Source: Dicyema japonicum (lineage: Eukaryota > Animalia > Dicyemida). Taken from it: 64,000 nt of DNA. This document shows positions 1 through 64,000 of the stretch, in pieces. Every line of letters begins with the position of its first letter. Position 1 is the first letter of the stretch. Made by a program: the position numbers and the translations under genes. The notes below the pieces were generated by a model. It was not told where the DNA came from and did not search any database. It saw only the letters and a program-made list of their open reading frames with translations. Location of the stretch: the NCBI GenBank assembly GCA_011109175.1, contig RDEW01000047.1, positions 144,324-208,323 on the forward strand. The letters are read 5' to 3'.

Positions 1-600
1 AGTAGTCTGGAATCATCGTAAACAAATTAGCACACAATTACGTGTGAGACTATATAATGCCTTCGTGAAACCAGTCCTAATGTACAACGCTGCAACCTGG
101 GGTGTCTCAGAAGCGGTAATGGACAAACTAGATGCCTTCCATCGTAAGCAACTCCGACTGTTGCTTGGCATCAACTGGCCGAAAAAAATTACAAACAAGA
201 ATCTATACAAAGTATGTAATACAAGACCATTGAGTCTGGATATCCTGGAATCAAGATGGCGTCTGTTCGGTCACATCCTTCGAATGAGCCAGATGACGCC
301 TGCTAAAATAGCAATGGATAACTATTTCTGCCCAAAAGTAAATACCTCGTTCCGTGGAAAACCTCGCATAATTTTGCCAGAGGTTCTACACAAAGACCTG
401 ACCAATGTAGGACGAAAGCTGAAAACTGGAGATGATCTGGATACGCTCGGAATAACTGCCTGTAACCGCGGAGCATGGAGGAAGTTGGTCAAGAGAATTG
501 TGGAAAAAAATAACCTGAAGAAAAATACGGCACAAGCGGAACCTTAATTAAATAAATTACATTTTTGGTTCTTCGAAAGTGCTATTAATAATAATAATAA
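1..600 (+). mobile_element. RTE-like LINE, 3' end (C-terminal part of RT ORF, 3' UTR, (TAA)n tail)
   Basis: ORF 44-547 (RLYNAFVKPVLMYNAATWG...RWRLFGHILRM...RGKPR...R.AWRKLV) is homologous to the end of ORF 6201-7226; (TAA)n tail at about 586-600. Confidence 0.85.
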
Positions 601-639
601 TTTTAAGATACGTTTCAAAATATCATGAGTCATAGCGTT

Positions 640-1510
640 GTAGTGATGTTGAAAAAAATTTGACGAGCTGCTAACTTTCTCGAAACACGTGGACAAACAA
701 TTCACTAAGGGCTCTCGTAAAATCAACATACTGAAAGGTGTTTCGGTCTATTTTTGGCTAAAGCTATAAGACTTAACCATCATAAATAGTTCATTCGAAC
801 CACAATTAAGCATGCAAGTCTTTTTTTGTAAACATCTGCTTTCCTCAATTATATCGACGAACTGCAAAAAGTCAAAACAACGCGCTCAAAACAATTACTG
901 GATGTCTTAAATCAACCCTCATTGATCATCTTCACTGGGAGCATAAAATCTTACCCATTCCAGATCATTTTGAAATGAGAACTCTGTAGTTCCTCTTCCA
1001 AAACCTACAAGTAGACCATACCTGTTACCCTCAAATCCCTAAGCAAAAAAAAATTTATTGACAAAATATGACCTGTCTTGTAATGCTATCCATCATCACT
1101 TTTATCCCAAGACTGGGGTCATTTGAAACAGATACATGATTTTGTTTCCACAGAGCCATCCGATGACTCGATTATAATAAAATATTGCACCGTCCCCCTC
1201 CTCTAATCAACCAATTAGAATCCTCTCTTCTGAGGATATCTGAATAAACCTTGCTCGTCTACGATGTGGAAACCACCTCCCTCTTTACAGACTTATGTAC
1301 GTAAACTAGATGATGTAAAAATGTCCACTGTTCCTTTGCTACTTTTATGGGTTGACAATCGCCTTTTGAATCCACTGAACTAGTACATTGTTCCTCTACC
1401 ATTACGAAGTTGACCGATCTATGGGAGTGACCTGCATTTGCTGCATCTACTTAATAGACACTGGTCTTCTACAGGTTAGTAAAGCCGGAGTTACTCAACT
1501 AACTAATTGG
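640..1510 (+). mobile_element. Degenerate I/Ingi-like LINE, 3' portion
   Basis: Broken frames read FSKHVDK...KINILKG, LARLRCGNH...CPL and DLWE. Positions about 1410-1510 match the reverse complement of 32690-32790 (ccgatctatgggag.gacc...gctgc...taatag...ctggcctcctaca.gttagt) and end in aactaactaa. Confidence 0.6.
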
Positions 1511-2264
1511 AAAGACGTTGAGGTAGTGAAGTTCCTCTTTTCCACGGAATATTCACGTCTTCCTTTTTGTGAGAATTGACGAAGTGACGACCTCAGATGA
1601 TATTTGAAACTATAAGTTTTGAGGCAAAAGAACTGGTGAATGCAATTAGGAATCGGATTTGATTCTCATCTGGCATAGAATCGTAAAAACTTGGAGGATC
1701 ATCCTTGAGCTAAAGGTGTCTTGATATCTATCGCAAAGTGAACAGTTACCTGTACCATGTTTAGTATTCAGAATTTAATGCGTAGATTAAAAGTCTTTGG
1801 CAAAAATGACTTAAGATTAGCATGCATTTTGTGAATGTAATTTAGTTTAATTGTCCTACCATTCCCTTTTTTGTTTAGCTTTTTTGTTTTTTCCTCCACA
1901 AGGGGGTTAACCAGAGGGAATTTCTTATAGAAGAAAGATAGCTATGGTCGTTTGTAGATTGAGATATCCAATAATTGAATTAATCATGGATTTTTAGTTT
2001 TTGTGTCTCAATGATAGATGCCGTTGGTTCAATTCTCCCACTGGCTATTGGGTTTAGGGGTTCTTCCAGATTACTTGTATCTAAGAAAGTTTGAGGAAGA
2101 CACCCGTTTTTCTAGAATAACTCTAAAATTTTGTATTTCCGAATCGCTAAGAAAATCGGCATCTCCAAGAAATCAAATAAATGAATTAAACTTAGCTACG
2201 ATCAATAAACTAAAAATGGAAAGTTAGTTTGTTAGAAAATTAGATGATTAGCATTAGTGGTAAG

Positions 2265-3061
2265 TTAGCTTTCGGGTTTAGAGCCTTCCTGGCTACTCTT
2301 TTTGATGAGGAAGCAAACCCCGATAATTCCCACAATCTAAGGTAAGCGAGAATCCGACCATGAAAACGGAAAGGGCGGATAAAACACCGATAATTACAGT
2401 TAGATTCTTTGCCAAGCATCTCGTCACTACAGCAGGACATCCCTAACAAATCAATTAGTCCAGCTGTTGTAACCTCATGAAAGCTCAATGATTGAGTGCA
2501 GTTGTTACTGTCAGCGCAACATGTAAATGGGAAGACTTTCAGTTTGGCGTAGTCGAGGGAGCCGTTATTCCCCCACAACAAGAAAACTGGGTTCAAATGG
2601 AAGCAAACCAGTTTTTGCACTGTATCGACAGGAGCCACGAAATAGTAGTAGTTTTTGACCATCTTGTTGATTGTTTGAGAAATGGAGTTTAGTATTTCTT
2701 TATTTTCGACGATGAGGAAGATGAGACAGATGCAGACGAAGGAAAAGGAAACGATCAGCATTATGAGAAACTAAATGTAACACAAAGTACAAAGTATTTT
2801 GGGCATTTTGATGAGCTACACAGGATTCTCAAACCAGATATGGCCGCGAATAGATTCACGACACCAATCAGAAAGACAATCGAAACGCCAAAGTAAAAAA
2901 TGTTAGCCTTTCCAGCCGCATTTATAATATGATGTAATTTTGTAATTACAAGTGAGCCAGAGAAAAAGGCAACAAACGAGATTCCCTGTAAAATACTCTC
3001 ACTTATCTACCAGGAAAATTAACGCGTTTATGCTGATGAAAAGTTTGAAAAATTGTTTCAT
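2265..3061 (-). CDS. Tetraspanin (4 TM, large extracellular loop with CCG motif); micro-introns and one apparent homopolymer frameshift
   Basis: Manual splicing gives MKQFFKLFISINALIFL|GISFVAFFSGSLVI...GVSIVFLIGVVNLFAAISG...KYF|FLIMLIVSFSFVCICLIFL...DTVQKL|FSCCG...DY...PFTCC...FHE|GCPAVV...NLTVIIGVLSALSVFM|IVGIIGVCFLIKK...KPES*. Five GT-AG introns of 20-31 nt. Confidence 0.85.
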
Positions 3062-4071
3062 GTTGAATGTTCGATATATTTGTAATTTTATTATTTAATT
3101 GGTTTGCCATTGAAAATATTACAATTATTACATAATATTAAATATTATTAAAATTATATTAAATTATGATAGAATTCAAATTTCTAGAAATATAAAGTTT
3201 AAAAATTATCTTACAAAAAATTCTCAAATCTAATTTAAAAAAACAGCACGTGCTATCAGTCACCACTTCATGAGATTTTTAGTAGCATAATATTAACATT
3301 TTCTCAAATTATTTTCATCATTAATTCCAAAACTGATTAATTTTGTCGAAAGTAAGATTTTCCACCATCAACGTCACTGGAGTACAACAGCTGTAGTCGA
3401 AAAACAGGTTATTTAATTGAGTAGCTGTTGTGAGCTTCTCAGATGTCCATTGAATTCATAACTCTTTCATAATTCCCTTATCGATTAAGATAATTCAATA
3501 ACAAGTCCATCCATTGAGGGTTTTTTTAATTAGTACTCAACTTAAGAGATTGTCTCCCAAATCAAAATCATAGAGAGTCTCCCATAATGAGCCCTCAAGT
3601 TTTACACACTAAATATTCCAAGTATATTCTGTTACGTTTCAAACAATAGAATTAGTTAGTTACCCTAGTCTCACTGACAAGTAGAAGGTTTGAGGCTTTC
3701 AGCCACAACTGAAAGGGTTCCTATAAATCCATCAAAGTTCGAGAAGTCCAAAATTTGAGAAAATATCTTTAAAGAGCGATAGATTGGTTTTTTCAAAGAA
3801 CGAATCTAAAATTGTTTGTACATTGAAAAGCCTTAGTGAATCAGGGAGAGAACTCAGTGTAGGTCCCTTTGTCAGTGGATGTCAAAAATATCATTATGAT
3901 CCAGCAGATGTAAGAGTGCGATCTGAATAGGTTTGTTGATGCTAAAGGATACGAGGATAGGAATCTGAGGGAGTCGACTGAGATTAATGAAATAGTCAGA
4001 GGAAGAACAAATAGTTCATCAAGAAAATTGTATACAGCCAATTTGAGGATGAACTGAGATCGGAAGGACTC

Positions 4072-7000
4072 TTTTTGGTGAGGTGGTGACGAGGCTCGTT
4101 ACTTAATTGGATAACAGTTGAGAAAAAAAGTCTAAAAAACACTCATTATACAACCGATAACTCAGGCTAATGACGTTCAACGTACGTGGAATATCGAAAG
4201 ATTGGACAAGGAAAGTACTTTGTGACGATCTCGAAAAATACAAAATATCTATTGGCTGCCTACAAGAGACAAAAATCGAAAATGGACGCGATGAGACATG
4301 GAACAACTACCGACTGATTCTCTTCCCAACTGAATGCAATGGGATTTGCCTTACACGTGATTACCTCAAAAAATTGCATCGATATTGGAGAGTCAACGAC
4401 CGAATATGTGTCCTACAAATCAAAGTAAATGAACTATGCCCGTCCAAGTCTATTAACTGTCATAAATGTCTATGCATCACACTGTGGACGAGTAATCAAG
4501 AACCCCGGTGAGCTCGAGGAATTCTACTCAGAACTATCAAGCACATACTCTAATAATGCTTTCCTTGTCTTTGTTGCGGGAGATATGAATGGAAAGGCCG
4601 GAATGCGAATGGGGCCCGAAGAATCCTCTATTGGAAGACACGTGCGCGGAAGGAGAAATGCATCTGGAGCCTCTCTGGTGAACTTCTGCGAGGCAAATAG
4701 CCTATTCCTATGCAACACGGCCTTCACGCACTCAGCTTGCCACAAGACGACGTGGCACGGACAAAGAAAAAACTCTGTCGGAAGACCGTGAATATATATA
4801 ATCAAATCGACTACATTATCTGCCGAAAGTCTGATAAACACTTGCTAAATGATGCACGTTCCTACCAGGGGACAACAACTGACAGCGACCACAGGATCGT
4901 CATTGCAAAACTTTGTGTAAAAAAGCAGCCTGGTGGCATAGTGGTTAGGTGTCGCGCTAAAGTGGCTTAGGTCACGGGTTCGATTCTCGCTGCTGTTCAC
5001 TTGAGGAAGGTTCCATCATCTACGACGAAAGTGACACGCATCAGTGGAGATTCACTGCTCAACTAGATAGTCAAAAGGACATACACACAAGAAAAAGAAA
5101 AAAAAAGAAGTGAAGAGCATCCTTGGTTTTCCCTTACGATTAGTTATAATAACTGTTCTTTACTTAATAAAGTGTGTGTTCTGCACGAGCGAAACCCTAG
5201 GATTTACGTGCTTATGGCAATGCGGTAGTGCTTAAAAAAGCACCTGACTGGGAAAAAATACATTGAAAACGCGAAGAAGGCGAGACAAAGGCCCAATATA
5301 TACTTTCAGACAGAAAAATTGTGGTTAGAGCCCACTTATAGAGCTAAATATCACGAACAAATCGAGACTCTTATGAAGAAAACCGAACCGGAATCATCAG
5401 GATCAAACAAAGCAGGTAATCTCCATGTCGGCCAATACATGCCTTGGAGTCCAAAATCATCACGCTTAAAATTGGATCACCACCCGAACGTGCTAGATAT
5501 GGCAAAGCATTGCAGAGAGCTACGGCTAAAAGCGGCATCAGACGAGAATATAAAAAAGAGCTTAATATCCAACAAAGGAAACTAAAGTGGAAAATCAAAC
5601 AGATGAATAAAAAACACTCGCGGGAAATTATTACATCCCTATTAAAAGAAGTGGAATGCCTAAAGGACAATTTAAGGATGTTTGCGGTTTTGCGGACTAA
5701 GAAAAGACGAAACACCCTTCACATCAAGGACAAAGATGGAAAATTCGTGGGTAGCCCGAAAGAAAAGGCAGAATTGATTGCACGACACTTCGAAACAATG
5801 TTGAATACAGAAAATAAGACTTTCCCCTTTCCAGGAGAACAAAAGGCACAAAAATCCAGTCACAGTAGAAAGGTGGAATTAGCGATAAATAAACTGAAGA
5901 ACAACAAAAGTGCGGGCCAAAAAAACTTAGCGACAGAATTGCAAAAACCCTAAATAACATCTTTGAAACTAATACCGAACTAGGACTTGGAAATGGATTA
6001 TTAATACCCATACAAAAACCGAACAAAGCAAAAGGACCAGTATAAAATCTCTGCCCGATAATACTTCTGAATTCGATACGCAAGGTGCTGTCAAACATTG
6101 CACTAAGCCGGATAAAGGGTGTGGCGGATCTATACCTACCAGCAAGTCACAGTTGGTTCCGAGTAGGGAGGTATACGGCAAACATTGTATGGAGCCATAG
6201 ATGGCGGTGCGCAACGCACTAAAGATTCAAGAGCGCAACGACCGTTTGGGAATAGATCTCTCCAGAGCTTTTGACTCAATAAACAGACAGAAACTGATGA
6301 ATGTGCTTGAGCAAATATTGGATGAATCGTCGGTTAGGATAATCAGACTACTACTTGCGAACACAAGACAATCTGTGAGGACAGAAGGAGCAACTTCCCG
6401 CAGTTTCAAAACAACGATTGGGACACCCCAGGGTGATTCCCTCTTCCCTTTACTATTCACCATATACCTTGAATCTGCACTCCGCGACCTCCGTAAATGC
6501 TATATAGGAGACATAGAAGAGACATCTTATGCGGATGATGTGGATTTTGTATCACGGGATGTGACCGCACTCCAACACCTGCTAGAAAATGCACCTGCGG
6601 AGCTTGAGAAATGGTTTCTCAGCGTAAATGTTAACAAAACTGAAATTACGGAAATCAAAAGAGAAGACGATATTACTCATGAAAGATGGAGACGTACTAA
6701 TAAGCTCGGCTCTCTACTAGGAGACGCTGAAGATGTACTAAGGAGGAAAACACTGGCAAATGCGGCAATGGCTAAACTGAAGAAAGGATGGCTAAGGGCC
6801 AAAGGACTTGGAATTGACATCAGATGCAGGCTTTACAACGCGTTTGTGAAACCGATCCTACTGTACAACGCTGGGACATGGGGAAGTTCCTTCAACGAAC
6901 TATTGAAACTGGATTCGTTCCATAAAAGGCAACTAAGAAGCTTACTCGGAATGGAATGGCCACGTAGAATATCAACCACTGGTATCTACAACAAGTGGAT

Positions 7001-7347
7001 GTGTTCTTACATCAGCAAAAATGTGATAGATGCCCGGTGGAGGCTATTTGGGCATGTACTAAGAATGAACCCGGACGCACCCCCTAACAAAGCGATGGAA
7101 GATTACTTTAACAGTTGCGACAAACCCTTCTGTGGACGACCTAGATCGACACTTTTAACTGCCTTAAAAAAAGACCTAAATCGTGTGAGAAAAAATCTAA
7201 AGACGGGGACGACCTGGACGAATTGAGATCACTCGCATTCGACAGAGGAAAATGGAAAAGATTAACTATAAATATTGTTTCTTTGAGTGTTGCACATGCG
7301 GGGCTATAAATATTATGGCTTTCGTGAAAGTGCCATAATAATAATAA
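4072..7347 (+). mobile_element. Near full-length degenerate RTE-like LINE (APE endonuclease + RT), interrupted by a SINE
   Basis: APE motifs TFNVRG, GCLQETK, INVYA, AGDMNGK, NQIDYI, SDH; RT motifs DLSRAFDSI, GTPQGDSL.PLLF, YADD. Several stops and frameshifts; 3' hairpin plus (TAA)n tail at 7296-7347. Confidence 0.9.
4928..5232 (+). mobile_element. tRNA-derived SINE inserted in the RTE LINE (alternative 3' tail)
   Basis: A box tggcatagtgg and B box ggttcgattc; 10-bp TSD taaaaaagca (4918-4927, 5233-5242); body homologous to the copies at 20099 and 35890. Confidence 0.85.
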
Positions 7348-7599
7348 AAGTCCACCAAAAAAGAAACGTGTCAAACACTATTTAGCAAGTGATCCCAGCT
7401 TCCACTAACATCGACATTCTCATTACATGATCGGTTATTGATCCTACGGTCGCCTAGAAGTGTCACTGAAAGTTTATGTTAAGGAACTCGACTCGGAGGG
7501 ATTGAGTTCATGAGGGGATTTATTTTTTATAAAAACTCAAGAAACCATGAGCGTTTTTCCAGGCTGATTCCCATTTTCCCAAGCTGAGAACCTAAAATT

Positions 7600-7895
7600 T
7601 ATTTTAAGACTAATTTAGATTAAAAGTTAAGAAACTTGAATGGCCAGCTGTTTTTTCTGATGATAATTATCGAGATACGCTCTCGAAGCCATCCAGTCTC
7701 ACTTGGATCCTTGGTGCCCATTTGAATCATTGAGACGATCCGACGGACTAGATCTTCCGCTTGTGGGGAAGGATTCCTGAGCTCTACAGAAAATGGAACA
7801 AACATGTGATCTTCCGAAATGCTTCGGTACTTCCTTCTCTTATGATCCTCGACTTGCTTAGAAGCATGACCTGAGTCCGAGACTAAAGCGGCCAA
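7600..7895 (-). mobile_element. 3' fragment of a CRE-like REL retrotransposon
   Basis: KRRKY...FVPFSVE...KDPSETGWLRERISIIIIR.N resembles the CRE-type C-terminus; nucleotide homolog at 60420-60710. Confidence 0.7.
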
Positions 7896-7989
7896 ATTTT
7901 TCAGATAGTTTGTATAAACAGAGGTACTTTCCCATTTAAATAATTTTTTATTTTAATTTTAAATTATTTTTTATTAAAAATGATAAGGA

Positions 7990-8150
7990 CAAAACATTAG
8001 TTAGCTGCCGCACTCACTACGTGGCTGTTCCCTCTCAGAATTGCGAACGAAATTCGCTTAAACAGCCAGCGGCGTTCGCGGAAATCTCCAGTGCATGAGG
8101 TGATCCGGTTTCCAAGACGTCCGAAAGTCTCCATAGCAAGGGGATCAAAT
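7990..8150 (-). mobile_element. 3' terminal fragment of a CRE-like element
   Basis: Reads FGRLGNRITSCTGDFRERRWLFKRISFAILRGN; near-identical to 18308-18350 joined to 17960-18043. Confidence 0.75.
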
Positions 8151-8299
8151 TGGACAATAAAATAAATAAATTAACTAAATTGTAAATCTAGTAAATTTAA
8201 TATTTTAATTGAAACAAAAATAAATAATCGAATACAATTTCATAAAATTTTTTATCAATAATTTTTTTTTAATTTTCTCGAATACATTTTTATTCTTTT

Positions 8300-9650
8300 T
8301 GGTTGATTTTGTGACGTTGCTCTTAAACGCTATTTCTGGAAACTACGGAGTTCATGGACTAGACTTCTCCTTCTTGACCTCCAATTTCAGGGGCTCCGGA
8401 ACCAATTTAGACTGCCATCCGACATTTTTTATAAGAGAACGAGGAGCACTGCGATTTACTGCGAGGCAGGATGGAGGCTGTTTGGACATATAATTCGTCT
8501 AGATCTGAGGACCCCCGCCAACTTGGCCAAAGAGGATTGCTTTGTTCTGGAATCACCGCGTTTCTGTGGTCGACCCAAGGCAGGACCTCGACAGGCTGCG
8601 AGACATGGCAAAGAGTCGTCCGCGATGGAATAAGTTAACTGTAATTCGATTTTTTTAATAATTCCAATCCAAAGATATTTCCCCAAACATGTGGAAAACC
8701 TGGTTACAGCTGTGATGAAAAGGGTGATGATCCTAAGATCGTCTCAAAAGCTCTTGAGGGTAACGCTAAGTACCTCACCGTCATATACCGTCAATTGTCT
8801 GGTCAATGCAATTGCATAGTGGTCAATGTCCATTTCTCGTTCTTGACCACAATCCCGGAAGGAAGAGTTATCGACCCTAACTAATTACGAGTCTAATAAT
8901 GTTGAACCATTTCTACTTGAACGACTACGAAAATTTGTGAAAACCACCAGAAATAGGAGAAAACTTCGAGTCCGTTATAGATAGCTTTCAAAATGTCCGT
9001 TCCCGTCGGTTTCGACTTTTCCCTTGTCGTTATGGGATCACTTTGATGGGAAATTATTTATCTTGTAACCCAGCGGCCATGTGGCAATATCAATAATAAT
9101 CCAAGCTTACCCTTCAGAGGATAATTGGTTGGAAGGCTGAGGTGGACCAAGTATCGTAGTGGTTAGTGTTGTACTAGATAGAGTTTGATTCACACTGTTA
9201 CCTACTTGATCGAAGTATTTCTGCTGTTTGCCTTACTTAATTCCTGATAGTGTAATGGGATTCATCCATTCAGAGAAGTCCAGTGCCTGGTCGGCATCCA
9301 AAAAGGATCCTTTTTTCTCTACTACAGTGTAGGGTTTCCAGAATGGAAAATATGGATGTGCATGAACCTTAGATAGTATGCGTCCTACTACGACGGTATA
9401 TCCGGGGTTTGTAAAAAAAGTTGAGCTGCTGGTGTAACTCTGGTGTGTTGTGACATGATTCTAGTTCAGTGACTGTTCTCATCTCCCTAAGGTGGATATA
9501 GAGTCTTGTCCATTTCTTAATAAACTCAGAAGACATCGAAAACCCAAAGTTTAGAAGGAAAGCATCGGATGAACTGAGTTTGAACCTTGCCAAAATTGGA
9601 GGTACTCAGACAACCTGCCTTGAGAAAGAATTATTAGTTACTAATTCTCC
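8300..9650 (-). CDS. Possible orphan multi-exon gene (unassigned)
   Basis: Several open stretches on the minus strand (TNPGYTVVVGRILSKVHAHPYFPFWKPY..., VNQTLSSTTLTTTILGPPQ..., VDNSSFRDCGQEREMDIDHYAIALTRQLTVYD) separated by gtaag-type donors. No complete model built and no domain recognised. Confidence 0.3.
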
Positions 9651-10998
9651 ATTGTCTTCAATAATTTCTCTAGCGCTATCTTAAAACATATAAATTTTCA
9701 TGAAATTTATAAATTTTGATTTGAAATTTTAAGAGGGTGCTTTGATTTGTTACGGAAACATAATAAAGTGCAAAACTTTAAAACACTTAAGAAGTTTTGA
9801 AAAAAAGATGACTAAACCATTAAAAGCCCCAATTTTAACTCTCATTGATTCCAAGCTTTTCTAACGAGTTTAGAGTTAATTTTGAGGACTGGGTGTACCT
9901 TCACTGAGCTCAGGCGTGTGTAGAGCCTCAACATCTTCCATTATAGACAGCTTAGTGATTAAGATGCCATACTGTGGCAAAGTTCCCTCCACATTCTGGG
10001 TTCCTCTTCCATTCTGATGCTCCTTATCTTCGTTTGTTCTATTATTGGCATCATCATATAATCAATCTGACTCAGACAACGTATAAAATGATCGTTTTCT
10101 CTCCCAATCCATTCAAGGCACTGAACACCTTCAAGGATTGGATGCTCTCTTCATTTTCCATTGATGGACTTATTTGGAATATCTCAATTTCTACGTCCGA
10201 GGATAAACCTTAACTTCTCAAAACTGCGATTTTTATGGTAGCCTTTCACTATTGTTTATTTTATTTCAGCCCATCCGCTTAGGAATGTTTCCATTACTCA
10301 CTTCAGTTTAGTCAGAACTCACACTTTATTTGAGAAGTAAAGTACATTTATGCTGATTAATCCAGACATCAAAGTTGTTCTTAACTTTTCGTTCTTCTCT
10401 CTTTTGCGTGAGTCCTAGAGACAATCCGGTTCACAGTGATGAATCACTGATGACAGCGTCACTCGTCAATCAGCCTTTCAATAAATTAGAAATGATATTT
10501 TAAGTTAGTATTTTTCCATAAATGCTATAATCACGTCCAACTGAGTCCACGTAGATTTAAAAGGTCAAATGCTAGCTTTGATGTGGGTTAACTTTTAAAT
10601 CAAAAACAACCACCAAAGTGTTTCAATCAACACTCATTCTGACAGTAAGCCACAAATTGATAAAAAGTGAATTAACATAAATTCAAGAGCTTTCAGCCTT
10701 TTGGATAGAAATACAAATTTCAGTCATCGACTCATTTACTAGGAATCGTGTTTGATATTTTATTTATTACACCCGGTCCCTTCGAGTTAGAAACCGGTGG
10801 CTAACAAGGACGTCACAGCCAAAAATGGACACCCCAGACATCCGACAGGTATATTTGGTTCTGAGCAGAACTCGCGTGTTTGATTATATTCATACTTTAC
10901 GCCGCTAGCTCCGACATGAGAATGAGTATAAATAGAAAACTGTCGTGTTTAGGCTTTATTAAGATGTCTATTTGTATTTGAGTTTCTGGTGATTATAG

Positions 10999-12116
10999 GC
11001 AACTCTGAATCGTCTCCATGCCCCATCTGTCTGGATCACACCTCGGGCTTTCACTACGGAATAAAGACCTGTGAAAGTTGCAAAGGTTTCCTGTGAGCTT
11101 TACTTTAGGTTTCTTTAAGAGGACTGTTCAGAAAAGTAGGAATTATATTTGCCATTCCGACAAACCATGTGAAATTAACATTAAAACGAGAAAAAACTGT
11201 GCATACTGTCGTTTCCAAAAATGTCTCAAGTTTGGAATGCTAAAAACCCGTATATATCCATAATATTGGTAGTTGTAAGACATGACCGACAGAGAGGAGG
11301 TCGAAATGACTTCTTTTCTTATTATAAGGAGAAAAGAACTCAGTTTCAAGAACAACAATGCCAGTTTCAGCAACGACTCAAGTTATCCTCAGAAACTGCC
11401 CCGGATTTGTTTTTGATCCAAGAATTGCTGTTTCGAATGACCGATGTCATAAATTATGAAATCAGTTATCTGGAACAGTTCTGTGTGTACCCCGACGTAT
11501 TTTTAAATTAAAATTCAGAAATATTTCATGATCTTTTATCTCCCAATATTCACCCTCTTCGATCTCATGCACAATTTTCACTCCTGCCACGACCTTTCGT
11601 TCATTGCCGTATTTTTTGAGTTTTAGCTGTTTAGTTCGTCAAAAGCATCTATAAAAGTGGAATTTACAATATTGGAATTGATCCCTTCGTTTTCGACTTC
11701 TTCAAACGGAACATGAATAATTCTGTCTGGAATCAAGACCATGACTATATTAGGAAATTGAAATTTAGCATTCTTCAGATTTTGAGTATTTTATAGAAGT
11801 AATCTTAGACGCACAAACCCGGGAAAATTATTTTCTGGATCCTCGCCGTTCTCTCGTCATCGATGACTTTCAGCAGTACGGCTTGGTCTATTTCATCAAC
11901 GATTTAATCCGCTGTGGGAATGCCATCCAAATCTGGATCAAGTCCTACATGCACATTATGCCAGAGTCATCTATAATATTTTTTGCTAACTTTTTGAAAT
12001 CACTTAACCATACGATAGAATCGACAATTATTTGGAGTGCCATAAGAGCTACAATCTTAAGTAAACACGATTTGCCCCCTAAATATGCTACGGATATCCT
12101 AGACTCACCTAGATAA
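10999..12116 (+). CDS. NR5A: Nuclear receptor, NR5A/FTZ-F1 type (C4 zinc-finger DBD plus FTZ-F1 box; divergent C-terminus; 5' exons unresolved)
   Basis: [22 protein letters not shown]|[47 protein letters not shown]|[15 protein letters not shown]-box ESCKG and RxDRxRGGRN box are NR5A hallmarks; 23-nt introns at 11086-11108 and 11250-11272. Confidence 0.85.
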
Positions 12117-13779
12117 GATGCCACGTGCTTGATAGGGGATTTGAGTATACATTCTCTGTAGCGGCCATAAAGTCATTTCTCTGTCCAGTTGTAGTATGTT
12201 GCAGTTCGCTACAAGGAATTCCATGCCTTTAGGTCAGTACGAATCGAAAAACTTGAGCAATGAGCAGACAGTCTTTGCTTTACTTCAAGGTCTGGTCACA
12301 TTCAGAAGCCGCGAAACGCAGTGACTCATCTAGTTGACAATACTGCGTTATTATGTCGGCTGGGATCAATGAATTAAAATTAACGATTACTAATTTTTAA
12401 GATCAACAGTTTTTAGAAGCCTCGATTATGTCTTGTAATTTCATTATAACTGGCAAGTTTTCTTAGAAAAATAATCCATGTTCTGCTTGATTTCTGGTGA
12501 TAAATTTAATCTTCCGCAAATAGACCATGCCACTGAAGCAACAAGTATCTGAAGATAATATTCAGGGTTTGTTGTTTTTCTGCTTGAAAGTTACATGTTA
12601 GCCTAGAACGTCAGTTACCCAGAGTAAATTGTGACTGCGAGGTCGATATTTTGGAAAACCCGTATATTCGCAGTGGAATATCCCCCCACCTTTTCGCCAG
12701 GCAATGAATCTTTTAAACAGAAAAGCAGTACATTGAAGGGAATACTGATCGATTTTCTTTCCTTTAAGCTCTTTCGCATCGCGAGCTACAAATTCCGGAT
12801 ACATTGACGTTTTGAGACTCACGACAAAGTGTCTGCTTCTAAAATCCAATACAATGAATCTTATCTCATTTTAAGAAGACAAGATCAAATACCACATTAT
12901 AGTACAGACTATGCTAGTTAATGACTTTTTACCGTGATTATAAAAGTGATAACGGAGTGGGTCGTTTTTAATCAAAACCACAAGACGACATTTTCTTTTG
13001 ACGTGTACGGGCAACAGATCCTTAGAATGAAATCGAACTTTCTGAAGCGAACATATTACAATTTTTAGGAGGTGTGTCTGACACATGAGTGTCTTCTATT
13101 TATGGTCTCCAATCTCTAGCGAATGTAAAGAATTATTATTTTGCAAAACTCAACTAAAGAAAGTTATCTCCTGGTCGCTTCTGCAACACAAACAATCTTT
13201 CATGTTAACTTCCTACACACTCTCTCGAGAAGGCGATTTTCCTGAGTACATCATGGTCGTCTGCAATTTCGAGTTTCTTCTTTACAGTCCCTAAATTTAA
13301 TAAAAGTCACTCCCGGGTTCTGATGTGACCATCACTTGCTTGTCTCTAAGACCTACAACCAACTGTTGAAAGAGTGGAATTCTTCAGTACTTCGATTGTG
13401 CGTGGAGACAAAATTAGGTAGGTTTAAGTACATGGTGATTAAATACTCAGAAAGTTTGTTAATAACTACGACATATAGCACGTGAATAAAATTGGCGATA
13501 TTTTATCTAAGAACTTTGAAGTCATCCAGTAAAATCTCGTCGGCACTGAATTAAGAATTTGAAGATCTGGATCTGTAAATTTTGTGATTTTAGAAAGAAT
13601 CCCTCCTAGACAAATAATTGATTTTTTGAGTATTTAACAGGTTTTAGAAAATTCAATTCAATTGAGCCTCGTAGGGTTATTTTCGATAATCAGTACTCAA
13701 ATATAACCAAAGTATTTCAAAAGTTGGGAACAGAAATATAATGATTTGTTAGTTCATCGATATGTGACTTCAAAGATAA

Positions 13780-15330
13780 TTTATTGTTTTTCTGAGATTA
13801 GAAATAATCAGGCTAACTATGCAGTTCCACTTTCCTGGTCGTGTGGAACCTCTCTCAAGTCGTCCATATGTTCTCCATGTCTTATTTTTCTTTTGACGTA
13901 CTTGAGATCAGCATCAAGTATCCCACAAGGATTTTTCGTTGGCGTCCACAGAACATTCTCAACAAATTACTCCTCTATCGCTATATTAGCGGGGGGTATT
14001 GATTATATGCCAGAAGAGCCTCCATCTCATCAGTTGGCTCATTAAGGAGTATATAGTTCTGACGCATCGATCGAAGCATCACGTCTATTCATATTGTAAA
14101 TACCCTTCCAGTGGAATAGAGAAGATATATATTCTTTTTGAGCCAGGCATCATTCTACCAATATGGTACCTCAGAGTCAGAGTCGGCTTTTTCTTGTAAT
14201 TATCTAACCACCAGAACACAGAAATTACCGATTGTTGAATGCACAGGAAAGAGTAATATATCCACGTCAAGGTGTTTAAGTGCAATTATTCAATTCACTC
14301 TCAATTGAGGCTTTTCTAGTTCATTAAGCTTAAATTACACGCACGAAGAAATTACGATTTGATATAGAGGACAAAGATATCCCCCATATCTTTTGGGAAA
14401 CAGGAAACCAGTATCATCTCATTTTTTCGAAAATCATACATTGTGACAAATCTCTTGAAACAGCACAAAAAACCTTTGGAAAACCCATCGTTCGATGTAG
14501 AATGTGCACTAAGACTGTACACCCAGTACATCGATCCAACCATCAAATATGGCTGGAAAGTTTGGGGAACAAGACTAGGTCTATTCTAAGATAGATTTGG
14601 TCGACACAGGGAGACATTCTTCATTGGGTTTTTTCCTTGGATTAATTAGGTGTGACTGTTTGTTCTGATCATACAAAAGATTGTAAGCTTGGGGTTAATT
14701 GTGATTGGAAACCTCAACTCCAACAACAGAGGATCCGGGAGAACGAAACAAGATAGACGCTTACTGAAGACGCTATCAACCAGCATGAATTTTACGTGCT
14801 GGCGTCTAAGGAAATCGACCGCTTATCATTTTATGGAGGAGATAAAATCAGAGTAGTTTTGTCTCCCCCTTTTTGTGGAGTACATGGAGCTCCAAACGAT
14901 ATTACGAGAGATGGAAAGTGATCAAAAAAAGAGCTCCTGCATTGTTCATGGGCTACACTGTCGATTCGGTACTGGAACCACTACAGAATGATAATGTCAT
15001 GTATAAATAGGTTGAATATGTTCTGGTGAGAAGGAAGAACCTTGAAGGATTCTAATGGAAAGAAGCAGTGTCTTTGAATATATGGCGTTGGCCTTACCTT
15101 GGCAGTCAGAAAGTCGACCAGGTTGCTCTTTATATTCTGGTAGATGTTCATGTCTAAAATGGGCTTTGAAGTATCTTCCTTGATATGGAGTGAACGACTT
15201 ACATCTACTGATACCAGGACAGATAAATAGAATCCTTAAACAAAAAAATTGTTAAGAGAACCAAGATGAGTAAAAGCTGAATGATTGGGACTTATTGTTT
15301 AAATCCTCTGGGGACGAAGTTAATCTAACT
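13780..15330 (-). CDS. Orphan multi-exon gene, product unknown
   Basis: Clean micro-introns gtaagtcgttcactccatatcaag (24 nt) and gtaaggccaacgccatatattcaaag (26 nt) join open exons (EDTSKPILDMNIYQNIKSNLVDFLTAK...; WFQYRIDSVAHEQ...; ENVLWTPTKNPCGILDADLKY...*). Confidence 0.4.
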
Positions 15331-16079
15331 ACAATATCTTTTTTGTCTACAGGTCTCATTTTTCCGATTTTTGTTCACTATTTTCTGAATCTTCTAAAGA
15401 ATTTTCATTTTCATTAAATGTTTCATTCTCCGTGTATTCAATATTTAAAAAATCTTAACTTTTTTTCGGATCTTAAATGTCCGTTCTTCTAATTTGTACT
15501 AATATCAATTTCCAGATTTTCGTTACTATTACTCTTAAAGATTTTATAATGCCAATGTCCATGGGTTGAAGCAAGCCTGCACTATTTTTTATGAAGAAAC
15601 GATATTTTTATATATTCAAAGTTCGTCGGGACACAATGTGCAGGGAAGTGGTCGATTAATAGAAAACTCGTTATTTTTATTCTTAAGCTGAATATCAAAA
15701 TTAATCACTAATCCATAAATATGCAGTCATCCAAGCACTTTGTGAACTATGGTATGAGACATCTATAGTTATAATTTCGAAAACACCGAAATTATTTTTT
15801 GTTCCTAGAATCATCACTGGTTCAACTTATTTTAAGCAAAGCATAATAGACACACGGGTCATCTAGAATCTTAAAAAATAGTGTCTCTCTTAAGTAAAAG
15901 TTATTTATTGTTTTTTTTATCGATATCACTTTTCGATACAAGTGCGAGTATCTATCAGCTAATTGCTACACGAAATAAAAATCATTTTCTTTATAATTTA
16001 CAATTTGAGTTTTTTATTGAACAACCCAATACCACGGTAAACCAAACTAATTATCAAGTGATCCCGAATGCATTCTAAC

Positions 16080-17140
16080 AGCGGCCTCATCTTTCTGTTA
16101 TTCCGTGCCCGCATGAACGTACAGGACGGCTGCCTGAATTTTCAGGGCCACCTTCCCGTGATCTGGAGTCTAGTCTCATAAGGCTTCCAGAGGCGTAGGT
16201 CCGGTTCGTGATTTTCACAAATCCAACGATCCGTTGCTCTGTAAGCCCTCTTTTGCATTTCCTCAATTTTCCTCATATTTGTCCAAGATATGGAGTGTCC
16301 ACGTCGCGCATGCATATGAGAAACATAGCTCGATGTACTGTTTGTACACGTTCATCAAGACTGGGTGAGTACCACTCTTCCATATTCCCGATAAACTTTT
16401 TCAATACGTCAGTTTCTTCTCGCATTTCAATAGAATGTTTCTACGTGTGGTGTAAACAGAGATCCATATCAATTGTCACACCCAAGATCCTTTGACATCT
16501 GTTGAAAAAGATGCCGACCTTGTTTAACTTCAAGGTGACTGTCTTCCTTCCCAAACTTTTGTCAATGGTAGATAGTGACGTAGACGACTTCTCTGCATTC
16601 ACCACGAGCTGGTTTTCAATTATCCAGGCATTATGCCTGTCCAGGCTAATTTGTAATCTTTCTGTGGCCTTCTGGATGTCCTGATCTCGCGAAGCCAACA
16701 CAATATCATCCGCGTAGGAAAGTAAAACATCATTATCAGATTCTAAAGTCGGTAGTCATTAGAAAGAAGGTTAAACAGACCAGGAGATAACGGAGATCCT
16801 TGAAGGACTCCGTTGGGGAAAGAGACATGAGATTGATTTCAGACCTCCAAGGCAAACACATCATCTTCCACTTAGGATGTTGGTCATCCAAAACTTTAGC
16901 TTCCCTGGGATCTCCGATTGAAATATTTTTCTCGATAGAATCTTCCTCAAGATTGAGTCAAAAGCTTTGTGTATGTCAATCGAGCAGAGCACTGATTTCA
17001 AGTGTCTCAGCTTAGTTGTAAATCCGACTCGAATGAAGTCGTCGATGTTTGTAGGTATGTAGACGTGGATCTCTTCATTTTTAAATCCATGTCATTAAAG
17101 TAGGGAGAGTATAGCCTTTACGAGAGTATTGGAAGACATG
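16080..17140 (-). mobile_element. Degenerate I/Ingi/jockey-like LINE RT fragment
   Basis: Broken frames read QGSPLSPGLFN, SYADDI, RLQISLD...W...NQLVVNAEKS, ILGVTIDMDL and GHTPYLGQI. Confidence 0.7.
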
Positions 17141-17276
17141 TGCTAATAAATTTTTTATTTGTTTTAAATTTATGTTAAAATTAAATCAAAAATTGGGTCA
17201 ATTTAAAAAAATAGAAAACAATTATTTTATATTCCGTGTCGAAGATGATGTACATTTTGAGATGTTCACTATGTTT

Positions 17277-17350
17277 TTAACACCGGAATGCACTATTCCC
17301 TCTCAGAATTGCGAGCGAAATTCGCTCACATCTGGGGACCCTCCTTGACG
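17277..17350 (-). mobile_element. CRE-like 3' terminal fragment
   Basis: Reads ERISLAILRGNSAF*; homologous to 8030-8065. Confidence 0.6.
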
Positions 17351-17810
17351 AAAACAGCTTGAGGATCGGGGTGGCACTGCGCCTAGGATTGGACATATGC
17401 CAGAGACATAAATGTCGTTGCGGCGGGGACGTTGATACGAAAGGATTATATCCACTCTCGGATGGAATGACGTTATTCCCATACTCCCACGGAAAATCAC
17501 TCGTCTGGGACGCAACGTGTGTGGACACCTTTTCAGGAGCCAGATTGCTGACGGCGACGCACTCTCCTGGACCAGGCGGCGGTCAAGAAGATCCATAAGT
17601 ACGAATCCTTCGGAGACCATTACCATTTCGCCCCATTTCTGTGGAGACAACTGGAACTGTAGGCGCGAAGACGGAGGCCTTTCTCCACAGCATAGGAAGC
17701 AAACTCGCCTCAAAAAGGTGCGAACCACGGGAGGGACTCTGGTTGTGGAGAGGCTCGAAATGGCGATTATCAGAGGTAACGCCTTCGCTATTCTGTCGTC
17801 CTAATTTTCA
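17341..17810 (+). mobile_element. CRE-like retrotransposon, internally deleted zinc-knuckle/REL region
   Basis: LRIGVALRLGLDICQRHKCRCGG...DGMTLFPYSHGKSLVWDATCVDTF...RLEMAIIRGNAFAIL. Confidence 0.75.
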
Positions 17811-17954
17811 TTATTTAAAAAATTGGCTAATTACTAAGGAGAATGTGATTTTTTTAGAAAAATTTTCAAAAAGTGGCCAATTTAAATATTAACAATTTTG
17901 CGACTGTATTTAATTTGCATCGAATATAGCTTTTATTTTGGTCAAAACATAAGT

Positions 17955-19452
17955 TAGTTAAGTTAGTTGCCGCCCTCAATGCGTGGCTGTTCGCTTCAGA
18001 ATTGGGAGCGAAATTCGCTTAAATAGCCAGCGTCGTTCACGGGATTTATTTATTTTATTTATTTAGCCCCAAAACCACCAGGAAAAAATAGGTCAAAACT
18101 AACTAATTAGGTGATCTTAGCCTCCAACAACATCGGAACTTTCTTCATTTGGTCTTCTGATGATCCAACTGCACTCCGGAAGCGTCTTCTTTTCCTTCTG
18201 CAAAGGAATTCGATCGGCGTGCACTTTTTTATTACCGAAAGAAATTCCTCTGCACGGGCCACCTTTCCTTGAATGGGTTTCTCAGTTCCTTGCAGAAATG
18301 TAGAAAACGGAAATCTCCAGTGCATGAGGTGATCCGGTTTCCAAGACGTCCGAAAAACTCGAGTGTAGAGGGGAGTAGGATCGGAAGTCTCCGTAGCAAG
18401 GGGAACAAATTTGACATTATCGGGAAGGTCGACGTATTTTTCGAGTTTGGCCTTCTCCCCTTGACGGCTGCAGAGCAGGCCCTTGAAGCGCACTCGTGAA
18501 GATTGTTTGGGGGCAAACAAGTGGTTTCCCGCCCTCAAAGAGAAATATGGTCATCCCGTCAGGTCATTTTCCATCACTTCTGCATAACCCGACCGGTTCA
18601 AGAATGGCCGAGTATCCAGCAGCATCCATAGCCCGCTTGACAATCTCATTCAGAGCCTTGTGCTTGGAGATCTGCCAGCGCTCCTCTTGCAGGCGAAAGA
18701 GTGCAGGCCATAGCAGTCTATCAGGATGCCACATGAACACGGGTGAGGTACACATGATTTTAGTCCCAGCCGCAGGGAGATACCACTTCTAACGCATTCA
18801 TCATCCAAAAAGGTGCCCAGAACTCCATTGGGGATGGCGTTTAGCCACGCTCCGCTCTAAGGGGAAGCCCTCGAAAGCAAACAAGCGCGTCGGTGCTGAT
18901 TGGCTGATTCCAGTAGGAGTCCAAGTGATTTCCAACATAATAAATTGTCCAGGTTTGCTGGCAGTCTTGTGAAGGACGGCAGGGGAAGGTTGGTGGCACT
19001 CCATGCTTCTCGTGCGTGGATTATGTCTTGGTCAATTGAAAATTCGGGTAGGGAGTGTAGAATCCTTATGACCATAGGTTCGCAGGCCGTGAGTGAAGAC
19101 AGATGTGCAGGAAGTGAGACGTCCAAAGTACGACGGATTCCAAGACCCCCAAATCTAACTGGGAGTGTAGTTTGATCCATCTTGCATCGTCGAATTGACA
19201 TTAAATAATTTGCTCCGTCGAGCTGAGGAAAGACAAATCAAAATGCTCAAGCTGCTCCAGATGGGAATAGTACGGGGCTGTCCTGAGTAAATAGGCGATT
19301 CTCTGAATGTTAAGACTTCTTTTCATGAGGAATAGTGCTGGGTGTGAGTCAAGAAGCTGTAATCTGTCCAGCGATTTGCATAGGAGTTGTTTTTTGTAAA
19401 GGAGGACATGATTCATCGCATTCCTAGTGATCGAGGATCCAAGAAAAATCAA
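17955..19452 (-). mobile_element. CRE-like REL retrotransposon, 5'-truncated, interrupted at 18044-18307
   Basis: [67 protein letters not shown]. C-terminal RT, CCHC and PD-(D/E)xK-type endonuclease region with frameshifts. Confidence 0.8.
18044..18307 (-). mobile_element. Short 5'-truncated retroposon (LINE 3' end) nested in the CRE element
   Basis: Splits ggagatttccg|cgtgaacg, which is contiguous in the 7990-8150 copy; (TAAA)n tail; second copy at 43087-43345. Confidence 0.75.
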
Positions 19453-19499
19453 TTCTTAAGATTAGCTTAGCAATTATTTAATTGCTAATCTCCTTTTAA

Positions 19500-19920
19500 C
19501 CTATTCCAGGGTGCCTCTGGAGACTATTCTTCTGCTGAGAAGGCCGAGAGCTTAAAGTTCACGGTCCTACCCAATGATTTTTTTGTTTGTTCCGATTGCT
19601 GTTAGACGTCTGGCACTTTTTTAGCGCCTGCGACGCTGGAATTTTTGAGCCGTCTAGGGAATCGGATTTCTACACGATCAGGAGACTCCTGTGAGCGCTG
19701 CTGGTTATTTGTATTAAGCGAATCTCGCTCGCCATCCTGAGAGAAATAACCACGCAGTCGGGCGGCCGCTATATGACCATTTTCTCACTTTTTTTCGTTA
19801 ATTAATAGGATAGGCGAGCTTTGGACGCCGCCGGACACACCTCCATGCTCGAATCAGTCGGTCTTTGCAGGCGGGACGGGAAACGACCAGATAGGATGAC
19901 AATCTTCCAGTTTGAAGCCT
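19500..19920 (+). mobile_element. Two further CRE-like fragments
   Basis: KRISLAILRE at about 19715-19745; RALDAAGHTSMLESVGLCRRDGKRPDRMTIF at about 19815-19910. Confidence 0.65.
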
Positions 19921-20098
19921 CTTGTCTGGGAGTTAATAAAAATCGATTTATTTAATAACCCATAATATACTAGGAAAAGGTTTAAATAACCATTCAGAGG
20001 AGTTCCCTTGGACGACAGTCCTTCAAGTCCAAGATGTGAAGACTAGTGAGGAAGTCGGGATCACCTGAATTTTTTATTTTTGCTATGACGGTGGTTTT

Positions 20099-20450
20099 AA
20101 TAATAATAATAAAAGTCTTTTCACAAGAGCCATAATGTTTATAGCTCCGCATAGGCAGGACACACACTTTTATTTAAATAAAAAACAGTTAATTTTAACT
20201 AATCGTAGAACCAAGGAATGATATTCACTTTTTTTATCTTTTTCTTGTGTGTGGGTCCTTTCTAGACAANTTGTGTGTGGGTCCTTTCTAGACAATCCAG
20301 TTCCGCAGTAAGTATCCAATGATGACGGCGTCACTCGTCAAACCCTTTAGCATCGTAAATTCGTGGAACCTTCCACCAGGTGAACAGCAGCGAGAATCGA
20401 GCCCCTAACCTAAGTCAGTTTAGCCCGACACCTAACCACTATGCCACCCG
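20099..20450 (-). mobile_element. tRNA-derived SINE, full length, RTE-like tail
   Basis: Minus-strand head ggtggcatagtggttaggtgtcgggct...gctcgattctcgctgctgttcacc; 12-bp TSD gacggtggtttt (20087-20098, 20451-20462); (TTA)n tail. Confidence 0.9.
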
Positions 20451-20614
20451 GACGGTGGTTTTCTGGTTCAATAAATTCTAATTTAATTTAATGGGAGTAT
20501 GAATACATAACTCAAATATTATTATTTATTAATTGGTTTTGTTAAAATAATTTAAATGTAAATTTAATAATTTAAGGATAATATAAACTACGTGTCAATA
20601 ATTTTCATTTACTA

Positions 20615-22186
20615 ATGATTTCTATATTTGATGTCGCAAATATTTGCTTTTTGATATTCCTGTACACACTCCAAGGCATTCCTCTTGGTTTGCCATGATA
20701 AAATTCTCATTGTTAAGGGATATGTGGAGTTATTCCTCTTTATTTACAGAGTGCGGGATCCTCTTTCTCAGATCAGTCATACTTCAGTCTTGTAATGTGG
20801 CCATTCAGTCTCAAGATTTTATGGGCTCCCCTCGTGGACGCGATCTTCGTCGCCAAGTGAGGTCCAGTTTGTATTCTTAGGATTGGGAGACGTAAGAGTT
20901 GGCTGGTCCCCACTCAGTATTTGCTTGGAGTCATCTTTATCATTTTATCACGAAACATCACAAGTCTCATCGGTTATCGAATTTCCCTCATTCCAAGCCA
21001 ACAACGATCTTCAGAAACTCACATTGGCCTTCTCCTTCGCATCAATTCTGGCAGCTACACAGGACGTGGCCGTGGACGGCTGGGCAATCTCAATTTTACC
21101 AAAGTATAACCTTCATGAGATTAAGTCATTTATTGGACTGGGCCTCCACGTGCAATGTTGTGGGACAAATGCTGGGAATCTTTATTTCTAAAGAGATTTT
21201 TATGACGCTTGAGTCTGCAGAATTTTCCAACAAATACCTTCGATCGGTCCCCAGGATTACGGAATTATGACCTTTCGTGGTATTTCTTGGAATTATTTAG
21301 CATTTTTAATTTTCTGGGGATTTATTTTTATTGGATCAACCTCTTTAATTCTAATGTTTAAAAGAGAGTACGAGGATTTGGAGAGATCTCTCCATATCGG
21401 GTGTACAAAGGCCTTTTCCAGGTCATCAAGAAGCCCAGAATGCTCTGTTACATGTTGAACCAGCTTATTGCGAAGGTTTGTAACCTTTATCACCATTAGG
21501 TCGGTTTTGCACCTATAGAGGCCATATTTGGCTTGAAACTGATAAGCAAAGGTGTTAGCAGATACACCCTCGTGCAGATAAGTGCTCCTCTGACTCTGAT
21601 TCAGGTCATCTTGCCCTTCATCATCGAACGTCTTGGCTTGAATGACAGACCACTTACTAGTTATGTGGAGCAATACAAGCTGAGGTTACATTTGTCTCAT
21701 TATTGGTCAGATTGATGATCAGGATTCCACAGCTATTACTATTTTTCTGGATCAGCATATCCTCGGAGATCACATCGGGAGTTCTGGTGGGTGTCTTTCT
21801 CATTTCCCTTTGCACTGAGGTACATGATTTTGCAACGTAGATCATTGGAACATCAATGACCGTGGCCACGATGGTCTTTCACACGACAATTAGTGATCCA
21901 ATTATCGGTGGATCGTACATGACCTTACTGAACACCGTTTCTAATATGGGGTACGCACTGCCTGCTACTCTGTTTCTCAAGTTTGCAGAGTATTTTGACG
22001 TACAGATTTTGATTGCACGGAATAAAGTTGAAATTCTCCTTATTCTAGTACCTAAGAATAGACGGATTGTACACAATGTCCCTCCTCTGCACAATTTGCG
22101 GAATTTGGTGGCTGAAAAGGAACTCTAACAAATTTGTGAGCCTAGAAAATATTGAAAAAGACTGCTGGAGAGTCAAATCACTATGA
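20615..22186 (+). CDS. SLC33A1: Acetyl-CoA transporter 1 (MFS)
   Basis: Spliced motifs FLYTLQGIPL|GICGVIP, WPFSLKILWAPLVD, GRRKSWLVPTQYLLG, LAATQDVAVDGWAI, WASTCNVVGQ, DPIIGGSYMTLLNTVSNMG, and IDGLY...WWL...W at the C-terminus; micro-introns throughout. Confidence 0.95.
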
Positions 22187-22620
22187 AACTGTGATTAATG
22201 TTTGTTTATTAATATTCTATGTTTGAGAGACATTATTCAATGATAGCTAATTAGTAGTACTTAACTCACACATGATTGTGCTGTAATCAATATTATAATT
22301 AAGCGTACAATTTTGATTGAATTACTAGAAACCACAGAAATTAACATGTCAGAGAAATTAAAGGAACTTGTCTAGTACTCAGCCTCGGGGCTTTTCCCCA
22401 TAGATCACATTAATTCAGCTTTGTAAATTGTGGAGCAAAGTGTGTCGGCTTATTTTTGGAGAAATTTGATTTAAAAATATATTTAAGGAAAATAATAATT
22501 AAAGTTAATAATTCAAACATTAAAAATTAATTTTATTTAATTAAAAGTTATATTTAATTTAAATTTTAGGTTGAATTAACCTAATCTGAAATAGCTGGCT
22601 TATTTTATTGGCGAAATTTA

Positions 22621-25600
22621 ATGTTTGGGGAGGATACTCTTAAAAGTGTATTTTCTGGTGGCGCAAAAACAACTACAACACTTCTTTTGCGGTCGGAAAC
22701 ATCAATGGATATGATTTTATAGTTTACTTCTCAGTGATAACTCGTTAGGCTTACGCTTCAGGATCAAAACTGGTGATTTTATCACATCTTTTCCAAAAAA
22801 TTGACGCAATCGAATGTCACGAAGGAGAGATTTGCTGTGTCTCCTGTAGTCACTGCTATGGAAAGGTATTCAGCATGATCTTTACTTAGATTGCTGTGTC
22901 AATAGGTAACCAAATATTTTTTCTCGAACCAATAGCTGATAAGAATTCATGCCAAGTCAGATTTTGCTGATAAAATTTAGGAATATAATTGGCGTAGATT
23001 TGAGTAAAGTAAAACTCTTTGAGATTATACAATAACATATTTCGTATTTGACTACTTTGACGAGTTTCCTTTTTATTTCAGGGACGAAGCTGTTGCTGGC
23101 GGACTCTGACAACAACATGGAGATGAGGGGGTGGTCTAGTGAGAGTTAACAGTAGGTGTCGAATTGGCAAAACAAGTATCTGTGTCTTTTATTATCAGTG
23201 ACCACGCTCCGATCGAGAAGCTGTCATTTTCAAAGGATGTCTTTTTCTTTGCTTCGCTTTGTAAGGTTTGTGGTCACATCGACAATTTGAATAGGGCAGC
23301 ACTGACGTAAAGATTTGGTTCAAGCGTCAATGTGAGGACAGTATTGAGAGGATTTCCCGCTTTAATAAAGGGTCATCGATGCAATTTGACTTTGTGGCCC
23401 TTCACCATTCAATGCCTGTCATTTACTTTTCTTGGCGACAGATCAGTAGTCACCAAATGGCTCCGTAATTCACATGTTAAGAGTAGGGGGACAGTTGTCA
23501 ACTTAATGGTGACCTCTGCCGTTAACGGAATCGGCAGAATCTGGCAACAGAGTGTGGAGGCTCAGTCAAACATTGAGATTACGTGACATAATCGTAAGAA
23601 CAGCTTTCACCAGCTGAGAACTAAAGCCATTAAACGGATAAAAAAGGCTAAGAAAAAAGACCATGGATGGTGGCCGCTAAGAAATCCGTAAATTGCGGAC
23701 ATAAGTGTCTTCGCCACGGAAATCACCGTCTCACGCAATTTCCATATGGTACATAACATCTACCTTTCTTCTAAAGAGGGTCCATTGACATAGCATTGAC
23801 TAAATAACAAGAAAATAGCGTTTAATCTCCAATTGAATGCACTGATTCTCTACAATCACTCAGTATGTTATGTTCTCACTTTAGTACTGCAAATGTGAAT
23901 ACCATGAGGACCGAATCGCTTCTGAAAAGCTTCCCAACACACCGAGTAAGTTGCTTTACAACTTTCAGGCTGAAATGGTATTCTGTGATTTTATCGTAGT
24001 GCTCCACTTGTCATAACCTGTACACAGAGATATCCGACCTTCTTAAGAGCTGGTATAACAGCAGCGATCTAATTTTTGCGGTAAACCACGCCACAGGCAC
24101 ATTTTCTATTTGGTATTGGTTTATTGTTAGTTGAGGCAATTAAAATATTTGGATACAAGTCTTATTGACAGCCTGAGAAGTGTGGAATCAAAGCTTTTGA
24201 GTGGTCCACATCAGCTCTTCCAAAGTGACCGCTCAGAATGCCTGTCAAGTCACATTCAAACGTTCGAAAATCACTATTATCTGCTTCCCAACCTTGTTTC
24301 CTCGTATCCTAGCTGTTTTGACTGGATCAAGATGCTGAGGGAACCCTGCATTTTCATAGTTGCCAGACACACCGATGGGACCATTTACCAACTCCAGGCA
24401 TCCTTTAGTTTAACTTTTCTAGGCAAATTTTCAGCTGCAGAACAACCAGGCTTCAATTTCCAACATAATCCCAGTTAATAGGGTCTGTGGACATCGGTAT
24501 GACATCCGTAGTATTAACCACCACCCTTACCTTCCGTTAATAGTCTCCATCGCTTTTTCCCCTTCCGTATATTTTGTCATTATTTCCTTAGGGTGAAAAA
24601 ACTGAAATGATTTTATGGCTGATGGATTCTCCAGGCTACCTCTATCAGAAAGGACCCGTTGGACTTCACGAATTAGCTAGAGTGAATAATTTCTATCCTC
24701 TTTCCTACGACAAAGTTGCCTGGTTTCCTCTTCTTCTTCCTGGGTGAGATTGCTATCTTTAATTCCTAGTTATAACTCCGATAAAGAAATATGCTCTCCG
24801 TCTTCACTCTTTGTTGTACAGAGAGATAAAAAATTCCTTATTTGCCATGCGGTTGTTGATGTGCGATCTCATCTCTCCCTGGTATCTATCAATAATAATT
24901 TTTAGAGTCAGAGAACATATCATCAGCCAATCTTAATCAGCAAACAGTCGGCGATGATGTCCGGTGCCATTCTCAAACTAAAATCTATTAAGGACAATCA
25001 GAAGGTTTACTTTAAGGGAATAATCTTTTAGGAGAATGGGAAAACCATTTTTATGCACATTTACTATAAATATTCCGTCACAAACCAAACATCTGATGTT
25101 AGCTCGTACTATTCCCAGAATCTTGATACCGCCTTCACTCGGAGCTACATTCTTGTGGTAATAACTCAGTTGGATGGCCAACAATTTATCCTCGAAGCTT
25201 ATGAGATCATTGTGACTGCCGATAAATTAAAGGAAACACCGTTTATAGTCAATCCCTCCGTTACCGTCAAACGGATCTCACGGAAACACTTTTCTTGCAA
25301 CGGATCCACTTTACTTGATATAAAACCAACCTCAGATCACAAAGCTTCCATATATTTTTCTCGATTTATGGTCCCTCCTTATTTATTTGCCCTTATATTT
25401 GCTGATGGAGAGATAAGGCTGTGGCAGTCCTCAATGACTAGCTATGGAATTGAGTTCTGTCCAGTCAAAAACTTGTTTAACATTCCCCAACTGACAGATT
25501 CAACCAACAGTTTTTCATCTGTTTATTTGCGCAGTTTTTAGTTCTCTCAGTTTTGCCTATGACAGTCGTCTGGCCTTTGCTAAACTGAACGTGGATTCAC

Positions 25601-28600
25601 CTTCCCTCCAGGTGGGAATCTGGGAGTCGGAATCTTCTGGGGGCTTTGATTGGAATTTGGAAGCTCTGGTCAACGTGGACCCCCCTAAAGTGTTTGCCTC
25701 GCTTTTATGTCTGTAGAAATGACAATTTGAATCCACGTGTTAATCTGGAGTGGCTTCCAACTATGAATGGCTCCCATATACTAGTGGTAATGACGAATTC
25801 TACGGTATTGCTAGTTTAATATTTGAAGGTTTATTTCTTTTCCGAGAATTTCAATATTCCAGAAAAGTGGGTACTAATAAGACAAGTTCCTCTTCCTCAG
25901 TCACATAATAATTCCCTTTTTACCATCGTTCGTGTTTGTGGTGATTGCAGTGTTTAGACGGGTCCCTGATGATTGCCAACGGAAATGAGACGGTCCTCTA
26001 TAGACCAGAGATAGATGAAACAGAGGTTTTCTCTCAATCTCGTTTACATACTCGAATTAAGCCCCTCTATCACCCCAATCAACTTGTCGCCTTTCTGAAC
26101 CTTGGAAAGACGATCAGAGTCAATAAAATCCTCAGTCATCTGCTTGAATGCATCGACCGAGCTGTACGGGAGAAGGCAGAGAGTCCGTATTCTATTCCGG
26201 TGTTGCCATTGCACTCCGTTGCAGATGAGATGAATGATGACGGAGACAAATCGCCGGATAATCATGGAAATGACGAAAATTTGTTTGCTGAGAATGACGT
26301 AGATTTTTGTTTTTACTGTTTTAGGAATCCATTTGGAAATCCAGCACCGATTCTCTTAATATAAATAGCGACGACTGCTCATCTGATATTCAACTGCCTG
26401 TGGAGAACAGACCTGAGACTCAAACTTCCGTCGGGTTTTCGATGGCTCAGGTTTGACGAATCGGTTATTTTAGGCGAAACGACTGGGGAAGTATCTTGAA
26501 AAAATCCGTTTGAAGGGATTGACTGAAACTGAACATCAAGAATTGAAGTCTTTTTCTGAGTGCTGTGCTCACATTTCTTCAAAAATACAAAGTTTGTGAA
26601 TATCATTCATAACAGGTGGTCTCGACCTCCCGGCTGTTCGATTCTGCATGGCACTATTCAAGGCAAAGTGTCATAATGTCCCTATGAATGAGGACGCGTA
26701 TGCTTGGGCCTATTTTTCTGAATATAAGGAAGAGATGATAAACTACCTGCCTGGAGTAGCTGAGGGAAATCTCACTTGGGGGGAGTTTAGAGACGTTGGA
26801 TCAATATGGTGGATAGCAAAAATTTCACTTTTACGGAAATATATTGAACTGGTAATTTCTATTCTCTATGAAGATTGCCCGGTCTCATTTCAAACGTGAC
26901 TCTGATCCATTGGATGTCGCAATTTACTATCTGGCACTGAAAAAGAAATCTGTACTCCGTTCTTTGTACAAGTAATGACACGTGGGTTCATTTCATGAAG
27001 GTCTAAGAATGATTCTCGAATGGAAGCGTTTTTCTCTAATGACTTTGAGAATCCTCGCTGGAAGGAGGCTGCTGTTAAGAACGCCATCGTTCTACTCATA
27101 AAAAATAGATACATCCACAGTCAAGTCTTCCTTATGTTGACTAGTGACTTTAAGAGTGCCATTGACGTTTGATTGAAACTGATTGCCTAGATATGTGTAC
27201 ATAGACTCGAGGATTTTCAAATGGCATTGACTTTGGCTTCACTTTGTGAGTTGGATCTGTCGCCTCTTTCAAGTCCAACATTCTGTTTTCTCATAAAAAC
27301 CCACGTGCTATAAAACCCTAAATCCAGTCGTATTTTGAAAACAATTGTCGCCCTAATGCGGCAGGTTTTATTACTTTTTTAATGATAGGACTATGAGACC
27401 GCCTTGTTGTCTATGGCTGAGAGTTCCCCTGAAGAAACAGACTGTTCGAGGCTTGACATGTACCACTATTTCACAAGTTACCGAAAAGTTCAGTTCAGAG
27501 ATCATTCCGTAATAAAATAAGCTCATTTATTAGATGGCTTCTAAAAACAAGAAATTAATGGCCAAACTATTTTTCCAGGTTGCCTACACACACCTTCGCT
27601 GTGGCAATCCACATATTTGCTTTGAAATATTGCAACAGAATGGAAAGGTTCGTTCTTACTACTATTTCAGCTTTTTGAGGACATTACTATTCATCTCAAT
27701 CACCTCAAATTAATTTCCTGTCTAAAAATAATCGCCAATGAGCTGGACTCTGAAAATATTGGTTTTGAGAACAATCCACTAGCATTTAAAGAACATTTCT
27801 TACATTGGATCCATGCGAGTTCTTCCTTTGTAAACTCAACTTTCATCAGAATTTGTATCTCCCCGCTAATATCTTAGCCCAAAAAAATTCCCCTGCTCTT
27901 GAGTCCAACCTGAGCAGTTTTTTTTCTACGCAAAACAAAAGGTTGACAGAAGGTGGAGAATTTGCCCGATCCTGCATTGACTGGCTCATTGCTAACCGCT
28001 CTCTTCTCCACCATCTTCTGTCGTACTGCAAACTTTTCGACTGCTCTTCTCTGATTTGTCTGACTGCTGTCAAAACGACTGGCTCATTGCTAACCGCTCT
28101 CTTCTCCACCATCTTCTGTCGTACTGCAAACTTTTCGACTGCTCTTCTCTGATTTGTCTGACTGCTGTCAAAACTGAACTGATTTTGTTAATTCAGGTCC
28201 TGGTTTTGCTACATTTGCAGAAATTAGAGCACGTGGCTGTGACCCATCCATTCAACAGAGATGATAATAGAACTTTTGATGTGCCCTACTCGTTCTCAAA
28301 TCAGATTTGCTATCAGGAAGTGCTATACAGCCCAATCAACTTTTTGCGGACTCTGAATCAGGACTTGGTCTCCTTATTGTTAAATTCCTACTCTTCCGAC
28401 TCTCCTGTTGAGGTTATGTATGTCCTCATCTTCTAGATCAGAGAAATCCTAAATCTGACGGTAACTCTCTCCTCCTCTCTTTTCCAATGTTTGGCAGACT
28501 ATCCAGGGAATTATTCGGATGAAGCACAAGTAATCGGGCATGGGTCGGTTCCGTTAATAAAACTCGGGGATCTGATGCTTGAGATGAAAAATGAGTTTAC

Positions 28601-31068
28601 TGGAACTGATCCGTACTACTCCAAAGTGGAAGCGTACTTTCCTTCCAGAATTAATAGCTGGCCGCGTTAGTTTTTGTCCCTTATTTGCAGTATATGGGCC
28701 CTCAAACAGCTATTCTGGATATACGACATTTTTGGTAGAGGTGTTGTCGACAGTCTACATTGCTTTGACGTACATTGCCCTTCTTCGGTCGGATTTTGAC
28801 TTGATGAGGAGTCTTATGATGTGTGTGTTTAACAAATGCACGTTCCATTATTTATTTGGGGGATCTGTTATGATGGCGGACGGAGATAGCTGTTTGCTTT
28901 ACTTTATAACTTTCAGATCACTTCTGCATACCACAGACCACCCTTTTCGACTTTTTCACCTCAGGGGTAACGTTGTTACTCATTTCGTAGACAAACGGAG
29001 TCGTTTCTGACAGAGTTGAAGAATTGCAGGAGTTTGATCTGTTTTAACCTCTCTAGTGAGGCACAATACTATTCTAAGCTGCTAAAACTAGCAAGTCTCA
29101 AATATGCTCGGAATTTACTCAAGAAACTGTACATTATTTGTGAGATCAACCCAAACAGTACATTTTGTGGAGAATTAGATTTAATATCAATGTCTACTAA
29201 TTTGTTTGTTGTCGACAGAATGCTGAGGACGCTCCATGAACGGCTTGAGGCGGATCTGACCCAATGGAATGGGCCAACTACAGACTATGAGAGACTTCTT
29301 CAACTTAGTGATTCCAAAAATATTTTGGAGAAATACCATTATTTGATATCGGGAGAATGTCGTCCCACGTTGGTGGTATTGTGTTAGTTCAGGGAGTTGA
29401 ACTCTTCTATGGACAAGCTCTGGCACATGCTTGTAAGGAAGAAGACTCTCCGACCTTCCTTCATCAGCAATCTCTAAGTGAAGATTAACTTGCAGACAGA
29501 TGTCTGGAGATTCAGTTTATTCATAAGAGCAACACGTGCGCGTAAAATCGCAGAGGATAATCGACCCAAAAGATGGAAAAGCGACTTCATTTTGTTTTAA
29601 CAAGGCGAGGCTAGTGTATTTTACATTAGTGCTACAGAGCACCTTGACCTTTACTTTCGGAAGCGATTTGGCTAAGGTAGAGATTACGAAATTGCTTTAC
29701 CCACCCACGTGGGTAGTAAACCGATCGAAATATGATGTTGATTTGCTTAGTTGGTTAGAAATTACTCTAACTTGCAGTATTATTATGGCAGACGAGTATG
29801 AAGGCATTTCTGCTGATTTGCCAATTCCCGAAATGTCTTTTCATGTCCACATTAACAGGTTCGTATCTGTAACGTGTCCATTAATGCTTGTAGACGATAA
29901 AATAGGCGGATTCTCATACATTTACGAAATTGTGCACACTTTCTAATCATAGACGTTGTGAGCTTTAATTACTCAGTCTTAGATGTCTGTAGGCATACCA
30001 ATGGGGTCGTTAAGGTTTGGAACTAGAGACGGAGTGAATCCATCCATCACCTTTTTGAACCATTGCATGGGAATGTTTCTGGAATAAAATTGTGTACATA
30101 TATTCCAATGAAAGCTGTTTTCTTTCTGATATGCTAGATCACTGAATGCGACAACAAGGGCTTTACTAAAACCTCTCACGTGAATTACCATATTGTTGAT
30201 TATTGACTTAATATGGTCAGTTTGCTCTTTATTGGCAGAATTTGCATAATAAGTTTCGAGTAAATGACTTTGACTATTTTTTGAATCCCAGCTCTATGAT
30301 TTTTGTCGGCAATTCAAATGATTGTACTTTTCTGTCCACGTGGGACCTGTTGATGCCTTAGATAATGACCTTACAAGGACGTTGACTTATAATTTATGTT
30401 CTTAGTTTTGAAGAATAATTATGGAGTATTTAACCGTCTAAAGAAAGCCACACAGCACAATTACTTACTTGCGGCTCACAACTCTGATGGATTGTATATT
30501 TTGGACTCGAGATCACGGAAAAAGCTTTCGTTGGTGAGGACAGATGAAGGACACATCATGTGTTTTGCCATACACCAAAATGAAGACTACTTTGCAATTG
30601 GCTGCAGTCTGGGCAATATTCGAGTTATTATTTTCGTTTAGTGGTAGATTTATAGAATGGCAGACTATAAGTTGGTGACCTCATTTAATGGATTGCATTC
30701 TCGTANGATTGTATATTTTGGACTCAAGGACACGGAAACAGCTTTCATTGGTGAGAATAGATGAAGGAAACATCACGTGTGTTGCTATACACCAAAATGA
30801 GGACTACTTTGCAATTGGCTGCAGTCTGGGCAATATTCGAGTTATTATTTGTGTTTAGTGGTAGATTTATAGAATGGCAGACTATAATTTGGTGACCTCA
30901 TTTAATGGAGTGCATTCTCGTAATTCCATTTTTAAACATCATATTGGAGTAACTGAAATTCAGTTTTGGCCTCCTGGCTTTCTTACTTCAAGTGGAATGG
31001 ATGGGACAGTCAGATTCCATGATATAGAAGTTTTGTCTAGTCTGCCTCATAAATTTTCCATTCATTAA
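22621..31068 (+). CDS. DMXL: Rabconnectin-3 alpha / DmX-like protein (N-terminal WD40, Rav1p_C region, C-terminal WD40); dozens of micro-introns
   Basis: N-terminal AYASGSKLVIL and WLR...NLMVTSAVNGIGRIW; Rav1p_C-like LTWGEFRDVGSIWW...LRKYIE, DPLDVAIYYLALKKK, FFSNDFENPRWKEAAVKNA, AID|ICVHRLEDFQMAL; C-terminal EDYFAIGCSLGNIR|IY...HSRNSIF...GVTEI...SSGMDGTVRF. Confidence 0.92.
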
Positions 31069-31139
31069 TAAATTATTTCTAATATTTTATTTCAACAACA
31101 ATTTTGATTTCATATTATTTTTGTCACTTACTCGACAAA

Positions 31140-32100
31140 TTTAATCCAGGCTCTCACCTTGGCTCGGTACTCCTCCCTGATCATAATCAAGCTCCTTGGA
31201 GTCTGGTTGTCTCCAGGTCAATTTGGATTATTCTTTCTGAATAGGATCTTCAAGTTTGTTGGCGTCATGTTCTTTTTGTCCATAGACAATTTCTCTGTCA
31301 TTATTTCCACTTTGTACAATTCATTATTGTAGACCATGTGCGCTGTTGTTAGTCCTGTGGTTGTCCTGTGGTTAGTGTTGTCGGTTGTAAGATTCCTATA
31401 CCTAACTATTTAGTCGAATGCTTCCTTTCTGTTTTTTAACTTCCTCATTAATTAAGAGTCGTCATGGGATCCACCAATCTCAGGAGACTCTCAATGCCTA
31501 GTCTGCATCCAAAAAAGATCCCTAATCCAGTGGAGGAGTCCCTACGATGTCGAATATTGATGAAACTCCGACCGTGGGAGGTGGATAATACCTGCTACTA
31601 TCCAAAATGTTCAGACAATAAATGATAATTTATGCAGATGACGTTGTCTTTACCTCACGTGGTCTAAACATAATGTTTGCAAGATTACAATATCACCTAA
31701 CCGTCGTAACGAAGGAAAGTCTAATCTTATTGAAAAGCCTTTCAGGGTTATGGAAGCCCGGAAACCATCTATTCCTGAATTATGTGTATACAAGCGGTAC
31801 TTTGAACCATCCATTACCTATTCGTATGGTTCCTGGGGCCCATTCACCTTTTGAACCAATTCCAGAAAGATTGCGGCCGTACAAAAAATAGATTGACGGG
31901 AAAGTGGATTTCCGGGAAGAAAAGTCAGCGGTTATTCTAAATGCAAACGAGATTGGTGGAAACATACCATTTACTAACATTTTGTCGTATAGGCACTCAA
32001 CCTCCTTTTCCGGGAAGAAAAGTCAACGATTATTCTAAATGCAAACGAGATTGGTGGAAACATACCATTTACTAGCATTTTGTCGTATAGGCACTCAACC
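31140..32100. mobile_element. Highly degenerate LINE fragments (3' end on minus at 31140-31400; RT fragment on plus at 31500-32100)
   Basis: IIYADDV on the plus strand. The minus-strand sequence accgagccaaggtgagagcc matches plus-strand accgagccaagctgagagcc at about 37338. Confidence 0.45.
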
Positions 32101-32684
32101 TCCTAATTTAACAATTCTGGGTTAATATTATCTGGTCCAGGGTTCCTAGTTGCGGCAGTCTAATTTGATTTCTTCAGGAAAATTAACCTCTAAAGGTCTT
32201 GGCATTCCATCAAATAGATGTAGTATTAACAATGAAGAGCTTCTCGAAAGATCGGCTTGTTACGCTCAATATTAATTTTCCACTCCCAATTGATATTCTC
32301 TATCGTATTTCTATATGTTCCTCTCAAATTTGCAACCTCTAAGTGAAACGGCATCAGGCACATTTTAGTCTTTCTCTTGTGCCAATATATTTTCAAGCTG
32401 CTTTAATAATAATGCTCTTTGTATGGTACCAAGAAACTCTTAGTGAGACATTCGCCGATACAACCAATAGATGAGTCATAGTCTCTCGATAGCTCTCTGT
32501 TATCTCTGGTTGATAAACAAGCTCAGTAATAACGATAATAATAATGATAATAACGATTTATTAAAGAAAGAGTTAAAGAGTTTTCTGGAGGGTACTCCAC
32601 ACCTGGACCCTTCCTCCTTTTTAAAATTTCTTGCTCAATCATAAAATCATCTCTTATATTTTCAAGTTTGTTATTTTTAGTTAG

Positions 32685-32935
32685 TTAAGTCAGTTAAGTA
32701 ACCCCCTCACTAACTTGTAGGAGGCCAGCAGCTATTAAATAGGACGCAGCAGATGTTGGTCGCTCCCATAGATCGGTTAGTCCCGGAATTGTAGACGAAC
32801 GTTGTGCTAATTCATGACATTCAAATAGGCGTTTTGTTGTCAACACGTAGAGGTTGAAAGGGACAGAGGATATCGTATGTTGGTAGATAGGGGTGGTGCC
32901 CACATCGTAGACGAACCAGGTGTTCTCGGACGTCC
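32685..32935 (-). mobile_element. I/Ingi-like LINE 3' end
   Basis: KRLFEC...LTDLWERPTSAASYL C-terminal motif; aactaact tail; same family as 640-1510. Confidence 0.65.
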
Positions 32936-33149
32936 CTCGAAAAAGAGGTTTCTTATTTGTATATTGGAGGAGGGGGCCGGTGTAATATTTTATTATTTTC
33001 GAGTCTTTGTAATCTTTGTCTAAGCATAAAGATTGGCTGTGTTAATTTAATTATATTATTGATTTTATTTCATAATAAAATTTAATTATTGTAAAAAATA
33101 AAATATATTTATTATAATGAAAACCGAAAAATAAAAGAAACTTAATTAT

Positions 33150-35029
33150 TCAATCACCACCCTTTATTTTTGGTGAGATTTACTTGACATCTTTTTTGAC
33201 AATCAGGTTCAGCTATTCGTGTAGTTCCGACTTTGTTTAAAGCGGATAAATTTTCAGCAGTGAGTCTTGTTATTTGAGCAGTTATTGTCAATTTCATAAA
33301 TGGGGGAAGCTGCTCACACACATATGTCGAACCAAACAAAAATGATTTCTGTCGCAAAATTAAAGTTTTTAAACTTTCCAGGAAAATATGAAAAGAAAGC
33401 AGGTATTCCAACCTCCAAAGGAAAATATGAAAAGAAAGCAGGTATTCCAACCTCCATTTACAAGAGTTCCATTTGTAAGCTTTCATCTCCTCTTCATTTC
33501 GTCTGTGTTTGGCCTTTCATTTCCATAAATAGAATTATTTCCAGTCTCAACAAATAAAATCTTTTAACTACTTTGTGAAGTAATAACCAGCGAACTGGAG
33601 TATAAAAATGTCGATGAACTGGTTATTCATATCTATCAGCTGTTTACTAAACTGTCGGTGGTTGAGGGAATGATTTCGGATATATTTTACTGTTTTGTAA
33701 CCAATCTAATCGTATTTTCCACTTTTAAAATTTTTTAACACAAATTTTGCTGATGAATAATACACTGAAAGTGAACAACGATGACCCGGGATTTAACTTT
33801 TCTATTTCAGCTCGCAATTTGGCAGCAACAACAGCATCCAACCATATTCTGAGCACCTTCGGGGCAAAAACATACAGACTTCTTTAAATCAAATACAGTC
33901 AAAGAGAATTTGTAGTCGTTTTACAAAAATATCTTATCGTGCATTGGTACCAGTTCGAGAAATTCTTCATAAATATTAAAATCTGAATCACGGGGTCTAA
34001 CAAACATTGCTAATTGTGCAATTCCACCAACGTCTACTCTTTCATCGATCGCAATTGAAAAATAGTCAAATTTTAAAAATTCAGACTTTAGTTAGTATTT
34101 CAAAGACATTTCATTAATGAGTTTAGCAACAGTGTTTCTGGTCAATGAAATATCTAGACGAGTGGGCGTTGTCTGGACAAATAATTTTTGCTGTTTTATA
34201 AGGCATTGTTAGATGAAATCACCATCGCAATATGATTTTCCTGCTGATTTCATAGCTTGCACTAACTGAGTACTTCGAAATGTAACGTAGTTAAATTTTT
34301 TCGCAATTCATTTAGATAAAACCCCGTTAGACCTTCTTGGTTAATATTCAACTTATATAATTAGATTGGTAATGTCTTGTTATATTGTAGTCTTTCGGTA
34401 TAGCGATTAACTGGTTGCACATCAAACAATATATTTTTCCATCAACCGTTGTGCAAGAATAAATTACCATTTATATTGAAACACTCTCATTTCATATCAA
34501 ACGCCGTTCAGAAAAAAACAAGATTTACAAATACTATTAAAAATTTAATTAAATGTAAAAAAATAACAAAATGAATTCTGTGTTTTATAGAAATTAAATC
34601 GGTCCGCACTTATGCTTGTCAAAGTCCGCAAAAGATGTCACCCATTCCGGAAAAAAGCCACCAACTTTTCNCCAAGGAATGATCTTCACTTCTTTTTTTC
34701 TTTTTCTTGTGTGAGTGTCCTTTCTAGACAATCCAGTTCCCAGTAAGTTTCCACTGATGACGGCGTCACTCGTCAAACCCTTTACAAATACTATTAAAAA
34801 TTTAATTAAATGTAAAAAATAACAAAATGAGTTTTGTGTTTTATAGCCATTAAATCGGTCCGCACTTATGCTTGTCAAAGTTCGCAAAAGATGTCACCCA
34901 TTCCGGAAAGGAACGAAAAGAGCCACCAAATTCTCCCCACCACTTGGGGGTTCCCGTAACTTATGTCTAATAAGGTCCGCATGAGGGCCGCACATATGCT
35001 TGTCGAGTGCCGCATGGTTGACACCCCTG
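33150..35029 (-). mobile_element. Degenerate hAT (SPIN/Buster/GTF2IRD2-like) DNA transposon with one recognisable terminus
   Basis: FDYFSIAIDERVDVGGIAQLAMFVR...FNIYEEFLELVPMH transposase motif near 33950-34080. Terminus caggggtgtcaaccatgcggc...tgcggccc starts at 35029 on the minus strand. Confidence 0.75.
34672..34792 (-). mobile_element. Central-domain fragment of the tRNA-derived SINE
   Basis: ccaaggaatgatcttcac...tcctttctagacaatccagttcc...gatgacggcgtcactcgtcaaaccc matches 35997-36103; begins at an N junction. Confidence 0.7.
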
Positions 35030-35889
35030 CAGTAGCGTAATCCAACTTCCATCGGACTGCAAATTCTATGGAAAGGGTTTCGCTGTGCACATAGTTATAA
35101 AAACCTGGAGAATTTGGACGCTTTACGAAAAACTTGCCAAGATTGTATCTCACCTGAAGTTTTCCTCGTTTCTCTTTATTGCGGGCGATTGGAATGATAA
35201 GTTGACTTGAAAAAGTTAAATTACATTTGAGCGTGTGGGTCAGAACGGATCTTTCAAAAAGCGTATCAAATGTAGAAGAAAAAAGCTACAGGGATGTGAT
35301 GTTAACGCTTTTACTTGAATCTGGAGACGGTTCTTGAGGACAACAGATTTCCTACTACCTGTCAAAATTAAAAATTTGTTGATGTATCGAGTTCAAATAA
35401 TCTGCAGAAATTCATTTGCGTATTCTGGAAACTCTCTGATGCGATTTTTATCAGTTATAAAAGAAAATATAGAATTTTTTTACAAAACCACGTTATTAAA
35501 ACATCCAAAGTGATAAATTAGTAATCAACTCCCGTGATTGGCTGCATTTTCTTACGATTTGTATTGAAATGCGTTCAATCAACCATCCCTCTTTTTGGCT
35601 GTCCCCCATCCTATTTGCTATCAACGATTCGATAGAACGTAGCCAGGAAAGCGAGTTGGATCATAGAATCCCGAGGTTATGTATTCAACGGACTGGATAA
35701 TTTACTCTTCTTTAGGTCGCATATTCTTTTCTCTAATGGTTCTAACTCTCGCTGAAGACGATTCTGGGTGAATGTCTGTAATCGTTATCCTGGTCAAAAA
35801 ATTCAAAGATTTACTAAAAATTTTGTCCAAATGCCCTAATCATGCAAATTAAATCTAAGTAACCCTGTTTCTAGGTTATGCAGTATAAT

Positions 35890-36205
35890 AATAATAAAGC
35901 CTTTTCACGAGAGCCATAGTATTTATAGCTCCGCATAGGCAGGACACACACTTTATTTAAGTAAAGTACAGTTAATTTTAACTAATCGTGTAGAACCAAG
36001 GAATGATCTTCACTTATTTTTTATTTTTCTCATGTGAGTGTCCTTTCTAGACAATCCAGTTCCGCAGTGAGTATTCACTGATGACGGCGTCACTCGTCAA
36101 ACCATTTCTGCATCGTAGATGCGTGGAACCTTCCACCAGGTGAACAGCAGCGAGATTCGAACCCGTAGCCTAAGCCACTTAAACCCGACATCTAACCACT
36201 AAGCC
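35890..36205 (-). mobile_element. tRNA-derived SINE, full length, RTE-like tail
   Basis: Minus-strand head tggcttagtggttag...gggttcgaatctcgctgctg; 12-bp TSD atgcagtataat (35878-35889, 36206-36217); (TTA)n tail. Confidence 0.9.
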
Positions 36206-36419
36206 ATGCAGTATAATTCAACGATAATTCCGAAATGTCAAGAAAGTACTTACAGATTTCAGTTTCGCGTAAAAAGTATTCATAATGAATTATTTAGCCT
36301 AGCGGTTAATAGGTCAAGTGGTTGAGATGATGACGTACCTTCAGTGCACTGTTCCACAGCTCTAGTAAATTAATGTCTTCACCTCTCAAAGTTAATATAG
36401 CGTCTTGCTTCCATTCTTG

Positions 36420-37260
36420 TAATAAGTAGACATTGAATACGTGAAATTTTGGATTCAGGAAAACATCGGATGGGTTCGAAAATTGGATACCAGAAGCGAC
36501 TACAATCCTATTTTATTGAAGATCAGGAGGGAGGTATTTTGTGATAAGAAGCCGACCTACATATACAAATCCGCAAACTGGAACCTTTTCCGGATTATTC
36601 TGAATATCGTTTGGCTGACGTAAATCTGGAGTATTTCTCCTCCCTTGACAAGGCGGTGTATCACATAAATGACATCATTCTGCAAGGGAGAAAAATGGCT
36701 GTCCCAATAAGACACACCTGCTACACAAGAGGCTTTGGAAAGATGGCTTTGGTCAAGGAAAGAAATAGCCTCAAAAAGGCTGGAATTCGCTCAACCGTGG
36801 CAAAACTCCGACTGAAATCACTGAATGAAAATATAAAGGCCAAAGAACTTACAGAATGCAAAATGGTCACAAGTTCTCAAAGCCTTGAACCGAAATCAGA
36901 CAACCGCTCAAGTATAGAAAATAATTCGGGACACATCAAGGGCTGATGATAGACCAACCTACGAATCCGAATAAAACCAGAAGAACCTGAATTCCATTAT
37001 GAAGCATTATGTGAAAATTGCCCATAAAGAGAAACGGAAGACAGGTCAACTTTTTTTGGAAAAACCGAAGAGGGACCGATTATCTTTCTACTTTTCAGAA
37101 ACGGATATAAAAGAAGCACTGTTCAATACAAAGACTACCTATTCCCACGGTCCAGATGGAATCCTTTTTATCCTGCTGAAAAATCTTTGACTGCAGGAGA
37201 ATTGGTCTTTATGGGAAAGTGCGATCCCTTCACTATGGAAACTCGCCTACATCCGCCCGA
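36420..37260 (+). mobile_element. Degenerate jockey/I-like LINE (end of APE domain, linker, start of RT)
   Basis: RSDYNPILLKI...YKSANWNLF, then FSETDIKEALFNTKTTYSHGPDGILFILLKNL. Confidence 0.65.
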
Positions 37261-38577
37261 TATTGAAGATGAAAAAACAAAAAAACGACCCGGCAGCATT
37301 AAGATCGTCCACTGCGTGCTTGTGTTTGACCGAGGGAAGACCACCGAGCCAAGCTGAGAGCCCTATTGAAATTCTTGATTTTGTCTTTAACTGTGGCCTT
37401 TGGAAATAAATTTCAAAAATTGGAAAACTTTGGATTTGTTTGTATTGAGGAGGAACGAACGAACCACAAATTAGCTATTAATTTTTTAATATTCTTATTT
37501 ATTTATTAAAACCAAAAATCACCGACAAATTAATAATAACTACATAGCCGTCAGGTGATCCCGGCCGCCTCGAATAGCCATCTCATTCTTGCTCGGTGTT
37601 TTTCCCGGGTNCGTGCTTGTGTTTGATCGAGGGAAGACCACCGGGCCAAGCTGAGAGTCCTATTGAAATTCTTGATTTTGTCTTTAACTGTGGCCTTTGG
37701 AAATTAGCTATTGATTTTTTAATATTCTTATTTATTTATTAAAACCAAAAATCACCGACAAATTAATAATAACTACATAGCCGTCAGTTGATCCCGGCCG
37801 CCTCGAATAGCCATCTCATTCTTGCTCGGTGTTTTTCCCGGGTTCCAACGCATTTCCGCATTTCCGGATTAATATTCATAATCCAATTAATGGAATTATT
37901 ACTGATTTAAAAATAGTACATAACTTTAATCTAACAATCAAGTGATTGAGTTAAAAGGAACTCTCGTTGATTATAGAACCCACAGGAGATAGTAGGGTAA
38001 GTACAGTCGTCCGAGTCGCTATTAGTTGTGGGTTCGATTCCCTAACTGCTACCTACCAGGTTAAAGGATTCTATTCTGCTGTATGCACTCATCAAATTCA
38101 AATTGATCCACCTGTCTCAGAAGATGCTCAATACCAGGTTAGCGTCAATAAAGGATGTATTTCTTCTCTAGTGTACTCGGAAGGTTCCCACAACGGCCGT
38201 GTGCTGGACTTTGGTCGTGAAAACTGGATATACATTAATTAGACGTTAGTTGACTCAACCTCTTTCTCTTATGTTCGAGGTTATTAGAACTCACGAGAAT
38301 CAATAACATAACATTGCCATATATCGTAAGACCATAAGTAGAATTCTATAAATGTTTTGTTCTATTAACAAATAACATAAATGACTATTGCATATTCTAA
38401 ATCGATCCCAGTGAGGAAAGCAAACATGTAGGGTCTCTTATGATCCTCCAAAGTTTCTCCCGTTTAAGTTAGGTTTGTAGATCTTATACTTTATATAATC
38501 TGCGGTTTTTACTGATCCCAGCTTTATGCTTTAAGTGGAGTTATTTCAAAAAATATTTAAGAGAATAAATAATATTG

Positions 38578-39983
38578 TCAAATAAGTCTTTCTATGCTGT
38601 CACCTTCATCTTCCTGCTCAATAGCAGCACGTGCATCCTTTTTGATAAATTTTGCCGCGCAGAGAAAAGCCAACCCCCCAATAACACAGGCGAAAACGGT
38701 GGTTAAAAGACCCCATCGAAGGTTCTGACTCTTACTCAAATGCTGGCCAAACAGAGGCATACTTTTCACTGATTTGCTAGCAATCTAACATAACTGGACA
38801 AAGTTAACCACTCCGACCAGGTAAGGACTCAATGCATCCCCGAGGGCGTGTTGAGCCAGAAGGTTGATAGCCACGGAAGTAGCTCGTCTGTTGGGAATCA
38901 CAATGTACTATAATAAATATATTATAAACCATCAGAATATTAATATTGACACTAAAACACAGACTAATCGAGGTCACACCCAAGAAAAGAGCAAAAAATG
39001 AGCTGTATATTTCAGCTGAGAGCATATAGAGGGTGTAGAATATCAGTGGAGCAGAGGTTAGGATCCCAAACCCGCATATTAGAGGATCAAAGACCAAGGA
39101 AACGGGTTGCAACTTTTTGGAAAGAAGAGTGCCAATGATGACGCCTAAGATTATACTAAAGGGTACCAAAGAGGCCGCCACCCGTTATAAGACTTCCGCA
39201 AATAATGGTCACTTTTTGGATGGATAAATTCGCAAATTGAGAATTCAAGACAAGATGAGCATACTCGGGGATCCAGTATGCCAGAGCTCCTGTTGAATAA
39301 GCAACCCCAATGTTCCCCAACATAACTAACATATAAGTGGGATTTCGAAACAGTGCCTTGATATCATCCAAGTATGAAGTCGAAAACTGAATCACGGAAA
39401 CATCCTCGCTTTGGCCTATTTTGGGTTCGTAGAGCAAAATAGCTCCAACAATAAGTAAAATGACTCCTAAAATTGGGGTTATTCTAAAAGCCCACTTCCA
39501 GCCGAGATTTGATGCAATAACAGAGCCGCTTATATAACCGATTCCTGAACCCATGGGAATCCCTAAGGATATTATCCCAATTGCAAGGGACCGTTTGTTG
39601 AATTCAAAAATATCAGTGATTAAGGTTGGAGAAACGGCAATAAAGCAGGCTTCCCCAATTCCGACAAAACCACGGCAAAATATAAATAGGTTAAATAGTT
39701 TGGCCGTGGAAAATGAGGATATCAACGTCATAACAATCCAAATAAACAGTCCTATCAAGCCAATCCATTTCCTGTTGTATCGGTCCCCGAGATATCCGGC
39801 TAGCGGGGAAACAGCCATATATGCCAAAATAAAACAACTCTGCAAAAGTCCTGCAGTTGAGTATGAAATACCAAAATAAGAAATAAGAAAAGGAAGAGCT
39901 CCTGCAATTTGATATCGGTCGATGTAATTTAATAAATTGATTAAAAATAAAATTGAGAGATAAGTCCAACTAGAAATCAACAT
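38578..39983 (-). CDS. SPNS: Spinster-family MFS transporter, paralog A
   Basis: INLLNYIDRYQIAG, AGLLQSCFI, GYLGDRYNRK, RGFVGIGEAC, GSGIGYI, WKWAFRITP. Three 22-24 nt introns in the 3' half restore the frame (...GGGLF|GVIIG...; NILM|YIVIPNRRATS...HALGDALSPYLVG). Confidence 0.95.
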
Positions 39984-40199
39984 AAAGTTATGACTGATAT
40001 CGGTCGATGTAATTTAATAAATTGATTAAAAATAAAATTGAGAGATAAGTCCAACTAGAAATCAACATAAAGTTATGACACTCTATACTTTTATTTTATT
40101 AAAAATTTAAAAATTGAATAAAATTATTACAAAAAAATATTTTAATTATTTGAAAGTTAAATTTTTAAAATTTAAAACCGGAAAATTCTGTTATTCTCC

Positions 40200-40320
40200 G
40201 CGTGGCGCCATGTGGTGCTACGTGGCCAATTAGTTGAAGTTTTCTGTTTTTGTCTGTTCCTCCTTCTTCCCTTCCTACTAGAGTGGCGTCATGCAATCCA
40301 CCTGTTTAGGTGGCGCCTAG
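40200..40320 (+). repeat. About 120-bp GC-rich dispersed repeat; inverted second copy at about 47877-47997
   Basis: gtggcgcc.tgtggtgct.cgtggc...gtctgttcctcc...ttcct..tagagtggcgtcatg..atccacctg.ttaggtggcgcc, roughly 80% identical by eye. Confidence 0.75.
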
Positions 40321-40689
40321 TATCAGGCTGGTACGAAAATGGGTCATTCGGATTATAAAGTACTCACACCAGCAAAAAGAAAAAAATGTGAATAACATTC
40401 CTCGGTTCTCCTATATCTGACAACTGTTAAAATACCCGTTTCATCAATATTTCCAATAATAAAAATTAAATACCCGATGCTATAATATGAAAACATCCCT
40501 ATATTTTGCGTCCGTACTTGATCGTTAGTACCGGATTCTGTCAATCAGACGCAATACCATTTTCACGATTCACGTTGTCACTAAACATTTAAAAATATGT
40601 TTTATCGTGGAAATAACTAATTTTTGTGTTAAAAGATGTTTTTTTGGTAAAAAGTCTCTATTATTAGATAATTCCCTAACGTTTCTTGT

Positions 40690-41060
40690 CTGGTCCTCAA
40701 TCGTCCCAATTGGTGGAGCCTCCATGAATGCCTAAAAACGAACTCGACCAGGATGTCATTATTTAGGACTGATCGTCATTCCTATTTATGAGTAATCACG
40801 TCACCAATGTAATTTCTGTTTTTTTGCAGAAACGCAGGTAACCGCAATCATGGTTCCTCTTGGATTCCACCGAGCAAAGACTCGTGGGAAAAGATCCATT
40901 AATGTTGGAAAGAAATACCGTAAACTTCTATGGACATTTGTATTTGACATGAATGTACTTTGGATTCCACCTTATACAATCAGCTCCTAAAGCCGACGGT
41001 GGAGTACGCCTGTACTTCCTGAGCTTATAGAATCTTAGTCCCAAGTTACAATACCATCAA
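40690..41060 (+). mobile_element. Degenerate I/jockey-like LINE RT remnant
   Basis: Broken frame reads LYNQLLKPTVEYACTS, resembling the LINE R/KPxLEY motif. Confidence 0.4.
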
Positions 41061-41558
41061 TTCTCCAAGAAGTTAGTATGTCGCTTTATGACCTATTTAT
41101 TTATTTTACTTTGTTTTAACAATAAAATAATTCAAAAAAAAAACTTACGTTTGTGAAAAAGTCAGTTCACTAAGGAAAATTACGCTTTATGACCTATTTA
41201 TTTATTTTACTTTGTTTTAACAATAAAATAATTCAAAAAAAAAACTTACGTTTGTGAAAAAGTCAGTTCACTAAGAAAAATTAAGGGAAGCAATTTAATG
41301 GTTTGTCTTATCCTGAATTAACTTCCATAAATAAAAAGATCCCTTCTCATGTCATATGGAGGATTTCAAGTATGATCTTCTTTAGGTCCAAGAAAATGTT
41401 CTGGAGATTTTTCCAACACTTCAATTGAGGTTGTCGGTGATTCGCGTGACATCTGTTTTAGTCTCACGTTTACATTTTAAGTGCAATTATTCGAACAGAA
41501 ATTAATAAACAAAAATATCGTATTGTCGGAATAAATAATTCCTATATATGACGTCACT

Positions 41559-42949
41559 TTACTCTTTCTCCACAATTGCAGCACGTGCGTCCTTTTTGAT
41601 GAATTTCACAGTGCAAATAAAGGCCAACCCTCCAACAACACAAGAGAAAATGGTAGTTAAAAGACCCCATCTAAGGTTCTCACTGTAATTTATATGCTGG
41701 CCAAATGAATTTAAATTCGTTCTGTTCACATTTTTTACTGGATTTCCTGCGATCTAACATAACTGGACAAATTTAACCACTCCAACCAGATAAGGACTCA
41801 AAGCGTCCCCAAGGGCGTTCTGAGAGATAATGTTGACGGCCACTGAGGTAGCACGTCGGTTGGAAGAGACGATATACTGAAATAAACACAATACAAACCA
41901 TCAGAATATTAATTTTAATGCTAAAACACAGACTAATCGAGGTCACAGCAAGAAAAAGAGCAATAAACGAACTGTACATTTCAACTGAGAGCATATAGAG
42001 GACGTATAATATTAGTGGAGCAGAGGCTAGAATCCCAAGGCCGCATATTAAGGGATCAAAGACCAAGGAAATGTGCTGCAACTTTTTGGAGAGAAAAGAC
42101 CCGATGGCGACACCTAAGATTATACAAAAGAGTACCAAATAATCCACCAGCCGTTATGAGACCTCCACATACAATAGTCACCTTTTCGATGGATAAATAC
42201 GTAATTTGAGAATTCAAAACAAGGTGAGCATACTCAGGGATCCAGTATCCCAGGGCTGCAGTTGAATAGGCGATCCCAATGTTGCCCACGATAATTAACA
42301 CATAAGTCGGATTTCGAACAAGTGCCTTGATGTCCTCCAAGTAAGAAGTCGGGGACTGAATCATGGAGACAGTTTCTTTGTCTATTTTGGGTTCGTAGAT
42401 GAAAATAGCTCCAACAATAAGTAAAATGACTCCTAAAATTGGGGTTATTCTGAAAGTCCATTGCCAGCCAAGATTTGAAGCAATCATAGATCCACTGATA
42501 TAACCGATCCCCGTGCCCATGGGAATCCCCAAGAATAATATCCCCATTGCATGGGATTGTTTGTTGAATTCAAAAATATCACTGATTAAGGTTGGGCAGA
42601 TGGCGGCGAAACAGGCATCCCCAATTCCGACAAATCCACGGCAAACGATAAATAGATCAAATCGCGTGGGTGTAGCAAAAGAAGAAATAAGCGCCACAAC
42701 AATCCAAATCAACAATCCTGTCAAGCCAATCCACTTCCTGTTGTATCGGTCCCCAAGATATCCGATCAGTGGGGAGACAGCAATATAGGCCGCAATAAAG
42801 CAACTCTGCAAAAGTCCAGCCGTTGAATATGAAATGTCAAAATAAGAAATAAGAAAATTAAGAGCTCCTACGATTTGGTATTGATCGATGTAATTTATTA
42901 AATTGATTAAAAACAAAATTGAAAGATACTTCCAGCAAGAAATCACCAT
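41559..42949 (-). CDS. SPNS: Spinster-family MFS transporter, paralog B
   Basis: Collinear with paralog A and with the same three 3' introns, but NYIDQY and GIGDAC at the conserved sites; ends DARAAIVEKE*. Confidence 0.92.
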
Positions 42950-43086
42950 ATTTTTACAAAATTCTATAGTTTTTTATTAAAAAAATTGAGAATTAAATTA
43001 TTACAAAAAAATATTTTTAATATTTTTAAAATTATATATTTTATTTTTTAAAAAATATGATCTTTGCAAGCGAAGATTAAGCAGGG

Positions 43087-43345
43087 TTTCTTACGTTTCT
43101 GCAAGGAACTGGGAAACCTACTCAAGGAAAAGTGGCCCATGCAGAGGAATTTCGGTCAGTAATAAAAAAGTGTACGCCGATTGAATTCTTTTGCAAAAGG
43201 AAAAGAAGACGCTTCCGGAGTGTGGTTGCATCATCAGAAGACCAAATGAAGAGTTCGGATGTTGTTGGAGGCTGGGATCACCTAATTAGTTAGTTTTAAC
43301 CTATTTTTCCTGGTAGTCTTGGGGTTAAATAAATAAATAAATAAA
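43087..43345 (+). mobile_element. Second copy of the short retroposon at 18044-18307
   Basis: Collinear, roughly 85% identical by eye; (TAAA)n tail at 43326-43345. Confidence 0.75.
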
Positions 43346-44224
43346 AGATTAATAGGCTCATTTGATGGTCGTGCCTTTTTATTAATGGCGATTCTTGGTC
43401 TTTAAATAAATACTTTTAATGGTCAGCTGTTCAGAAAATAAATTTACAATTATTTTGTGAAGGGCAATTTCCTTCTATCTCGGGGACCAGCTTCAAACCC
43501 TGATTTTTACCATTTTTAATTAGCAAAGATATGAAAGACTATGCGATTTTCCAAAGTTAAATTTTAACTAATCATGCTCAATTATAAATAGTAATTAACG
43601 TGACCAATTGAGAATGAGATACAGTTCAATACGAATAGTAACAATCGATATTTAATAATCGTTGTAATTAGCCTTCGAAACAGAAGACACATGTGGCGAT
43701 TACTACGATTCAGTTTTAATTTTTAAGCATGCAACTAGTTTATTAATAAACATAAGTTAAGAGTTAGTCGGTAGGTAAAGTATTTATATTCCTGNTAATA
43801 ATCGTTGTAATTAGCCTTCGAAACAGAAGACACATGTGGCAATTACTACGATTCAGTTTTAATTTTTTTAAGCATGCAACTAGTTTATTAATTAACATAA
43901 GTTAAGAGTTAGTCGGTAGGTAAAGTATTTATATTCCTGTCACGACGCTTAGCCACTTGTCAGTTTCTCTCTTCTCTATAGTTTGGTATCATCGATATGT
44001 ACGAGTTATGAACTTTGATTCGTATTATAAAACCACTTGTCCCCCTCCCCCCTTTAACACACACTTGATTGACTCAGAATATTTTCTTTGGATACCTCGT
44101 CTCGTAATCTTTTCCTAATACCAATTTAATGACCCATCTATATTTTTTAGTATATTTTCTAGGAAATCTTTGAAAATAAAAAAAGCAGAATATACGGGCT
44201 TATTATAACTCCCCCAGAATGATG

Positions 44225-44330
44225 CATTTCAAAGACTCAAAAAGAAAAAAGAAGTCAAAGAATTCCCTGGTTCTCCCTTTCTACGATTAGTTATTATAAC
44301 TGTTTTTTATTAAAATAAAGTGTGTGTTTT
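44225..44330 (+). mobile_element. 3' half of the SINE central domain
   Basis: aagaaaaaagaagt...cctggtt...tacgattagttattataactg...aaataaagtgtgtgtt matches 5090-5180. Confidence 0.65.
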
Positions 44331-44519
44331 GTCTGGACCTATAGCTAAAATGGAGTTTTTTATAGTACAGGCGCTAACAATTTATTTTATATATCACCAC
44401 CAGGTAAAACCAGCACAGAGGCCTCACAATTGAATAATTCTTACATGCCACTGATTATTTCCAAAACTAATCTTGCCTGTTTCGGTTTAGATTCTTAGCT
44501 TATTAAAGAGAAAATAATT

Positions 44520-45065
44520 CCAAAGAAATGGTAATGTTCAACTAACTATACGTGATCTCGACACATTCCAGTAGAGACCTCATTTTTTTACCGATGTTCC
44601 TTTTTTGATCACCCAAGCACATATGAGGCTTAGCACTGGATGCTCTTGTTTTACGGAGACAAACCGTTTATTGAGACTAGAAACTTCCAGAGATGCTGGG
44701 AAGAAGTTCTTTCTAGAATTCCATCCCTCCGTCACTACGCTTTTTTTGAAAGCTGCGATCTTCTCGCCACTTGTCACAGAGATTGACGGTCTCCACAAAG
44801 CGCATGCGACGCTCGATGTTGAGAGAAAATTGCGTATAATTTTCACTCATTTCCTGATTCGTTCGATAAAAATTTCTGGAAAAGTTTTTTCCTTGTCCAG
44901 GTCGATTGGCATGTTATCAAACTGAATTCTAATTCTATTGGTTCTGTAACCAAATCCTCCCTGATAATGAATACTTGGTATCTATACTTCACCATCATGG
45001 TCTCCACGTCTTTTTGAGGATGAAAAATTGATCAAACGTTCTAGTTGGTTCATTGATTGCGATAG
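44520..45065 (-). CDS. Possible orphan multi-exon gene
   Basis: ATG at about 45054, GT-AG micro-intron candidates, and open exons (QEMSENYTQFSLNIERRMRFVETVNLCDKW...; LWKFLVSIN|EHPVLSLICAW|VSTG). The model is not fully consistent. Confidence 0.3.
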
Positions 45066-45261
45066 CTTGAGGTTTCAGAGATGTACAATATCCAAAATCG
45101 TTAATAAATGATTTAAAACAATCTGGATAATTTTCGATTGTAAGAAAGTAAGGTCACTTTAAAATATAATAAAATAGTAAGGTCACTCGTCTTCAAAATG
45201 GATAGTAATTTATCATTTTCACCAAAACGTATAAAGTTGGCAGATAGTGATGATATTGGGA

Positions 45262-46048
45262 NNNNNNNNNNNNNNNNNNNNNNNNNNNNNNNNNNNNNNN
45301 NNNNNNNNNNNNNNNNNNNNNNNNNNNNNNNNNNNNNNNNNNNNNNNNNNNNNNNNNNNNNNNNNNNNNNNNNNNNNNNNNNNNNNNNNNNNNNNNNNNN
45401 NNNNNNNNNNNNNNNNNNNNNNNNNNNNNNNNNNNNNNNNNNNNNNNNNNNNNNNNNNNNNNNNNNNNNNNNNNNNNNNNNNNNNNNNNNNNNNNNNNNN
45501 NNNNNNNNNNNNNNNNNNNNNNNNNNNNNNNNNNNNNNNNNNNNNNNNNNNNNNNNNNNNNNNNNNNNNNNNNNNNNNNNNNNNNNNNNNNNNNNNNNNN
45601 NNNNNNNNNNNNNNNNNNNNNNNNNNNNNNNNNNNNNNNNNNNNNNNNNNNNNNNNNNNNNNNNNNNNNNNNNNNNNNNNNNNNNNNNNNNNNNNNNNNN
45701 NNNNNNNNNNNNNNNNNNNNNNNNNNNNNNNNNNNNNNNNNNNNNNNNNNNNNNNNNNNNNNNNNNNNNNNNNNNNNNNNNNNNNNNNNNNNNNNNNNNN
45801 NNNNNNNNNNNNNNNNNNNNNNNNNNNNNNNNNNNNNNNNNNNNNNNNNNNNNNNNNNNNNNNNNNNNNNNNNNNNNNNNNNNNNNNNNNNNNNNNNNNN
45901 NNNNNNNNNNNNNNNNNNNNNNNNNNNNNNNNNNNNNNNNNNNNNNNNNNNNNNNNNNNNNNNNNNNNNNNNNNNNNNNNNNNNNNNNNNNNNNNNNNNN
46001 NNNNNNNNNNNNNNNNNNNNNNNNNNNNNNNNNNNNNNNNNNNNNNNN
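45262..46048. other. Assembly gap (787 N); the two flanks are near-duplicates
   Basis: N run. About 45140-45261 repeats as about 46049-46175. Confidence 0.98.
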
Positions 46049-46109
46049 GATTGTAAGAAAGTAAGGTCACTCCAAAATGTAATAAAATAGTGAAGGTCAC
46101 TCGTCTTCA

Positions 46110-46660
46110 AAATGGATAGTAATTTATCATCTTCAGTAAAACGTATAAAGTTGGCAGATAGTGATGATATTGGGACTCAGAGATACCATGAAAGACATCT
46201 CGCCCTCAGTGGAGGAAAGAGTGAGACTGATTAGACAAGAATTAAAGCATATTGGACTAATGTAGTAATAAGTACAAATAGTTCAACTTTAGTTTAACTA
46301 ACCAGAAAATTAGGTATCAGGGTGGTATTCCAGATATTCAGCATCAATGTAAGTATGTAGAAATATGGATACGATTTTAAGTTTACACTAGAGTGTCTGG
46401 GAATCTTAGTTGATAATGTAAGAATAACTGGTTTAAATTGGTACCCCGATGGAAAGTATTAAGCTCGAAGCTTCAAAAAATGATATTTCAAACATAATTA
46501 AAATGACTAATTCACACATATCTCCTGCCGAGTATTCATTACTCCTGAATTGTCAGCCAAATTCGTGCTCGGTTAAACGATGTTTCTCTGAGATAAAAAA
46601 ATTTTCTTAGATCCAACCGAAATTTTCTAACAGAAAATTATGTAATTTGTATGTGTAACA
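46110..46660 (+). mobile_element. hAT-like transposase remnant (C-terminal dimerisation region)
   Basis: LLNCQPNSCSVKRCFSEIKNFLRSNRNF resembles the hAT PxSxxxERxFS motif; upstream frames are broken. Confidence 0.5.
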
Positions 46661-47049
46661 AAAAAGTTTTTGTGCTTTTGTTGTCTAGTTATAAAGTTAA
46701 TTTTTTAGGTTAATTTTTTTTATTTTTTAGGTTAGAAAAAATCTCCCTACTTATGATACATAACTTACTCATGGACCAAGTAATCATTATTAAATTAAGG
46801 AGTGTGTTCATTATGTGACCCTGACTTTTATCAGTAATCTCATCATCTTAGCTCGTATTCTTTATCCCGCTCTCTGTATTCTTTCCATACATGTAGGGAC
46901 TCGTATAAGATGAACTAACGCCAATCATCCTGAAAAAGGTCTTAGGCGAAGACTTCTTTAAAGTTTTAGTCATTAAGGACTGTTTTTGATCTTCTTTAGT
47001 TTGTTTTTTCTAAGTTTATTTTCAATTTGGAGTATCTATTACCGATGGT

Positions 47050-47600
47050 GGCTCTACATATTTCTTGTATAAGTGACTTCACATGAATATTTTCCATAAT
47101 GTCCTGGGAGTCCCTCCGCAAAGTTAAATTTTTTCTGGCAAGAGGATAGCATGTTGTCCACATGTTTTCCAAAAGTAATTAGAGAGTCGAAGGTATCTTC
47201 TAGTATTTTTACATCGTTTTAGCACGAAATTTGTTTCCCATTAATAATCAGTAGAGGAAAAATTTTTCAGTCTCATGTGAATAACGTACTGCATGACTTT
47301 TCAGCGTGTATAGTCAAAAGATTAAGCCTCAACCATCTACTTAGTCAAGTGGATGACGTCATTGTTAGTTTTTCGGGTTTCATACCTTGCCATAACCATG
47401 GCATAGCAAAAGTGGATTAATTGAGAGAAGTCAGATGTATCTGACGTGAAAGGAAAGCTTTCGGTTGGTTGACTTTGGTCCAGTGATATGTTCAATATCC
47501 CAATACTTGATCAAGGAATATGAGAACGATAGCTTGATGTCGTCATGTAGGTACTACCAGGCATACTATCGGGTATTTGCTTGGTAGGGAAGAGGCAGTT
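47050..47600 (-). mobile_element. Degenerate I/Ingi-like LINE RT fragment
   Basis: LSRWLRLNLLTIHAEKSCSTLF and ITFGKHVDN; related to 16441-16701 and 670-720. Confidence 0.6.
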
Positions 47601-48125
47601 TTCTCCACGAGCAGATGACCCACACTAAAACCCATTAAATTATTCCAAAACAAAGGATAAAACTTCTGAATGCTGGCCAGGCATTAGGCAACTCCTGAAT
47701 AAGATGGACCCGATGTCACACCAGAAGGAAGGAAGAAAAATCTTCAATCAAATAGTCACATTTATTTATTAACCCCAGATACACTGAGAAATAAAGGGTA
47801 AAAGACGTCCATACTTGCAGTTATGGAAACCCCACCAGTGGAGTGGGGGAGAGAAAATGATCTTTTTTTGTGCCGGGGGCGCCACCTAAGCAGGTGGATC
47901 ACATGACGCCACTCTAATAGGAAGAGAGAGGAGGAACAGACGAACATACAAAAAATCAACCAATTAGCCACGAAGCACCACAAGGCGCCACGCAACTAAA
48001 GTGCATTGTCACATGCCACCACGTGGCCAGATTTATGAAAACTCAACAGTTGTCTTGAATTAATAAATAAATAAAATAATTCTGACTTTTTAATAGTGGT
48101 CTTGAATTAATAAATAAATAAACTA

Positions 48126-49147
48126 ATGTCGACCTGCACGCTCTCTACTGTTCAAACACCATATCATCCATGCATTATGACAACCTCCTCATGTTCACAG
48201 CTGGTAGGCCATATTTTATGCGGATCGTACAAATTGGACGATGGGATTTACTCGGGGACTTTGTCGTTATATAGTCCTAAACTTAACTTTGTCTGCAGTT
48301 TGTCGACGTCCGCTGTCCTTGATGCAGTCTGGGTCGACCAGTCCAATAAACTGCTCATGGTTGACTCTTCCGGTTCTTTGGGAATGTATGGAGTTAAGCA
48401 AAACGACTCGGGGATAACAATTGAACGCATTTCTGAAGTTTCTCTGTCCTCTAAACATTTGCTGTCGCTGGACATTCTGGAGTGAACATAGCTAAATTAT
48501 AAGTAGTGGGAGTGCTATTTCGTCTGATTTAAACGGAAATATCTACCACTGTTCGGTTCAGGGAGAAGCTAGCAGAAAAGTGCACCTCCATAACTCTCAA
48601 ATATGGAAAGTTCGCTTTGCAGACAGAAACATCATATATTCTGGTAGTTCTGGGATTAAATGTGAGGTGATGATGAGGGAATTTTCAAGATTTCTGATTT
48701 GAGGACCGAAAAAGACGTTCTTTCGCGAAGGTTGAGTGCATACTCTATTAAAGATTCAAATATGGTGTCTGTGAAATTCTTCCATCAAATCACCATGACA
48801 ACGTTATTTACGCTGGGGGGTACTTTAGTATTTATTGAAGATATGACTGTCAGTTGACTTTGCTAGATAGAAGAAATATTAAAGGGGAGGTCCTGTCTTT
48901 TACTAATCTTGGTGGAGGTGTTTGGAGACTTAGGACGTGTCCTGGGAGATCAGATATTCTGCTGGCATCAGTTACTCATTCTGGAGTAAGAGTGCTCGAT
49001 GTGTCTGATTCTTCAGCCCCACGTGTGGTGATTGAATACAAGGAGCATGGTACGTTAGTTTATGGATGTGATTGGGTGGATTCTAATAATGTTGTTTCCT
49101 CATCCTTCTATGATGATGATCTTCGATTGTGGAGTGTGGCTTTGTAG
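48126..49147 (+). CDS. DPH7: Diphthamide biosynthesis protein 7 (WD40, WDR85)
   Basis: ILCGSYKL, AVLDAVW, SG|GDD, YAG|GYDCQLTLLDRRN, LGGGVWRL, EHGTLVYGCDW, SSSFYDDDLRLW; 21-25 nt introns. Confidence 0.9.
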
Positions 49148-49530
49148 ATGATATTTATACTATTTCCTAACCATTTTCTTACTTTATGTGTATTCTGTCC
49201 TAACATGGGGGAGCTGGGAGACATATAGCTGAGTTGCTCTTACAGTCATCATTATTTTATCCAATTCAGGGACAAATGCCAAGAAGATCACAGCTATCCA
49301 GAAAAAGGTATACAATCAGTCGACTATTGAGGGCAACGACTCCCACCAAACATTCGTGAAACCACAGGGTACCCGCTACGTCATGAATGGGTAGCTCTCT
49401 GTCCATCAAGGGATTGTGTGAGTTCAATGGAGGAAGAATTGGCAAAAATACTATTCGTGTGAAAGCCGTCGTAAGTTAGAAGGGGTTGTTTTAAAATTAT
49501 TTAATTTTATTACCAAGACAACAGCATAAA

Positions 49531-52500
49531 ATGAATCCCCATATTACCTACGATAATAGAGTTATATTACAAAATGCGAACAAACAGTTCGAAGACACAA
49601 AATTCCAATTGCGGAAAAACTGCGGAAATATACAACCGGGAAGAAAAATCAACTAGTTCCAATATAATAATTCTAGTTTATCAACAATATTCGAAATTAT
49701 AAAAAATTTCAAAAAATCCTTTAGCGCCCATGAGTACTATGACAAGTTACTTGAAATTTGTGACTTTTTATTTTCCTTGAAAGTATCCTGAATATAAAAT
49801 TGTCAGGAATACAAAATCATCATCTCTACGTGTCTTACAGATTATTTTGAAACCGTAGACATTCTGCCTTCTCATAAAATTTTTGAAGATCTTTTGACTT
49901 TGAACGATACTGAAGAATCATTTTCATATTTCGTTTTCTTTTTTTATCATTTTAAGATGAGATTTATTATTTATTACATTCGCTGTAAATTTGAAATTAT
50001 CAGAGAAGATGACTCAGAACTGAAAAGTCCCGCCTCCCTTAACATACTTGAAAAGAGTCTCTGTTATTTGAACTCCATCAATCAAAAAGTATTCGACTGC
50101 GAGGGATATGAGACTATTTTGTTTAACTGTATCACTTTAACTAATTTTTTGGCTCTACTTTAATATTCAACATTTCCAAGCATCTGATGGCTTTAAACCA
50201 TGCGAATATTGTTTCCCAATTTCCTAAGTTTAGGCCGCCCCCTTCATTACTTCTGCCGTTGAGCTAATGGATCAGCCATCAACCCGTCTAAAGGAAATTG
50301 AGTATTTGTTTTGGAAAGCAATGCTGAATTTTTTGTTGTGTCAATGCTACATCGACTTGAATTTGGAACATTTGATTGAGGCATTTTATTTTGCAAAGAA
50401 CTAGAAACAAGCTAATAAAGCATTATCTAACGCCACCCATCTGTCGAATTTATACAAAATTAGCTCGACTGTGATCACTCCTGATATTTCAAAAATGTTC
50501 AAAAATTCATATTTCATTGTATTTTAATGTAACATTTCAGACGAAAATAATGATCTTTCGTCAACTTATATTTGAATCGAGAAAGAAAAATCGAGGATTT
50601 TTAAAACCAAAGACAATCAACAAGGACAACCTTAACGTGACTTGAGTGAATATTTTAGGCTAATTGGCCCAGAAATAAAACTGAAAAATTACTTAATGAA
50701 ATGTTCGATTGTTCAGCCGCCAGGATTCTTGCCATAGCTGAAACTCTGGTCTTGAGAAAACGGAGATTACTTCAAAGTGTTCCTCTGGGAACTGAATTTG
50801 AAACAGACATTCTCGAACTTACGAATGAGTTGTTTGAAGCTTCAAAATTTATAATATTTGGTTTTCCAGTTTTGAATATTTCAGGACATCCGATCAAGAA
50901 AAATGACCCGAAGGGGGAAAGACACTCTATTTCCATAGAAGATGATTCCATCCTCGATCATGCATTCACTAGTAAGTTTGTCTTTGATTTAAGGTCAAAA
51001 TGTAGCCACGTTGGAAGTCATTTTTGAACTTGCAAAGATTGCCTTTAATCTCGAAAATTTCGATTATTTTGATGAGCTTTGCGATTTTATTAAAACCAAA
51101 TTTAATGTAATTTTTTTAAAAAGTAGAATTCCGATCATAAACTCAAATATATTGACCACGTGCTTAGCATTTTATCTTCAGTCAAAGTTATACGTGCGAC
51201 CTCTACCCAGCGGAAGATTTCAAGTGAATGTAAAGTCAATTTCAATATAGCAGTCTCGAATGAAGTAATCTTGACATTATTGCGGAGTCTAATCAAGCTA
51301 GCCGAGTTCAATGTAATAAATGTTAATTAAAAAAGATACCGGAATACTTTGATCTGATTGCGGATTCGACGTTCATGGTATGTGAACTAATATTGTCCCA
51401 CTTGAGAAAAATACAACAGGATTTCAAAGAAAAACTAAAAAATTATGTTTTTCAAAAAATAATTGCGGTATTAAAATAAATTCACTTTCAGTACTTTGAC
51501 ATTTTCAAAAATCTCCAGGAGATTTTTTCGAGGGTAAAAATTGGAAAAGACAACATTTTACTGTATTACGAAATATCACTGAGATATTACACGTTGTTGA
51601 TATATTCTTATCCCCAAAATGTTAAATCGAGTAAAATTTTTCGGTTATTTCGAAGATGTGGAATCTGCATTGGAGAATCTTGTGGAAGCCTCTAATGTTG
51701 TTTTATTGGTGCTGAAAACTCTGAACGAGAAGAAAAAAGATCTTTTGATTTCTTTGAACCTCGTCGACTATTCGGTATAGGGCTTTCCTTAGTTAGACTA
51801 AAACTAAGGTGGATGAAACGGAAATTCACGGAAATTTGAAATTTTTAGGAGAATTGAGCACCGAGTTGCTGCTCTACTACGCGGAAATAAATTTGAAGAT
51901 TGAAGGTTTCGAGTTATCTCCAATTAAAGACTTTTGCTGTAAGCACAATGTTGAATCTTCACTGGGGCGGCTTCACAAAAATGAGTACGAAAAAATGAAA
52001 TTATACAAAATTGCAAAAATACTGAAAAAGGAAGTTAATGAAGAGATCTTTCAAGTTTTTGAAATGCGTATTTTGTAGAAGGCCATTACAATGCTGCATA
52101 GCTATCCATCGAGGTCCAATACTCATGCGACTAAAAACAGTTCTGGGTTCTTGGAGTCACCTCAGATATTGTTGGTCTCTGAAGATGAAATCTGGATTTC
52201 TATCAACGACGATCATTTCATCAAAGATGTTGGATTAGTTAGATTCATGTAGACGGAGTATCTTCGATTATTTGGAAAGCAGGTCTCACGTGAAAACAAC
52301 CGCGTGTTTTTAAGCGACCGTGAATTCAACGGACTCGATAACTTCATTACTCGAATAAGCCCTAGAATTATCAAAATTACGGATTTACAGCCCGGCCTGG
52401 CTTACTCGTTTGCTTTGGGTGCATACAATAAACACGGAAATTTGATTAACGGAAAATTGGGAGATCAAACACCTCCAATTTTTACAGTTTTTAACGATTC

Positions 52501-55500
52501 CTTGCTTCCAATGTGGAGTCACATTTCAAAGGTAATTTCATGAACTAAATACAGGCATGCTTTGAACTTTCGTTCTACAAAACTGCCAAAATAACTTCAC
52601 AATTTGTGATTTCTGAGTTTGTCTGTTCAAATGAAAAGTTCGAATGCGGAAAAATAAATTTAGATTAGACTTTGAGTTGGTGGAGAAATCGAGTCCCTTT
52701 AAACTGAAAATACTTTTGACAAATATGCTGATATTATCGGAAATAAGGGAACAAGACAGCAAAATAATAATTTCTGTTCTTCTAAGCAACTCAGTCCATT
52801 TTGGCGATTATGTAATAATACAAAACATGCTTAGAACCGGAAACTAGAACATGGGAGATTCCTACAGCTGTTGTTGGACGTTGCAATCTACTTGGAAGAC
52901 CACGTGACTATTTTAGAAATAATAGCAAAAATATACTCGAACTATTCAATCTTTATATACAAGTTACATCATCACAATCAGATTGTGGAGGTAATCGTGA
53001 ATACTCAGACTTCAGGATCTGGTCAAATGTATCGCAGTTCTGGTTGAAATTCCGAAGAGAATTTTTTCATCAAAGATGCTGACGACCACCAATTTGGCTC
53101 AAATCACCTCTTCAATTGCATTTTATGTCATTAAAGTGATTAATTGTTGAATTTAAAGACTATGATCATTAATGGCCAAAAAGATGGTTATAATTCGGTT
53201 TACCAGTTAACACGGACATTGATGAGCGTTTTTGGGGAAGTTATGCACAAGAAAGGTGATGGGGGTGAAAATTCTTATTTAATCAACATCGACAACGCAT
53301 TTGCCTCTTGTATGGATGGAAAATATAAAAAAAAAAGTTAGCCAAGTTTTTTTACTCCAAAGTGTCTGTTATTGAGGTCGCACTTAGTGGGCAGGAAGAT
53401 ATCCCAACGGTGTTTGCCAAAATAGTTTGCAGTCCAGCAAAGATCGTGGCAAAAGAAGGTTTAAAGAAAATTTAGTTTTAGTAAATTTATTCAAAAAGAA
53501 TCCACGATATTTAGAAATCGTCTGCAAATGCCTTGGAAAAGCAATTCAAGAGAAGGAATTCAAAATTGCCACAGATTTGGTGAATGAGACAAAAACGTTT
53601 ATAAATCGGTTTTATTGGAAAATAATCTTAGGCGGTTCAACGTGAAAGAGAATGTTCGCCAGGTTGATTTTTGCGTAACTTGATAGGAAAAAAGTCCCTC
53701 AAGAGGTGTCACTAAAGTCATAGATTACGTTAATCATGTGTTATAGCGTTTAGATGAAAAACAGCTCCGAAAGTAAATTCGTCGCTGTATTTATTCTCAG
53801 TGACCTTTAGGCTGCGAGGGGATACCATAAACTATATTCAGCAACCACAAAGAATAACAGACCTGTCATTAGAAAACGACTTGAATTTGAAAACCCGATG
53901 AAAATAAAAGTAATAATTTTTCTGAATATATCAGTTCTATTTTCTTGCCGGGAAGATGGTGATTGAATCTCTTCTCAGCAAATATCAGACTTCAGGAAAC
54001 TCAAAAGAAACGGGAAACCTTAGATCATTACCTAAGAAAGAATTCTACTCTTTCGAGTCGTCCTATGTTTTATTCGATGTGGCAAAAGTAACTGAAACAA
54101 AAAAGACCACAAAAGATGCTAAAGCGATGACTGAGCTAAATCATATAAACTCGCAGCTAAATAAAGCGTTCGTGGGGTTCAGAAGAAGCATTGTATTCTC
54201 TAATTTGATATTACTAGGTTCTGTCTGATAGATGGAACGCTCCAATAGCACTAATGAACTGTGCAAAGAATATTTTTATGTATTTGGAGATTGTAGAAAG
54301 GAACTTCATAAATTATAAATCTGAGAATTCTTATGAAACCTTAAAGTCGATGGTGGCTTCGCTATGTATCATATCCGACCTCCTCTTGAATCACTGTCTA
54401 GCCAATAAAAAGTCTGCTATGGTAAGCTTTGGTGAATTTAAATGAAGGATCCTAGTGACAAAAGTGGATGTGAAATGAATCTCTGGATCCAACGATTTGT
54501 TTTAAAAGTCATCGGAATTTGTTATAGCTTGAAGAAATATGAATCTCTGATTTCTTTGTGTCTTAAATTAAGTGATTATTTCTGGTACTTTCACTGCCTT
54601 ATTTCCTAGCGACCGTGTGTGTCTCGTTACTCTTCCTCTCGCCCATTTCTGCATAAACAGTCTAATCAGCGATAAAAGTAGACCAACTTTATAATCTAAG
54701 AAATTTCTGAGATGAAAATAAAAAAATTTTTCCCGCTGGAATTCATTCAGAAATTGGAGGACCGAATAATACAGCTTACAAAAAATGACGAAAATTCTCT
54801 CAAGTTATTGACAGAAGCGAGACAGTCTTTTTCTCTTTATTTGTTGGATTTGAATAAATTTGAAAGTAATTAATTTATAAAACAAGGCGAAACTAATTCT
54901 CGGAAAATATCCTTTGGTCTATTAAAGATAAACCATCCGCTTTGTGTCGACAAGGATGAGATTATATCGAATTACACGTCTGCCATCGGTATTCATCAAG
55001 CATATTTTAGACGGACTAATAAAGTCAGAACATTGGAACCACGTGGGACGCTGTTGCTGGGAATTTGGGTTGTTTTACAAGCATGTAGATGCTACAAAGT
55101 AGTTTAATTTATCTGAGAATCAGGAAATGTTATGAAAAAATGGTTGAGGGAATATTTTCGATTTGCTTCAGAAAATGTTTCAAAAACACAAAGAATATTA
55201 TCCAGAAAGTCGAAAATTTGTCAAAGAACATGAATTTGAGTCAAAACTGTAAGGTTGTGGAAATCTTCGACTTTCTGGTGGCTGTGAATTCAGCGATTTA
55301 TATTTCACGGTTTTCTGGAGAAATATATGATTTAGATACGCCGTAGACTCTAATGAAGACAGACAGATCACATACGCCCTTGTGGCTGTTAACATCATAA
55401 AAGTCTATAATTTGAATATTTACCGCTTAGACGGTATTAGGCTTCTCTGGTCAGTTTCCCGAAAATACCAGTGATTATGCTCTGATTGAAATTGGAGAAG

Positions 55501-58500
55501 GGGCCTTTCGAAACATATTTGGATTTGACTTTGATCATAATATCCTCGACCTCGACATTCACTCCCTTGTTGATTCTCTTCTATGGCTATCGAATGTCCT
55601 ATATAATCAAGAATTCTATGAAAAGGTATCAGAAATCAATTTTTTGCAGAATTTGCCTGTTTTGTCAATTTTGGGGTTATTTCATAACAGCACAAACCAA
55701 AAACCTGAATTTTTGGTCAAAGTTCGTATTCTCAGATGCAAAACTTTGATGAAGCTCGGACTTATGAACGAGGCCATCAGTGTCTTCAAATGGATCATTG
55801 ACGATTATTCCTTTGACGAACCAATTCCACAATACAGTAAGTTTAGCAATAACTCCACCCTGGGGGATGTCGGGAATTTAAAAGTTGAATGGATTAATGT
55901 ATGCAGATTTTGGAATTTCTGATGAACAGCAAACTCATTGATAAGATGATTGGTGACGTAAAAGGTCAGTTTACATACGAAATCAATGTTCTACATGCAA
56001 TGCTGCTCTTCGAACTTGGAAAGAGTATCGACGGGTTCCCCGTATATTCAACCTCTGACCAAGTAAACAGTAACTATGAGGCTATATTGAACGATAATAT
56101 GTGTATCTGTGATTTGAGACGTAGCACTGTTTGAGACGAATTATTCCAGAAAAGTCACCTTCATGTCCAATGAAATAACCTTGAGCAACTTAAAGTATTC
56201 AATCCTCCAGAGAGCCACCACGGCACTCAATGAAGTAATAAAATCAATTGGATCTTTATCAGTCCAGCCAAGTTTTTGTTTTAACGTATTTTAGCCAAAT
56301 CTGAAACCAAACTGTTTTACCAGACAAGGTTTCTTCTGGGCGAAATACAAGCGGAGACTCATTCCCACGAGAGTAGCATCATTATTTTCAAGGAAAATAT
56401 TTCATTACTGTTTTACAGTGACGGTTTGATGTCCTTGTTCAGGTATTTTGAATGATGAATTTAGCAGATCTTACAAAACAGAGTTAACCAAGCAAAATGC
56501 GACCGTCAATAAACTGTATTTAAAAAATATAATCCGAGAGTTCCAAAGCAAAAGGGAGATCAAATTCCTTACATTGTTTGGAAGAATAATATGTTTGCTC
56601 TCCTATATTCAGTCGTCGAGGAAATTTACGACTTTTCCATAGGTCCGTGTGATTCTTACTGTTAGATACTATCAAAGATTGGATGGGGACCATTGATGAA
56701 GTAGTCACAATTGTGGAAATTCGGAATAATACTCTGGATCTCTGTGAACTGCTCTTGTTAAAATGTCGACTTATGGAAATGGGCCATTTTAACGTTTGTG
56801 AGACAATTTCATCAATTCAGGTTGTTTATCGCTTATTTTAAAGAAACTAATTGATTCTACGAATTCTGACTTTCACTCTTCGGTTAAATTTTTCCGTATT
56901 TTGTCTGCGTTTGCCAGCATTTCCACGGACTACAGTTTGACCTTCCTAAACAAGATTTCACTCCCATCAATGGAATCTGTTGAGAAAAAACTCGAAAATG
57001 CAGTTTCCGTTATAGAACAGGTAATAATGTGAGTCACCTTTTAGAACAGCATCTCCCATCTGACGATTTACNTTCAGGTTGTTTATCGCTTATTTTAAAG
57101 AAACTAATTGATTCTACGAATTCTGACTTTCACTCTTCGGCTAAATTTTACCGCATTTTGTCTGCGTTTGCCTGCATTTCCACGGACTACAGTTTGACCT
57201 TCCTAAACAGGATTTCACTCCCATCAATGGAATCTGTTGAGAAAAAACTCGAAAATGCAGTTTCCGTTATAGAACAGGTAATAATGTGAGTCACCTTTTA
57301 GAACAGCATCTCCCATCTGACGACTTACAATCCTTGCATAGAGTTCCTGGTCATGCTGAAGCTCAGATTGTCGAGTCTGAGTCTCAGAAAATTAATTTTG
57401 TTTTCAAAAGAAGGGTAATTCACTTTCAAATTTAAAGTTTATGCCAAAATACAGCTGAATTGGTCAAAATAGAACAAAACTTAACAACTCTCAAGGAGAT
57501 CTGAAGCTCAGATTGTCGAGTCTGAGTCTCAGAAAATTAATTTTGTTTTCAAAAGAAGGGTAATTCACTTTCAAATCTAAAGTTTATGCCAAAATACAGC
57601 TGAATTGGTCAAAATAGAACAAAACTTAACAACTCTCAAGGAGATTGTAAAAAATACTGACAATTCTTGTTTTCTTCTCCAAGCTGAGCTTAATTTAGAA
57701 ATCGGTGAACTCATGTATGTTACAAACTAGGATATACCCAGTGCTTCCGGTATTTGTACGATGCTGGTTATTCCAAGAACATGGAACACTTTGCCTTGGC
57801 TCATTTTCAATTCTTCAACTGCGGGATGAACTTCAAGTGAGTGATAGTTTTCAGTTTAGTTACATGAATAAGATGTTCCTCACGTTGGCCTGTGCCTGCA
57901 TCTCCCCCAAAAAAGATGGGAAATTGACCGAAACCTTAAATGTACTAGTCACGTTAATAAAGACTTGCGACGAGTTCGTCCCCGAAAGTCTACTAGTGTG
58001 GAACTCTTTGAGGGCTGCAAGTCAACTCAACTGTGAACAAATTAAACCCTCGGAGATGAAATTGAATTTATCCATATTTCCAGAGAAACACTCCACGAAG
58101 GATCTATTTTCAAGTTTGTTTTAGCCAAATTTGTAGTTGTAAAAATTGAGTCCAAAAATATTTCTCCAACATCCCCAAATGTCAAAAAGACGCTGATTAT
58201 GTCCTCCAAATCCGTTGTAGGGAACTATTTGAGTTTAATTAAAATTATTCACAATAGCCGTTCTCTCCAACTTTCAAAAAATCAGCAACAATCACTTGAA
58301 TTACATTCTCAAACCAATTTCCCGCCAAGATATCGACTCAATCTCTTTAGATAAATACGAGAACTTTTCTGTGATGACGTCATTTTATTCTTCAAAGTTA
58401 AGCCACAAACTATTTTTTCTCCATTCATTTTTAATGGTGGACAACAAAAGTATGATTTCAATGCTAAATTTTGGCTATTTCAATCTAAGTGAAAAGATAA

Positions 58501-59156
58501 AGTTGCACAGCACCCACGAAATGGTTCAAAATCAAATAAGTTCCGTTTAACCTGATTCATAGAGTCTGGATTCACACTTCAATGGTACCAACCGACATTG
58601 TTGGTGGCAGAGTTGATGAACTTTGATTTTGGTGAGGAAGGAGTGATAATGTTGTCTTCACTTCTCGTTCCAAGCAAAATCACAAAGAAGAGTCCAACCA
58701 GGAAACCGGTCTTCACAAATCGATATTTGCTGACTAATTTATCGTCTTTGAATGTAGCTAAGGAAAAGTCGACTAGAGTGTTTATTTTAGATTCATGCAG
58801 ATAAAAGTCGCATATAACGAGAATTTAAACAAGTTGCAATCCTCCCCCGAAAATAAGCAAGCCGTGACTAAAAAATGGAAGTCTTTCTTCAGTAACCAAA
58901 TAGAATCACTGATACAATCTATGGTTTGGAGGTTATGTTAAGCTAGAACTTATTGGAGAAGTATTTCTTCATTGATGAGGACCTGACCGCATTAAACGAT
59001 AAAAATTTCATAGATCGACTGGTAGTAACTGAAATAGTAATTTAGTCTTCCATCCCACAAAGAATTATTAAAAGTGGGGAAAAAATATTCTTGCAGAAAT
59101 ATGAGAACTATTTTGATGACCGGGAGGTTATTGCGTGGTTGACTAAAAGAAACTAA
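49531..59156 (+). CDS. CFAP54: Cilia- and flagella-associated protein 54; many micro-introns; start approximate
   Basis: EYYDKLLEICDFLFSLK|EYK, FVVCQCYIDL, ITDLQPGLAYSFALGAYNKHGNLINGKLGDQTPPI (characteristic block), FLVKVRILRC; C-terminal YFDDREVIAWL*. Confidence 0.8.
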
Positions 59157-59224
59157 TTGAGTAACATTTCAATAATTGATTAGATCTTTTTATTTTTTAA
59201 AATAATTAATATATTAAAAATTAG

Positions 59225-60410
59225 TAAGGAGAGACTATATTTACCCCGTGATAAATTCGGCCGTGGACTGTGTGGAGTAGTCCAACTAAGTGAGCTTATC
59301 CTAATGCGAATGCACGACACCCTGATAGCTAAGTCAAGTGTGTCTGCTAGGAAGCACGCCATAATAACGACCGAGAAAACACGGGCAACCCACCTAGGCA
59401 CTATCAGATTTTTTTTGTCTGCTAAGTATGGTGTTGATGATGGTGGGCTAGTAAATGTGAAGGCGTTGATCGAATTACAATATAATAATTTGATGGAAAA
59501 GATCAACTTAAAAAGCCTTCATAAGGTCCTTTTCAGAGCATTGGACAACCCACATGTCGACCTTAAGTCGTCGACAATATGGCTAAAATACGGTGACAAC
59601 TCACCTCGATCGGAGGCGTTGTAACGTATATGCAAGACCGCAATATTTTTTGGGGTCGATCAACAAATACATGTCCCCACTGTAAGTCAAGGAGCATGTC
59701 GGTTGATCATTTAGCCACTCGATGTGGATCCATGCTCTGCCACGACTATGTGTGGAGGCATAACGAGGTAGTAAGGAGTCTTCATCTTCTACTATGCAAT
59801 AAGTATGGTATTCGCCACACCAGAAAGTTGCGGACTCATAAGGTGCAATCTGTAGTAGAGAACACCAGGGTCCAAATTAAGGTAGACAGTGTTATCCGTA
59901 CCTCGGTGCTAGTCAAGCACAATAAACCGGACATTGTGGTACACCATAAGGAGTCTGGCCAAGTCCTTATCATAGAAGTTGGTATCACGTCTCAAGACCG
60001 TTTGCAGACTGTGGAGGTGGAGAAAAAAAGGAAGTATGACTTTCTTGCAAACGAGATGGGGCAGATGCTTGGTTGCAAGGTCCTCGTTATTCCTATAGTA
60101 ATGACGTGGGAAGAAATTGCAACAAAGTACCACAAGGGTTATCTGAAGCAGTTGGGGGTAGATAGGAAGCTCCAGGCCTATCTACAGTCCACTGTGTTAA
60201 AGCGGACCCTAGAGAGCTTGACACTGGAGTATAGGAGGCAGAGCCCTGAGATGCCATATGGGCAGAGGGTTCAATTTGACAATGCGCTCTCGGAGTTGTT
60301 TCAGCAACCAGAATCGAACCTGCCTGAGGAGGCTGGCGAACAGGCAGGCGAGGAAGGTTGTTAATTAATAAATATATTAACTTTTTTATTGTTTGTTAAA
60401 TAAAGGTCTA
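59225..60410 (+). mobile_element. R4/NeSL-like REL-endonuclease retrotransposon, 5'-truncated
   Basis: RLYLPR..GRGL; CPHC...VDHLATRC (CCHC); RHNEVVR; KPDI...IIEVGIT...EKKRKYD (PD-(D/E)xK). One in-frame stop at 59622-59624. Confidence 0.85.
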
Positions 60411-60419
60411 AAATTAAAA

Positions 60420-60710
60420 ATTAGTAATTAAAAGTTAAGAAATTTGGATGGCCATGTTGTTTCCTCTGACGATAGCTATTGAGATACGCTCTCGAAGCCA
60501 TCCAGTCTCATGTAGATCCTTGTTGACCCTCTTTGATCATTGAGCTGATCCGATGGACCAGATCACCAGCTAGTGGGCCAAAGATTCCTGAAGTCTCAAC
60601 AGCAAATAGGACAAAAAATTGATTCTCCGTTATGCTATGGTACTTCCTTCTCTTCTGATCTTCGGCTTGCTTAGAGAAATGATCTGGGTCCGAGACTGAA
60701 CGGGCAAATC
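60420..60710 (-). mobile_element. CRE-like 3' fragment (same family as 7600-7895)
   Basis: Shares gagatacgctctcgaagccatccagtctca and the 3' UTR ggccat.caa.tttcttaacttttaa with 7620-7720. Confidence 0.75.
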
Positions 60711-60839
60711 TTTTTAATTACATTGATATTTATCATCACACATCAGATATAGGGTTTCCTGACCATTAACGTCACTTTCCCGACCAATACCGTAATTAAA
60801 TTTTTAAGGGCAAAAAACAAAAAAATAAAAAAATTATGT

Positions 60840-61600
60840 AACAAGCAACAAATTAAAAAAATATGCAATGATAATTCTTTAGATAAACGTCTTGGTAAAT
60901 ACCGTATCATTCTTCTGAAAAAACCCTGAACAACCATTTTGGGGAATATTTTCGAATCCTTTTTTAATTAGAGTCAATGATTTTTTTCATTTTCAGACTT
61001 TCTCTGAAAACATAATTTTTACATGTGCTGAATACATTCTCAATGGAATTGAGAAGTGGTGAGTAAGGGGGTAAATATACAACACGTAGGTTTTCTGTTT
61101 CGATCAATTCTTTAGACCCTGTATAATCATGAATACGGACATCACAAAAAATAAAGATCAGGTTTCAGTTCCTTCTTCATAACAAAGATTTTTTAAGGAT
61201 TCCAGAAAGATCTTAAAATCCTCCACGTTAACAGATCTTTCGTTTACATGGTGGTTAAGCATACCATATTTAGGCATTGATGCATTGACTGACATATTTC
61301 TGGTTTTGAGGGCCCCTACTTGAATTTAAGCATAAAATCCTGAAACTGGTTTTCCACGTCTTGGCTTTAAGGATACTGAAAATCCCGCATCATATATAGT
61401 TAAGAATTGACAGTCGTCAACAATTAATAACAAATTATTGAATTTTTGGGCATAGTAAAATCTGTTTTCAGTAGTTACAATTTTGCCTCTGACACAGAAG
61501 TCGCCGTTTTCAACTTATAATTGAAATCTATTAGCCGTGTGTCGATTGTGCTCCAGCCACAGGTTATGGAATACCTCTCCTATACATTTTTAACATATTA
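60840..61600 (-). mobile_element. Degenerate Tc1/IS630-like (DDE_3) transposase
   Basis: NRFYYAQKF...IYDAGF; RNMSVNASM..YGML; VN.EDFKIFL; DVRIH; YLPPYSPLLNSIENVFS.CKNYV; QGFFRRMIRY. Several stops and frameshifts. Confidence 0.8.
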
Positions 61601-61814
61601 GTAATAGTAGCATCCTCGTCTATCCAAAATTTGATATGTTTATATGTTCCGTGGTTAGTTTCGTCCTACTGTCACCACCGCAAAAAGTTGTCGTGAATAC
61701 ACTCTGTTTCAGAAATTTTGAAACAATCCCCAAAATAGTTGTTTTTGAAATGTTCAAAATACGTGAAATAGTTGTATTGTCACAACATTTTTATATAATA
61801 CAATATTCTATATT

Positions 61815-64000
61815 TTTTTGGTGAGGTGGTGACGTGCCTCGTTTCTTGATTGGATCGCAATTGAGAAAAATGTCTAAAAGGCAATGGATACAAAGGGATG
61901 CATCTAGTATAAAAGTTCTTACGTTCAATGCTAGAGGCTTATCTACGACCTGGTCGAGGAAGATTCTCTGTGATGACCTGGAGAGATACGACGTATTTAT
62001 TGGGTACTTACAAAAAACGAAAGTTACTTGTAGCCTTGATGAGAACTTTGGCGAATATCGAATTATATGTCAGCCGAGCGACTCAAAACATTATGGACTT
62101 GGATTTGCCATCCACTCAAAGTTGACAAGTGCAGTCCACCGTATATGTAGTGTGAATGACAAGATCTGTGTTATACAAACCGACTTACCACCTTCGAAGA
62201 GCTTTCTGACAATTGTAAATGTTTATGCGCCACACTGCGAAAGAGTAGCGAAAGATCCGACAGAACTAGACGACTTCTATTCAACACTGTTACGGACGTA
62301 CAACGAATATGAGTCGTCATCACTAATACTCATTGCTGGGGATTTGAATGCAAAAGTCGGGATGAAGAATAACCCGGATGATGTTTTCTTGGGAGAACAT
62401 GGACGTGGAATAAGAAATTTACCCGGGACAATACTTGGTCACTTTTGTATGGCAAACAACCTTTTCCTATGCAATACTGCATTTACGCATCCTGCCTGCC
62501 ACAAAACTACGTGGATGGGGAAGCGAAGGAACTCAGAAGGAAAGCTGGTTCCAATATACAACCAAATCGATTATGTCATATGCCGGGCTAAAGACAAACA
62601 CCTTCTAGTAAACGCACGTTCATATGAAGGTTCGACGACTGTCAGCGACCACAAGATGGTTATTGCGACCTTCACCCTGAAAAAACATGCCACTAAATAC
62701 AGGAATGCAAAAAATCACGAATTTGAAAAAATCAGAGGCGACTACGCGACTGAAAGGCTGATTTCTCAACCGGAGATTACTGAGAGATATCAACAATACA
62801 TTCAGACTAATTTGCAGGACGTATTGGTGGATACCACGCTAGAAGACGCCTGGAAACGCACAAAGGACACCATCAACGAAGCTGCTGAAGCATGTCTTGG
62901 CAAAAGGGAGAATAGTAAAATGCACCTGAAGGCTATTCATCCAGATGTTCCCGAGCTTGCGAAAAGTCTAAAAGAAATAAATATGAGAAAATCAAATGCC
63001 ACTGACACTAATGCGATAAAAGCCCTTCAAGGCGAAAGACAACGTGTCAGAAGAAAAATAAAGGGTCTGAACAAGAAGCTTTTCATAGAAGAAATAGCCT
63101 CCTGTATAGAAGAAGTAAACAAAGTGAAAGACAACGCACAGGTGTACGTCGCTGCCCGTTTGTTGCGGCGAACAAACCAAAGTCGACTAACCATAAAAGA
63201 CGAGAACGGTAAGCTGATACTGAACACCAAAGAACAAACTGAAGCCATCGCGGCTCACTTTGAGAAGCTTTTCAACATCAAAACCATAGAAATCCACCCA
63301 TTTGATGGAAGGCCAAGACATTACGCAAAGTCTGGGCAAACATTGTGCTTGAACGAATAAAAGGACCTGCTTACAAATACCTATCAGATAGTCAAAGTGG
63401 TTTTCGAGAAGGGAGATCCACAGCTGATGCGGTCTGGAGTCACAGACGGAGGTGTGCAACATATCAAAGATACCGTAACGCCACCAATATTTTGGGAATT
63501 GACCTATCAAGAGCTTTTGATACGGTTAACAGGAACAAATTAATGGGGGTACTGAGCGGATTTCTTGATGAATCGAGTCTAAGGATGATCCGAATTCTAC
63601 TTTCTAACACTGAGCTCCTTGTGAGAGTCGGAAAAACCTATTCAAGAAAATTTGAAACAAATACGGGCACTCCACAAGGAGACTCTCTTTCTCCTCTACT
63701 ATTCACAATTTATTTGGAAGCCGCTATGAGGGAACTTAGACCGTCATACCAAGGAAAGACGGAAGAAGTAATCTACGCGGACGATGTAGACCTAATTTCT
63801 GAAGACAAAGAGGTCCTGGAAAACCTATTAGAAAAAGCACCAGATGTACTAGGGAAATGGTTTCTTACTGTGAACAGAGAAAAAACAGAACTCACAGAGA
63901 TAAGAAGGATGAGTAACGTCCTAGAAGAGAAGTGGCGACAAGTAAAGAAACTCGGTTCACTTATGGGAGATAGCGAAGATATTTTACGTAGGAAAACTCT
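61815..64000 (+). mobile_element. RTE-like LINE, 5' part (long open APE ORF, start of RT); runs off the window
   Basis: 508-aa ORF 61834-63360 with TFNARG, LQKTK, VNVYAP, AGDLNAK, NQIDY, SDH; then GTPQGDSLSPLLF and YADD after short frameshifts. Confidence 0.92.

Follow-up and report, generated by a model that had tools for sequence, protein, structure and literature searches.

[quoted passage not shown] At least three different end-pieces are joined to a shared head and body, the two commonest of them apparently coming from two RTE-like LINEs. Copies of the family were recognized in a window of 64,000 nt (assembly GCA_011109175.1, contig RDEW01000047.1, positions 144,324 to 208,323 of the forward strand), which contains the following SINE1 copies and relatives (positions are those of the window):

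4928..5232 (+): SINE1 copy A, with tail A; 89.5% identity to positions 1-332 of the tail A subfamily consensus; tRNA-like head to ~4998, body to 5182, tail A hairpin at 5183-5231
4918-4927 and 5233-5242 (+): target-site duplication taaaaaagca, 5' and 3' of copy A, read from the sequence and from a duplication search
10281..10469 (-): 5'-truncated member of a related, older SINE family that has yet another tail type (...gtaatggaaacattcct...)
20099..20452 (-): SINE1 copy B, with tail B and (TTA)n; 87.9% identity to the tail B subfamily consensus; 12 bp target-site duplication aaaaccaccgtc
34672..34784 (-): fragment from within a SINE1 body, tail B type, stopping at an N; 95.6% identity to consensus positions 106-218
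35888..36205 (-): SINE1 copy C, with tail B and (TTA)n; 92.9% identity to the tail B subfamily consensus; ~7 nt missing at the 5' end; 10 bp target-site duplication tatactgcat
44239..44385 (+): 5'-truncated SINE body (44239-44331) followed by a decayed tail to 44385, like that of class C

The three copies of the initial annotation, their target-site duplications of 10-12 bp and the partial copies were all recovered in place. In copy A the tail end is short and A-rich, without (TTA)n. Copy B holds a 25 nt duplication on both sides of a single N, an assembly artefact that accounts for its length of 354 nt. The truncated copy at 10281-10469 has its best match, tail included, in the L077 family (69% identity over 207 nt).

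SINE1 elements are short (~330-344 nt), dispersed and non-coding. The junction word AAATAAAGTGTGTGT has 1013 exact matches in the genome and none in the control, and a first look yielded ~2000 SINE1 candidates. The sequence sample taken for comparison covers ~0.3 Mb of the 67.5 Mb genome. Target-site duplications of at least 7 bp (median ~11 bp) flank 33 of 60 sampled copies, a sample biased by its being composed of the best matches to two window copies. SINE1 is, based on our data, a real SINE family with about a thousand or more copies.

Subfamily consensus sequences were derived from 30 genomic copies per type. Those of the tail A and tail B subfamilies are ~93% identical through head and body, up to ...aataaagtgtgtgtYctgc; beyond this ...gtgtgtYctgc junction they are unrelated, and identity falls abruptly to background. 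The body, of ~200 nt, closes with aataaagtgtgtgt. The tail A consensus, like tail B, terminates in (TTA)n. Counted by eye over the first 100 junctions listed, tail B follows ~72, tail A 16 and class C ~6. The tail A core has 189 genomic matches and none in the control, the CGGCAC variants among them being LINE 3' ends. In a tree of the bodies, the tail B copies make up a single clade, which lies inside a grade of tail A copies.

These results bear out the central proposal of the initial annotation, that a single SINE head-and-body unit carries different LINE-derived tails beyond one junction: there are many copies of every tail class, and a LINE bearing each of tails A and B was found in the same genome. 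The tail at 4928 had been described as an unrelated hairpin, a description that we correct here, tail A having the same stem-loop layout and corresponding to the 3' end of another RTE-like LINE. The fragment at 44225 had been thought to continue into a possible third tail. What follows its body is a single decayed sequence, and the stretch after 44331 had no second occurrence in the genome when up to 3 mismatches in 25 nt were allowed, a uniqueness that rules it out as a recurrent class. A true third class does exist, namely class C, at ~6% of the junctions. The tail after 44331 has tgtctg...atagct.a.atgg in common with the class C tails and, from this comparison, looks like a decayed member of that class.

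The LINE related to tail B is also present in the window, where it houses copy A:

4077..7349 (+): full-length copy of LINE-B, RTE-like; 92-93% identity to L097, another full-length copy; interrupted by the SINE insertion at 4928-5242
7292..7333 (+): 3' hairpin of LINE-B (gcac...gtgc); 94% identity over 34 nt to the SINE1 tail B consensus
7307-7309: stop codon of the LINE-B ORF in the window copy
7335-7349: (TAA)n repeat of the window copy

LINE-B measures 3.05 kb from its sharp 5' end to the tail, with a 5' UTR of ~50 nt, and its genomic copies have a common sharp 5' end at window positions 4072-4077. Pfam found RVT_1, Exo_endo_phos and Exo_endo_phos_2 domains in it, and its relatives, which bear generic names in the database, are proteins of ~1000 aa with endonuclease and reverse transcriptase, on contigs of 3.0-3.7 kb. 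LINE-B presumably has a single uninterrupted ORF; the sampled LINE-B copies carry frameshifts and no intact full-length LINE ORF was seen. Its architecture agrees with that of RTE-clade LINEs, short elements (~3-3.3 kb) in which one ORF codes for an N-terminal AP endonuclease plus a reverse transcriptase and a separate ORF1 is lacking. In L097 the ORF stops at 3071, within the tail match at 3061-3094. In general, the LINE stop codon lies inside the hairpin, and ~30-40 nt separate it from (TAA)n or (TAAC)n, which makes for a very short 3' UTR with a microsatellite at its end, as in RTE-clade LINEs. Tail B is 88-94% identical to LINE-B ends over 34 nt, and the tail A consensus is 92-98% identical to LINE-A ends over 43-53 nt (E down to 5e-17). 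At the protein level, LINE-A and LINE-B have 36-45% identity. Of these two RTE-like elements LINE-A is old and LINE-B young, the label RTE-like being given from architecture and insertion signature. The only link to the host group is a relative of the LINE-B reverse transcriptase in Octopus sinensis, which has 55% protein identity with 59% of the query covered and is too remote for a recent transfer to be suspected.

Every tail folds into a single long hairpin that has a 4 bp outer stem, and the unit exchanged is this hairpin of 45-50 nt, starting in about the last five LINE codons. Under a structure written by hand for 17 tails (SINE1-B, LINE-B and class C), 81.9% of the cells pair, against 37-49% in slid controls. 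Five pairs are changed on both sides, including those of the outer stem (gcac/gtgc in the LINE, gcct/aggc in the SINE), so that under this model the hairpin stem shows compensatory base changes. A single RNAalifold consensus fold for B and C tails was set aside: it recovered the apical 8 pairs alone, since the register of the bulge varies between the two classes. The insertion signature was measured on SINE copies, in which the AT-rich tail blurs the duplication starts; relative to the duplication start, position -10 is a T in 23 of 33 copies, and all 33 duplications begin with A or T. This agrees with the signature reported for RTE-related retroposons, which have a T stretch ~10 nt upstream of the duplication (PMC6007223).

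At the opposite end of the element, the head contains tggcatagtgg and gggttcgattc at the spacing of A and B boxes. Compared with the genome's own tRNAs, from which 16 anticodon types were sampled, it scores 36 over ~60 nt, against a mean of 18.8 and a maximum of 27 for shuffled sequences. The score of 36 was obtained with tRNA-Ile, whereas the genome's tRNA-Glu(CTC) scores 29 and is not the best match among the 16 types; no particular isoacceptor could be assigned to the head. The Pol III head was originally taken to be tRNA-Glu-like; its likeness to a tRNA stands, its specific likeness to tRNA-Glu does not. ARAGORN on the window and the Rfam tRNA model at E up to 1 on eight SINE loci returned no tRNA match in any head, and the tRNA origin is read from the alignment. 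SINE1 can be classed among the tRNA-derived SINEs, the SINE2 class in the general sense of that name, with a degenerate and weakly tRNA-like head.

Parts of SINE1 recur in other families of the same genome. In the family SINE2, tail A occurs with another body and with two different heads, and the SINE3 head (291 candidates) is attached to the same body as that of SINE1. A motif, ...ggaaggttcc...gggYttgacgagtRacgccgtcat..., is common to SINE1, SINE2 and SINE3. The occurrence of the same tails and central motif on SINE families with other heads indicates that the genome holds head, body and tail modules combined as a mosaic.

Explanations other than repeated replacement of the hairpin deserve consideration. 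The tail at 4928 might be a one-off, acquired by secondary insertion or 3' transduction or belonging to a chimeric copy, in which case it would define no subfamily; the initial annotation had already named its restriction to one copy as a point that would overturn the proposal. The window does contain a single tail A copy, whose end is atypical, being A-rich and devoid of (TTA)n. Nevertheless, at least 40 near-full-length genomic matches to copy A span the tail, with 81-88% identity, many copies are surrounded by independent duplications, and tail A follows 16 of the 100 junctions and has 189 core matches against none in the control, all of which leaves this explanation a negligible chance. 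A different proposal gives the part upstream of the junction, the body, a LINE origin too, on the model of bipartite RTE-derived SINEs such as Bov-tA, SINE1 being a tRNA head plus an internally deleted LINE and the junction the point of that internal deletion. There is precedent for it, RTE and Vingi LINEs having been shown to contribute their 5' parts to SINE bodies (Kojima 2018, PMC5786205), and a weak local resemblance precedes the junction (LINE-B ttctttgagtgtt against SINE1 ttctttac...aagtgtgtgtt). However, the same body bears tails from at least two LINE families, and a short-word BLAST of the SINE1 consensuses against six full-length LINE-B and five LINE-A copies found no similarity outside the tails. 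With matches to these eleven LINE copies confined to the tails, we rejected a bipartite body of LINE 5' origin, and consider the proposal very unlikely.

A somewhat better, though still low, probability attaches to the view that no exchange took place and that the A, B and C tails diverged from one ancestral tail, co-evolving with a single changing LINE lineage. The common hairpin layout of the tails, their ctgc start and their ...tatggc... core would fit such a history, as would the relatedness of LINE-A and LINE-B (36-45% protein identity). Alignment of class B with class C is possible, and there are intermediates such as L075; between these two classes gradual divergence may hold. Between A and B, on the other hand, identity collapses at the junction even though the bodies are ~93% identical, a pattern not expected of gradual divergence, which would have altered the body too. 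Tail A is also far closer to LINE-A ends, at 92-98%, than to tail B, and a near-unchanged tail A is carried by SINE2, which has an otherwise unrelated body.

We therefore return to repeated replacement of the hairpin as the preferred reading, and the observed sequence relationships, copy numbers, duplications, conserved fold and insertion signature can be placed in a sequence of events. SINE1 is made up, in this order, of a tRNA-derived head with A and B boxes, the conserved body of ~200 nt, a LINE 3' module and a short AT-rich microsatellite. The 3' module, apparently taken from the end of an RTE-like LINE, consists of the 45-50 nt stem-loop together with the stop codon and roughly five codons before it. 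The element would be transcribed by Pol III, and the reverse transcriptase of the partner LINE would recognize the stem-loop and reverse-transcribe the SINE RNA at a nick in the target, an event that would leave the duplications of 7-18 bp. We infer from the tails which LINE would mobilize which SINE1 subfamily. The hairpin module would have been replaced repeatedly at one point, the base of the stem (ctgc|ac), giving rise to older subfamilies with C and D tails, to tail A, derived from LINE-A, and to tail B, derived from a LINE-B-like element and probably representing the youngest and most abundant subfamily. Every exchange was apparently a single event followed by amplification, and may have occurred by template switching or by recombination at the ctgcac microhomology.

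Some details of the sequences bear on the way in which the exchange took place. SINE1 ends in (TTA)n with either tail, whereas the terminal repeat is (TAA)n in LINE-B, (TAAC)n in LINE-A and (TTAC)n in SINE2 with tail A. This mismatch between the microsatellites of SINE1 and its partners counts against a simple template switch at the 3' end, because the LINE repeat would then travel with the hairpin. Moreover, the hairpins of LINE-B and tail B differ at several bases, and the sampled LINE-B copies diverge less among themselves than tail B copies do from their consensus, both of which suggest that the true donor of tail B may be an older or unsampled relative of LINE-B. Two further readings, to which we jointly assign a rather low probability, go beyond this scheme. 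One is that the hairpin alone is exchanged as an internal cassette and the terminal microsatellite may stay with the SINE lineage; if true, this would point to internal recombination or gene conversion, unlike the usual 3'-end template switch. The other concerns the central motif, which might represent a conserved SINE domain that has not been described before, possibly present also in other spiralians or in the cephalopod host. The words of this motif were absent from the relevant literature searched.

Mosaic partnerships between SINEs and LINEs have already been described, for example in bivalves, and SINE1 is a further case, in a dicyemid genome. The mosaic SINEs of bivalves have highly conserved central domains and several LINE partners (Martelossi et al. 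2024, PMC11481361), and MetaSINEs are a comparable system (Nishihara et al. 2016, PMC4824008). Like SINE1, both combine a tRNA-derived head and a conserved central body with variable LINE-derived tails, use several LINE partners and have homologous tails on different SINE families. SINE1 differs from them in its host, a dicyemid with a reduced genome of 67.5 Mb, and in that both of its characterized partners belong to one LINE type (RTE-like) instead of several clades. The 'Jigsaw' SINEs of gastropods and bivalves likewise share heads, bodies and tails in varying combinations, both inside one genome and across genomes (Matetovici et al. 2016, PMC4758252).

A second group of relevant systems comprises the RTE-dependent SINEs, such as Bov-tA, AfroSINE and the plant Au-like elements. 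These SINEs (Kojima 2018, PMC5786205; Nishiyama and Ohshima 2018, PMC6007223) resemble SINE1 in having a 3' end in common with a short RTE-type LINE, a microsatellite end and a T-rich stretch ~10 nt upstream of the duplication start, and in that SINE and LINE can differ in microsatellite and duplication profile. In contrast, the segment that SINE1 shares with its LINE is ~50-60 nt long and begins inside the last ORF codons, and the lack of any match between the SINE1 body and the 5' part of the partner LINEs sets it apart from the bipartite type. Ceph-SINEs, the comparison proposed in the initial annotation, are also tRNA-derived and have a conserved central domain, and they belong to cephalopods, the hosts of dicyemids. 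Part of the Ceph-SINE central domain derives from an RTE LINE (Kojima 2018, PMC5786205).

Repeats reportedly make up ~49% of the reduced dicyemid genome (PMC6736024), and no SINEs in dicyemids were described in the literature searched. SINE1, its sister families and the two RTE-like LINEs are a visible part of this repeat load. The general picture of SINE biology is unchanged by them: partner change is a known route by which SINEs switch LINE, and SINE1 provides a compact and well-sampled example of it, in which the swapped unit is delimited to the base of one hairpin and the order of the subfamilies can be read from the body tree. Such properties make SINE1 suited to testing what the RTE reverse transcriptase recognizes, and its insertions are a source of markers for dicyemid phylogeny.

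Three copies of SINE1, a mosaic family of about 330 nt with a tRNA-like head, a body of about 200 nt and an exchangeable LINE-derived tail, are present in the window, copy A with tail A and copies B and C with tail B. The copies, their flanking duplications and the partial copies reported in the initial annotation are all real, and were recovered by reading and by BLAST within the window, which located the partial and older-family copies below.

SINE copies and LINE-B (an RTE-like LINE) in the window
4928-5232, plus strand: copy A, flanking duplication taaaaaagca
20452-20099, minus strand: copy B, flanking duplication aaaaccaccgtc
36205-35888, minus strand: copy C, flanking duplication tatactgcat, without about 7 nt at the 5' end
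44239-44331, plus strand: partial SINE copy
34784-34672, minus strand: partial SINE copy, cut off at a single N
10469-10281, minus strand (BLAST match 10469-10309): older-family SINE copy with the tail ...gtaatggaaacattcct..., also found at genomic locus L077
4077-7349, plus strand: LINE-B copy, interrupted by copy A

Copy B exceeds the normal length through an assembly artefact, a 25 nt stretch duplicated on either side of a single N. Single N characters lie inside SINE copies at 20270-20320 (minus strand), flanked by that duplication, and at 34672, where a copy is truncated; both are assembly joins in repeats. The GC content of the window is about 38%. The assembly searched has 377 contigs totalling 67,542,437 bases. 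These values agree with the genome paper on Dicyema japonicum, whose Table 1 lists 67.5 Mb, 377 scaffolds, 36.7% GC and 48.9% repeats; SINEs go unmentioned in that paper (PMC6736024).

Whole-genome searches returned about 2000 first-look candidates from copy A and likewise from copy B, with at least 40 scored near-full-length matches for each. Consensus sequences, built from 30 fetched genomic copies per tail type, measured 344 nt for the tail A type and 330 nt for the tail B type. They are about 93% identical over head and body, up to ...aataaagtgtgtgtYctgc, past which they are unrelated until the (TTA)n that ends both. Identity of the sampled copies to their own consensus was 93.5% for tail A and 95.7% for tail B, the best copy of each reaching 99.4%, and for 33 of the 60 a crude search detected flanking duplications, 7-18 bp long. 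The exact junction 15-mer occurs 1013 times in the genome (reversed control, 0) and is retained in 45 of 60 full-length SINE1 copies, so the number of 3'-complete copies is probably about 1300-1500. Among the first 100 junctions listed, classified by eye, about 72 lead into tail B, 16 into tail A and about 6 into a class C tail beginning ctgcctgaggggagcgata..., the remainder being rare or single forms. With 16 of these 100 junctions, the alternative tail of copy A is clearly carried by many copies and not confined to one. Some tail A copies recur at a spacing of 7.2-9.2 kb with identical flanks (G000:C343:159683, 166973, 174204; C338:209766, 218987, as L004 and L009; L016 and L017). These are tandem or segmental duplications, and copy counts are slightly inflated.

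Tail B matches the 3' end of LINE-B, and within the window BLAST found a 34 nt match between the tail of copies B and C and positions 7296-7329. Genomic copies of LINE-B begin sharply at the equivalent of window 4072-4077 and share their 3' end; these limits define an element of 3.05 kb, with about 50 nt of 5' UTR and duplications of its own. Its ORF pieces contain Exo_endo_phos and RVT_1 domains. Related database proteins come from oomycetes, gastropods, amphioxus and Octopus sinensis; they are about 1000 aa long, combine an endonuclease with a reverse transcriptase and lie on contigs of 3.0-3.7 kb. LINE-B has the RTE architecture. The highest identity among the named relatives of its reverse transcriptase, 55% over 59% of the query, was to a protein of the dicyemid's host species (P0078, O. 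sinensis LOC115230848), which is too distant for recent transfer. A second RTE-like LINE, at window 61820-63712 (plus strand) and running to the window end, is only about 66% identical to LINE-B in DNA and is probably another family.

The core of tail A has 189 genomic matches at up to 2 mismatches (control, 0), with recurrent variants at its first two bases that lead into further sequence contexts. The CGGCAC... variants turned out to be 3' ends of LINE-A, a second, older LINE whose coding end continues directly into tail A; the SINE1 tail A consensus is 92-98% identical to LINE-A ends over 43-53 nt, and the endonuclease and reverse transcriptase of LINE-A are 36-45% identical to those of LINE-B. 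Therefore the tail at 4928, initially described as an unrelated hairpin, is the corresponding region of a related LINE. Otherwise the proposal of one SINE body with tails swapped between LINE partners at a fixed junction was largely right: tail classes A and B each match a LINE 3' end in the genome, and these LINE-derived tails sit on a shared body. Upstream of a LINE-A end, at L063 (G000:C2:289910-290510, minus strand), lies the 3' end of a LINE of a third type; its tail, cacggcacaagggaaacttaactaatttatgttttctcgggagtgc, was matched to none of the SINE tails seen.

In L097, a full-length genomic copy of LINE-B, the long ORF stops at 3071, within the tail match (3061-3094), and LINE-A homology also extends to the start of tail A. 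The shared module thus comprises the stop codon, roughly five codons before it and a short 3' UTR. Every tail is predicted to fold into one long imperfect hairpin with a 4 bp outer stem (gcac...gtgc) and a microsatellite directly after it. The outer stem is gcct...aggc in SINE1 tail B and gcac...gtgc in LINE-B, a difference of two compensatory pairs. Across 17 B- and C-class tails, taken from SINE1-B, LINE-B and class C, 81.9% of cells pair in the proposed structure versus 37-49% in slid controls; five pairs have changes on both sides, and the observed covariation score was equalled or exceeded in only 2 of 500 shuffles. The fixed junction thus coincides with the base of the structure expected to be recognised by an RTE-type reverse transcriptase. 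The ctgcac or ctgcc common to both LINE tails and the SINE at the junction may represent a plausible site of microhomology for template switching or recombination. Right before the tail, the body end of every family (e.g., window 5150-5182) keeps ttctttacttaaataaagtgtgtgt, whatever the head and tail. It reads as a TCTTT motif, AATAAA and a GT-rich run, in that order, resembling a polyadenylation signal with its downstream element.

The mosaic extends to two sister groups. The TTGCAC... form of tail A is that of SINE2, whose body differs from that of SINE1, only the central motif ...gggtttgacgagtaacgccgtcat... being in common, and which ends in tail A plus (TTAC)n. This SINE2 body and tail can be preceded by either of two clearly distinct tRNA-like heads (L066, G000:C54:36250-36850; L146, G000:C212:809660-810250), suggesting that heads were exchanged as well as tails. 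SINE3 (291 first-look candidates, with a sharp 5' end) has another head on a SINE1-type body and C- or D-type tails; the SINE1 and SINE3 heads were either swapped or diverged from one ancestor.

The SINE1 head is tRNA-derived, with A and B boxes and an alignment of about 60 nt to the genome's own tRNAs that scores far above shuffled controls. Its initial assignment to tRNA-Glu did not hold: tRNA-Glu(CTC), located by pattern and confirmed with ARAGORN, scored 29 versus 36 for tRNA-Ile, and global identity was 44-51 of 72 positions for all 16 anticodon types sampled. A third tail, suspected from the fragment at 44225, exists as class C, but the fragment itself is poor evidence, as the 25 nt past its junction at 44331 have no second genomic occurrence at up to 3 mismatches. 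The tail there has tgtctg and atagct.a.atgg in common with class C tails and may be read as a decayed class C copy.

Terminal repeats of the elements
SINE1 with tail A: (TTA)n
SINE1 with tail B: (TTA)n
LINE-B: (TAA)n
LINE-A: (TAAC)n
SINE2 with tail A: (TTAC)n

The terminal repeat tracks the SINE lineage rather than the hairpin. The mismatch with the LINEs may result from fast repeat drift in master copies, from true donors that are unsampled LINE variants, or from exchange of the hairpin cassette alone. Nishiyama and Ohshima note that a SINE and its RTE partner may differ in duplication profile and terminal repeat, and that in RTE-related retroposons a T stretch precedes the duplication start by about one helical turn (PMC6007223). 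The insertion signature of SINE1 shows this pattern: among the 33 copies whose duplication is clear, 23 have T 10 nt upstream of its start, a strong enrichment, and positions -12 to -9 hold almost no G+C. The first base of the duplication is A or T in every one of the 33, in part an artefact, since the AT-rich tail merges into the duplication.

In the head and body tree (FastTree, midpoint rooting), all full-length tail B copies fall in one tight clade that sits inside a grade of tail A copies; copies that bear C or D tails and other heads branch further out. A 6 nt deletion, derived by comparison with the tail A type, SINE3 and C-tailed copies, also marks the tail B type body. The tree fits a scenario in which a tail-A-like master copy would have acquired tail B once, followed by the largest burst. 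Since copy A is inserted in a LINE-B copy, the tail A subfamily was still active once LINE-B had begun spreading.

Tail exchange and mosaic SINE/LINE partnerships are already established. MetaSINEs were proposed to have survived by switching LINE partners (PMC4824008). In bivalves, SINEs whose central domains are conserved depend on several LINE clades, with homologous tails across superfamilies (PMC11481361), and mollusc SINEs share heads, bodies and tails in jigsaw fashion (PMC4758252). Kojima described SINE tails that were occasionally exchanged and SINE bodies to which RTE elements contributed (PMC5786205). The bipartite Bov-tA type was rejected for SINE1, because the comparison of the SINE1 body with the 5' parts of LINE-A and LINE-B gave no match. 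SINE1 is a clean example of partner switching.
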